Shown here piece after piece: positions 1-64,000 of a stretch of 64,000 nt of DNA. The stretch is from the human T2T-CHM13v2.0 reference genome, Homo sapiens. The stretch's first letter is position 1. Each line of letters begins with the position of its first letter. The position numbers and the translations under genes are program-made. Under the pieces are notes generated by a model. The model had not been told where the DNA came from and made no database searches. It saw only the letters and a program-made list of their open reading frames with translations. The stretch is from NCBI RefSeq assembly GCF_009914755.1, contig NC_060925.1. One strand, given 5' to 3'.

Positions 1-1352
1 GCATATCTCTAATGTAGCCATTCCTAGACCTAAGTTAATTGTGCTAGTAAAAATATGCATATGCCTTTTTCTAATTGTTGTATAATACCGTAGATTGTAA
101 TCTCTCCACATCTTTTTCACATTTTGCACAGAAGCATTTTTTTTAAATGTAGTAAAAGACATTTCCTATTTAATTCATTGAAATATGAGCAGATTTGGCT
201 GTGTTCAAAATTTTCTCTTGACATAACTTCATATGAGAAAGTCTCTTATATGAATCCAGCCATTTTGCATAATGTGCTTAAGAGAGATTCAAATGCCAAA
301 GTGCCATGCAAATGAAATTTGCAAGTGTTAAAAAACCATAATTTTCTTTTACTTGTTCATGGGGAGAGCATTCTGATATTGCAAAATAATTGCATAAGTT
401 TCCTATAAATTATATTGTATTTTTGTCTAAAATTTGATAAACTATTATCTCAAGTTATTATTATTATATTATTTTGCAAAATAACTTCTTCAAGCAAAAG
501 TCAGCTTGGCTCTTGAATATCTGGAAGCTCTGCTTACAAATTTTACTAAAACCTGATAGCTCTCCAATATGTTCTGCATGCCATCGTTGTTATTATAGTT
601 GATTATTACCTCGTCTATTAATATATGCATGAACCTTTTCCATATGCATGAAGGAGGTGAGAAAGGCCACCTTCTAAGCTAAATGAATTAGGTTAATCAA
701 TTCTTGACCTTGGTAAACCATGGGGAAAACTTGGGTGTTTTTGCTTCACTTATGAAAATTATCTTTTGACATAGGTCAAAATTTCTTTATGCTTTAGTGG
801 AATGCTAATTTGCCAACCTAATATTAAAATTGCTGTCCTCCTCCTCATCCCAGATCCTGACTTCCTGCAGTTTTTTAGTTTGTGTCTTAAATTGAGAAGC
901 TTTAACTTTCGGTCACACGAAGAGGCAATCTTTATTATTAGAGGCCAGGGTTAATATCTAGCCAATTATGTTTATTCAATTTACACTCACTGTCCTCTTC
1001 CCCAGTGAGCTTCTTTTCTTAAAGGCTACTGAAAATGTGGGACTTTTACTCTATTCTATTCCATTTTCCCCTCTCTATGTCAATAAGATCTCAAAGCTAC
1101 ACAAATGTGTTTGTGTCTCTAACCACAACTATGGGCTGTCCTCAATAGCTTTTTAAATTTAGATTTGGGTATTAAACATCCTTTTATTTTTAATGACACT
1201 GCCAAAGTTTGCCTTTATATTTTTGGTTGGCTTTTTACATTCAGTTTAGCGGGATAATACATTTAGCAATGCTTTCTAACCTTTGCATTATGGATGAATA
1301 TCTTGCAATGTTTCCAGTGCAGCATTTACCTAAAAACTCTTCAAATCTACAG

Positions 1353-1417
1353 ATGGTGGCAGCAGAGGCAAAGGAGAACATTTCCCTTATGAACAAGAAA
1401 TCAAGTTCTTTGCAAAA
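1353..1417 (+). CDS. RYR2: RYR2 coding exon (~exon 61), 65 nt: (D)GGSRGKGEHFPYEQEIKFFAK
   Basis: Acceptor ctacAG|AT, donor AAA|GTACAG. Translation matches RyR2 and continues in frame into the next exon. Codon CAA at 1394-1396 is Q2958. Confidence 0.95.
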
Positions 1418-3760
1418 GTACAGTATACAATCTATCTTGTTTTTGCTTCAATATGTTTGTTTACATACCCTACTCATTAGATCGTTGCCCTTTTCAGAAC
1501 ATACTTGTCTACAAATGTGTATTTTACTGCACGTAAATATTCTGTGGCATGAAAATAACTGCATGAATCATCTTCCCAGCATTCTTGGTCAGACTTTAAC
1601 TCTGCATTCCCTACCGCATTCCTTCTTCAAATGACTTCATTCTATCTGAGGTTTAATTAGGTCTGCATTTTTTTTGTTTTATCATATGATATGGAATAAA
1701 AAATATCTATTTCTTAACATTTGGATATTGTTATGATTTAAAATTTCTAGTTGAGAATTTCTTTTATAAATAGGAAAGTCTGAGTTAATTCATAAATAGG
1801 CACATTATAAGAACATTTAGTACAGAATATTGTGGGACCTTAGTCCTGCTCATTTTATGGAAGATCAGAGAGGATAAATTGTTTATATACAAAATATATC
1901 CCATTGGTATTATTTATTTTGTTTCATAAGCATTTATCAGGAATTTGCTATATTACTGGAAAATTCATCACTTTTTTCAGCCAAAAAGGGATGGACATGA
2001 AGAGTTGTAAAGTCTCCGAATGATTTAATGCATTTACTTAGTATTTACTGTGTGTCTAGTGTGGGTCAGGCATTAGGGTATGGCCCAGGGATGGCCATGA
2101 ATATACAAATGCCCCTGGGTAAGCTTTCTTGTTTAGGACACCTTGCAGTGAGCCTGAAGACCTAATTACTGCTGTCTGCTTCCTTTTAAAGTACTTGCAT
2201 TCAGCGATTACAGATAATTTGCTATAAATACAACTTTTGTGGACTTTAAAATAGCATGCTTTTTGATTGATGAATATTTGACTTGTAGTATGTTTTCAAA
2301 ATTGTGTTCTTTACTGTAAAACACATTTCTGTTGTCTTTTCTTCCCATTCAATATAGCACTCAGAGTCTGTTCCAATCATTTGAAGATCCAAAGTTTGTC
2401 CTGGGGTGCACATAGTTAGCGATTCATGAATTGATAGATCCATATATATATCTCCGGTCTCTGTGAGATTGTAATCTTTCTTGATAGCCAATTATCAGAA
2501 TGCTGTATTCGCAGCCTCTAATTTTCCCTTTAAAATACATTCTTGTGTTGCCCGTATACTCAGCACCCCCGGTGCATCTGTTTACAGATGCTTAATGTGG
2601 CTTAATTTCTACTAAGTCTATAATTCATTCGTTTACCATATTGAGTACCTACTATGTTCCAGTCACTAAATTCAAGCAATGTCCCAATTGTCAAGGAAGA
2701 GCAATAAAAACTGGTGTAGTCCCCATTATATATAGCTGTGCTCTACCACATGGTAGGAAAAAGAAGTATGTTTAGATAGACATGAGTTTGAATACTGGTA
2801 GTGCCGATCTTGTTCTTGCTATGGGCCCGTCACAGTCCTTAGCACTAGGGATTCAGTGACAAACAGAAGAGACCAGTTAATAGTTCTGGAGGCCAGGAAA
2901 GGGCTATAATGGGAAACAATCCCAGAAATGTTTCTTGTTTTTGTGTAACTCATAGGCTCCTGGAAAGAGAGACTTTAATCCAAAGTCCCACGCATACAAT
3001 GTAAAATTGCAAATGATGTTATCAGAGCTCAGAATGTGGGACTTTATCTAGTTGAGATCAGCAAAGACTTAGCCGGCAAATTGCCACTGAGTTGAGATCT
3101 ACAGGAGGACCAGAGTGAATAGGATATGGAGTATGGGAAGAGCACGCCAGACAGAGGGAATGGCGTGTACGAGGCCAGGTGATGTGAGTGGACAGAGTGA
3201 GGAGGAGGAATTGGCCCAAGGCCAGCAGGATGAAACATGCGTAGAAATGGAAAGTGCACTTTAAGAAAGGCCAGGTTAAAAGAATATTGTGTAGGCAACT
3301 AAGTAGCAATGTGACCTTCGGTAAGTCACACATTTCTATGTCTCCATTTAATACCCATAATGCAGGGATGATGGCATCTACCCTACAGAGCAGTTGCTAT
3401 TATCAGTTGCAATGTTCACACATAGTAGAGACTCAACATATGGTAGTTATGGATTATTTTGGGGTCTGCTGGGCACTGAACTATGTTATATGAAAACATT
3501 GAGAATATTTCATTTTGAGAAAATAGTGAGAATAATTCCAAACTGTTGCAAGTTTGCTCTGTTCACCATAATCACATCCTGCCACTGTGGCTGGAGACGG
3601 TAGAGTGAGATTTAAGAGAGGCATACTATGACGTGCCTGGCATGGACATAAGGAGACCTGTTGCATGTGAACAGAACTCTGACTGCTCCAAAGCCTCAGC
3701 TCCCATTCATCCCCTGAAAGATTCCACTACGTAGATCTGTCTTCTTTTCCTTTCTTTCAG

Positions 3761-3882
3761 GTCGTTCTTCCTTTAATTGATCAGTATTTCAAAAACCATC
3801 GTTTATACTTCTTATCTGCAGCAAGCAGACCTCTCTGCTCTGGAGGACATGCTTCCAACAAAGAGAAAGAAATGGTGACTAG
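3761..3882 (+). CDS. RYR2: RYR2 exon (~62), 122 nt: [40 protein letters not shown](S)
   Basis: Polypyrimidine tract then ttcAG acceptor; AG|GTAAAC donor; recognisable RyR sequence. Confidence 0.97.
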
Positions 3883-5707
3883 GTAAACAGCTATAAAAAT
3901 AAGCACTGTTGTATGACTTAGGTGTATATGCAGTTGCAAAGAAAACCTGAGGACCTTGAAGTGGGGCTGTACGGAGAGTATCTGCCCATTTCCCTGGTCC
4001 GTGTCTTCATGGAAACAAATACTAGACAAAAACAGTTTCTACAAGTTTGGATATGTGTTCTAGATGTTGAGTTTCTTTATATTTTGCTGCTAAGTGTAAT
4101 GGTGGATAGAAGGATAAAATATCACTCATTTCACAATCTACACATAGAGGCCGGATATGCATCACCCTATTAGTATTTGTGATAAATGGTACTTTTGACA
4201 TTAGTTTCTTTAATGTTTCCACAAATCTGATATTTTTGCCAGCATTTATTGTTCAGAAGAAAACCCCACATATACAAATTTAATTTAAAAATAATGACCA
4301 ATGTTGGAAGAAAATGAAGTAAAGATACCTATAAAATTTCTGAAGCTTTCCCCTCTTAACAATGCTTTCTCATTTCTGTTTAAACCAAAGGGTTCTTTAT
4401 GGACTCAGTTGTGATTCTGCTGGGGATATCAGGTCCTTTTACTCAAACTTCTGCTAGAATTTAATATACATGAGAATCAATTACAGAGCAAGTTTACTTC
4501 TCTAATATTACATTGCCCAAAAGTCCATACCAAGCTTTTAGATTGTATCGGAACAAAATTTCTATAAAAGTGAATACACAGTATAAAGCAGAACACTGGA
4601 GAAAATACAGACTTTCCTTGGACTTGACGTCGATGCTGTGCTGAAAGGCAGTACGGTCTCCACCTATTAGACAGAGTGAGATGAGATTGCATACAGCCTC
4701 CGTGAGAGGGTGGAGAAGTGGAAAGATTCCTGCACTACGTAACACTGGGGAATGCAGCTGGAGTGGAATTGTCAGTTCATCTCTTTCACTTATTGTCTAT
4801 TTTACCAAGTAGCAAGTGGCCAGTCATGTGATATGGGATTGCAACAGTATAAAACATGTCCTCAAACTTCTTCAAATGATAATTTTCCTATAAAATTGAT
4901 TATAGTTAAAATAACAGCAGGAATCCATCCCAGCGGCGTGCTTTGTTTCCACAAATTGCTGCCACATGGAGAGAGGCAATGCAGTTACTTTCCAAGATGT
5001 GAATTTCCACCCCTTCCCACTTGAACATGGCCTTCCTTCCCACCTTCACTGGGAGGGAGAGCAGCTCCTCCCTCATCATTTCATAAGCACCACATCCAGT
5101 ACTCTGGGCCAGTATCCCCCTGTGGATTGTGAGTGCACGCAAGTAGCTAGAATATCTCAAGGCACCAAGTTACCCTTAAACGTCGTGAAATTGAGGACAC
5201 GTTGAAGTCTCCTACTCCTCCCTGGGTCTGTTAGCCTTTTTAAATAGGAACTTTGTTCTCAGAGGGTGTTGTTAATCTAGCTATCACTTAGTTACATAAA
5301 GATAAAATCAGAAAATAGAGAAAAATTCAAATAAATCAATGCAAATTCTGCTATTTTCCTCCTCTCCTGTCTTGTGTTTTATTATCTCCATTCAGTTTCA
5401 GCCTTACCCTTAGAACTATTCGCTGAGCCCATACTATGCATATATCGAAGCATCCAATTGTGTGTTTTGGGTATATATGATCTGTATTTGTTAATTATAC
5501 CTCTATAAAGCTGGAAAAATTTCATGGAACTATACACCAAAAAAGAAAATTGGCCCATTTACCTTGGCCAATTCTGTATCCCTCATAGAATAAATCAGAG
5601 GTACATCGCTATTTTGTGCTAGCCTCAGTTGATGTCCCTTTGGGGCTCTAGACTAACCCTAGACCACCCCTCTCTCTAATGACACTGCACCAGAATATCT
5701 TTAATTA

Positions 5708-6020
5708 TAGTCATGCACCACATAACAACATTTCAATTAATTTTGGACCACATGTATGATAGTGGCCCCATACTATATTTTTACTAATTTTTTTAGATAT
5801 GTTTAGATATACAAATACCATTTTGTTACAGTTGCCTACAGTATTCGGTACAGTAACATGCTGCACAAGTATGTAGCCTGGAGCAATAGGCTATACCATT
5901 TAGGTTTGTGTAAGTACATTCTATGATGTACTTATATCATGGTCTTATGGGAATAACAGTGAAATTGCCTAATGAGGTATTTCTCAGACTGAATCCCCAT
6001 CATTAAATGATGCATGACTG
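5708..6020. mobile_element. Tigger3/MER7-type TcMar MITE
   Basis: Terminal inverted repeats (t/c)AGTCATGC...GCATGACTG with flanking TA; typical internal sequence CAGTTGCCTACAGTATTC. Confidence 0.8.
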
Positions 6021-7070
6021 TATTTCATCTTCAGTTTTTCTTCTACTAATAGAAAAAACGTTGGTAAATTTTACTTCTCCCATTGGTATTTCCCAAAAAA
6101 AGGAGCATGTGCCATTTAAAATTCCAACACATAGAAAATGAGGTGCATAATAAAAGTAACTTATGTTATTACAGTACTTTAGTGCCAAACATAGCTAGAA
6201 TTTAACCTCAGAGAGAAAGAAAATCATAGAGGAAAATATGAATAAGGAAATGATAAATGATGGTGCATGTCTGTACAAAATGCTGTGCAGTCATTAACAT
6301 TATGATGGAGATGAGTATAATACTTTCGGAAAATGATCATGATAAAATATAAAATATATGCTCAAATAGTATTAACTTTTAAAGGGAACTTAATTTGTAT
6401 GTATAGAAAAATATTGGTAGGGTATAAACTCAATAGATAGAAAACTGGCCCTGCCACTATGAATAAATAAGCATGTCTTCATTCGCATGATAAACACTAT
6501 GATAATGGTTTTAAGTGTTTAACAGACGTGAGTAGCAATAGTTGTGTGGGTTTGAGTTAACTTTTCCACAATTAAAACCAATGTTTCCATGAGATGTTTA
6601 GATACTTCCTGGCACAAGAAATTATTATATACTGAGCATTTGCTGTATCGAAGGTCAGTACTGTCGTGTCTGGAGTATACTTTGCAGTAGCTAAATACGT
6701 GAATATGAGTATAGCCCTAGTGAAAGCCAGGCAGTAAGATGGGATTCAAAGTAAAGTAAGACCACCTTGGGTGGATATAGAGGGGCGAGAGATTTATGGA
6801 AATCAAGCCAGTCAAAGTTGATCTTGAACAACTTGTAGGTCAGAGATTAACAAAGGAACATATTTTCTAAATGTAGATAACTACATAAATAAAATGTAGA
6901 AGCTGGTAATTTAGGGGAAAGGTAGGTTATATAGATGGTAATGGATATTAACTGTCAGAATCAGGAATTTTCTTCTTAAAATTCTATCACAATTTTTTTA
7001 ACCTAATTCATTAATACTAAGAAGCTATTAAAGCTTTTTATGTGAAAGAATGATCAGAGCTTCCCTCTGA

Positions 7071-7619
<549 letters not shown>

Positions 7620-10600
7620 TAACACAGTTCCTAACTTTAATAAATTTAGAACTACAGCCAAGTAGACACGTACATATAGAGCTAACTCTACAGGAAGTTG
7701 TGATGAGTGTCAGTGGAGACATCTACAGAGTGCTGGGAATATAGAAGAGATGTAAACAGCAGCTGGGGTGAGAAACAGGGAAGAGAGAAAGTCAACATGA
7801 CTTGGCGATGAGTAATATGGCAAGTAGAAAAAGGTCCAACTTGGTGCTGAAATTTCAACTCTGGGTAGTTGGAACATTGTTGGTATCATGAATAGAAACA
7901 ACATATTTCAGAAAAAGAATCGTTTCGAAGAAGAGGTTACATTTGGTCAGGTATTTATCGGAGTATAAGGTACCCGCAGGTCATTCAGTTGGAGAAATCC
8001 AGCAGATTGGAAATATTAGCATGTGGGGTTAATTGAGAGATTAGAGCAAGAAATGACATATTTGGGGATTATCTGAACATATATATATATATATATAATG
8101 CTTGAAGCTCCGAGGAAGTAGATAAAACTGAAGGAGAGTAGAGAAAGAGGCAAAAGGTTTTGAATACCCTGGAGAATTATTACATTTACAGGGTTTTTGG
8201 AAATAGGTCTTTGAAGAACATCAAGAATGGTTAATTAGAGAGAAAAAAAAAAAATACTGTAAACAAAATCCAAGGAAGGTAAGAGTTTCACGATTTAAGT
8301 AATAAACAATGCCAAGTACTGTTGACAGAACTCCAAAAAAGAAAAGGTTATTATCTTTGCTCATTAGGGGCATTGGTGAGCTGCAAAGGAGTGTTTTAGT
8401 ACAAGACAATGAGTAAATGCTGAAGAAGTAGATGCCTTATAAATTCTGGAGAATGTTGGAAATGAGGGGAAGCAGAGAAAGGGGACAACAGTATTATAGA
8501 AAATATTTTTTAGAGAAAATATAGGCTAAAGCTTATAATAATTAATCCTTATAGTTTCTATGAATACCATGCCCTAAAAGTGGATTGCACAGGAGGGGAA
8601 AGAGTTACAATTTGCCCTCTTTGAGGACCTTGCCTTCTGTATCTGTATTTCTCTCTGGTGGCACATGTGGTGAGGAATCAGCAGAGATTGTCAAGTCCTT
8701 TTTCTCTGACAGATTTTCAGGCATTACATATAATTTGATAAATGAGACATAGAGCAGTCTGCCATTATAGCAAAACATCCTAGGTTTGGATTAATTGAGT
8801 AAGACCTAATCCTAGCATTATAAATTCTGGATCATCAAGAATATCTCAGAATGTTTCACTCTGGATACTAGAGAGGAATAGGTAAAATACATGACTTAAA
8901 ATAGATTGGAGTACAGGGATCCAAAGTATGTACAATTCTAAACTGAATTATTCTCTTTAGAAAAAGGCAGACCCTGTCTGAGTTAGCACACACAGCTGTC
9001 AGCCATAAAGCTCAGTAGATAAGGGCACGTGGACAAAGTTTCTCCTGTTTTATTGTCTTAAAATTATAGCACAAAGATAAATAAGGCAGGTCAAGGGCCT
9101 CATGACTAATCTTATGTCTAGTAGCCACTTGAATAGATCATTGTTTTAAAAATATTTTGTTCTGATAAGAAATTCCCCAAAACCTCAGATTCACTCAGAC
9201 ATTTGTAGATGAACATTTTCTTGGAAAACTACAAAATACCCTACATAATTTTCATCAATACATGAATCCACATTGTTACAGAAGTGAGGGGTGATGGCCA
9301 AAACTTACTGTAAAAGAGGTCAACCTCACAAACGTTACCTTCTCTGCTTCCCTCTCTTCCCATCCTGCCACTGATCAGCCAAGCCACTTTCATGGTATTC
9401 CATGGCTGGTCTGTATCCCTAGTCCTGGGGAGCTGCACGTTTGATCACAGCTGTTAATGCAGAGTTTTGCAAGAGAACATAGTCAGTGAGGACTTAGCTG
9501 TTCTCGTTATTGGGAAAAATCAAGCTGAGTGTGGGTGGTACTATACACATGGATCTTCAAGGTTAGATTTTCTGGGGTGAGTGCTGGCTGGGTAGAGCCT
9601 GTGCTCTCTGAGAGCTGAGAAGAGCGTGAGTAGATTTGAAAATAATGTCACTTGTATTGGTAGAGATTTGCAAATGGCCCCTGAGAGCATCTGGGTATGG
9701 ACCTCTTGCAGCCTGGGTTGGGAGCTGTACAGGAGGGCTGGATGTCAGAACGCTGACCTACTTATTTTATTGAGTTTATTTAGTTTAATGAGTTTATTCT
9801 TGGAAGAAACTCATTCTGAGCTGAGTTTTGAGGGACGAGTAGATGGGAGGATAGCATGGAAATGAGTGAAGGGTATTTCTCAAAATAGGGACCTGTGAGG
9901 ATCCCACCCAGCTGAGGCTTGGTGAAAAGAAAGGACAAACAGCAGGGATCTCCCAGGTTCAAGTGTCTGATCTGAGAGTTAGTGGATACCAGCGTTGTCA
10001 GGCTGAATGCTGAATGTGGGCAGCCATTATTTGGAATGGCTCATTGCTAATTGCCATGAAGGACTCAAAGACACAGGAACCTGCTCTGGAGCAGATAAGA
10101 AATATACTGAACTTATAGGTATCCAGAGACTTTAAGTTATCACATCTGTAATGCTTTCCTCTGAGTGATTATCAGTTGCTCAAATTCTGTTCCTACTTTA
10201 CTGTATTCAAATTCACTGGATGCTTACGTTACGTAAGGAGTGTGATCAAGGTTGGGGACGAAGGAGATTTCAAATAATAAAACATATTAAAACTTAAAGT
10301 AACATTGTATGCCCGAAGCACCATACGTCTGTTGTAAAATAAAATAATGTCCATATATATATTTTTTAAATCCAGAGTTTCAGTGGTACATTTGGGCAGA
10401 TAAAACCAAATTTTTTCCTGGTGGTTTTTCAGTAGTTATATCCTTATGGGGTTCATATAGATTGCTTTTATATTAATTAGCTTTGCTTTCAATTTTTTTT
10501 GGTTTCTTATAATATGTGCTTTTTTAACCATGTTTGTTAAAGAGATGCACTCAAAGACTCTTTCTTTAATACCTTTACTCCACATTCTGCTCAGAGAATT

Positions 10601-10765
10601 GATTCTTTCTGCGTGACATCATGTTGCTTTTTTCCGGCTCATATATCAGCTGTTTTTTTTTCTTTTTTCTTCTTCTTTTTTTTTTTTTTTTTTTTAATTT
10701 CCCCCTGTCTTTTCTACCTTCCCTTCCCCCTTCCCTTTTCTCTTTTGTTTTTCTTTTGTCTTCAG

Positions 10766-10815
10766 CCTATTCTGCAAACTTGGAGTTCTTGTCAGGCATA
10801 GGATTTCACTATTTG
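10766..10815 (+). CDS. RYR2: RYR2 exon (~63), 50 nt: (S)LFCKLGVLVRHRISLF(G)
   Basis: Very long pyrimidine tract then ttcAG; TTG|GTAAGG donor; phases 2 to 1 fit both neighbours. Confidence 0.96.
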
Positions 10816-10899
10816 GTAAGGAGACCCTTGAAAAAATACAAGCATGGCCATCACTTGGTTTTCTTTGCCATTTTTGCACTGTGTTGTGTGCTGCTATGT

Positions 10900-10933
10900 T
10901 GCATGGATGCATGTTTGCATGGCTGCATGCATG
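10900..10933 (+). promoter_or_regulatory. RBFOX-type intronic splicing element cluster (5 x TGCATG)
   Basis: TGCATG at 10900, 10908, 10916, 10924 and 10928, lying 85-118 nt downstream of the exon 63 donor. Confidence 0.7.
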
Positions 10934-12292
10934 GTCGTTGCAGGCCAAGATAAGGTCCTCGAGGTTGTTCATAAATAGCATTATGTATGGTGAAATTGAG
11001 GACTCTATCTTTTTTACACTAGTCCAAAGCATAACTGAAAGTAAAAAGACTATTATTAAAGAGCAAATGAATGAAAATGGCAGGCTGTGCCGTATTTTAT
11101 CTCAGGGGTAAAAACAAAACAAAGCCAGGCCCTTGGATTTGTGTTTGGTTACCTCTGACAGATTAAATAATGAGCTGTTATAAATCAAAATTTTAAACTG
11201 CACTTATTTTTTTTAATGCTCTTGACTACAGATTTGCATGTCTTCTGCATTCCAAACATTGGAACGTCATAGTCAAGACACTGAAGCCAAGGAGCTTCGG
11301 AGCTTCACTTGGCAAGAGTGGCTTTTCTAGCACCACTCACTCCAGGGTCAGTTTCTGTTTGTTTCTGAGAATTCACCTAGCTGGAGTCCATGTTCCAGAG
11401 CACCTGCTTCCGGACAGCCATGCAGGGTGGGCACTCACTTTCCGCAGATTTTCCCTGCCGTGGGGCTTTAGAATCTTTAGTGGCTGGTGGAATTTGTGTT
11501 TCACACTTTCCTGCATCCGATTTTATAAACTGCCGAAGAAAATGTGAACCCTTTGCTCTCTAGGTTTTGAGACAGTGTTGGAGTAATTTTAGTAATAAAA
11601 CATTGAATGTATTGCTAGAGGTATTATAAGTTCAATTCTATTTACAGGAAAAGCTAAGGATTAAAAAAATTAAGTCATTTCTACAAAGTCACAGTTAAAC
11701 TGAGGAACGGGTATATATATATACATATATATATATACACACACACACATATGCACAAATAAGTTCTTCACATTACACTTTTTGAGAAATAATAGTTTCT
11801 GGATATAGTAGGTTATTGCTATATTTGGTTTCTAGTATTATATCCAAGATTTGGTGCTCTTAAATTTAGTAATGAAAATTTATATTTCATTAAAATTGCC
11901 TGAGTTTTTACATTAATATTTCAGTTATTTAAAATCAATGGGGCAGTTATCTTTAGAATAATTTCTAGTTCACTGACTTTTGTTTAACTTCTCTTCAACA
12001 GAGAAATATTTTCATGGGCTTATTCAGGCAGGATTTTCATACACTCTTTAACCTTCTCAGAATAACAGTGGATTCAAATATTCTCCATTTGTCTTCAGCA
12101 AGTGCTATCTAATTATACATATCAGCTGCCCTTTTGCGGTCTTATTAATGATCATAATAATACTTTCTATGGTGCTATTTCTAACTTCCTGCTTATTGTA
12201 TATCCTTCTTTTCCTGTTATACCTCATATAATTTCCTTTAAAATTTTTTTGAGGTATTCCATACCTGAACTACAAAATCCTAAGAACAACTT

Positions 12293-12595
12293 GGCTAGGT
12301 GTGGTGGCTCATGCCTGTATCCCAGCACTTTGGGATGTCGTGGTGAGAGAATCACTTGAGGACAGGAGTTCAAGACCAGCTGGGGCAACATAGCAAGACC
12401 TTGGCTCTACAAAAAATAAAAATAAAAAATTAGCCAGGTGCAGTGGTGCACACCTATAGTCTTAGCTACACAGGACGCTGAGATGGATGGATCACTTGAG
12501 CCCAGGAATCTGAGGTAGCAGTGAGCTATGATCACACCACTGTACTCTCATCTAGGAAACAGAGCAAAACCCTGTCTCTAATACAAGCAAATAAA
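12293..12595 (+). mobile_element. AluJ
   Basis: Diverged dimer; target-site duplication (TSD) AAGAACAACTT at 12282-12292 and 12596-12606. Confidence 0.92.
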
Positions 12596-13153
12596 AAGAA
12601 CAACTTGATGAAAATGTATATGCATATACAACCATTTAATCATAGCTCAAGCCAAGACATAGAACGTTTCCAACATGCCAGGAGCCTCCCCTGTGTCATT
12701 TTTCAAATTATAACCATCTCCAGAGGAACTATATGTAGACTCCATTCTATGGATTCTTTTCAGCTGTTCTTGAAATTCCATTTTTGTTGAATATATCATT
12801 TAAGTTTGGTTATTGAAGATAAATGTATAATACAGTTTGTCATGCTTGTTAGGGGTGAAAAACTAGACCTTAACATTAGTTCCTTCCCTGTGTGGTCCTA
12901 GTATTTCAATTAGACATTGTGGTTTCATCCCTTAGCCTTTTAATACTATTATTTTTATTTTTAAGGGGAATTTATTGGAGACCTGGTATGTTTTCTTTAT
13001 ATCTCAAAGCGCATTTTTGCACATTTTTATATTATTAAAGTGTATGTTATTGTTTCAAATTTGCTTTGATATTTGCCTATAAAATATAAACTTCAACATG
13101 GCTTTATTAATCAAACATCTAGTACAGATTTGCCAAATTATTAGAATCTTTAA

Positions 13154-13505
<352 letters not shown>

Positions 13506-13890
13506 TAAATGTCACATATTATGGGCTGTAGATGCTAATATGACATCCTAGAGAGAATAGTGGGTTTGGAATCAGAAAACCTAGTTGTAAGTCCTATTTT
13601 TCTAACTTAACAGCTGAATGATTTGGACAAGGGACTTAAATTCTCTGAACCTGCATTTTTTCATTGTTAAAGTGGGCTAAAATACCTAATAAACCTAGAG
13701 ATCAATTTTTTGTGAAATAATTCATGTTAAAGTGCTATGTAAAGTGTAACCTTATAGTTTTCACATATAAGATGTTTCTAGTCTTATTAAAATTATTAGA
13801 TTTTATTAACTTATCTAAAGCTTATTATACTTTATTTACATAAATTACATACTAAACTAGTAGACTTAGCCCTTTAAAATACACACACAG

Positions 13891-14132
13891 GGCCAGGCAC
13901 AGTGGCTCACGCCTGGAATCCCAGCACTTTGGGAGGCCAAGGCGGACAGATCACTTGAGCTCGGGAGTTCAAGACCAGCCTGGGAAACATGGCGAGACCC
14001 CATCTCGACTAAGAATACAAAAAATTAGCTATGTCTGGTGGCATACACCTTTGGTCCCAGCTACTCAGGAGGCTGGGGTGGGAGGATTGCTTGAGCCTGG
14101 AGGGCAGAGGTTGCAGTGAGCCAACATTGCAC
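13891..14132 (+). mobile_element. AluJ-like, 3' end replaced by a CA-rich tract
   Basis: Starts GGCCAGGCAC and stops after GAGCCAACATTGCAC; TSD-like AAAATACACAC(AC)AG on both sides. Confidence 0.88.
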
Positions 14133-15599
14133 ACCACACACACAAAAATACACACAGTAAAGCCTTTATAATACACCCATTTCCAGAATGAATCAGAAGT
14201 GTTATAACCCAACTATTTACTTTTTGATTTATCAGCTATGCCAGTGTGGATTTTTCCAAACAGAGAGACCCAGTAGCATATATGCAGTGCTTGTTTGTAT
14301 ATGGTCATATTAATCTATTCTTTTTCAGTCTACTTTTATCATTTTCTTGCATTTTGGCAGGAAATACATTGATTATCAATGGGATTACAAGCGTGAGCCA
14401 CCACGCCCGGCCAAATCTCTAAGTCTTAAGCATTTAAGCTTCACATATTCCCTGTACTGTCTTGTATTTCCTGTACTATCTTGGTTTAAAGATTTTTTCA
14501 TGACCTAAACCTAAGAGTAAATTAAGACAGAATTGAAAGTTGAGGTTGACAAGAAAATACTTGAGTTTTGTGATGATCAGAGAAGGTAAGGATGTAGAAA
14601 GATACATGTTAACCTTAAATATGTCAGAAAGTGGAGACAGGACAGGAGCATTAAAAAAAAATGAAGAGACAAAATACATGTTCTGGTGGTAGTAATTGTG
14701 GTGAGCAGAGTTTGATGGGTAATGGAATATTTATTCTAGGTTGGCTGCCACATTGTAATTATATCTCCAAACCTCGCCTGTGGTTGAAATATTTTTCTGA
14801 CATATGAAATGAGGATTCTCAAAACTTTGGCTTTTATATTTTTTGTTATCTACTTTAAAATATTTCTTCTGCATTGATGGACACTATACAGGAATTAAGA
14901 TAATAGTGTTTTTATGCCTAATCTATTATTTTTGAGACATTTAAACCATTTTATGTTATGTTTAAAAAGCTAAGGTTTTTAAAAAGGAAGACAAGCGGTA
15001 TTACCCATAGAATTCTGATGAATCAATTAGAATAATTTATGGAATGAAAAAGAAAGAAAATAGCTTCTTGTCTAAATATAGGCTTCCCTGTTTGAATTCT
15101 GAAATGCTTGCTAGTGATTATAAGTTGGTGCACATAACGAATTTTGGAAATCCAGGTAGGACATAAATAGGACGTAGGCAGGTTGACAAGTGATATCCTT
15201 ATCATTTGCCATTTTCAAGGACCAGTGTTGACTAAAGAAACAGTGCTTTGATTCCCAGAGTTACCCCTGACTTTTGCTGCCTAGAAATTCTGATTACTAT
15301 TTTCAAGGCAGTTAGAGGATACATTAGCCCTTCTATTACAGTCTGTTAGAATCTTTCAATCATTTTTAGAGGAAGCAGCATCTGATAACTAAGAGTCCAA
15401 CAGTAATAATGATGGTGGCACAGGTGGTGCTTATCAGAGTGCCTTAAAGGCTTTCTTTTTACATGTGAAAATAAATCAAATGCCTTGATGATACTCATTT
15501 TATGCATTCATTCAATAAACATGTATTGTATGTCTGCCACGTGAAAGGCATTCACTCAAGATGTGAGGATAGGAAAATGAAGATTGATTTCTCTTTCCA

Positions 15600-16320
15600 C
15601 TCCGGAACCCAGACCAATATGCAAACATCTTTCGCTTGTACTATTGCAGGAGCATACTGACCATTCTCTCTGAATCCCCTCCTGCTTCTCTCAACTGTGT
15701 TCCACGATGATCTTATCAAATCTTCTCAAAACACACTTCTCCGATTACACTCCTGCATATTCAGTGGCTTCCCATGCCTTTAGGGTAGAAAGCACGTTTC
15801 TTAACCTAGCCACATTAGTGTTTCACCGTCCATTCCCCATGGGCCACTCCGTCCTCGTGTCCCAGCCCAGACTCTCCTCCTCCCTATGCTTCTTCAGCTT
15901 CCTTGGACTTCTCTCTGCCTCTTGAATGTGTTAGATTCCTTTCTGCCCAGGGTTTTTGCACATGCTGTAATTATCGCCTGAGTAAAGGACCCTCACACAT
16001 AATTACTCATCTCCTCAATCCTTCACACTCATAACAAACTATCCATCCTTCAGACTTCAATCCAAATATTACTGTCTCAAGAAAGGCTTCCCTGACCTCC
16101 TTGATAATACTCCGTCCTGCTACTATTATAATAGTCTCTGGTGCCGTGTACTTTTCCTCCATGTCACTGATGGTATGCTTACCAGATTAATATCTCTCTT
16201 CTCTCGCATAAACTCTCAGCTCTGTGAGGTCTTCCTGTTGCACTCTCAGTGCCTGGCAGGAAGTCTGGCACACAGTAAATATTTTATGAATATATGATGA
16301 ATGAATGAATGAATGAGCCA
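15600..16320 (+). mobile_element. L2 3' fragment
   Basis: Diverged L2-like sequence (GAAAGGCTTCCCTGACC; CAGTGCCTGGCA) ending in a (TGAA)n tail; boundaries approximate. Confidence 0.65.
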
Positions 16321-17323
16321 CCCAGGTCCGGCCTTCAAGAAGCCTATAGTCTAATAGAGAAGGTAGATAAGTACGCAGACACTTACTATGAGACAAGTGC
16401 TAAGAACGTGGAAATTTTCTTACATTCACGAATGACACAGCTTTCCTTTGTTTATTTTGCTTAAGAGATTATTAAGAAAAATGTAGTACCTAATTATCCT
16501 ACAATTGGTGAGAATCATGTTTTTTTTTTTTTTCTCTTATTCCTTAAGAGGTCCATGAAAACACTTAGGCCACTTACAGTGAATAGAAAATAACACATAA
16601 TTAATGACCCTTAAAATAATAAGATCATGAAACTCAACCAACAATGATCCTTTCAGTTCCAGGAACTATTTGAAAAGGCAGGCATGAAATATTTGTCACT
16701 TATAGGCCTTTTCTACTTTCCAGTTTTCTGGTGCCTTTTTAACATCCTAGTGAGACATTGAATGACCTGGACACTCCTCAGAGTTAGTGGAGAATTTGTG
16801 AATTAATCACATAGGTACATCTAGGAATACCTGATGTTATTACAAAAAGCCAGCATTTTGTAATACAATGAGCATAATACTGACCTAGAACCCAATGTAT
16901 AACATCATTAATACAACTCCAATATTAGCTACAGGAGTATTAAACAAGATAAATATTATTATGTGTTTAACATGAAACAGTAGCTGTTGTTAAAATATTC
17001 AGTTTTTTTCTAGGTGAGTATGCCTGACTTATACCAGTAGATAAATCTTAATGTTACGTTTGGAAGAGTTTTAAAAGTAGATACTAAATAAAGTAATACA
17101 ATGGAGCCTATCAACTCTTATTTCTACCTAATCAATAAATTAGTGGATTAAGTTTATGTTGATACTTCTAATATCTCTCCCAAAAAACACTGACGTCTTT
17201 AAATGATGATTTCTGTCTTATCTCAGAAGTTATTATATTAGAAAATTAATATGTTTGTGTTATCTCTAACAAGGCTCAGATTGTGCTTGTGTTTGGTAGG
17301 ACACATATAATAAAAGAAAAATT

Positions 17324-17631
<308 letters not shown>

Positions 17632-19699
17632 TTAAAGTACTCAGAATCACTGCAGATAGAAGCATATTTGAGGATTCAGTGTGCCATTAAGTTGAGAATG
17701 TAATGGTTCAATCATGCGCAATCTGTAACTATTTTCTTATCCTTGTTATTCGTAGCTGGAGGATCATTGAGATCTTTCTCTAATTTAAAAATTCTGTAGT
17801 ACTATGACAATATGCATGGCAAAAACAACTATTTCCTGGATTTAACTTATTATATATACTGTAAAAAATCCTATTTTTTTAGAGAAGTTCAGAAATATTG
17901 GAATTAGATGCCTATAATGAAAGTAATAAAGTATACATAGCATTAGATCAACATAGTATTAGAGCGATACAGATAATTCTTTCAGTTGAACATAGCATTA
18001 TAGGAGAATTTCCTGGCTTTGAAAAATGAATAGAATATGTAGTTATTCAAAATGTGTCCTCGGTTTGACTGAAACTCCTCACCAAATTAGGGAACCAATA
18101 ATTTTACTCTGTTCAATATCACAGACTTTAGAAATAACAAAGTCATTGACACTCTGCAATTTCTCTCTATTCCCTCATAATTGTGAGAGAAATTTATAAG
18201 TTCTGGCACAGTGGTATTTCACATTGTTAATAGAATTCTGCCAAGATTAATCATTTCTTCAGAGAAAAGAATACAATATTAGAAAAGTAGAGAAAAATAA
18301 AAAGTACAATGACTGCTATCACTGTTTCCAGAAGAGAGAGAAGTCAACATTCTGTGAATTCTCAGCATATCAGATTATAAAACAGAACTGGCATATGATA
18401 TGTCAAATTTAACATTGAGAATTCCTGAGTTATAGAAACTTTATTTAAAAAAACAATTTGGGATTAATATGCAAAAATTATTTATAGTTATATTATGTAA
18501 TTTGTTGTTTTTATTATTTAGAGAGTCATATATGAGAGTTGTTATAATTTGTTTAAAACCCAATGTTGTCCCTATTGTTATTAGACCCAGGTGTAAGTTA
18601 TTATTTTAATTATGTACTTTTTATGTTTACGTACACCTTGATGCACTGATATAAATACACAATCTTAAGGACAAATAGGCAATCTATCATTGTTTCCCTG
18701 AGTGCTCAGAGGTGATGAGAGGTGTGTATCTGAGGACAAGGGAAATAGCTGGGTCCTTGAAATACTGTGAGTTGAAAAGTATCAATCTTTTGGTTTTTTC
18801 ACCACCCAGAGCAATGAAGCAATTATGTAAACTTAAGTACATAAAAATCCAGTTGCCACCTGAAAGTTTTATCATCTTACAAAACTCTGCTGGCCCTTCC
18901 TGTTCTTCCTGATAACGTGATTGACATTTCTGATTATGGTAATCTGGATAGCTTTAAGAAGGACAATATTTAAGTCATTATTTTATTGAAAAGCCTTACC
19001 ACATGCTTTACCTCTTCAAGACTCACATTATTTTAGGCTTCTTACACATGCTAATGGGATTGACACTTTTGCCTGGTCTACAAATTAAAATATTGAAGAC
19101 TCTACTTTTTCTGCCTTCTTAGAGTCCCTTTCCCATTTTTTACATAGAGGTGTTTCTATTTAAAGTTGTGCTGTGTCTAAAAGGGGTCTACCAAGATGTA
19201 AAAATGTGTGGAGTTCAGTTTATTCCTTTAGCAATCACAGAAATTTCATATTCCCAATACACAGTTTCAGTCAACCCACAGAATTTGTCTGGCTCCTGGT
19301 GCTGTTTCCTACTCTTCTTACATCCCAGAGACAGTCCACAAATATTTTAAGGGCCTGCTGTATGTCAGACACTATTCTAGGTGCAGGGAACAAAGCAAAC
19401 AAAAATCCCAGCCTGCCAGGCTTATATTAATAGAAGTTTAAAGTATCCCTGGCCACCCCTCATGGAAAAGGGCACAGGAAAACTCAGTACCAAGTACAAA
19501 CACTGATAATCTATAATAAGAGCAGATTGGAAGGGAAAGGGACAGACAACTGAGTGTTTAGGAAAAATGAAGGACCTGCCTCTCTGATTTGGGGCTGATT
19601 AATAGTGGCATAGGACTCATATACATTGCACTGGATCTCTTCCTCCTCATGGGCCTTCTCTTTCCCATTGTCTATACTGCATCTTTCTTATCTTCTCTG

Positions 19700-21050
19700 C
19701 CTCCAAACACTGGAGGCCCTAGGCCTTTTTTCTTCTTACTTATATTCATGCTGGCTAGTTTCATTTAGACCCACGATGTTTAGAATTAAATGTATGTTTA
19801 CAATGTCCAAGTGTATAGCTCTGGCTTAGATCTCTTCCCTGCACTGCAGACTTTTTTTTTTTTTTTCAATCAATTGCCTATTCTACATCTTTACCCGAAT
19901 TACTAATAGGCCCATCACACTTAATACGTGCAAAGCAAGGGTCAGGACCCCATCCCCCACCCCCGCCGCATCCCCTTCCTCCCACAGTCTGCTTCTTCTC
20001 GTTCTCTTTCTACACCATTCAGTGGTGCCGCCTTTCACCTAATTACTCAGGCAGAAAACCTTAGAGTTATCCTTGACTGCTTTCCCGCTCACCTCACATT
20101 CAATCCATAAGTAAATCCTTCAAATATATATTCTCAAGTTCTTCACCACTGATATCCTAATCTGAATTCACCATCATCAGTGAACTGATTCCGTTCCTGC
20201 AGTAGGTCCCTAATTATCTTCCACTTTTGCTCTTCCAGAATTTCCCACGTAGGGAATTAATTCTTTGAAAATATAAATCGTATCATATCCCATCCTGCTC
20301 AAAACCTAAGAATGTCTTCCTACCGCACTGAAAATCCAAGGGCTTGCTCTAACCAAGCTCTAGAACCTGACCTCTCCCAACCTCTCCAGCTCATACTCTG
20401 CTTCTTTCCTCTTGCTCTGACTCCCTTAGCCACTTGACCCTCTTTGCTTGGAACACCAGGTTCATTTTTTGCCTCAGAGCCTTTGCATGGGCTCTTCCCT
20501 GTACCTGGATCTCCTCAGATACATGCATGGTTTATTTCTTCATGTCATTCCAACCTCTGCTCAAATGCCGCCTCCAGGAAGGACTCATGAGCACTATCCC
20601 TGTTATTCTACCCAGTTTCTGTAGGTGTGTGTGTGTGTGTATATATATATAGTATATATATATAATATATATTTATATAATATATAATTGCATATTATAT
20701 ATTATGTTATATATTATATAATTATATCATATATAATTATATAATATATATTTATGTAAATATATATTATATGATATATAATATATTTATAGAAATATAT
20801 ATTATATAATATAATTATATATAATCTTTTTGTATATAACAAATATTTTTTATATATATTTAACTGTGGCCTGCTATTATGTTATATGCTGATATTTTGC
20901 TAAATGATTTTTTTTTTTTTTGCTTACTGATTCGTTATCTATATCCCCCTTTAAAATGCAAGTACCATAAGGACTATTTTGTTCATTACTGGAAATTTGA
21001 GAGTGCCTGGTTTTAATCTTTCTTTGTTAAGTGAATTAATCATCAAATGA
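19700..21050 (+). mobile_element. Fragmented L2, interrupted by an AT-rich low-complexity tract
   Basis: L2-like phrases (CAGGCAGAAAACCTTAGAGTTATCCTTGAC; GCCTCAGAGCCTTTGCA); boundaries approximate. Confidence 0.55.
20625..20860. repeat. (TG)n followed by ~220 bp of almost pure A/T (TA-rich) low-complexity sequence
   Basis: Seen directly. Confidence 0.9.
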
Positions 21051-21412
21051 ATACTTCTAAGAGTTCCAGGAGAAGCCCCAGAGCTGGCATCTGCCAATGG
21101 ACAGGAAAATAAAAAATCCTACCATTCTGCTCATTTTGTCTTCATTATTACCAGGAATTCTGAGACTTGAAGCACAAGATGAGGGAATATTTTCATGAAT
21201 AACTCAGAATCTCAGTAATAAATACCTTATTTTTTCTTATTTGTATCATATCACTAAACTGGCTTGCCCATGTTCTAATACAATTATTAATTTCAGTGTG
21301 TACTTAGGTCATTCATTTTAGGTTACTTTTTGTATAAAGAATATAACATATACCAGTATTACAAAAACTTACATTCAGATAATAGTTGTCAATCTCAGGA
21401 CCCAGGAGATGA

Positions 21413-21414
<2 letters not shown>

Positions 21415-21452
<38 letters not shown>
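21415..21452. repeat. (GT)19 microsatellite
   Basis: Seen directly. Confidence 0.95.
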
Positions 21453-21455
<3 letters not shown>

Positions 21456-22263
21456 GAGGAACTGATCATGTCAAACTATATTGTAAGTGGTCAAATTATT
21501 TTGTTACCTTGAATTCATCATTTTATTTGCTTTCTGTATCCCCATTACGAAGAAAAATATATGTAATGCTTTTATCACTCATATTTCTGTACTTCCTTGT
21601 AAAATATGCCAATCAAAATGAGTGAATTTTATATTACTTTCAAGAGGAGTTACTACCATCTGAAAATCTCAGAGGAGTATTATTTAACTTCTTTAGTGTC
21701 TGATTTTTTTTTTACATGACGGTTTGGTGCTTTTTGGTTTTTGCCAAAGACCAATAACATTCAAGGAAATTAATTTACCTTCATGCAATGGAATTCAGGC
21801 AAATTAATTCATCTTAATGCAGTGGGATGAAATAAGAAAGCAGAATTTTTGGTGCAATTAGAATGGAATGAAAATTTTTAAACTTTAAGCCCACCTTATT
21901 TCATAAAGGATATGAGCTGACTTTAAAAGTTTGTAAACAATAAGATTTAAAAATACAGTGAGATGGGAGGGAGAGGGGATTATTGAAAACCTCGGTTAAA
22001 ACTCTTAGTCTGGTGCAGTGCTTTTGAATGCTTCTTGGGCATGTCAGCTATTTGATGAGACATGCTTTATTGCTTTTCTACTTACATTTGCATAACCACT
22101 TTTAAGCAGAAAAACTGCATGATTTCAAACTTGATTATTAAAAAACCTTTTAAAATATTACTCTTGTGTCATTGACTAATTTTTCTAGCACAAATATTGG
22201 TAGAAAAGAAGAACATTGAGAAATTCTCAGGGCAATTTATACAGCATTTTGTTTCCTCTTTAG

Positions 22264-22324
22264 GCAATGATGCAACATCAATTGTCAACTGTCTTCATAT
22301 TTTGGGTCAGACTTTGGATGCAAG
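22264..22324 (+). CDS. RYR2: RYR2 exon (~64), 61 nt: (G)NDATSIVNCLHILGQTLDA(R)
   Basis: tttAG acceptor, AAG|GTAAAT donor, in frame. Confidence 0.96.
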
Positions 22325-23527
22325 GTAAATGGATACATTTTTACCTAAATAAATTACTATAATAATGATACATGTATATATATAAGAATATTAAGAAGGA
22401 CCCAGTGTCTGGATTTTATTCTTTGGATTTGTAACAAAGTCTTTAGTGTAGGTGAAGAGAAAAACTTTTTAAAATTAATACAGTGGCAGCTTATGTCTAT
22501 GATCATATATAGATTATTATTTAATGTCAGGTAATTTCTGTAGCAGCTAGGACCATAAAGGAGGGTTGAACTGGTAATGTATCACACAGGAAAAATGGTA
22601 ATCTGACAACTCTAGAGATCTTGTTAGCTTCCAGGCGTGATATTTGTGCTTAACATTCATAATAACATTTGGCTTTTTAGGAAACAGAGTTTTATTCTCA
22701 TTTTACAGATGAATAAAGTGATGTTTAAGATTGCATACTAAGTGTGTAGGTAGACGAATTCCCATCTGTGTGCTTTCTACTCTGCCCTGTCAACTTGACC
22801 AGAAATCTAGCATGTTGACCAAATACAAAATCAGTTCATTTAGCATGATTGATTCAGCCATACATTTAGTTTATATCTAGGATAAATCTAAATAAAAGTT
22901 TATAAATGTCTCCTAAAGAGAATATTCCACAATACTCTTTGATTATCCATTCTTGCGTTTAAGATTTCATTTAAGGTCTTTTGTATGATAAATGCAGAAA
23001 GGAGACACCATTACAGACCTTCACTTCCTACTACAAATAGTGGCATTAAGGTATGAAGTTCAGCCTTCGGCGGCTTCATTAGAAAAGACTTGATTGCTAC
23101 ACCTTAAAACACAAACATTCTGTATCATTTGTTGAGTTGGTTTAGCTGGCATGAAATTTTTTTTGCTACTCATTGCCTCAGGAAACATTCTAGTTTTGTT
23201 GGATTTCGTATTAACTATACTCACTCAGAAGCTGTGTTTTGTTAGTTAAATTGGAGACCGTTAGTGATAAGCATACAGCATTAGCACAGACTTTTGCAGC
23301 AAGGTTTTAATAAGTTGACTATGAAGGCATTTGGAAAAGATAATTTACAGAGCAGTATTGCTGTAACTTCAAGTATATTGAAAAAATTTGTTTTAGAGTT
23401 GATTTTAAAAGTTGGTTACCAGGTGAGTAGAGTAATGAAGAAATAAACATCATAAGAGAACCACAATTCATTTATATTTCATTTGTTCCTGTTGGAAGAT
23501 ACGAGTCCTCCCTTATTTACTTTCTAG

Positions 23528-23766
23528 GACAGTGATGAAGACTGGCCTGGAGAGTGTTAAAAGTGCACTCAGAGCTTTTCTGGACAACGCTGCAGAGGAT
23601 CTGGAGAAGACCATGGAAAACCTCAAGCAGGGCCAGTTCACTCACACCCGAAACCAGCCCAAAGGGGTTACTCAGATTATCAATTACACCACAGTGGCCC
23701 TGCTGCCAATGCTGTCGTCATTATTTGAACATATTGGCCAGCATCAGTTCGGAGAAGACCTAATAT
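23528..23766 (+). CDS. RYR2: RYR2 exon (~65), 239 nt: TVMKTGLESVKSALRAF...HQFGEDLI
   Basis: Overlaps ORF 23532..23774; ttctAG acceptor, TAT|GTATGT donor. Confidence 0.97.
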
Positions 23767-24547
23767 GTATGTAAATTTATATCTTGGAGTTTTTTTTTTT
23801 TTAATCGAAATACCCTGTAGTACAATCAAAAACAGTAATAGCCACATCTGGGTTACTAAAACACTGTTTACATGTTAAAATGCCTTTTTTATTGCAAAAC
23901 GTTATAGGTTGACATTTGTGTGATAGACACCATTCTTACAGAAATAGATCTCTGAATTACATGGACCCACAGAGAGGACCAGTAAGGTACTGGTTATAGA
24001 AAATGACTTCCACATTGTTGAAGTTTCCAAATGATCACTATTTCTACATTGCCTCTTTTCACATAAACGTTTTAATGCAGTTGAACCATATAACATGCAA
24101 CAGTAAATGTTTTCAAATTATTTCTGAGTCAATGTAGATTGTTTCTCCAAGCTTGACAATGTAATAATGTGAAGACGACTGAGACAAAGTCTGTGTCTAA
24201 ATAATTGGCCTTTTAGAGTGGCTCAAATATCCTCTGTTTAGAGGTTTCTGACAGTTTTTAGGGAAGCTTTAATCTTCTGTTTTGGGCTGGCATTCAGTAG
24301 TTAATAAAACTATACACAGAATGCCCAAGATTACGTGGAAAAAATACGCATGAGCTGTTTGAACTCCCCACTGCCCTGCTCAGGACATGAGCCTTTGTTG
24401 AGCAGAATCACCAACTCAGACTCGTGCATTGTCCATTCCTCAGGTGATGGGCACCTCTGTGCAAAAACTGCTGAGTTACTCAGTGGGTGCCACAACTACC
24501 AGTGGCAGAACGTTTATTTTAAATTTTGTTTTAAGAAAGCATGCTTA

Positions 24548-24838
24548 GTCCGGGTGCAGTGGCGCATGCCTGTAATCCCAGTACTTTGGGAGGCTGAGGT
24601 GGGTGGTTCAGCTGAAGTCAGGAGTTCGAGACCAGCCTGGCCAGTATGGTGAAACCCCGTCTCTACTAAAAATACAAAAATTAGCTGGGCATGATGGTGC
24701 ACACCTGTAATCCCAGCTACTCGGGAGGCTGAGACAAGATAATCACTTGAACCTATGTGGTGGAGGTTGCAGTGAGCCAGTATTGCCACTGCACTCCAGC
24801 CTGGGTGACAGAGCAAGACTCTATCTCAAAAAAAAAAA
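24548..24838 (+). mobile_element. AluS
   Basis: Full dimer with A tail. Confidence 0.92.
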
Positions 24839-24854
24839 GCAGATGTGCCTTTTG

Positions 24855-25180
24855 TTTAGTTATTTTTATTTGTATAAATTTACGGGTTTCAAGTACAGTT
24901 GTCTGGGCTTTTAGGGCATCCATCACCCAAATAATGAACATTGTGCCCATTAAGTAATTTCTCGTCATCCACCCCCTCCTGCCCCCTCACCCTTCTGAGT
25001 CTTGTCTATTATTCTCCTCTCTATGTCCATGTGTACACATGGTTTAGTACCCACTTATAAGTGAGGACATGTGATATTTGACTTTATGTGCCTGGCTTGT
25101 TTCACTGAAGATAACAACCCCCAGTTCCATCCATGTTGCTGCAAAAGACATGATTTCATTCTTTTTATGGATGAATAGTA
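24855..25180 (-). mobile_element. L1PB-like 3' end fragment
   Basis: CCCACTTATAAGTGAG and CAGTTCCATCCATGTTGCTGCAAAAGACATGATTTCATTCTTTTTATGG match the antisense L1 3' region. Confidence 0.85.
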
Positions 25181-25276
25181 TATAGCCTAAACTGAATAGT
25201 ATATAGCTTAAGCTTTCTCAGGACAATGTATAAATAAGTGGGTTTTTCTTTCAAGTGAGATTCTCTTTTTCCTTAG

Positions 25277-25358
25277 TGGAAGATGTCCAGGTGTCTTGTT
25301 ATAGAATTCTGACTAGCTTATATGCTTTGGGAACCAGCAAGAGTATTTACGTGGAGAG
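25277..25358 (+). CDS. RYR2: RYR2 exon (~66), 82 nt: (L)[26 protein letters not shown](R)
   Basis: cttAG acceptor, GAG|GTAAGA donor, in frame. Confidence 0.96.
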
Positions 25359-25934
25359 GTAAGAATGTTTAAAGTTTAACTTTGTATTAATTGCTGCTTC
25401 AAGTTTTATAACTATTTATTTCAAGAATCTTCATTTCATAACCTGTTTCCTAGTTATAAACTAAACCGGATTGACCTTTGAAATTCCTTGGAAGTAATTA
25501 GACAATCTTTAAACAAAATAAGAATTGATATAATAAAGGACAATGGAGTTATGCAAAGAAAGTAAAGCACTAATGGTAAAGACTACACTTAATATGAAGT
25601 TTCAGCTGAGTGTTTGAGTCTTATGAAAGCACCTGCTAGTATCGTTTCTCATTATATATCAGAAATTCAAAGTAAACATGAATATGAGCAGTTATTAAAC
25701 CTAGTTTTATTTTCTCATGTTCTCAAGTTTCAGGATGGAGTGGTTTGCAGTGTTAAATGATGTGAATAGGTAACATAAGAAAAGGTATCCCCAGTAAATT
25801 TAAAATAAAGAGATCACTGGCAACTTTAGTAAGAAATTTCTGTGAACCAGAGAAGAAAAACAGGGAAGTTTTTTTAAAAGGTCAGAATAAATAAAAACAT
25901 ATTCTGATAGAAGATTTAATTATGAATAGATATA

Positions 25935-26200
25935 AGTTCTCCCAAAATTAACCTGTAATTACAGTACAATTTCAGTACAGCAAATTACAGAAATTTGCTT
26001 TTTCCAACTTCACAAAATCATTCAAAAGTTTATTTCAAAGAATAAACCCATGAGACTAGCCAACGGAATTTGCAGGGGAATAAAAGAGTAATGAACAGGT
26101 ACTCATTTGGCCTACCAAATATTAAAACCTATAAAGCTACAGTAGTTAAAATAGGATGACAGTTGTACATAAAAATAGCAAATTAGATCAATGGAAAAAC
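25935..26200 (+). mobile_element. Old L1M ORF2 fragment
   Basis: CCTACCAAATATTAAAACCTATAAAGCTACAGTAGTTAAAA...AGATCAATGGAA resembles L1 ORF2. Confidence 0.6.
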
Positions 26201-28511
26201 ATAATTGGGTTTACTCTGAACATTTTACATTTCTTACCTTCATTTTAAGTAAACTCAATTTTCATATTATTTTTATGGTTATGACCTATATTAAGGAAGT
26301 ATAATAATTTATTGAAATGTGACTTTATTTTTGACATGTTGGCTGTTTTCTGTTTTTCACTAATATATATAATGCCAGATCTATGTTCATAGATTCCATT
26401 GTATTTTTATGCTTATTTCCCTTAGCTGTATTCTTAGAATTTGGAATTATAGGTCAAAGGGTATGCCTGTATTACAGGATTACGGTACTCATTTCACTGT
26501 TTTCAGAAAATCCTTTCCATTTACATTCTCAAATTTTAGAAGTGAATGCTAATTTCCTCATTTGTTCCTTACTCAGATTATCTTTTTTTTCTTTTTAGTG
26601 CTTGTGTATGTGATAGTGAAAATATAGGATCCCTATTTATATTTTCAAATGCACTTTCCTGATTACCATCTACTTGCTATTTTTTTCATGTTTACCTTGT
26701 CATTTGTGTTTCTTTACTTTATGAATTGCCTTTTCTCATCTTGCATCTATTTTTCTATTCATGTATTGTCATGCTGATTTGTAATAATGCTTTTGTTCAT
26801 TAAAATGATTAACCTCTTGCCTATTTCTCCTGTTTTTGTGAGTTTTACCATTTTTTACCTTTATATATATATAGTGCTTATATATAAAATATATACATAA
26901 AACATATATAAATATATAAAATATATAAAAATTATATACAGATAGCATTTTATGACATGATAATGTTGAATTTTTATATAATCAAATTTTATATAATTTT
27001 GACATAATCAATCAATTATTTCATGTATGTTTCTTCCCCTTAGTTTTATTATTCTGATAAGTTTAGACTACACATTTAGCAGTTAGAATTTCAAACATTT
27101 ATCCTCCTAGACTTTTCATGCTTCCAGTTCTTTATATTTAACTTTATAATCCTATTGTTTGTATCCTAAATATTTGTTAAATGCCAGATACTAGGATACA
27201 GAAATAAACAAGATACTTCTCTACTCTCATAGGTTTTATATCTGGTAGAGGAAACCAAACCAAAACAAACAAGCAAACTGATAAATATTATAGTGGCAAG
27301 GTATAGTTTGTCCTATGAATAATCACACAATTTAGAGAACAAGGTAGTCGAGAATGTGTCTTTTAGAAGGCGACTTTTGAAGCTTATAACTTTTCTCTAT
27401 GCAACAGAAAACAGGTAGAAGCTATATGAGGTAGGTCTGTGTCTAGTAGCTTCTGTTTTCTCAATGAAGAATGCCTTGAGTCCTAAGCCAGATGAAGGCT
27501 GAGAAAAGAAGTGTGGAAAGCTCAAGGAAAGTAGAGAATGTCTAGAATGATCATCTCTGAGATAAGAAGGGAATTTACTAGAAATATATCTGAACTTTAT
27601 TTCTCTTGGGTATTATGTAGGATTCAAATTAAATTTTTAAAATCATCAACCATTTGTAAAGTAATCATTTATTAACTATTTATTTTATTCCCTGATTTAA
27701 AATAAAACCATCATGTAAAGTAATGTATTTACTAGATTACATTTAGAATTTCTATTCTGTTCTATTATTTGATTTTTTATGACTAAATCAATATCATATA
27801 GCCTGAATTGTTAGTATTTTTAAAAATATTTTAATATCTGGTTTTTCAAACCCTCTAATTCCTTCTTATTGCTGTAGCTTTTGTTTTTGTCATTGTTGTT
27901 TTTGCCTATATATTTATCTGGACAAAATTCGAGGTCACTTTTTTAGGTTCTAAATAATGTTTTGGTTTTTGGTGGCTTGTTTTTTAAGTCTTTTTTGTGC
28001 AATTAATTTTGCGGTTATAAAGTGATTGGGGAAACAAAAAAAAATTCAAAGGTAAGGAAAAGACATTTTGAAAAAAATAGATATTTACAAAAAGTTACAG
28101 TGGAACTTTTTCTAAAATATCTACAAATATAGATATTTTAACATAAGTCATCCAAAAGAAAAATTGATATTTCCAGAATGCCAACACAAATTATCAGAAT
28201 CAGTCTGAGAATCACTAATTGAAACAGAATTTTAAAGTGAATTAATGAAATAAAAGGACTAGTCCAATCAGATATGAGGAAATAAGTTGACAGATAATTT
28301 TTTGCTAACAGATAATTTAGCTTTTTTTCAAATGGTGAGGATATTGCTATTGAAAGCATATGATGTTTAGCAATACAGAAATTGGATTTGGGAGTTAATT
28401 TTATTAGGACCAATATTATCATTCCTTTTAGGTTAAATTTGCTAATTGTAATATGACTTTTTTAGTTACTCACTTGGAAGACCTTAAAACATAAGCATTT
28501 TCCACTTATAG

Positions 28512-28642
28512 GCAACGTTCTGCATTAGGAGAATGTCTAGCTGCCTTTGCTGGTGCTTTTCCTGTAGCATTTTTGGAAACTCATCTGGACAAACATAATA
28601 TTTACTCCATCTACAATACCAAGTCTTCACGAGAAAGAGCAG
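28512..28642 (+). CDS. RYR2: RYR2 exon (~67), 131 nt: [43 protein letters not shown]
   Basis: tatAG acceptor, CAG|GTAACA donor, in frame. Confidence 0.96.
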
Positions 28643-29267
28643 GTAACACAGAAACATGTGCAGTGCTTTGAGATATGAAGCTAAAACTTGATATTTATCA
28701 TATTGTCCAATAGTGATTTTTAATGAGCTCTTTCAGTTTACTATATCCAATCTTGTTTGTTCTTAAATGTTATTGTTTGGTATTCTATGTGATGTACCCT
28801 GTGATAGATGAGGGAGATATGATACATATAGGGCAGCAATCAGAATATGTGGTAATTCAAGAGCAAGGTGACTGAGCAGGCCCCTTGGACAGCGTGTATG
28901 TGTGTTGATTGTGAGAGCTCCTAGAGGTAGAGTCATCTTGTGTGGCAGATGAGGGAGTATCGCAGCCTAGACGTAATCCCAGGTTTCTCTTCTGGGTGAC
29001 TGACTGGATAATGTCCCCACCAAGTTAGGGCATGCTCAAGATAGGCTGGAGAGAAAAAGAGAAGTTTAAATTTAGATCCATCGTGTTTTAGTTGTGCTTG
29101 AGACATCCAGGATGAGTCAGAACAGTTTTTAAGAAACATGGCTTTACAGATATTAGCTTATAGCAGAAAGAATGGCCAAAATTGTCTAGATGAACATGCA
29201 AACCAAAAAAGAGAAGAGAATCAAAGATAGATTCCTAAAGATAATCAGCATTTGAAAGTTCAGCAAG

Positions 29268-29567
<300 letters not shown>

Positions 29568-30247
29568 TCAGCAAGGAGAAGAGAGTCAGTAAGGACACTG
29601 ACAACATTCAGAGGGAGCCAAAAAGGCTGGGCACATTGATGTTAAGAAAGAAGGGAGTTTTAGGAAAAGGGAATTTGGTCCTGGGTATGAAATGCCACTG
29701 AAAGGTTGGAAAGATGAGTTGTAAAAGTGCAATTTTGCTGCACAGTGAAAAGCAGCTTTGTTCCTGAGGACGGAGAGTGCCTGGATAGCTAAGTAATCCA
29801 GGAAAGATTTGAGTATCTTGCTGGGTAGGAGGTATTACAGGGCTGAAAATACAGGTCTGAGCAAGGCATCAGGTATTTGGTGGAGCCGTGAGTGGGGGAC
29901 TTCAAAACTTCCTCGAAAACGGGGAATGGAGGCCAAGGTGGAGCCAGTCATAAATGGCTTGTAGGTCATGAGAGCAGCAAAGTTAGAGGAGGAAATATTT
30001 GATACTATTGTTTGCTGTAAAGTAGGAGGAATGGCTGTTTTCTGGGAGTGATGGTACAGTAGGAACTTAGGGGAAAGAGAGAAGCTTTGAAATAGCTACC
30101 TTGAAACACAGGAGAAGGAGCCAGTTGCAGGCATGCCACGTCTTGCTAAATTTTGAAGTCCAAAATGAAATAGTTGCCTGTGGAAATCCGCCATATCATC
30201 TCAGTACTTTCTTTGAATATCATCCATTTTTATATGTACTTCTCCAG

Positions 30248-30568
30248 CTCTCAGTTTGCCAACTAATGTGGAAGATGTTTGTCCAAACATACCGTCTTTG
30301 GAGAAACTCATGGAAGAAATCGTGGAATTAGCCGAGTCCGGCATTCGCTACACTCAAATGCCACATGTCATGGAAGTCATACTGCCCATGCTTTGCAGCT
30401 ACATGTCTCGTTGGTGGGAGCATGGACCTGAGAACAATCCAGAACGGGCCGAGATGTGCTGCACAGCCCTGAACTCAGAGCACATGAACACACTTCTAGG
30501 GAACATATTGAAAATCATATATAATAACTTGGGGATTGATGAGGGAGCCTGGATGAAGAGGCTAGCAG
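30248..30568 (+). CDS. RYR2: RYR2 exon (~68), 321 nt: (A)[15 protein letters not shown]...[12 protein letters not shown]
   Basis: Overlaps ORF 30256..30600; tccAG acceptor, CAG|GTAAGA donor; symmetric phase 1-1. Confidence 0.97.
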
Positions 30569-31061
30569 GTAAGAACTGGAAGAAGACATTGTACCCCTGA
30601 AATCTGTTTTATTTCCAAAAGAATTTTAAATACATAAACTAGAATTTTCCCATCACAATTTTTATTAATATTTTCTTTACTCAAAAATATTAGTATTTGT
30701 CATGCTATTTTTTAATGTAGATAAAAACAGGCATTGGGTATATGTTAAATAGTTACTACTTTTAAGTAAACATTTTTCTGACTTGTCAATCTCTGTAAGA
30801 TTAATCAATAAACACAGCAGTAAAAACTAATGATTTTATAGCCAGAGACAAAAATAAAACATTCAACTTTTAGCAATCCACTTGTAGCCATCTGTTATAT
30901 AGAGAATGTGAAGAGAAGGGAGGGTAAACCAAAAAAATGTAGTCTAATGTCTACAATTATTGCATTATTTGTATTGAAAAGTTAGAAGCAATCTAAGTAC
31001 CCAATAACCAGAATATGGCTAAATAAGTTGTATACATCTACATGCCAGAATATTATGTCAT

Positions 31062-31391
<330 letters not shown>

Positions 31392-32154
31392 TGAAGTTTC
31401 AACAATATTTTATGCCCTGGAAATACTCATATTATGAAGGGAAAAATGGAGAATTTTTAAAACAATGAATTCAGAATGTTATATGTATAATATATATGTA
31501 AATGAATTTATCTACTGATGAAAACTCCAGAAAAATGCAGCAATGACTTATTAATTTGGGTAGATGATTATGGTTGACTTTAACTTTTCTCTTGTATACT
31601 TTTCCCCAGTGCATATATGTTACTTTCAGGGGGAAAAAAGTCATTTTAAAAATGGCCCAATCAAGTTTAGAACTATTATTAACAACTATGGTTATTATTA
31701 AATAAGAGAGCAGTGTTCCATATAATCTAACTCTTCCATTGTGCCAAGGATGGGGATAGTTAAAATGAGATAACTGTATATAGTCTCATGTAGTAATTAT
31801 GTAGCAGAGCTTGTCCCTATTCTAAGGGTTAGGGGAACCTTTTCCATTTGGGAATTTTATTTCTTGTGTGAAAATGATTTCCAAAATGAGTGAAAGTCTT
31901 TTTTTTCATTCTAAATTAGCTATCTATTCTAAAAACAAGGAAGATCGTTGAATTCAACTCAGTAAACATTTTTTTAATGGCAGCTATGCAATTAGAACTT
32001 GGACTAGAAAAATGGCTGAGGCATGAGCTGTACCCTTAAGGAAGTCATGTGCTGGAGAAGGAGGCTTTAATTATGTTACAATTGTAATTACAATCTATCA
32101 TCATGTTAATGAATGGTTTTACAGAGCAGAATACTAATGTCTGTCTTTAAACAG

Positions 32155-32395
32155 TGTTTTCCCAGCCTATAATAAATAAAGTGAAACCTCAGCTCTTGAA
32201 AACTCATTTCTTGCCGTTAATGGAGAAACTCAAGAAAAAGGCAGCTACGGTGGTGTCTGAGGAAGACCACCTGAAAGCTGAGGCCAGGGGGGACATGTCG
32301 GAGGCAGAACTCCTCATCCTAGATGAGTTCACCACACTGGCCAGAGATCTCTATGCCTTCTACCCTCTCTTGATTAGATTTGTGGACTATAACAG
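32155..32395 (+). CDS. RYR2: RYR2 exon (~69), 241 nt: (V)FSQPIINKVKPQLLK...YPLLIRFVDYN(R)
   Basis: Overlaps ORF 32154..32411; aacAG acceptor, CAG|GTATGA donor. Confidence 0.97.
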
Positions 32396-32775
32396 GTATG
32401 ATCAAAAGTAATTTAGTAATTTCTCCAATTCGGTCATAACGTTTCTTGGCTCACATGTCCTTGTTCAATCGCTTCATTCACTATTTTGCCATGAGCTTGT
32501 TGGTAATTATAATTAACTGTTTATAGGCAAGTTAATTTTTGGCTTAAAATTAAAACACCTTAAAATCAAAGTTGGCCGTTTCATTCTGATTTTGCATGTA
32601 AAAGTTAACAGTTTGACAGTTATGATGTTTAAATTTTTTTTTAAATATTACAACACTGTGCTGAAACCATCATGAGCTCTGTGGTCAGTACATTTAACTT
32701 TGGGGGGATGGTTTTTTTTTTTAAATTAACTTTAAGGAGTAGCTGAGAAACCACTTTATTTATTATGTGATCCAG

Positions 32776-32863
32776 GGCAAAGTGGCTAAAGGAGCCTAAC
32801 CCAGAAGCAGAGGAGCTCTTCCGCATGGTGGCTGAAGTGTTTATCTACTGGTCGAAGTCCCAT
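32776..32863 (+). CDS. RYR2: RYR2 exon (~70), 88 nt: [29 protein letters not shown]
   Basis: tccAG acceptor, CAT|GTGAGT donor, in frame. Confidence 0.96.
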
Positions 32864-33995
32864 GTGAGTGTGAAAATATTGATAGATCACGCCTACTGTT
32901 TGTAGGCACCTGCTTACTTGCCTCCTAGGTTTCATGTAACAGTTGAGGAGAGAGAATAGGTTCCCCTGAGGAGTTTGAGGGAATATAAACCTTCTTCTGA
33001 GTTTTGCAATTTATCCTTTAAAAAAATCACAGGGATTTTTAATTGCACTCCATAAACATATTTTAAATTTGCCCCTAAATTTTGGACTAATATTGACATT
33101 GCATAAAGATGTACTATTTTTACTATCTAGCTTTCCCTATCTCTTGGCATTTTGTTCTCTTAATTTGCAGTTCTCAGTTTGAGACGTGCTTAAATAGACT
33201 AGCAATTTCCAACAATAACCCACACTCATTTTACTTGTAAAGGTACTGCTTCCATAAATTTGTTTTATCTTCACACACTTTACACCTAAGGAATTTAGTT
33301 TGGCTCACATTTTAGAATCTGTTGGGTTTTAAAATAAAGCTTCTTTCTACTGACAATCCTGTTGATAGAATTTCTAAAGTACGTATTTGGTGAATTTTCA
33401 CTATTTTGTGTATTGCAAGTGGAACTATGTATTTTTAAACCTGGAAAAGATTTTAATCATAACAATCGTATAGTAGTCTATCATTATTTCAGTAACTAGC
33501 AGAATATAGATAAAAGAGCATTGATGATTATCCTGAATTATTTTAAAAATTTAGAATTTTTATATCAATTATAATTCTATGCCACTCTGTAAATGAGAGA
33601 CAAAGAAAATAAAAATTTCAACCTCAGTTTTATCATCTGAGATATCTTACCAGTTTACTTAATCAGACTGTTGTACAAATCAAGTTACTTTGAATACATA
33701 ATATTTTTTAAATATGCATATTTAATATTTGGGATGACAAATATTATTTATTGCCTACATCTGAGGAGTCTGTCAAACTTAATAGCAAACTTTATATAAA
33801 AACATACATTAAAAACATAATCACTCAGAAAGGATATATGAAATAATGGCTGCTTAACATGCAACTTTGTATCTTCACAAAGATACAAATTTATTTATCC
33901 TGTGTAACTCATGTTTGGGGGATGCAATAGATCATCCAAGGTATTCTGAAGGAAAATTCAAAATCCACTGTAAAAAGATAAATAGATTAGGTATG

Positions 33996-34031
<36 letters not shown>

Positions 34032-34147
34032 GCATGCCCGGTGACAGGTGGGAGCATTGCTTGAGCTCAGGAGTTAGAGGCTGCAGTGCCCTATCATTGC
34101 ACAGCTGCATCCCAGCCTGGGTGACAGAGCCAGACCCTGTCCCTAAA
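33996..34147 (+). mobile_element. (TAGA)~8 short tandem repeat followed by an AluJ/FRAM right-arm fragment
   Basis: GATA-type repeat, then GGTGGGAGCATTGCTTGAGCTCAGGAG...GACAGAGCCAGACCCTGTC. Confidence 0.85.
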
Positions 34148-35056
34148 TACATACATGAATGAATGTATAAATAAATGAATTCCAGAAGAAATCAGTCCAT
34201 TTTGAGCTGCCAAAAAACAAAGATGAATTTTTGCTTTTTGCCTGTTGTTTTCCCTGTTGGGTTACTTCACTTAGAATGCCTCATGGGAAAATAGGGGGAG
34301 CCCAGGAAAAAATTACTAAAAACTGCATATTTTTATTTGAAGAACTGAAACTCTTCAGTTTCCTCGATCATTAAAATGCCGAAGAAGCGTCTTTAGATTT
34401 AGGTACAAGACTAAAGTTTGGAACAAGAGTATTTATCATAATCAGTATGTTTTCAGATGAATGTCTAATCATACTTTCAAGAATAAGCAAAAATATCTGA
34501 ATATGTACTTTTGAATCTCATGGGCATATATTAATATAAACATAAATTGGCTAATGTGTTATGTTTTTCCCCAAATATTTAAAGATAAATTGATTTTGCC
34601 AGTCTTTTTATGTTCCCAAATTAAAAGGGAATAAATAATGATATGGTATTTTAAAAACAGGTAAAAAATCTGACAGAATAGAAAGTTACGTCATAGTTCT
34701 ATGTGTCCTCGGAAAGTCTATGTTAATCTCAGGAATCAGTATATGCCTTTCACCAGCTAACCAGGCGTTTGAATATTCATTCTACTCCTTGGTAAACATG
34801 TGATCTTGCAATGAAATTTTCTGAATCTTAGTTTTCCCATCTTTGCAATGTGCATATTCATATCTAGTTCACAGAATTCTTGCTTCTAGCCAAGTACCCT
34901 CATTAGATACTCAAGAAATACTTGTATCCTTTTTTGATAATTCTTATATATCAAATTAATACTTATCTCTGTAAAAACTTGCAGGTTCTGTGTAACCTCT
35001 AATTACAAAGACTTCTTTAAGTGGTTTTAACTGAAATTTCCTTTGCAACTTCTCAG

Positions 35057-35149
35057 AATTTCAAAAGAGAAGAGCAGAACTTCGTTGTACAGAATGAAAT
35101 CAACAATATGTCTTTCCTTATTACTGATACCAAGTCAAAGATGTCAAAG
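35057..35149 (+). CDS. RYR2: RYR2 exon (~71), 93 nt: [31 protein letters not shown]
   Basis: ctcAG acceptor, AAG|GTATTA donor; conserved RyR motif. Confidence 0.97.
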
Positions 35150-35254
35150 GTATTACTATAAACTGTTTCACTGTTCTGGAAAATATCTGAATGTGACTTT
35201 CATGAATTGACTTTTTTTTTTTAGATTTTCGAAGATTTGTAACTGGAATCTGAC

Positions 35255-35845
35255 AGATTTGGTAATGTTATAAATTGGTTCAAATATGCAAGCTGTTTTA
35301 AGGTTACTGGAATTTGTTTGAATCAGGCATGGTAAGACATGCAGACGGGAAATGACTGTCATGAAGGAAGACATTTCTACTGACAGATCCCTGGAAACAG
35401 GAGGCATGGCATGCCAGGCAGGGCCCCCTGGGGAGAGGTCAGGGTCAGTCAGGAGGTAGAGAGAGCAAGGAGAAGACGTGGGCGAGAGCTTGCCTCGTGG
35501 TCTCCACTGGAAGGAATGGACAAGGCAGGGCAAACAGGTTTCTGATTGGCTAATTTGAATACTTTTCAGGGGCTCCACATCATAGGGCCTGTCCTTGGCT
35601 GCCTGGTACCTAGTCCCAGAGTGATTAGAGCAGGTGGATAGTAGCCCAGAGTATAAGAGCCCGATAGGTGAGGCAGGGGTCAGTGTGGGCTCTGGGTTGG
35701 TTGACTTGTATATGAAAAGCAAGCTCCCCAAACCAAGGAAGCCATTTCCTTCTCTAGGACTTGCCTAACGATGGGAGGGACTGCTGTCTCCCCAGGATCA
35801 GCAAATCTCCAAGATGTCAGAGCAACAGAATAAAGACATGCTTCA
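35255..35845 (-). mobile_element. ERVL-type solo LTR (MER76/MER77-like; subfamily uncertain)
   Basis: GC-richer block resembling the ERVL LTR consensus as I recall it (GAAATGACTGTCATGAA, CAGATCCCTGGAAACAGGAGGCA, GATTGGCTAATTTGAATA); CCAAT boxes on the minus strand. Confidence 0.6.
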
Positions 35846-36555
35846 CACACACACACTCACACACACACACACGCACCCCCCACTCACCAAAAGTCAGTGT
35901 AATGTATGTTTAACATGTCAACACTATGTGTCCATCAAGTGTGAATATTTGTGTGCTTATGTGTACCAAAGAAACAGACCTCAAAATAAATTCGCTGCAT
36001 TATTTAAAAGCCACATGGACGAATTCCAGGTTCTCACACATGAAGTGGGAAGTATCTTTCCAGATTTTTGTTTTCTCTGTCACTCGTATTGGGGAGGGGA
36101 GTAGCTTCCATTTAAAGCATTTTAAAGGGGCTTTATATGTTTAATTCCTGCTAAATGAGAAATAAATATATTACATGTGGTAACATTTGGCTGCCAAATG
36201 GCCAAAGATCCAAAAATGACTGCTACTCAGGCAGAGCAAATTAGCCTCTACTGACTCAATAAATTCTGGCAACAGAGTAGCTTAGGTACACCCACTCCAC
36301 TGACCTCCAAAAGTCACCGGATCCTCAGGCCTGCTCTGTGATCTGTCACAAGGGAAGTAGAATGGTATTGCTTGGTAGGCCTAGTCTTGTTTAAGAGTTT
36401 TGAATGCCCTGTGTTTGACCCGACAGCACATGAACTAGAAGCTAATGCCAGAAGTCTGTGTATTCCTGTACAGATACCCTTTTCCCTCTTTTCCATCAGT
36501 TGAGTCCAGTGATTCTCAAAGATACTCTCAAAGCACTACATGTCATAGAACCTAG

Positions 36556-36979
<424 letters not shown>

Positions 36980-36982
<3 letters not shown>

Positions 36983-37027
36983 GCACTCCAGCCTAGGCAA
37001 CAAGAATGAAAATCCATCTCAAAAAAA
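36980..37027 (+). mobile_element. AluSq/Sp-like 3' terminal fragment
   Basis: ATTGCACTCCAGCCTAGGCAACAAGAATGAAAATCCATCTCAAAAAAA. Confidence 0.85.
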
Positions 37028-38020
37028 TATATATAGATAGATAGATAGGTAGATAGCATTTATTACAAGTTCTCTGTGTTTATTTGTGGGTGTGAGAAAG
37101 GTGGGTTTTGCCTGTTGCATTATACAATTGTACTCTGTTTTTTTCTTAAGATTTCATTTCCTGTTGAAATGTAATCACAGGCCTTGGACATTTAAAGCTA
37201 GGCTAATTTTTATAATTACTATATCTAAAATACAAAAAAGTATCTTTTTATAGGTTTTTTTTTTTGGTAGGCTATTTCATTGTGGGAATATTAGAAAATT
37301 TTTTGTAAGTTCCCACAGAAAGGTCATGTGATAAATACAACCAATTAAAACTGTGCTTTCTGTTCATAATGTGGCAAAGGAAAGAGCTTGGCTTTCAGAG
37401 GCAGATCAGCCTGGAGTGCTGACTCTGCCACTTCATAATCCCTTCACTCATCTTAAACCTCACTGTTCGTAGCAGCAAAATGTTTGTCATGCTGCTTACC
37501 TTGATGGAGGCTTGTAAAATCAGAATAATGTGTGTGTTGTGCCTCACAGATTATAGGCATGCAACAAATTTTAATAGATATGAATTGTAGTAACAAAATG
37601 ATAAAGTTAAAATACAGCTGAATATCTAACAATCATATAGTTAATAAGTACTTAGAAAACGTACGAGAGAAAGAAACTGATAGGATAGTCAAAGATGTCA
37701 GAGGTAAGTGAGGATTTGAATAGGTCTTGGAAAATGAGTCTTTTCTAGATGGGTCATAAGGAGAGAGGGTGGAGGAGCCTGCTGATAACCCATTTTATGC
37801 AGCCATAGCACTGTTTTTGCTCAAATCTAACAGTATATTTGAAGAAGAGTCTGTTTGATGTCTTTCTTGCCATTTTCCTGGTCCACTATTAAATTTAAAG
37901 CTATTTTCTGTGAAATTGTTACAATCATATTTGTATGTTTGTGGGTGTGTGAGAGACAGAGATAGAGAGGAGGCAGAAGCAGAGGTTGATTGATTGATTG
38001 ATTAAAGAAAGGGCTCAAGT

Positions 38021-38336
<316 letters not shown>

Positions 38337-38957
38337 TCAGGTGATTGATTTAAGAAAGGGCTCAGGTTAGTCCACTTCCCTTCTTAAATATGCCCACATA
38401 TGGGCCATGTTATTACATCTTCATATCTGATCCAAATGCACAGATTGAAAATGAAAAAGTGTGCAAATTCATTAGCTTTAGCGGCTCTGTTTAAATTATT
38501 GAGCTGCGCCTATGAGCAAGGCACAGTGCGTGGCTTTGAATACAGAGAAACGACAAAACAGGTTTGGCAGCTGCCCCAAAGGAGCTGCATAGTTTGGGGA
38601 GGAAATAGGCACTAAACAAATGAACAAAAAATACCCAATATGTGCGTACAGGAGGATATTTTATTGCTTATAGATTTAATTTCCTCATATGAACAGTGAC
38701 ATCACCCATAAATGTTCAAATATTTACTACTCTTTCCAGTTATAGATTTCTTCTGGGGTGGAAAGCAAAATTATTGTTTGTGTATAAGTAGGAATTCATT
38801 TGCCTAGTGTTACTCAAAATTGAGCAATTTGTAGATGTGTTTAGTGTTGATTATTTTTATTATAAGCTCACAAATATTTATAAATATTAAACCAGATATA
38901 AGCTCCTTCTGCCTATACAACCATAAAACCAAAAGAACTTTACAGGTTAAAATCAGT

Positions 38958-39049
38958 GAAAACTCTAACACCAATAAATTTAGACTAAGAAAACTCCAAA
39001 CCAATACAATTTAGACTAAGAAAACTCCAAACCAATACAATTTAGACTA
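38958..39049. repeat. 31-bp tandem repeat, three copies
   Basis: GAAAACTCCAAACCAATACAATTTAGACTAA units at 38958 (diverged), 38989 and 39020. Confidence 0.9.
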
Positions 39050-40064
39050 TATTGGGGATGTCGCTTTGCTGAAACTAAATTACCGGTATTGGATAGAAGT
39101 ATGTTTGTATAATTTATATCAATTTGCTTAATTTTTAGGATAGTGGTTCTTCCTTTGGGCAATTATTTTTATCATTTTAGTTATGTTGTCCTTTGAACAA
39201 AGAGCCCATTTTAAATGATCCATTTTTTAATGAATGAGTCAATTTAACAGTACAAATTATTCATCATATTTTTTCTAATAAACTTACTGAGAATAATCTC
39301 TTACAAGTTGGTATGTATAAAAATGGGATTCATGCAATAAGCATATCTTTTTGGAACAGAAGTATAATTCTTACTGCTATGGTTCAGAAGATTATAGGTT
39401 TAATATAACACTTCAATATGTAGTTTAATTATTACATAATTGTATATTTTATAACGTAATATATAAGCTATCATTGCTATATGGTGACTCACTTGTTTCA
39501 CTACTTTCACTATGGTAAAAATGTCTTTCAACCTCATGCTATGATACACTTTACCTTCTGTTAAGTAAAACAAATCATTTGTATATTAAATTCTATTATG
39601 TTTTTTCTCAATAGCCCAAGACTATTACAATGTATTTATATTTATAAATATTAAAATATTTTTCATTATCATTTCATTATCACGAAACTATGTTGTAACT
39701 TTGAATTACTGCTACAAAATATTCAACATGCACAAATAAGTGGATGTGGGACAATTATTTTAATTTTGACATTAGAACATGCCATCTTGATAGAATACTC
39801 ATTACCCAGTGAAAATTAGATTCTGTCGTTTAAGGTGACCCTGTGTTACTAGCATAAGCCTCAAAAACATCACAAGAGAGCCCTTGAGTAACATGGCAGT
39901 ATTCAGTTGTAAACTGGTTATCCAGATCGTCCTGAATATTTATGAAACTCCAATGAGTATATTACTTCTATTTCTACTAGACGGGGACTGAGGCTCTAGG
40001 AAGACAAGTTTGCAGACTGTATAAAAGAAAAATGCATTTTATAATTGTTCTGATATATTAGACC

Positions 40065-40088
40065 ACACACACACACACACACACACAC
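40065..40088. repeat. (AC)12 microsatellite
   Basis: Seen directly. Confidence 0.92.
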
Positions 40089-40502
40089 CATATACATGTA
40101 TATATATTTCAAAGCAAGCATTTGTCAAAACAAAAATAAGCCCTTTATTCTTATATTTCTTAAGCATTGAAAATTAGAAAGCACACAATATCTGAAATTA
40201 CTATAGAATTTTTTATATATTTATCTGCTTCCCTAAAATTACAATTTTCATTTGTCTTCTAAAAATTACGTGGGAATGCATACCAGTGAATTATAATGAC
40301 CTAGGAATCTGAGGGTAGGACTTGAAATCAGCAAAAGATACTAAGAAGGGAAGAGAAAAATTATTCTCAAAACAGGAGGATTTTCAAAACTAGGGAGCAG
40401 CAGAAAATGAGGAAGATGAAGTGACAAGTTAGGGAAGAGTCATAGTGGTTCTACATGTGAGAAAAGCAGGTTCAGATCCCAGCACTTCTCTTTGTTCCAT
40501 AG

Positions 40503-40673
40503 GCAGCTGTTTCTGATCAGGAAAGGAAGAAAATGAAGCGCAAAGGAGATCGGTATTCCATGCAGACCTCTCTGATTGTAGCAGCTCTGAAGCGGTTACT
40601 GCCCATTGGGTTGAACATCTGTGCCCCTGGGGACCAGGAGCTCATTGCTCTGGCCAAAAATCGATTTAGCCTG
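40503..40673 (+). CDS. RYR2: RYR2 exon (~72), 171 nt: [24 protein letters not shown]...AKNRFSL
   Basis: catAG acceptor, CTG|GTAAGT donor, in frame. Confidence 0.97.
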
Positions 40674-41766
40674 GTAAGTCTCCTTTTCATCCCAGCGGTA
40701 ATGATCATCTGACCTCCAGACTCTCAGTGTTTGATTCCTTTGTCTCACTGCCCTATGTCAATATTTCATTTGCATTACATGTTTTATTAAGCAGGTTTTC
40801 TAGACAGGCCCAAGACTCAAACATAAAGACTGCTCTTTTTTTGAGGCTGTTTTTATTTGTAAGTTATGTTAATCACCTCCGGGACACATTCAAGAACCAA
40901 ACAGGAAAGACACAAACCAATCTCTGGTAGTGAAAAAAATGGATTTCATATAAACTTCTATATAAAGTTTGTGATGAGAAGCATACTCAAATTTATGAAG
41001 GGTGATTTTTCAATGTTAAAAGCATAATATATTGTGCCAACTGTGGGTAGATAAGGTGTTGACTTTTAAATCAGCTGCTGTTCTCCTCTGCAAGATTTAA
41101 GTTCCTCTGCAAGATTTAAGTTCTCAAGATTTTACAATGTCCTCTGAGTTTCTGTTCTTCATAGCTATGCAAATGAGGATGCAATATTTTGTACATTGGA
41201 ATTTCTATTTTATATTTATGTAAATTGGAGGACATATTCTCCATTCCACATTGAATCACTGAAGCTCGTCACTGAACATGCATCGTTTGACATTCTAAAA
41301 TGAGTGAATTGAGGGGAAGCTGTGGGAGTGGGCTGCATCACGCAGCTCTACTGGCAGTTCTCTAGAGTTTGATTCTCAGTTGCATTTTCCTTGCTATTAC
41401 TGGGTCATGGAGGATGTTATTAAGGGCTAAAATGACTTCGTGGAGATTTGGAAGAATACTGGAGATATACTTCTATTTCAGCCCAAGAAAACATGCTATG
41501 CCCCCTTCTTCTTATGAATTGGAAACTTGATTCCATTGAATTTCAATGTCCTTACTGTGGAGGTAAAGCAGGTCATTACCTTGCTTCAGGCTACAGCAGT
41601 ACCAAGAAATTATTTGAATGAGAATGCCCCAAATTTGTAGCATGTAATTTTATAAAGATGTTTCTCAGACGTATACTATTTCAAAAAAGGTTTGGATTGT
41701 TTCTATTGACTTGTGACAGTTGATGCAATAGAAGACTCCTTTTAGGTAACATATATTTCTTGACAG

Positions 41767-41826
41767 AAAGATACTGAGGATGAAGTACGAGATATAATCC
41801 GCAGCAATATTCATTTACAAGGCAAG
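41767..41826 (+). CDS. RYR2: RYR2 exon (~73), 60 nt: KDTEDEVRDIIRSNIHLQGK
   Basis: gacAG acceptor, AAG|GTAAGC donor. Confidence 0.96.
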
Positions 41827-42082
41827 GTAAGCCAAATTTTATTCTTAAGCCACATTTACTACCTATACATTAGTTAATCTCTCTTTAAAATAATACTATA
41901 AATAATGTTACTTTAAACATTAAGGTAATAGACATATTTTAATTAGTCATTATCCTACTTGCAAAGCCTTTTGTATTAAAAATTCTAAAGATAATAAATG
42001 ATATATTTTTAAAGAAAATTACCAGAGATTGTCAAATTTTGGAAAAAATATATGTCATCAGTTGAAATACAGATTGGATGTA

Positions 42083-42224
42083 TTCTTTTTTAATTATTAT
42101 ACTTTAAGTTTTAGGGTACATATGCACAACATGCAGGTTTGTTACATATGTATACATGTGCCATGTTGGTGTGCTGCACCCATTAGCTCATCATTTAGCA
42201 TTAGGTATATCTCCTAATGCTGTC
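42083..42224 (-). mobile_element. L1PA extreme 3' end, heavily 5'-truncated
   Basis: TTATTATACTTTAAGTTTTAGGGTACAT...GTGTGCTGCACCCATT...TTAGGTATATCTCCTAATGCT. Confidence 0.92.
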
Positions 42225-42286
42225 CTTCTTGATAGAGGAGTTTTAGGGTCTTTTGGACGTAGAGAAGGTGTCTATAAGAAAATGTT

Positions 42287-42575
<289 letters not shown>

Positions 42576-42631
42576 TTACATGGAGCGATCAGTAATTAAA
42601 TATATATTTTTAAGAGTCGTTAGTCTATAGG

Positions 42632-43225
42632 TGAATTAGGCCATTTTTGCTTTACTATATAGAAATATCTGAGACTGGGTAATTTAGGAAGAAAAGAGGT
42701 TTAATTGATTCACGGTTCTGCAGGCTGTACAGAAAGTATAACACGGGCATCTGCTTTTGGGGAGGTTCCAGGAAGCTTAAAATCATGGCAGATGGTGAAG
42801 GAGAGGCAGGCATCTCGCCTGGCAGGAGCAGGAACAAGAGCAGTGAGGAGGGAGGTGCCACACACTTAAACAGCCAGATCTCACGAGAATCTTGAGGGCA
42901 GCACCAAGGGGATGCTGCGAAGCCACTTATGAAAGTTTTGCCCCGTGATCAACTCAGCTCCCACCAGGCCCCGCCTCCAACACTGAGGATTACATTTCCA
43001 CATAAGGCTGCTAAACCACTTATGAAAGTTTTGCCCCATGATCAACTCAGCTCCCACCAGGTCCCGTCTCCAACACTGAGGATTACATTTCCACATAAGG
43101 CTGCTAAACCACTTATGAAAGTTTTGCCCCATGATCAACTCAGCTCCCACCAGGTCCCGTCTCCAACACTGAGGATTACATTTCCACATGAGATTTGGGC
43201 AGGGACACAGATCCACACTATATCA
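42632..43225 (-). mobile_element. MaLR solo LTR (MSTA-like) with an internal 93-bp triplication
   Basis: TG...CA termini; 5-bp TSD ATAGG at 42627-42631 and 43226-43230; MST-type sequence. Confidence 0.92.
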
Positions 43226-44819
43226 ATAGGCTATATCGAGATTTGCAGCAATAGGAATAAGTGAGTTTACCTAAGGAGAAGAGAAGCGTGTACAGTTGGA
43301 ATAAAAACATGGATGGAAATCGATAGAACACCTACTTTTTAATGGTGGGTGAAAGAATTGTTAGAAGTAGTTTTGGCAATCCAGTGACCATTTACTATTA
43401 TTTGGAAATTTTTTATACCATTGAATAAATTATTCATTTGTTTATAAAACCTGTGATGCAGTTTTAAAAGTCAAGCTAGTATTTTGACTCAGCCTGTTGT
43501 CTTCTATTCTGGGTGTCCCTTCTGAGGAATTTTTTTTAATTATGAAAATACGCAAATGTCAAAAAGTAGCAACAACAATATAATATATGCCTTTCTGGGT
43601 ATTAAAATGTCTCTTTCCAAAGATCCAAATCATATGATTTTTAAATTAGCATTTTAAAGAATAAGATAAAGGTGAGACATGCCTTTACCATATTCACAAT
43701 GCACAAGTATTCATTCAGAGCAAATTTCATGTGAAGTTTGATGTGTACTCAGTTGTTTACTAACAATTCTTTTAGAGTGAGATTAATTACTATTAGAGTA
43801 TGATCTCTTTTCAGATAGCCAGAAGAATTTGAACATTTTTTTAAAAGTTTATAAAGCCTCTATTGGAACTTCAGAAGAAAAGTTTACACTACAAACATTT
43901 TTCCCCTATAGGGAGAGACACTAAATGTTTTTATGTACATGGGTATTTGAGAAGATCAGGTACCCCATGAAAGGGTGCAGGGGATCCCCAGGGGACCCTA
44001 GACCATACCTGGAGCACCATTATCTAGTTCAACAATTACTGAGTTAGAGACAGAGAGTGCTCAGTACCTCTTAAGAGGAGTCTGGGCCAATCTCAAGAAA
44101 TGGTCAAATAAAGGTGGTTATGATTATAAGCAGAAAGAAGTTTGTCCATTATATTCTAAAGGTCACTTGTAAGAATATTTTGGACAGTTTAGATGACGTA
44201 TTCAGGAGACAGGAAGAAGGAAGAGAGCAAAAAAGGAAACATTGATTGTCCATATTTCACCTCCAAATGAATAAGACCTGAAAATAAAGAGGTAATGAAT
44301 AAATATTCATCTTGTCATTTTATTCTACACTTTCTTAAACTAGGAGTTAGGCAGGCATATTAATGAGATACACAGATTTTCAAAAAATGAATTTTTTTAT
44401 TCCTAACTTCTTGAATACATTGTCTTGAAATTGTAGGGCTGTTCATCCTGAGGCCAGAGGAGTAATTTTATGTTAGAATAAAGATTCTACTTTATTAATT
44501 ATGTATTAAATAGAACTAAGAGTACAGATTAAAACCTGTAAGTATCAAACATAGTCCTCAGACTTAAAAAGTAAACGGATGAAAACATTTTATTTTATCA
44601 AAGGATAAGTAGTCTTTACAAATCATTTATCCCTATACAAAGCTCTATCTGTCTGTGTTTGCCTGTAGATGAAAATTATTTCTGACATTTTAACTAGGCA
44701 CTCTCAGTCTGGGAGTTGTGAAGTTTTAGATGTCATCTATTTATTTCTGCTTCATAACATTCAGTCTCCCATTTCTAATGGAGATTCTAAAGTAGAAGAC
44801 AAGGGGATTGCTTTGTCCG

Positions 44820-45173
<354 letters not shown>

Positions 45174-45688
45174 TGATATGTTCTACCCCCATTAAATTGC
45201 TTGCTTTTGTCAATTTCTATGACTTATAATAATGTTTCTAAACACATGAAGATTTCATATACGTTTTTCACCAAGGAAATTTGATGCTATTGAAAAGTAA
45301 AATGTGTAGACTCCTTTATGATGAGTGTGATTTTAAAAACATCTATTGATTTATATAATTTAATATCTTTGCCTCAGTGAAATTAAGCGCTGTTGTAGAG
45401 TCCAAATATTTATAGGTAAATGCTATCCTATATCCTTGCCCATAAAAGTAAACATAGAAATCTTTCTACAATTAGACTGTGAATGGGGAGGAGAAGAGCA
45501 TGGGTAGCCTTACCCATTTTGTTTTCCAGTTTCCCACTCATCCTTAAGCCCTAGTTACAACGTCTTGTGTTAAGGGAAATCTACCCAACCACCAAAGAGT
45601 ATGATAAATCTCACGGTATTTTATATTTTGTTTTAGTAGCCCTTATCACAATTTTAAATATTTGTTTAATGTCTGTCTTCTCTACTAG

Positions 45689-46037
<349 letters not shown>

Positions 46038-46039
46038 AA

Positions 46040-46297
46040 TATTTTTAATTTTTAATAATTGTATATAGTTAAGGTGTCCAACAGGATGTTTCAATATACA
46101 TAAGCATAGTCACATGATTAGTGTAGTCAGACAAATTAGCATATCTATCTCCTCGCATAGTTACCTTTTGCCTGTATGTGCTAAGAGCTCCTGGAATCTA
46201 CTCAGCAAATTTCCAGTATGAATTGCAGCATTATTAACTGTAATCACCATGCTGTACATTAGATCTCCAGACCTGTTCATCCTACATAACTGCAGCT
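46040..46297 (-). mobile_element. L1MA-type 3' end fragment
   Basis: ATTATTAACTGTAATCACCATGCTGTACATTAGATCTCCAGAC is typical of the antisense L1MA 3' UTR. Confidence 0.75.
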
Positions 46298-46430
46298 GCG
46301 CGTCATGTCTTAACTGGTAAACACTGTAAAGCCCAATAAATAATGATGGGTGGACTCTTCCTATCTTTAGATTGTAACCTTGTTTTTAGATTCCCATCTT
46401 CCCATTGTAACCTTTTCCTTTTTTCTGCAG

Positions 46431-46565
46431 TTGGAGGATCCTGCTATTAGATGGCAAATGGCTCTTTACAAAGACTTACCAAACAGGACTGATGATACCT
46501 CAGATCCAGAGAAGACGGTAGAAAGAGTATTGGATATAGCAAATGTGCTTTTTCATCTTGAACAG
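46431..46565 (+). CDS. RYR2: RYR2 exon (~74), 135 nt: LEDPAIRWQMALYKDLPN...ANVLFHLEQ
   Basis: Inside ORF 46380..46736; ctgcAG acceptor, CAG|GTCAGG donor. Confidence 0.97.
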
Positions 46566-47487
46566 GTCAGGCTTTGTGTCAATTCAATCATATTTGCCTT
46601 AGCCACATACAAATATTTTAAAAAGAGAATGTGTGTTAATTTGTTAACTATGACCCAAGAAACATATATGTTCAGCATATTCATTCTAAAGAATAAGAGT
46701 CCGGTGTGCTTAGTATTTCATAAAGACAATTTCTAAGCTTATAAATCTTGTAGCAATATATAGATTATATATTTTGGGAGATCCTGGCCTTTGTTTTGTT
46801 GTCTTTTTTCAAATATTTCTGAAAGTATTAGGATTATATTTTTAAATTATTCTAACCAAAAAATTCAGGAGTTACATCTGATTTCAAATACTTTATGCAT
46901 ACTTCATTTTTTAATATTGCTCATAAAAACATGTTTGAGATATTATCTTTTACCGGTTTAATATTTGAAACATTTTCTTTTTTGCCACTTGTTTAACCTT
47001 GCCTTTTATTAGGTATATTTTTGAGCTAATTTTCTCTGAAATCAGGAACAAATTACACTTAGAGAAGAACAATGCATTGATAGATATTAAAATCATGTAA
47101 GAAAAGTGTTTTTATATATTTTTTCAGTTGTGTCCTACTTTACACTACAAAGCTCAGTTTGATATTCATTACCTTTGCACAAGAATGTGTAAAACAAGAA
47201 TACTTGAAACATTATCAATGGGAGGGTCATATTTTTACAGAAGAGATCATCTGGCTTAGGTAAAATATCTGCAACACAGAGATATATTATCTATTTCTCA
47301 TCAAGTCCATTCAGCAAAATAATCACAGTGAAGAAGCTCATTGTAACTTGACCATCTGATCTGTCACAGGGCTCTTATGACAGATCATACTGTTGATGAC
47401 TTGGTTATTTTATACTAAATATAAAATAATAATAAGATGCCCTATGCCATCTCAGGAACTTTGCCACCTAAATGTATGTGTGTGTGC

Positions 47488-47518
<31 letters not shown>

Positions 47519-49560
47519 ATAAATTTCATAGATGATAAATTAAATTATATATATATAATTTTGTATTGCCTTTAGCCATATTTGAACATATTATCATAGC
47601 AATAATAAACATTTTGCTTGTATTCCTGTGAACCCTCACCCCTGCCCTGGACAGTTTAATAATGCAAAGATATCATCTAATGTAGTATCCTTTTAACTTC
47701 CTTCTTGCTTACTCAAATACCCTCCCCCAAACGTTAATAATTTCTCTATTGTCATGCAATTTATCACTACACTTGATGAGATTAAAGTCACTAGGATACC
47801 CTTAAGCTGTATGGCTATTAACATATATTTACGTTATCTAATACCTTGGAACTTAATACTTTCCCCTGAATAACTTACGTAATATTTTCATGAAATATTA
47901 AATAAATACAAATTATCATCAATCAGCAGATGACAAGACTTGTCATGAAATTTTAAGTGATTTATATAAAGTCATAGAGTTTTATCTCCAGAATTATATA
48001 TATATATGTTTAAGATTATTAAAGGTTAATTAAATGGCTACGAGAGGACCATTTCTGACAGCATTGCTCTACCATCAGTTTTTAATTCTTCCTAGTGTTT
48101 ATACATATATATAGATTTGCTTGAATAAATTCTAGATACATTAAATGAAGCTTATAGAAACTGATTCTATTTTATTATATTCCCATATATTCATAAATAT
48201 ATCCAATCATGATGAATGATGGCATTTCTCAAATGAGGTTCACTTTTCTAAGTATCCATTTATGCCTTGGATGTTTATGGAGTTCCCTGTCCTAGGGCAG
48301 CCTTATCCCCAGCAGACCTGGAGGACTGAGTGCTGTAAGAGAGGAAACAGACACTTAAACAGATAAATATGGGATGATACGGAGCTGTTAGGATATAAAA
48401 TGTGCTGAAGAAAGTATAGAAGCAACCCATACTTAATGTAGATATGAAGTAGGTAATCCCTGTATAAGTCTTAAGGTAGGAATTATCTAGAAAAAGTGGG
48501 AGGATCAGAGTTTTTCAAACTGTTAAGAATATGGCGAGATTGGTTTATCATGAGAGGAGGGTTTTGAGTTAAAAGAAATTGTCGATTATCAAAAATAAAA
48601 AGTGGGAGATATCCTCGTGTTTAATTTATGCCTTTAATATCCCTCTGCTAATGATAACATGTGACTGAGTCACAGAGGAGCGTGCAAAGAATATTTTAAC
48701 TTGCAAACGTCAGTGTAAAAAACAGTAGGTGGACAGGAAACACTTGTTGATTTAATTTATCTCAAGTATCAGCAGCCTGTTTTAGATGTATATTTTGTGT
48801 TGTATATCTGGTAAGTTTTCTTATGAGAGTAGGTTATCTCCAATGAATTTTCTAATAATCAAATTCTAGCCAAGCTAACACATCAGCACATCAAGACATT
48901 CAGACAGGGTTACAAGGTACATCTTTGTGTTCGCCTTTGGATCACATATCTCACAGATAACTATTTACTTATCATTGATTTAGAGGAAAGCACACTCAGG
49001 TATTTCCTGAAATACTTTAATAGGCAGGTAATAAAATGCCTGCCAAATGATAAGCTTCCTGGTGGCAGGAACCCTTTTTGTTGGATTTTTACTGTATCTT
49101 AAATGCCTTAGGAACTTAAAATATGTTTGTCAACTGTCACCCATGCTGATCATAATGCTGTAATTCCTGTAAAAAGCTATCATCTACAGACTGGGGTCTC
49201 AAAATGGAAATTTAAATTGAAGTATGTTGGGTCTCATTGAAAACTATTGCCCTTGATTGCTTTTACTTCTATGTTAAAGGCCTAACAGTGGTTTATTTCA
49301 CTTGACACAAGCATCAAGAAGATGATTGAAGTGGATAATTGTCACCACGTGTTTATTGATCATAGAGGGGGAAGAGCATCACAGAAATAAGTGCTTTTCC
49401 GTTAAACAAGTTGCCTCGTGAAAATTTCTAAACCACCGCAGTCCAAACATTTTAAATGTTTACTTCAGACATTATTACAATCATTTTTGACTCTTTACTG
49501 CAAAGGATAATAAATGTAGTTTTACTTTTTTAGCTAACATAACATTTTTATTTCTTTCAG

Positions 49561-49596
49561 AAGTCTAAACGTGTGGGTCGGAGACATTACTGTCTG
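49561..49596 (+). CDS. RYR2: RYR2 exon (~75), 36-nt symmetric cassette: KSKRVGRRHYCL, with non-canonical GG donor
   Basis: Branch-like CTAAC at 49534-49538 and tttctttcAG acceptor. The peptide matches the RyR2 sequence I recall (..FHLEQ-KSKRVGRRHYCL-VEHPQR..), which forces the junction at CTG|GGAAGT. Confidence 0.9.
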
Positions 49597-50286
49597 GGAA
49601 GTACAGTGCTCAATGGCCTAGAGATTACTAATTAATTTAGGTTTATATGTTGGGATTTTTTCTTTCTAATACAATTAATCTCTTTCTTCTCTTAGAGTTC
49701 CAAACACTATTAGTTATATAAATAACTTGCTTGCATCATTTATTGCAACTTTTGAATTTATATTTGTCCCTATCTAACAAAATATTTACATATTTTAACA
49801 TTTTTACCAAATTTACTCACTCCTAATACTGTGTTCACAAAGCGTTGTCTTCTTCTCTTTATCCTGCTGTATTAAAGAATAGTAGAATTTTTATTAACTG
49901 TCTCTTTTTGTGTTTATTACTTTAGCTCTTACAATAAAATTAGTTACAATGGACATATGAATAAGAATGAGGTAATATTTTATGTAGGCAGAAAATATGT
50001 ATTAAAATCATAAAGAACCAAAGAAAATTTTGAGAAGGAGATAAAATGATTTTATATGGAATGATTTTCTATTTCTTTGATTTTAGAGGTGACATAGCTT
50101 TGAAGTACACAGTATTGGGAAAATGTGATATTCTTACTAAGGGAATTATATAGCATTTGCAACTATCTAAATTTTATCTTTGGGTAACTTTTAGGATATG
50201 GACTTCTTCATGATAATCTTAAGGTACTTTTGGAATTGGAATTCCAAATATAGATTACTTAAGAGGGGCAACTGTTTAATACTATA

Positions 50287-50358
50287 TTTTTGAAGATAGT
50301 TTGGGGTGTAAATATTTATTTGTTTTTGAAGGTAGTTTGGGGTGTAAATATTTATTTG
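50287..50358. repeat. 36-bp tandem duplication just upstream of the exon 76 acceptor
   Basis: TTTTTGAAG(A/G)TAGTTTGGGGTGTAAATATTTATTTG, two copies, 1 mismatch. Confidence 0.95.
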
Positions 50359-50374
50359 TGTCATTCTACCTCAG

Positions 50375-50487
50375 GTGGAACATCCTCAGAGATCTAAAAA
50401 GGCTGTATGGCATAAACTACTGTCTAAGCAGAGGAAAAGGGCTGTTGTAGCCTGCTTCCGGATGGCCCCCTTATATAATCTGCCAAG
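50375..50487 (+). CDS. RYR2: RYR2 exon (~76), 113 nt: [37 protein letters not shown](R), the calmodulin-binding domain
   Basis: ctcAG acceptor, AAG|GTCGGA donor. Contains the established RyR calmodulin-binding peptide with anchors W3587, L3591 and F3603. Confidence 0.97.
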
Positions 50488-50789
50488 GTCGGAATTACTT
50501 TATTTTTTGTAATAGATCAATGTTATTTTTTCCTAGTAAGTGACAGGTGTTTAGAATCTACCTTAATAGGGGTACAATAGTCCAAGAGAAGGATGGAAAA
50601 GCTTTATTGATTCTTCTACATAAAACTTGACTAATTTTGTTGGATATTTTCGGAGAACTGTGGTCTTTAATGTAATTATTAAATGACTCTTACTGAGGAA
50701 TATCTGCTCACATATGTGAGGCAAGAGAGAGTCATTAGGAGTTCTTTCTTTGTCCTGGATTTGAATCAGAACATGATCTGAATCATTCT

Positions 50790-51010
50790 TTGGCATCAGA
50801 CTTGTCTTGATTTGAATTCTGACCTCCCAACTTCTCTGCCCCATGACATTGGTCAAGTTATTTACTGGCGAATTTTCTCATCTGTATCATAATGGGATCA
50901 GCCTTATAGAGTTGTTCAGATTATTTAATGGGTTGATGTATACAGAGTGCTTAGAAGTGAGCTAGTAGGTTTATGTCATGATAAATGTTAGTCATTATTA
51001 TTATTTTTGT
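50790..51010 (+). mobile_element. MIR fragment
   Basis: Matches the MIR core: TTTGAATTCTGACCTC...GACATTGGTCAAGTTATTTA...TTTTCTCATCTGTA. Similar MIR fragments lie near 13560-13750, 34740-34930, 37380-37570 and 53220-53370. Confidence 0.65.
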
Positions 51011-51675
51011 AATTATTAGCATTAGGGGAAAAGAACTGACTTATGGGAATAATGTAAAAAGATTTGACAGGCCCGTCAACCTTCTCTTAGACATAGAGCA
51101 GACATACTTAATAGAGAAGTAGCCTGGTACATTCAAGTCTGGCTTAGGTGGTCCAGGGTACCATTTCAGTCACCTTGGAGTTCTCTGAGAAACTATGCTC
51201 TTTCCCACTCTGAAGTTTATACAAATTGCATCACCTCTATGTCTCAGAAACAGGACTCAGCTCAGCTACATCTCTTTTGTGGAACATCTCTGACCAAGCC
51301 ATGCCCCTCTACTCCTTGCACATCATACCACTTTCCTACAGTATTAAGGCTATTTGTCTCTTTGATTCAGACTTTGAGATCCTGTACTAGTTTTGTTCCA
51401 TTTTCTTTCTTCAGCACCTAGAACAGTGACTTGTACATTGACATTCAGTAAGAGTTTGAGTGAATGTATAAGGCAAAGAAAAAAAAGAAACATAAGCAAA
51501 ACAAATAGAGGAAACATCATACTTTTCCCTTTTGCTAAGACAGCTGTATTTCTTGCCATCGTGTCACACTCACTGGGTCTAAAATGTATTAGCATCCTCC
51601 TCAAATGTGCTACTTCTCAATTCTCTGACTCAATTATGCTGTCACCTTTTGGTCAGATAGAATATTAACCTTAAT

Positions 51676-52251
51676 ATCTAGAACCAGAAATACCATTTAA
51701 CCCAGCAATCCCATGACTGGGTATATACCCAAAGGATTATAAATCATTCTACTATAAAGACACATGCACATGTATGTTTATTGCAGCACTGTTCACAATA
51801 GTAAAGACTTGGAACCAACCCAAATGCCCATCAATGATAGACTGGATAAAGAAAAAGTGGCACATATACACCATGGAATACTATGCAGCCATAAAAAAAG
51901 AATGAGTTCATGTCCCTTGCAGGGACATGGATAAAGCTGGAAACCATCATTCTCAGCAAACTAACACAGGAACAGAAAATAAAATACCACATGTTCTCAC
52001 TCATAAGTGGGAGTCGAACAATGAGAACACATGGATACAGGGAGGGGAACATCACACACTGGGGCCTGTCGGGGGGTGGGGGCAATGGGAGGGAGAGTAT
52101 TAAGACAAATACCTAATGCATATGGGGCTTAAAACCTAGAAGATGGGTTGATAGGTGCAGCAAACCACCATGGCACATGTATACCTATGTAACAAACCTG
52201 CACATTCTGCACATGTATCCCAGAACTTAAAGTAATGAAAGCAAAAAAAAA
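51676..52251 (+). mobile_element. L1PA7/8-like 5'-truncated insertion (end of ORF2, 3' UTR and A tail)
   Basis: Typical L1 3' sequence; ORF 51910..52116 is an ORF2 C-terminal remnant; TSD AGAATATTAAC(C/T)TT on both sides. Confidence 0.95.
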
Positions 52252-52499
52252 GAATATTAACTTTGAATTCACATTACATTTCTTTTTGGTTACTCCTATA
52301 CTGTCATTGCCCAGATTTCATCAGTTTCCCTTTGAACTACTTCACATTCCCATCCTTCCCTCCATCACCACCTCTTCAAGTCGCTTGTTCCTTGCCTCAT
52401 ATCAAGTTGATGGCAGTGGTTTCTGAGTTAGTTTCTGTGATGTCATAGAGTTCTTCCATCCTCTCCAAAATGTCATTTTCAAAATGGTATCCTTTATTC

Positions 52500-52660
52500 C
52501 AGTGGTTCGCCAACCTGGTGCTTTTAAGAAACACACTTAAACTCATTTAAAAAGTATTCAGGCCTCAACTTATTAAATTAGAATTTCAGTGAGAGCCCAG
52601 CATGTGTGCTACTTAAAAGCTACACAGGTGACTCTGATGAACCCAGAAGGCTGAGTCTGT
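52500..52660. mobile_element. MER5-like hAT MITE
   Basis: CAGTGGTT...AACCTGG start; CAGGTGACTCTGATG near the end. Confidence 0.5.
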
Positions 52661-53546
52661 GCTTTGGCATGCCACTCTCACATACAAGAATGTATGATGA
52701 TTTCTAGCAGTTCCGGCTGCGTTGGCAGTTGCCCCCTCTGATTTCCAAGGCCCTTCATAAACCTGTCTAACTGTTACGTCTCATGAGTCCTTAACCCAAT
52801 TTGTTATCATAAAGCTCAGCTTTCCATCCTGCAATGGCACCGTCTCTCATTCTATCACATCTGTTGTTGTTTTATGATGTTCCCTTCATGACATTCTTTT
52901 ATTCTTTCTTACCTTGACATCTTATCCACATCTCTTACTAACTTCATCATGAATTCCACTGATTCTTCTCATCTGCACTGGTCTTTTTTCACAGGCGGCC
53001 ATTTATGATAAGTAGTGCAGGGTTTAATCTTTGAGTATGTACTCCCATAAAGTTCACTTAATACCTTTTGTTTTGGAATCCTCAGGGCCATCCATTTGTT
53101 TTTTAATGTTTGCTTGGACAGAGACTAAGTCCTCTATTGACACTGATTACATTGCTTATCGAGAGACATGTTATATGATAATAGTCATTTAATGAACATC
53201 TAATCAATGCGATTTACATCCTTTATCTCATTTTAAGGCTTACAAAACTGAAATGTGGTTGGAGTTATCCTGGTTTTATAAAGGAATAAACTGAAATTTG
53301 GGAAAGTCGAGTCACTTGACCAATGTTACAAAGCTTGGAAATGACTGAGCCAGGATTGAAATGCAAGTCACTGTGCGCTATGTTTGCTGCAAGAAGCATT
53401 GTCTTTCAGGAGGAGAGTCAAGAATAGAGAATTTATTTCTATTTTACACTTTCAGTGCACAGATAATCTAGTAATAAAGCACTACTCAATACAATTTCAA
53501 CTTATTTTCTAAACACCCTTTTTCTGAAATTGTGCTTACCTTTCAG

Positions 53547-53643
53547 GCATCGGGCTGTCAATCTCTTTCTTCAGGGATATGAAAAGTCTTGGATTGAAAC
53601 AGAAGAACATTACTTTGAAGATAAACTGATAGAAGATTTAGCA
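53547..53643 (+). CDS. RYR2: RYR2 exon (~77), 97 nt: HRAVNLFLQGYEKSWIETEEHYFEDKLIEDLA
   Basis: ttcAG acceptor, GCA|GTATGT donor. Confidence 0.96.
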
Positions 53644-55176
53644 GTATGTTTTTAGTGGGGTTCTAAGATGAAAGAGGGTCTAGGCTTGGTGCAGCAATGT
53701 TGGCGTGAGCAGTCATTATATAACATTGAAGGAAAAAATATCATTACAGTATATGGGTATTAGGAAACTTTTAAATCTTAATTGTTACTGCATTCAATGC
53801 TTATGGGAAAATGTGCTCTTGTCATTTCCAAGAGATCTCATCAACATCAAGGGGTTGAGAATTTAAAATGAATAATATAGAAGTATTATTAATTAAACAT
53901 GATTTAGTCTTTCTTTTAAATTCCTTCTCAAAGCACCTATAAACACCTGAGAACCAGGATAGACTATAAAAGAATGAACTGTCAAGAAGTTATCCACCTA
54001 AATTAAGTAGAAGGTGAACAAAAAATTGCTGGTTTTTAGAAATCAACAGGGCAGAGAATGATAGACTGAACACAGGAGACTGAACACATGGTAAATGTGG
54101 AGCATGAGAAGTAGAATTTTCACCAGACTGTGCTGATAAAGAGCTTGTGAGTTCAGCACAGAACAGCAGTCAGTATCATCTTTTCTAAGTCATGGACCCA
54201 TCTAAATATCTGGCAAAAGCCATCTTCTCAACAAAATTTACAAGCCATCTCAAAACTTGGCAGACTAGTCAGAGGCTTCATGATTCCCAAGATAAAGACA
54301 TCTTGTGTAAAGTTATTTTTTAACTCACAGATTATTAGGGAATATAATGGATAAATTAATCTAATTCTTAAAAGCCTAATCTTGATTGTCCCCATATTTT
54401 AAAATGATTTTTATCTGTCTTTAGAATAAAAAATGTGTAGACTATTGGATATCTTGTGGAAATCTGCCCATTATCCACATTAAGGCTTAATTACAGGAAA
54501 GAACACCATTCATGTACAGAGAAAATTAGTTTCCATGGCTAAGTCAGTGGAGATATAAAACTCAACAAAAAGTTGGATGTAATTGAATTCTGCCAATAAA
54601 AATGCTTAATAATTTTCCTCGCTATTAAAGTTCTATCCGATAGTAAAAAAAAAATATTTTTTAAGTTTTAAAAGTAACTGAAAATAAGAAAAAAAGTATA
54701 AGTGGTTCAAGCATTAACTCATTTAGTATTATTTACGTATCATGCTGTGTGTAAGCGAAGAAAATATTTCACTTTATAAGCAATTTGCACTGCTATGGGA
54801 ACTAAATTTTCACACTTGGGGTGACTCAGGATTTTATTGCAAATATTTGTAAATCGAGTCCTCCCTAAAGCTAAAATCCATGCAGCAAATATACTTTGAG
54901 TTATGAAAATGCTTATAAGAATGGCATTTGGTATTTTTAAATGATATAAGTTATCCCTGCTCATATTAATTTTTGGTCAAATTATTAAATATCTCTGTTT
55001 TGAGCTGCATAATTTTACAATGGTAATGTAACAGATATCTAGCATATTATATTACATTTATATATGTTATAGCATGTATATTACATATTTACACTTACAT
55101 GCAACACATATACATACAAGCTTTTATATACACATACACACATATATACATATATAGCATGTATAATGCATATAAA

Positions 55177-55178
<2 letters not shown>

Positions 55179-55214
<36 letters not shown>
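55179..55214. repeat. (AC)18 microsatellite ~130 nt upstream of exon 78
   Basis: Seen directly. Confidence 0.95.
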
Positions 55215-55216
<2 letters not shown>

Positions 55217-55342
55217 CCCACAACAGGGAAGGAGGAACGTTCGCATTCCTTTTATTCTTCATTGCTGTCCTTCACAGTGCTTTTGGATTTGAGTGAACAT
55301 TTTTTTTTAATGTGACATTTTATAAATTTGACTTTTTTGCAG

Positions 55343-55446
55343 AAACCTGGGGCTGAACCTCCAGAAGAAGATGAAGGCACTAAGAGAGTTGATCCTCTAC
55401 ATCAGCTGATCCTTCTGTTTAGTCGGACAGCTTTAACAGAGAAATG
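55343..55446 (+). CDS. RYR2: RYR2 exon (~78), 104 nt: [34 protein letters not shown](C)
   Basis: ttgcAG acceptor, ATG|GTATGG donor. Confidence 0.96.
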
Positions 55447-57001
55447 GTATGGTTGGGAGGGTTCCTATGAGACATAGGAGGAGCAAATAAAGACACCCGT
55501 GTCTGAGTATTCTGTGCCATGTGTTCATGTTTTAAGTTCATCTTGTTGTTGTTAGGAGAGAGAATTGTTCAAAGATAACAACCAGCCTGGCATGTACCTA
55601 GGGACCGACACTCATTCAATTTTAGGCTTCAGCAACTACCTACTAGTTCTAGTTTTTCTTAACAACTTTGTAATTAATGATGTAGTTGATTCTGATTCTT
55701 CTTATGAAATGGTTTTTCTGTTTATCACAAACAAACTTTATAAATAAAACAAAAGAACCAAAGCAAATTCCAGTGCCGCAAGTGTATGGAGACCGATGGT
55801 GACCCCAAATTTTCTGGGTAGATAGTGTCTCCATTGTGCAGTGGGTCTTAGGAAACCTCTAGAGGCTAAGTGAGCCATCACCTCAACTTGGAGGTATCTC
55901 TGAGATCTATTTCAAGGGCATTGCCCATTTTTCTTGTCTTCTGCAGCCTTAGTCATATGAATTCACCAAAGCCACAAAGGGCAAACCTCTCTGAAGTTAC
56001 ATAAGAAATGCACTGGTAGGCCTGATCGTCAAAATGTGCTCAGCATCTGTCATTACGGAGGGCAATGCATAAATTGGCTGTGCAGATGGGACATAGCAGA
56101 GGCTAGAGGACCTTTATCTGCTGCCCTGCAATGGGAAAGAAAGCCTGTTTTGCCCCCAGGCCTTTCCCATTCTCTGCAGAATTTGGGATGTAATTTAATT
56201 AAAAACTCATATCCACATGAATCTCCTCAGAAGAGTTCATTTGACCTCTTTGCCTGCCATAATAATGTACATTTCTCCCTCTTAGCTAATGTGATCTATC
56301 CTTTCTCTCACTATTTCTCTCTCTCTTATTATTTCCTAACTAACAAAATCATCTCATTCCTAAGCATAGAGCAACTCTCTCTCTGGCATTGTCAGGTAAT
56401 GAGGTATTTCTCATAAGTGAATTTTTCTCATGGCTGAAGTTTAAAACTGCTGAAATAACTTTGCAAATTTTAGGTATATTTTTGGTGGAAACTTTTCTTC
56501 ACGTAGTCATGGTTTCCATGCTTCTCAAAAAGAAGATAATAAACATATTTTAACCTTTCTTAATTTTTAGGGATCATTATTATGGCCATCTTGTTTTTTA
56601 ATTGTCATATCATAATTTGGGGACTCTTTCCATCAAATGTCAAATTTCACTTCTGTCAAAAGCCCCCACCTCATTTAAGTTTGCTTGTTTCAAGTTTTGT
56701 AGTCTGAAGAAAATTAAAATTATTACATTTGTATGTAAACCAAAAGACAGTTTATTTTGTGAAAATTGAAGGCCCTTCTGTAAGGTAAGATGGGACAGCT
56801 ATTTAGGATCCCCGGGATCTTTGCTTTCTGATTTCAGGATATTTCTGAATATCCTAATATTGTCTTAGTTTTGTGTTCATTTAATTTTAAAAAGGTATAC
56901 TTGTTAGAAAAAGAACAAAGGTTATTTTAAGCAGCGATGATACGTGTGCATGTGCCTAGCCTTCTGCTTAAACACTGATGTTTTCTTCTTGCTTTCCCCA
57001 G

Positions 57002-57053
57002 CAAACTGGAGGAAGATTTTTTATATATGGCCTATGCAGATATTATGGCAAAG
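57002..57053 (+). CDS. RYR2: RYR2 exon (~79), 52 nt: KLEEDFLYMAYADIMAK
   Basis: ccccAG acceptor, AAG|GTAAAT donor; the next exon was not found in the window. Confidence 0.96.
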
Positions 57054-57423
57054 GTAAATAAGTATCCTTCCTGATTTTCATGTTTAATTTTAATAAAGGG
57101 AAGTAACTTTCATCTGAAAAGGATAAGAATCTGTGTATTTCATTAATTTCAACTTTTTGTTTGTAGCATGAATCTCCGTTCTAAATTCCATGGCAGGTCA
57201 TCATTGTTTCCTACTTAAACATTTTATTTATGAGGAGCCATAACTTTTTCTAAACATTCATTCATTCAACAAATATTTGCTGGACATCAATATATTGGAG
57301 ATAACATGTGAAGAAGAAAGAAGGGCACACACTACACCTTTGTGGAGTTTTTTGTCTGATGGGGAAGATAAAGTTTAAGCAAATGGTTGTAGAAAAACCC
57401 TGATGAACTTAATGGCAGAGAAA

Positions 57424-57791
57424 TGTATCCCTCCATTTTTACACTGCTATAAAGAATTACCTGAGACTAGGTAATCTATAAGGGAAACAAGCTTAATTAA
57501 CTCACAGTTCCACATGGTTGGGGAGGTCTCAGGAACTTATAATCATGGCGGAAGGCAAAGGGGAAGTAAGGTACATCTTACATGGCGGCAAGAGAGAGAG
57601 AGAATGGAGTGGGGGGCTGTCAAACACTGTTAAACCATCATATCTTGTGAGAACTCACTCACTATCGTGAGAACAGCATGAGGGAAACCGTCCCCATGAT
57701 CCAATCACCTCCCACCTTGTCCCTCCCTTGACACTTGGGGATTACAATTCGATATAAGATTTTGGTGGGGATACAGAGCCAAACCATGTCA
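57424..57791 (-). mobile_element. MaLR solo LTR (THE1D/MST-like)
   Basis: TG...CA termini; 5-bp TSD AGAAA at 57419-57423 and 57792-57796. Confidence 0.92.
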
Positions 57792-58901
57792 AGAAACTCT
57801 TAGGAGTATTGGGAACAGGTCCCATGGCATAGTAGTGAGGTCTGCTTAAGGAAGTCTTTGGCTGTTGAACCATGAGTTGGCCATGCAAAAATAGTACAGC
57901 TTAGTATTTACTGAGTGTTTATGTCATTTACTCCTCTTGACAAGTGGATAAATTGAGGATAAAAGTGGAGTGAAGGTTTTGCTAAGGCTTCTCACTTGGG
58001 TACCATGTACTGAGATGGCTGCACCAGAATAATTACAGGCCTGGGGTGAAGAGAGAAGAAGGCAAAGTAAATTGTGGATGCGTTAAAGATGCCTGTGAGA
58101 CATCTAAGTGGAGGTGTCAAACATGCAATTAGACATTCATGTCTGACATTCAGTATCTCAGGTAAGGCTTATAAATATAGACTTGGAATTTATCAGCATT
58201 AGAAGCCGTAGGAGTAGATGATCTTACCCAGGAAGAGATGACAGCATGAGGAGAGGAGGAGGCCTAGGACCTAGCCTGTAAGGACACAGAACATTAAAAG
58301 ATGGTTAGAAGGAAAGGAGCTCATAAAAAAGTTGGAGAGAACCTTAAGTGTGAGCTAACATAGGAGCTAGAAGCTATAGGACTTATTGTGTGGTCACCAA
58401 AATCATGTTCTGCTGTGAGGTTGAGCAAGGTAGGGATTGAAAATCTCCAGATTTATTTCATGTATATCACATAAGCAGAGTAAGAACAGCTTCTGCGGTT
58501 TGTGGAGAGGGGCCATGGAGTGGGGACATGCTGTAGTGTGAGAAAGTAAGTAGTGATTCAGATGTGAACAGAAATAGTATAGTTGTTTCTTCATTGCAAA
58601 GATTGAGAGGGAACAGAAAGATATAAGGTAACAAATATCTAGATGGAATTGTGAGGTTGAAGGGGATTATTTTTGTTTGTTTGCCATTTGTTTGCTTGTT
58701 TTTAAAGAGAGAGCCATCTAAGCACACATATATTCTGGTGAGAAGGAGCCAACAGAATAGGAAAGGGAATCATTTGTGAAGTGAGGTCTGGAGTCCATGA
58801 GACCTGCTGGAGAAGACAGGTTACAGGACATAAGGGAAAAGCCATGGCTTTCTAATTTATTTTAAACTCTAACCTACAGCAAGAAATACATTTACCCGGT
58901 A

Positions 58902-59242
58902 CAGTCATCTCTCAGTATTCATGGGGGATTGGTCCCAGGACCCCCAGTGGGATATCAAAATCCAAGAATGCTCAAATCCCTGACTAATGGCATAGTATTT
59001 GCATGTAACCTACACACATCCTCCTGTATACTTAGATCATCTCTAGATTACTTATAATACCTAATACAATGTAAATGCCAAGTAAATAGTTGTTCAACTC
59101 TATCATATTGTTATGGAATAATGATAAGAAAAATATCTGTACATGTTCAGTACAGACACAATCACCCATTTTACTTTCTCCAAATATTTTCTATCCACAG
59201 TTGGTTGACTCCATGGATTCAGAACCAATGGAGGGCCAACTG
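58902..59242. mobile_element. MER2 (TcMar-Tigger) MITE
   Basis: TA-flanked terminal inverted repeats CAGTCATCTCTC...GAGGGCCAACTG; MER2 internal sequence CATCTCTAGATTACTTATAATACCTAATACAATGTAAATGC. Confidence 0.88.
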
Positions 59243-59475
59243 TATATTTATAGAAACATAAAACTGTATGTTTAAAGTAACATAAAAATATATGCCATGA
59301 AAGAAAAGTTTCACAAAATTTTACTCTTCCTATGAGCAATGTAGTCTGAACTTTTCCATTCTATTTAAACAGAGTTGTTTTTATTTTATCATGAATCACC
59401 AAATTGTTTTTATGTCTGATTGATGAGCTGAAACACATAGTTTAATAAACACTGGGTTAAAAGATAAAAGGATAG

Positions 59476-59775
59476 GGCTGGGCACGGTGGCTCACACCTA
59501 TAATCTCAGCACTTTGGGAGGCCGAGGCGGATGGATCATTTGAGATCAGGAGTTTGAGAGCAGCCTGGCCAACATGGTGAAACCCCGTCTCTGCTAAAAA
59601 TACAAAAATTAGCCAGGCACGGTGGTGCACACCTGTAATCCCAGCTCCTCAGGAGGCTGAGGCAGGAGAATTGCTTGAATCTGGGAGGCGGAAAGTTGCA
59701 GTGAGCCGTGATTGCACCACTGCACTCCAGGCTGGGCGATGGAGTGAGAGTCCGTTTCAAAAAAAAAAAAAAAAA
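59476..59775 (+). mobile_element. AluS (Sx/Sz-like)
   Basis: Full dimer; TSD AAAAGATAAAAGGATA. Confidence 0.93.
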
Positions 59776-60379
59776 GATAAAAGGATAAAAGATACAAAGG
59801 GAAGAAGGGAAGGCTGCCAGGATAATGGGAGGTTGGAAATGTTTCCTTTTAAGGTTATTTGCTCGCTCTCTCTCTGAAGACAAAAGGACAGTCACCTGCT
59901 GACACCTAAGTGTTTGATGAAGTCTATAAAGGAAGGCTAGAGGAGAGAGAGAAGCAAAGGAAGGCTGGAGGAGAGAGAGAAGCACTGAAAGAGACATCGT
60001 GGCAATTGGCATGGCACATGGGCTAGAAATTAAAATAGGACTCACGGACTGTGAAGGAAGCCTGGTTTATTTTAGGCTGTTGTCTACGAATTTGTAGCAG
60101 TAATGCTCCCCCTGGCTGTGTGAGGACAACTAGCAATTCTCAGAACCAAATGCAAATTCTGAGAAGCCAGGAAGTTAGATTCATCAAGGGTGAAGATTTC
60201 TGCCAGACTCTTGTTGAGAACAGTAGATCAAAGCAGGTTTGTATGTTGCTAGGAGGTGGCTTGTAAGGAAATGAAGAAAGAGGGAGGTGAGAAAGAGATT
60301 GTAGAGCAGCCCCCAGCCTGGGTGTTCTCTGCAGCTGAAGAATCGAAGTGGGCTGAACAGGTAGAAGCTCCTGGTTTGA

Positions 60380-62900
60380 GAATAGGTAGAAGCTCTTGAT
60401 TTAAGAATAGGTTGTTTCTGATTGTTAGAGTTCTTCCTTGTGAGTGAAACTGAATTTGCCTCCATATTGATTTTGTTGGATCCTAAAGCTAAATCTAGTT
60501 TCTTTTGATAGATGGTCAAATATTTGAGGAGGGCTACCTTGTTGATGCTTTATCTCAAATTTTCCCCTTCATAATTAAATAATCATATTCATTTTATTGT
60601 TTAATGTAACTCAGGGATGTCCAGCTTGCACCACGCAGTTTGTTACACTCGGCACATTCTCCAGTATATTCATATGTGCCACCCAGAAGTTAATCAAACA
60701 CGGTATTCCAGTTACGACCTCACCTGCGTAGTGTGTATGGGAACTGTACCCTCACTTGCACTGCCTTAGGATCTTATACATTTGCCATCAATGGCAAGAA
60801 TGCATTAAATTTTCAGCCAGGTCATGTCAGCTATCCTGTATTATACTGTTGACTTTTAATTTTTTAATTAAGTATATGTCATCATTTCTATAATTCAAGT
60901 CAGACCATTGCCCCAGGCTGAAATCTTTCTAACATTTGATTCTGTCATACACTGTTATCTCTTTCCATTTGTGTTAACCACAAACTTAAGTGTGATTGAT
61001 TTCTCTGTTTATCTCAGTTGGTAGTGTGCAGCTGAAATTTTTATACCCTTTCCCAGACTGGTTAACCTACTTTGTTTTCAATCCATCTAAACATACTTTT
61101 ATAAAACTCATATTTCTCATCTCCTTTCATGAGATTCTTAAAGAAATCAAGATGTTACTGTGATTGCTTAAACTCGAATTCTAACTTTGGTAAAACTGCC
61201 AAAGATGGATGAGTATTCCTCAGTGATTTGCTTGATAACCCATTTTAGACTATTGTTGATTATTAATATCGAACTTCCTAGCGGGTAGTTTTTGGAAGCT
61301 GTCTTTCCTCATTTTAAAAATTAGCATCCCAGTTGTCTGGAACTTTCACTTGGCCTTCATGGTTTCTCGGTTTACCAACAGTCATTCTGCATCCACGGAT
61401 GTTACTTTTGCTTTGAGTCTTGATACTTGAGACTTGAACTCACTTTAAGAGACTGTTGTATGTGTCTTCCTCCACCACTGCAGGTCCCTTGGAAGGCATC
61501 ATTTATATCTTACTTAGGTTTTTGTTTTTCAGTTTTAATTGTTTTTTAAACTTAGGAACACAGAGTTGGGTTAATGATAACTCTGAATTCATGATACACA
61601 GTCACTGTTAGTCCACTAGTGTCTACTTTTAAAGTTACTTAGTCATTTCTAATAATGTAGTAACTACCCATAAACCCACTTCTGACAAGAAACAACCTAG
61701 AGAATTTACGTGTTATCCTATGGGCTTCTCATTAACCTATACCCTGTCTCCCCACACAAAGAAACCATCATTCTAAACCTTGTGCTCAAGATGCCCTTGC
61801 TTTTCTTTTCATGTAGTTTTCATTTATTTATATATAGATAGATAAATTTTCATATATATATAATTTAAGTTGTTACTGACTTTTAAAAGGGCAGTAGGCT
61901 GTGTGTAATATTTTGGGCTCTACTTATTGAATTAATAGTGTTTTCTAAGATTCCTCCATACTTTTTTGTGCTGTTGGAGTTCATTTTTTTTTATTGTTGT
62001 GTTATTTCCCTTTGGGCAGATATACCAGAGCTTATCCATTTACCTTTTTCGTTGATAGACTTTTGTATCACCTCTGTGTTTTTGCTAATGTGAACAGGGA
62101 TTGAATGCCTATTCTTATCCATTTCACCTATCTTACAAGAGCTACAGGGTGTACCCATTTTCAAATAAAGGAACAAATGTCATACTGTTTTCCAAAGTTA
62201 CTGCATCAATGGACATTCTTAACAACAATGGTTAAGAGAGATTCTGGTGATCCACACCCCCTCCAATATTTGATATATGAGTTACTGACTTTTGTCAACC
62301 AAATGGGTATGAAATGGTATTTTGCTGGAGTCATGATTTTCATTTCTCTTGGCTAGGTACTTTTCTGTATTACAAACATCACTTCTTTCTGAAACAAAAG
62401 AGCTGATGAGTGGTTCTGCACGTCCTCTCTATTATGATGAGTACAGCATCTGCTCTAAATCATGTGCTTACTGCTCCTTGTTGACCATACTTTGGTGATA
62501 ATTTGAAAAATCATTTTACATCTTTGTATCTTTCAAGCCACACTTCATTCTAAACTCTATTCCCCTACTCCTATCATATATACTTCCTCTTTAAAAAATC
62601 CTATGGAGAACTTCAGTGCATCCCATCGGTTTGCTGTTGCCACCCCTTTTTGTCTGCATCATGCCTACCCTGCTCGATTCCTTAGAATGTCTCTTTACCA
62701 GCTGTCATCCCTCTTGGACTATTTGAAGCTGCTTCACCCCAACGGTGGTTTTACCAATTTGAATAAGGTAACAGTATGGAGGAAGATATCTGCAATGATA
62801 TCACAAATTAAACACTCAACAATGTTGCTGCTGTTTTGAGTTTCCAGCTAAGGGAACTCTTTCCTCCTAGTTCTCCTCCTTCTCTTATTAACTTTTTAAA
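60380..62900 (-). mobile_element. Highly diverged ancient LINE fragments (L3/CR1-like, with an L1ME-like insert at ~61560-62360)
   Basis: Only scattered phrase-level resemblance; boundaries approximate. Confidence 0.4.
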
Positions 62901-64000
62901 ATATTTAAGATACACATCGTTATGCCTAGTGTTCCATTCTTTCTTGGTTAAAAGTATAAAATGCTGCGGTCACATTCTTATGAGTTTCTCTCTTCTGTCT
63001 CACCCATGAGCTCTCTGTTAGTCAGATTTAAATCCACAATGAAAGTTTCTGGGTTTTGATTCCTTAGTCTTCTGCGGAGTTATCAAATCAGAAAGGCAAC
63101 TAAGGAATGCATGAAATATACTTCTGTGGCAGAATGAAATTTTCAGCAGATACTGGCAAGCTGAAGAGCCCTCATTACTGTGTTATGTATTCGTGCTGCC
63201 AGTTTTGAATTCTGTTGTGGATACCTGAATGATCTGACATATCCTCCATTTTATTTATTTTCTTCGAAATTATTTATTCCACACCTGCCCCTTTATGTAT
63301 TTAGCTTATTCACCTTTTCCTTCCTGGCAAAAGAAGGACTCTTCCTTGTCTAGAATTTAGCATTCTGATCCAGAAAGCCAAATCCTGCTACAGGACTGTC
63401 TAATATAACTTCCCATTTGCTTAGCATTATCATCTATGTCACGTGGATGCCATTTGCTATTGAAGAACATATCTTTTGTTCCAGTAAATCCTTCTGTTTC
63501 TCTACAGTATATTCAAAAGCTGCTAGAAATCTGATACCTTTTTTGTTTGTGTGATCTTAGCATATTCTCAAGCTAATTAGTAGAAGTTTAAAGTAGTTTT
63601 TATAGGTTTGGTGAATTTGTCAGATACAGTCTGTACACCAAGTAAATTCAGGTTTAATAGTTTTTAAAAATCACAAATTTTAACTTCATTAGGAGCAAAT
63701 CTCATTAAATTTTCCTAGGAAGATTTTTTTAAAACAGTTAAAATATTTTATTTCAAAATACTTTTTTATTAAAAATTTTTTTCAGCTAGTGCTTTAAATG
63801 GATTATCCCTTTGTACAAAAGCAAACATGGCTTATGAATTTTATGGCTTAAAAACATATCATTATAATCCCAAATAACAATTTGTCTGAATGTATTCTTT
63901 ATCTCAATCCTTGTGTCTCTCCTATGTTTCTGAAGGTCATGAAATTTTTATAGAAGACTATGTCTTTGAGAAAATGTAAAATTTCATATCCTTGAGACAT

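What the first reader, a model, noticed from the sequence alone, without database searches (positions are those of the whole stretch)
49561..49610. Non-canonical GG 5' splice site (GG-AG intron) on the RYR2-specific 36-nt exon just before the calmodulin-binding domain
Seen: the exon encoding KSKRVGRRHYCL ends at 49596, and the 778-nt intron begins GGAAGTA rather than GT or GC. CTG|GGAAGTA matches the U1 consensus CAG|GTAAGTA at -3, -1, +1 and +3 to +7, but breaks the near-invariant +2 T. All 18 other donors in the window are GT. The nearby GT at 49601 would shift the frame, while GTs at 49573 (12-nt exon) and 49606 (45-nt exon) keep it. Known: RYR1 and RYR3 lack this 12-aa insert, and skipping it keeps the frame. 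I recall reports of an exon-75-lacking non-cardiac RyR2 isoform and of GG-AG splicing here, so this is probably not wholly new (unverified). Inference: a crippled donor makes inclusion depend on tissue factors, which adds a basic, Cys-containing peptide next to the calmodulin site in heart.
Basis: partly seen in the sequence, partly recalled or inferred. Interest (0 to 1): 0.85.

Follow-up and report, generated by a model that had tools for sequence, protein, structure and literature searches.

The report
Known GG splice donor, RYR2 exon 75
The small heart-type exon 75 of the ryanodine receptor 2 gene really is followed by an intron that starts GG instead of GT, but this oddity, its tissue-specific use and the factor that rescues it are already published.

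Summary
Exon 75 of RYR2 (window 49561-49596, 36 nt, KSKRVGRRHYCL) is followed by GGAAGTAC. The other 18 donors in the window are all GT and all 19 acceptors are AG. No placement of the junction that gives the same mRNA uses GT; the only options are GG-CA, GG-AG and GA-GG. Human RyR2 chains in the PDB carry the 12 residues at 3564-3575, directly before the exon 76 residues. RYR1 and RYR3 join the flanking exons directly and show no trace of the exon.

The finding is already known. [quoted passage not shown] A 2025 preprint shows that exon 75 depends on QKI, and that changing +2G to T or C makes inclusion constitutive. I found a QKI core motif 31 nt into intron 75.

Novelty is nil and interest is low. 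One gap remains: in the passages and searches I ran, the QKI work and the islet work do not cite each other.

The parts
46431..46565 (+). RYR2 exon 74 (135 nt). Its canonical donor CAG|GTCAGGCT is joined directly to exon 76 in the skipping (islet/neuroendocrine type) isoform.
   Evidence: Annotation. 8 of 16 RefSeq mRNAs join 46565 to 50375.
49534..49538 (+). Branch-point-like CTAAC, with its A 23 nt upstream of the exon 75 acceptor (inferred).
   Evidence: YTNAY scan of the last 60 nt of intron 74. Direct reading.
49541..49560 (+). Pyrimidine-rich tract and AG acceptor of exon 75 (AACATTTTTATTTCTTTCAG).
   Evidence: 76% pyrimidine, AG acceptor.
49561..49596 (+). RYR2 exon 75, a 36-nt cassette exon in phase 0-0. 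It encodes KSKRVGRRHYCL (5 K/R, 1 H, 1 C, no acidic residue), which is residues 3564-3575 of the human protein.
49594..49604 (+). Non-canonical 5' splice site CTG|GGAAGTAC, with +2G at 49598. It matches 8 of 11 positions of the U1-complementary consensus.
   Evidence: Literature.
49597..50374 (+). Intron 75, 778 nt, GG-AG, of U2 type.
   Evidence: no U12 donor or branch motif. Reviews describe a 0.8 kbp intron.
49627..49636 (+). QKI core motif ACTAAT immediately followed by TAAT, at +31 to +40 of intron 75. It is the candidate site through which QKI activates the weak donor. The assignment of this site is my inference.
   Evidence: exon 75 is the only one of 19 exons in the window with a + strand ACTAAY within 100 nt downstream. 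QKI dependence and intronic eCLIP signal next to the 5' splice site come.
50375..50487 (+). RYR2 exon 76, which encodes [37 protein letters not shown], the calmodulin-binding region.
   Evidence: The short RyR peptide chains 2bcx_B, 6y4o_B and 6xxf_BBB align inside it. That these are calmodulin complexes is recalled, not shown by the tool.

Best explanation
This is a genuine, conserved U2-type GG-AG intron, intron 75 of RYR2, downstream of a 36-nt cassette exon. Apart from the G at +2 the donor is a good site, with contiguous consensus matches from +3 to +7, and the acceptor and branch region are ordinary. The +2G cripples the donor enough that the very short exon is skipped by default. Exon 74 is then joined to exon 76, giving the islet/neuroendocrine type RyR2 that lacks 12 residues. 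Where the RNA-binding protein QKI is active (cardiomyocytes, and HEK293 cells in minigene assays), QKI bound in the intron just downstream of the donor rescues use of the GG site, according to the preprint by reinforcing U6/tri-snRNP engagement. The exon is then included, which inserts a basic, Cys-containing 12-mer (residues 3564-3575) seven residues before the calmodulin-binding peptide.

Shown here: the sequence anatomy, the absence of any GT alternative, the absence of the exon from the paralogues, and the QKI core motif at +31.

Shown in the literature: gg in rat, mouse and human; the tissue pattern; QKI dependence; and loss of that dependence with +2T or +2C.

Inferred: that 49627-49636 is the QKI site, and that scarcity of QKI explains the skipping in neuroendocrine tissue.
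For: - Donor and junction.
- Protein-level junction. All 10 distinct RyR2 sequences in the PDB have a 12-residue gap between the exon 74 and exon 76 matches. Every RyR1 and RyR3 chain with matches to both exons (9 distinct RyR1 sequences and 1 RyR3) has a gap of 0.
- Annotated skipping in 8 of 16 mRNAs.
- Paralogue introns of 472 and 521 nt are GT-AG and show no exon-75-like sequence. Alignment scores were 13-21 against shuffle means of 15-17 and shuffle maxima of 21-27. Peptide scores were at most 24 against a self-score of 67.
- No U12 motifs.
- Published gg donor in three species and the tissue pattern: PMC9033130 (passages and section 7) and PMC8553518 (passages).
- gg-to-gt editing in a human insulin-producing cell line lowered glucose-induced insulin secretion: which cites a meeting abstract I did not see.
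- QKI dependence (delta-PSI above 0.9 in cardiomyocytes) and minigenes with +2T and +2C: bioRxiv 10.1101/2025.09.04.674271 (passages).
- RYR2 mis-splicing after QKI loss in mouse heart and in hESC-derived cardiomyocytes: PMC10202634 and PMC7782589. The passages I saw do not name the exon.
- QKI core motif at +31: it is the only one within 100 nt downstream of any of the 19 exons. The + strand density is 1 per 3200 nt.
Against: - The QKI mechanism rests on a preprint, of which I read passages only.
- I did not see eCLIP coordinates, so the assignment of the site to 49627-49636 is my inference.
- The motif does not meet the strict bipartite definition ACTAAY-N1-20-TAAY, because the spacing is 0.
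- ACTAAY is not enriched in the window as a whole: 44 were found against about 92 expected from shuffles.
- A fold of the exon and donor region is no more stable than shuffles (z = -0.91), so structure adds nothing.
- No cross-species DNA could be examined here. Conservation of +2G beyond rat, mouse and human is untested.
- I saw no passage giving QKI levels in unstimulated islet cells or neurons.
Confidence: 0.85

Rival explanations
1. The +2G is an assembly error or a private variant of the T2T-CHM13 haplotype, and the normal allele is GT.
For: None from any call. It is only the prior that GG donors are very rare.
Against: Reviews state that the donor is gg in rat, mouse and human genes studied independently of this assembly. 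The preprint's human minigene also carries +2G as wild type.
Confidence: 0.01
2. The junction is misannotated. The real donor is a nearby GT (49573, 49592, 49601 or 49606) and the protein differs from the annotated one.
For: GT dinucleotides exist at those places. Non-canonical junctions are a known source of misalignment (PMC4176328 passages).
Against: No shift of the junction from -6 to +6 reproduces the mRNA with a GT donor. Human RyR2 chains in the PDB read KSKRVGRRHYCL at 3564-3575, followed at 3576 by the exon 76 residues, which fits only the annotated junction. The nearby GTs match just 3-5 of 11 consensus positions. No RefSeq model uses them.
Confidence: 0.01
3. The intron is removed by the minor (U12-type) spliceosome, or the G is edited to U in the RNA before splicing.
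For: Some non-canonical introns are U12-like (PMC4176328 passages).
Against: There is no RTATCCTT-like donor and no TCCTTRAY-like branch site in the last 60 nt. The donor resembles the U2-type consensus at 8 of 11 positions. No G-to-U editing is known (established knowledge, not tested here). The changed behaviour of the +2T minigene shows that G and T are read differently.
Confidence: 0.01
4. The GG donor is used 'parasitically'. A neighbouring canonical GT (49592, 5 nt upstream, or 49601, 4 nt downstream) recruits U1, and cleavage then happens at the GG site, as reported for the GA donor of the FGFR genes. In this view QKI is only a helper.
For: GTs lie 5 nt upstream and 4 nt downstream of the cleavage site. 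A dependence of the FGFR GA site on a GT 6 nt upstream is described in PMC4176328 and PMC7072748 (passages).
Against: Those GTs match only 3 and 4 of 11 consensus positions, whereas the GG site itself matches 8 of 11, so U1 should prefer the GG register. The preprint attributes the rescue to QKI and U6.
Confidence: 0.08
5. The skipping in brain, islets, pituitary and adrenal is set mainly by factors other than QKI. Candidates are loss of PTBP1 acting on the CU-rich tract at 49680-49693, or a neuronal repressor.
For: There are 10 TCTT/CTCT words in the first 300 nt of intron 75, 6 of them at 49680-49690. The published tissue pattern is neuroendocrine versus heart, vessel and kidney. I saw no measurement of QKI in unstimulated islet cells.
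Against: No RBFOX GCATG motif lies within 300 nt on either side of exon 75. QKI loss alone gives delta-PSI above 0.9 in cardiomyocytes. The motif counts are uncontrolled and short motifs are common in AT-rich introns.
Confidence: 0.2

Closest known systems
RYR2 intron 75 gg/ag splicing, heart-type versus islet-type RyR2 (pmid 20471962, seen only as cited in PMC9033130 and PMC8553518)
   Same: It is the same locus and the same feature: a gg donor, a 12-residue exon 75, an intron of about 0.8 kb, inclusion in heart and skipping in islets and brain.
   Different: Nothing differs. This window is the human copy of that published feature.
[quoted passage not shown]
   Same: A short cassette exon, intronic QKI binding just downstream of the donor, and skipping on QKI loss. 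A QKI core motif lies at +31.
   Different: NIN exon 18 has a canonical GT with poor U6 complementarity. RYR2 exon 75 has good U6 complementarity (4 potential pairs, per the preprint) but a non-canonical +2G. In NIN, +2T>G or +2T>A could not be rescued.
GA-AG introns of the FGFR genes (as described in PMC4176328 and PMC7072748)
   Same: A conserved U2-type intron with a purine at +2, used efficiently in the right context, with otherwise good donor consensus and help from downstream intronic elements.
   Different: The +2 base is A, not G. That case is reported to depend on a canonical GT 6 nt upstream, and no such dependence is shown for RYR2.
CPSF3 GG-AG junction, testis-specific (PMC4176328)
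   Same: A natural human GG-AG junction with strong tissue specificity.
   Different: It is a different gene, was not in GENCODE at the time, and no regulator is named. RYR2 does not occur in the main text of that survey (0 occurrences).

Membership tests
U2-type non-canonical GG-AG intron | Intron ends are GG and AG when the mRNA or protein is aligned to the genome, with no canonical alternative. | tested here: met
   only GG-CA, GG-AG and GA-GG reproduce the junction; the protein reads L3575 then V3576.
U2-type non-canonical GG-AG intron | U2-like consensus at the other donor positions, and a pyrimidine tract plus branch site at the 3' end. | tested here: met
   8 of 11 donor positions match, and the tract before the exon 76 acceptor is 76% pyrimidine; the only YTNAY branch-like words in the last 60 nt are TTTAT at -20 and -56.
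U2-type non-canonical GG-AG intron | The junction is actually used in vivo. | not testable with these tools
Literature: RT-PCR and cDNA in rat, mouse and human and minigenes.
U12-type (minor) intron | Donor /RTATCCTT and branch site TCCTTRAY near the 3' end. | tested here: not met
   neither motif is present.
QKI-activated cassette exon | ACUAAY core in the intron shortly downstream of the 5' splice site. | tested here: met
   ACTAAT at 49627, which is +31. It is the only such case among the 19 exons.
QKI-activated cassette exon | Bipartite element ACUAAY-N1-20-UAAY. | tested here: inconclusive
   The TAAT follows with spacing 0 (49633-49636), just outside the N1-20 definition quoted. My pattern allowed N0-20.
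QKI-activated cassette exon | QKI binding at the site, and exon skipping on QKI loss. | not testable with these tools
   Literature only: eCLIP signal flanking the 5' splice site and delta-PSI above 0.9.
FGFR-type 'dead-end' purine +2 donor dependent on an adjacent GT | Use of the non-canonical site requires a canonical GT a few nt upstream. | not tested
   A GT exists 5 nt upstream (49592) but matches only 3 of 11 positions. The dependence needs a minigene.

The most novel reading that the evidence does not exclude
The level of QKI is the single switch between the 'heart-type' and the 'islet/neuroendocrine-type' RyR2, acting through the ACUAAU element at +31 of intron 75 on the GG donor. Neurons and endocrine cells skip exon 75 because they have little QKI. 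A rise of QKI in beta cells would then push RYR2 towards the exon-75-containing form, which two meeting abstracts link to poorer insulin secretion. QKI protein is reported as upregulated after interferon-alpha in human beta cells (PMC7244579). In what I searched, the QKI literature and the islet literature are not connected. The preprint has 0 occurrences of 'islet' or of the first author of the 2010 paper, and no paper in the library holds QKI together with 'exon 75' and 'islet'. Exon 4 is co-skipped in the islet type, and it also has a bipartite ACTAAC-N10-TAAT at +112 and a TGCATG at +44 of its downstream intron.
Probability: 0.35. Interest if true: 0.4.

Novelty: already known. Interest (0 to 1): 0.15.

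Why it matters
This is one of very few natural human introns that break the +2T rule, and it sits in a major cardiac disease gene, next to the calmodulin-binding site of the calcium release channel. It shows how a deliberately crippled splice site can put a coding choice under the control of one RNA-binding protein. That point has already been made in print, from 2010 for the donor and the isoforms and in 2025 for the mechanism, so this window adds no discovery.

Two practical points follow. Aligners and variant interpreters that assume GT/GC donors will mishandle this junction. A +2G>T change here would not be benign: by the published minigene and cell-editing data it would force exon inclusion in tissues that normally skip the exon.

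Tried and rejected
- **RNA structure.** I folded 49541-49660 as RNA. The minimum free energy was -25.1 kcal/mol, z = -0.91, and 35 of 200 shuffles folded at least as well. There is no evidence that structure presents the donor.
- **Repeat origin of the exon.** Exon 75 is not inside a masked repeat; the nearest is 49988-50087. Exonisation of a repeat is therefore not supported at this resolution. The table lists only repeats of 100 bases or more and gives no family names.
- **Vestigial exon in the paralogues.** DNA and peptide alignments of exon 75 with its flanks against the RYR3 and RYR1 introns scored within the range of shuffles.
- **The 12 residues in non-human RyR2 structures.** The 24-residue query (the exon plus in-frame intron codons with no stop) found only the 5 human-length (4967-residue) sequences at E up to 10, plus two chance hits to a pectin lyase. 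The 4968- and 4966-residue RyR2 chains have a 12-residue spacer, but I could not read its letters. My recollection that these are pig and mouse comes from no call.
- **Orthologues beyond mammals.** I did not run the search for homologous proteins. Exon-sized queries can only reach proteins of 0.55-1.75 times their length, joined sequences may not be typed, and a read-through by reference is not accepted. The genome collections on offer are microbial. Conservation of +2G and of the QKI motif across vertebrates is therefore untested here.
- **Survey literature.** PMC4176328 has 0 occurrences of RYR2 or 'ryanodine' in its main text. Its supplementary list of 184 sites was closed, so I cannot say whether RYR2 is in it.
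- **QKI in beta cells.** In PMC12714141 the two 'QKI' hits were the name of a reagent supplier, which told me nothing.
- **Other regulator motifs.** No GCATG lies within 300 nt of exon 75. The counts for YGCY, YCAY, TGT-rich words and G-runs are unremarkable and uncontrolled.

Full report
**What is in the sequence.** The annotated exon at 49561-49596 is exon 75 of NM_001035.3, which has 105 exons. It is 36 nt, in phase 0-0, and encodes KSKRVGRRHYCL: five K/R, one H, one C and no acidic residue. The intron that follows (49597-50374, 778 nt) begins GGAAGTAC and ends CCTCAG. In a table of all 19 annotated exons of the window, the other 18 donors are GT and all 19 acceptors are AG. The exon 75 donor CTG|GGAAGTAC matches the U1-complementary consensus (a recalled short motif) at 8 of 11 positions: -3, -1, +1 and +3 to +7. 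That is more than 12 of the 18 canonical donors in the window, equal to 3 and fewer than 3. So only the +2 position is aberrant. The acceptor side of exon 75 is ordinary, with a CTAAC whose A lies 23 nt upstream of the AG and a pyrimidine-rich tract.

**Is the junction really non-canonical?** I slid the junction from -6 to +6. Only three placements reproduce the mRNA: GG-CA, GG-AG and GA-GG. None uses GT or GC. They match only 3-5 of 11 consensus positions, and no RefSeq model uses them. At the protein level, the 5 distinct 4967-residue RyR2 sequences in the PDB carry the 12 residues at 3564-3575. The exon 74 residues end at 3563 and the exon 76 residues start at 3576. The intron has no U12-type donor or branch motif.

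**Is the exon specific to RYR2?** Searching the window's own genome with the exon 74 and exon 76 translations found RYR3 on C15 and RYR1 on C19. That these loci are RYR3 and RYR1 is inferred from chromosome and similarity. In both, the two exons are separated by a single GT-AG intron, of 472 and 521 nt, against 3809 nt in RYR2. Neither intron contains anything like exon 75. DNA local scores were 13-21, against shuffle means of 15-17 and maxima of 21-27. Peptide scores were at most 24, against a self-score of 67. In the PDB, all 10 distinct RyR2 sequences (4966-4968 residues) have a 12-residue gap between the two matches. Every RyR1 and RyR3 chain that matched both exons has a gap of 0. The exon ends 7 residues before the RyR2 peptide K3583-F3603 that has been crystallised on its own: 6xxf aligns to residues 8-28 of exon 76.

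**Alternative use.** Of the 16 RefSeq RYR2 mRNAs that span the region, 8 include exon 75 and 8 join 46565 directly to 50375.

**What is already published on the donor and the isoforms.** A review, PMC9033130 (passages; section 7 read), and a second, PMC8553518 (passages), make the following statements:

- In intron 75 of the RyR2 gene the donor 'gt' is replaced by 'gg' in rat, mouse and human. The introns are about 1.0 kb in rat and 0.8 kb in human.
- All other RyR2 splice sites obey gt/ag.
- The cardiac type, containing exons 4 and 75, is found in atrium, ventricle and kidney.
- The 'islet type', lacking both exons, is found in islets, cerebrum, cerebellum, pituitary and adrenal.
- The islet type gives more caffeine-evoked Ca2+ release after cADPR in HEK293 cells.
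- Editing gg to gt in a human insulin-producing line lowered glucose-induced insulin secretion and proinsulin synthesis.

These reviews credit a 2010 paper (pmid 20471962), a 2017 review and a 2020 meeting abstract, none of which I saw. A third review, PMC12109991 (passages), cites a 2024 meeting abstract reporting impaired insulin secretion in mice that express exon-75-containing RyR2. One claim in these reviews is outdated: that 'gg' donors are otherwise unreported in health. PMC4176328 (passages) reports a testis-specific GG-AG junction in CPSF3.

**How it works.** Scanning the flanks for regulator motifs, I found a QKI core ACTAAT at 49627, which is +31 of intron 75, immediately followed by TAAT. 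On the + strand ACTAAY occurs 20 times in 64 kb, and exon 75 is the only one of the 19 exons with one within 100 nt downstream. The motif is not enriched in the window overall (44 found against about 92 expected). The spacing of 0 also falls just outside the N1-20 bipartite definition.

A literature search then showed that the mechanism is already worked out. The source is bioRxiv 10.1101/2025.09.04.674271 (passages). It reports:

- QKI eCLIP signal flanks the 5' splice site of the RYR2 exon.
- Delta-PSI is above 0.9 on QKI knockout in cardiomyocytes.
- The authors explicitly recognise the non-canonical +2G.
- The wild-type minigene exon needs QKI.
- Minigenes with +2T or +2C are included regardless of QKI.
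- A +2T construct with weakened U6 pairing becomes QKI-dependent again.

Earlier QKI-loss studies in mouse heart (PMC10202634, passages) and in hESC-derived cardiomyocytes (PMC7782589, passages) list RYR2 among the mis-spliced genes. The passages I saw do not name the exon.

**What remains open.** I could not examine other vertebrate genomes, sequencing reads or paper supplements, so three things are untested here: conservation beyond three mammals, quantitative junction use, and whether survey lists include RYR2. The assignment of the QKI site to 49627-49636 is my inference.

The QKI work and the islet work appear unconnected. The preprint has 0 occurrences of 'islet' or of the first author of the 2010 paper. 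The listing shows 0 QKI occurrences in the three islet reviews, and no paper in the library combines QKI, 'exon 75' and 'islet'. The library lacks most subscription journals, so this is not proof that the link is absent from print.

A modest new hypothesis follows: QKI abundance is the switch between the heart-type and islet-type RyR2. Exon 4, which is co-skipped in the islet type, has a canonical GT donor. Its downstream intron carries TGCATG at +44 and ACTAAC-N10-TAAT at +112. One paper reports QKI protein upregulated by interferon-alpha in human beta cells (PMC7244579, passage).

**Verdict.** The novelty class is 'already known'. Interest is low because nothing is new, although the feature itself is a real and elegant rarity.

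Noticed in passing
window 50287-50359: A 36-nt unit is tandemly duplicated (2.0 copies, 97% matches, score 139). It ends 15 nt before the acceptor AG of exon 76, so the region where the branch site of intron 75 should lie is partly duplicated.
   Followed up: no
L007 401-552 (G000:C1:236767419-236767570, RYR2 exon 4 and the start of intron 4): The other 'islet-type' cassette exon, exon 4, is 21 nt and has a canonical donor TGG|GTATGTGT. Downstream it has a TGCATG (RBFOX-type word) at +44 and a bipartite QKI-type ACTAAC-N10-TAAT at +112. By the density in the window, a + strand ACTAAY within 300 nt has roughly a 1 in 10 chance.
   Followed up: partly
RYR2 RefSeq models (chr1 annotation): [quoted passage not shown] One of 16 lacks exon 4 but keeps exon 75, and 8 of 16 lack exon 75 but keep exon 4. 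The published islet type lacks both.
   Followed up: no
window 46566-50374 versus L002 1026-1497 and L003 977-1497: The interval between exons 74 and 76 is 3809 nt in RYR2 but only 472 nt in RYR3 and 521 nt in RYR1. The RYR2-specific exon sits in a much expanded intron.
   Followed up: partly
window 49680-49693: A CU-rich tract (tctctttcttctct, 6 overlapping TCTT/CTCT words) lies 84-97 nt downstream of the GG donor. It is a possible PTB-type element. The count is uncontrolled.
   Followed up: no
window 1415-1425 (donor of exon 61): The donor AAA|GTACAGTA matches only 4 of 11 consensus positions. It is the weakest canonical donor in the window.
   Followed up: no
window 32133-32138 and 22175-22180: There are + strand ACTAAT words 22 nt upstream of exon 69, probably its branch site, and 89 nt upstream of exon 64. 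QKI motifs upstream of an exon are described as repressive in the preprint.
   Followed up: no
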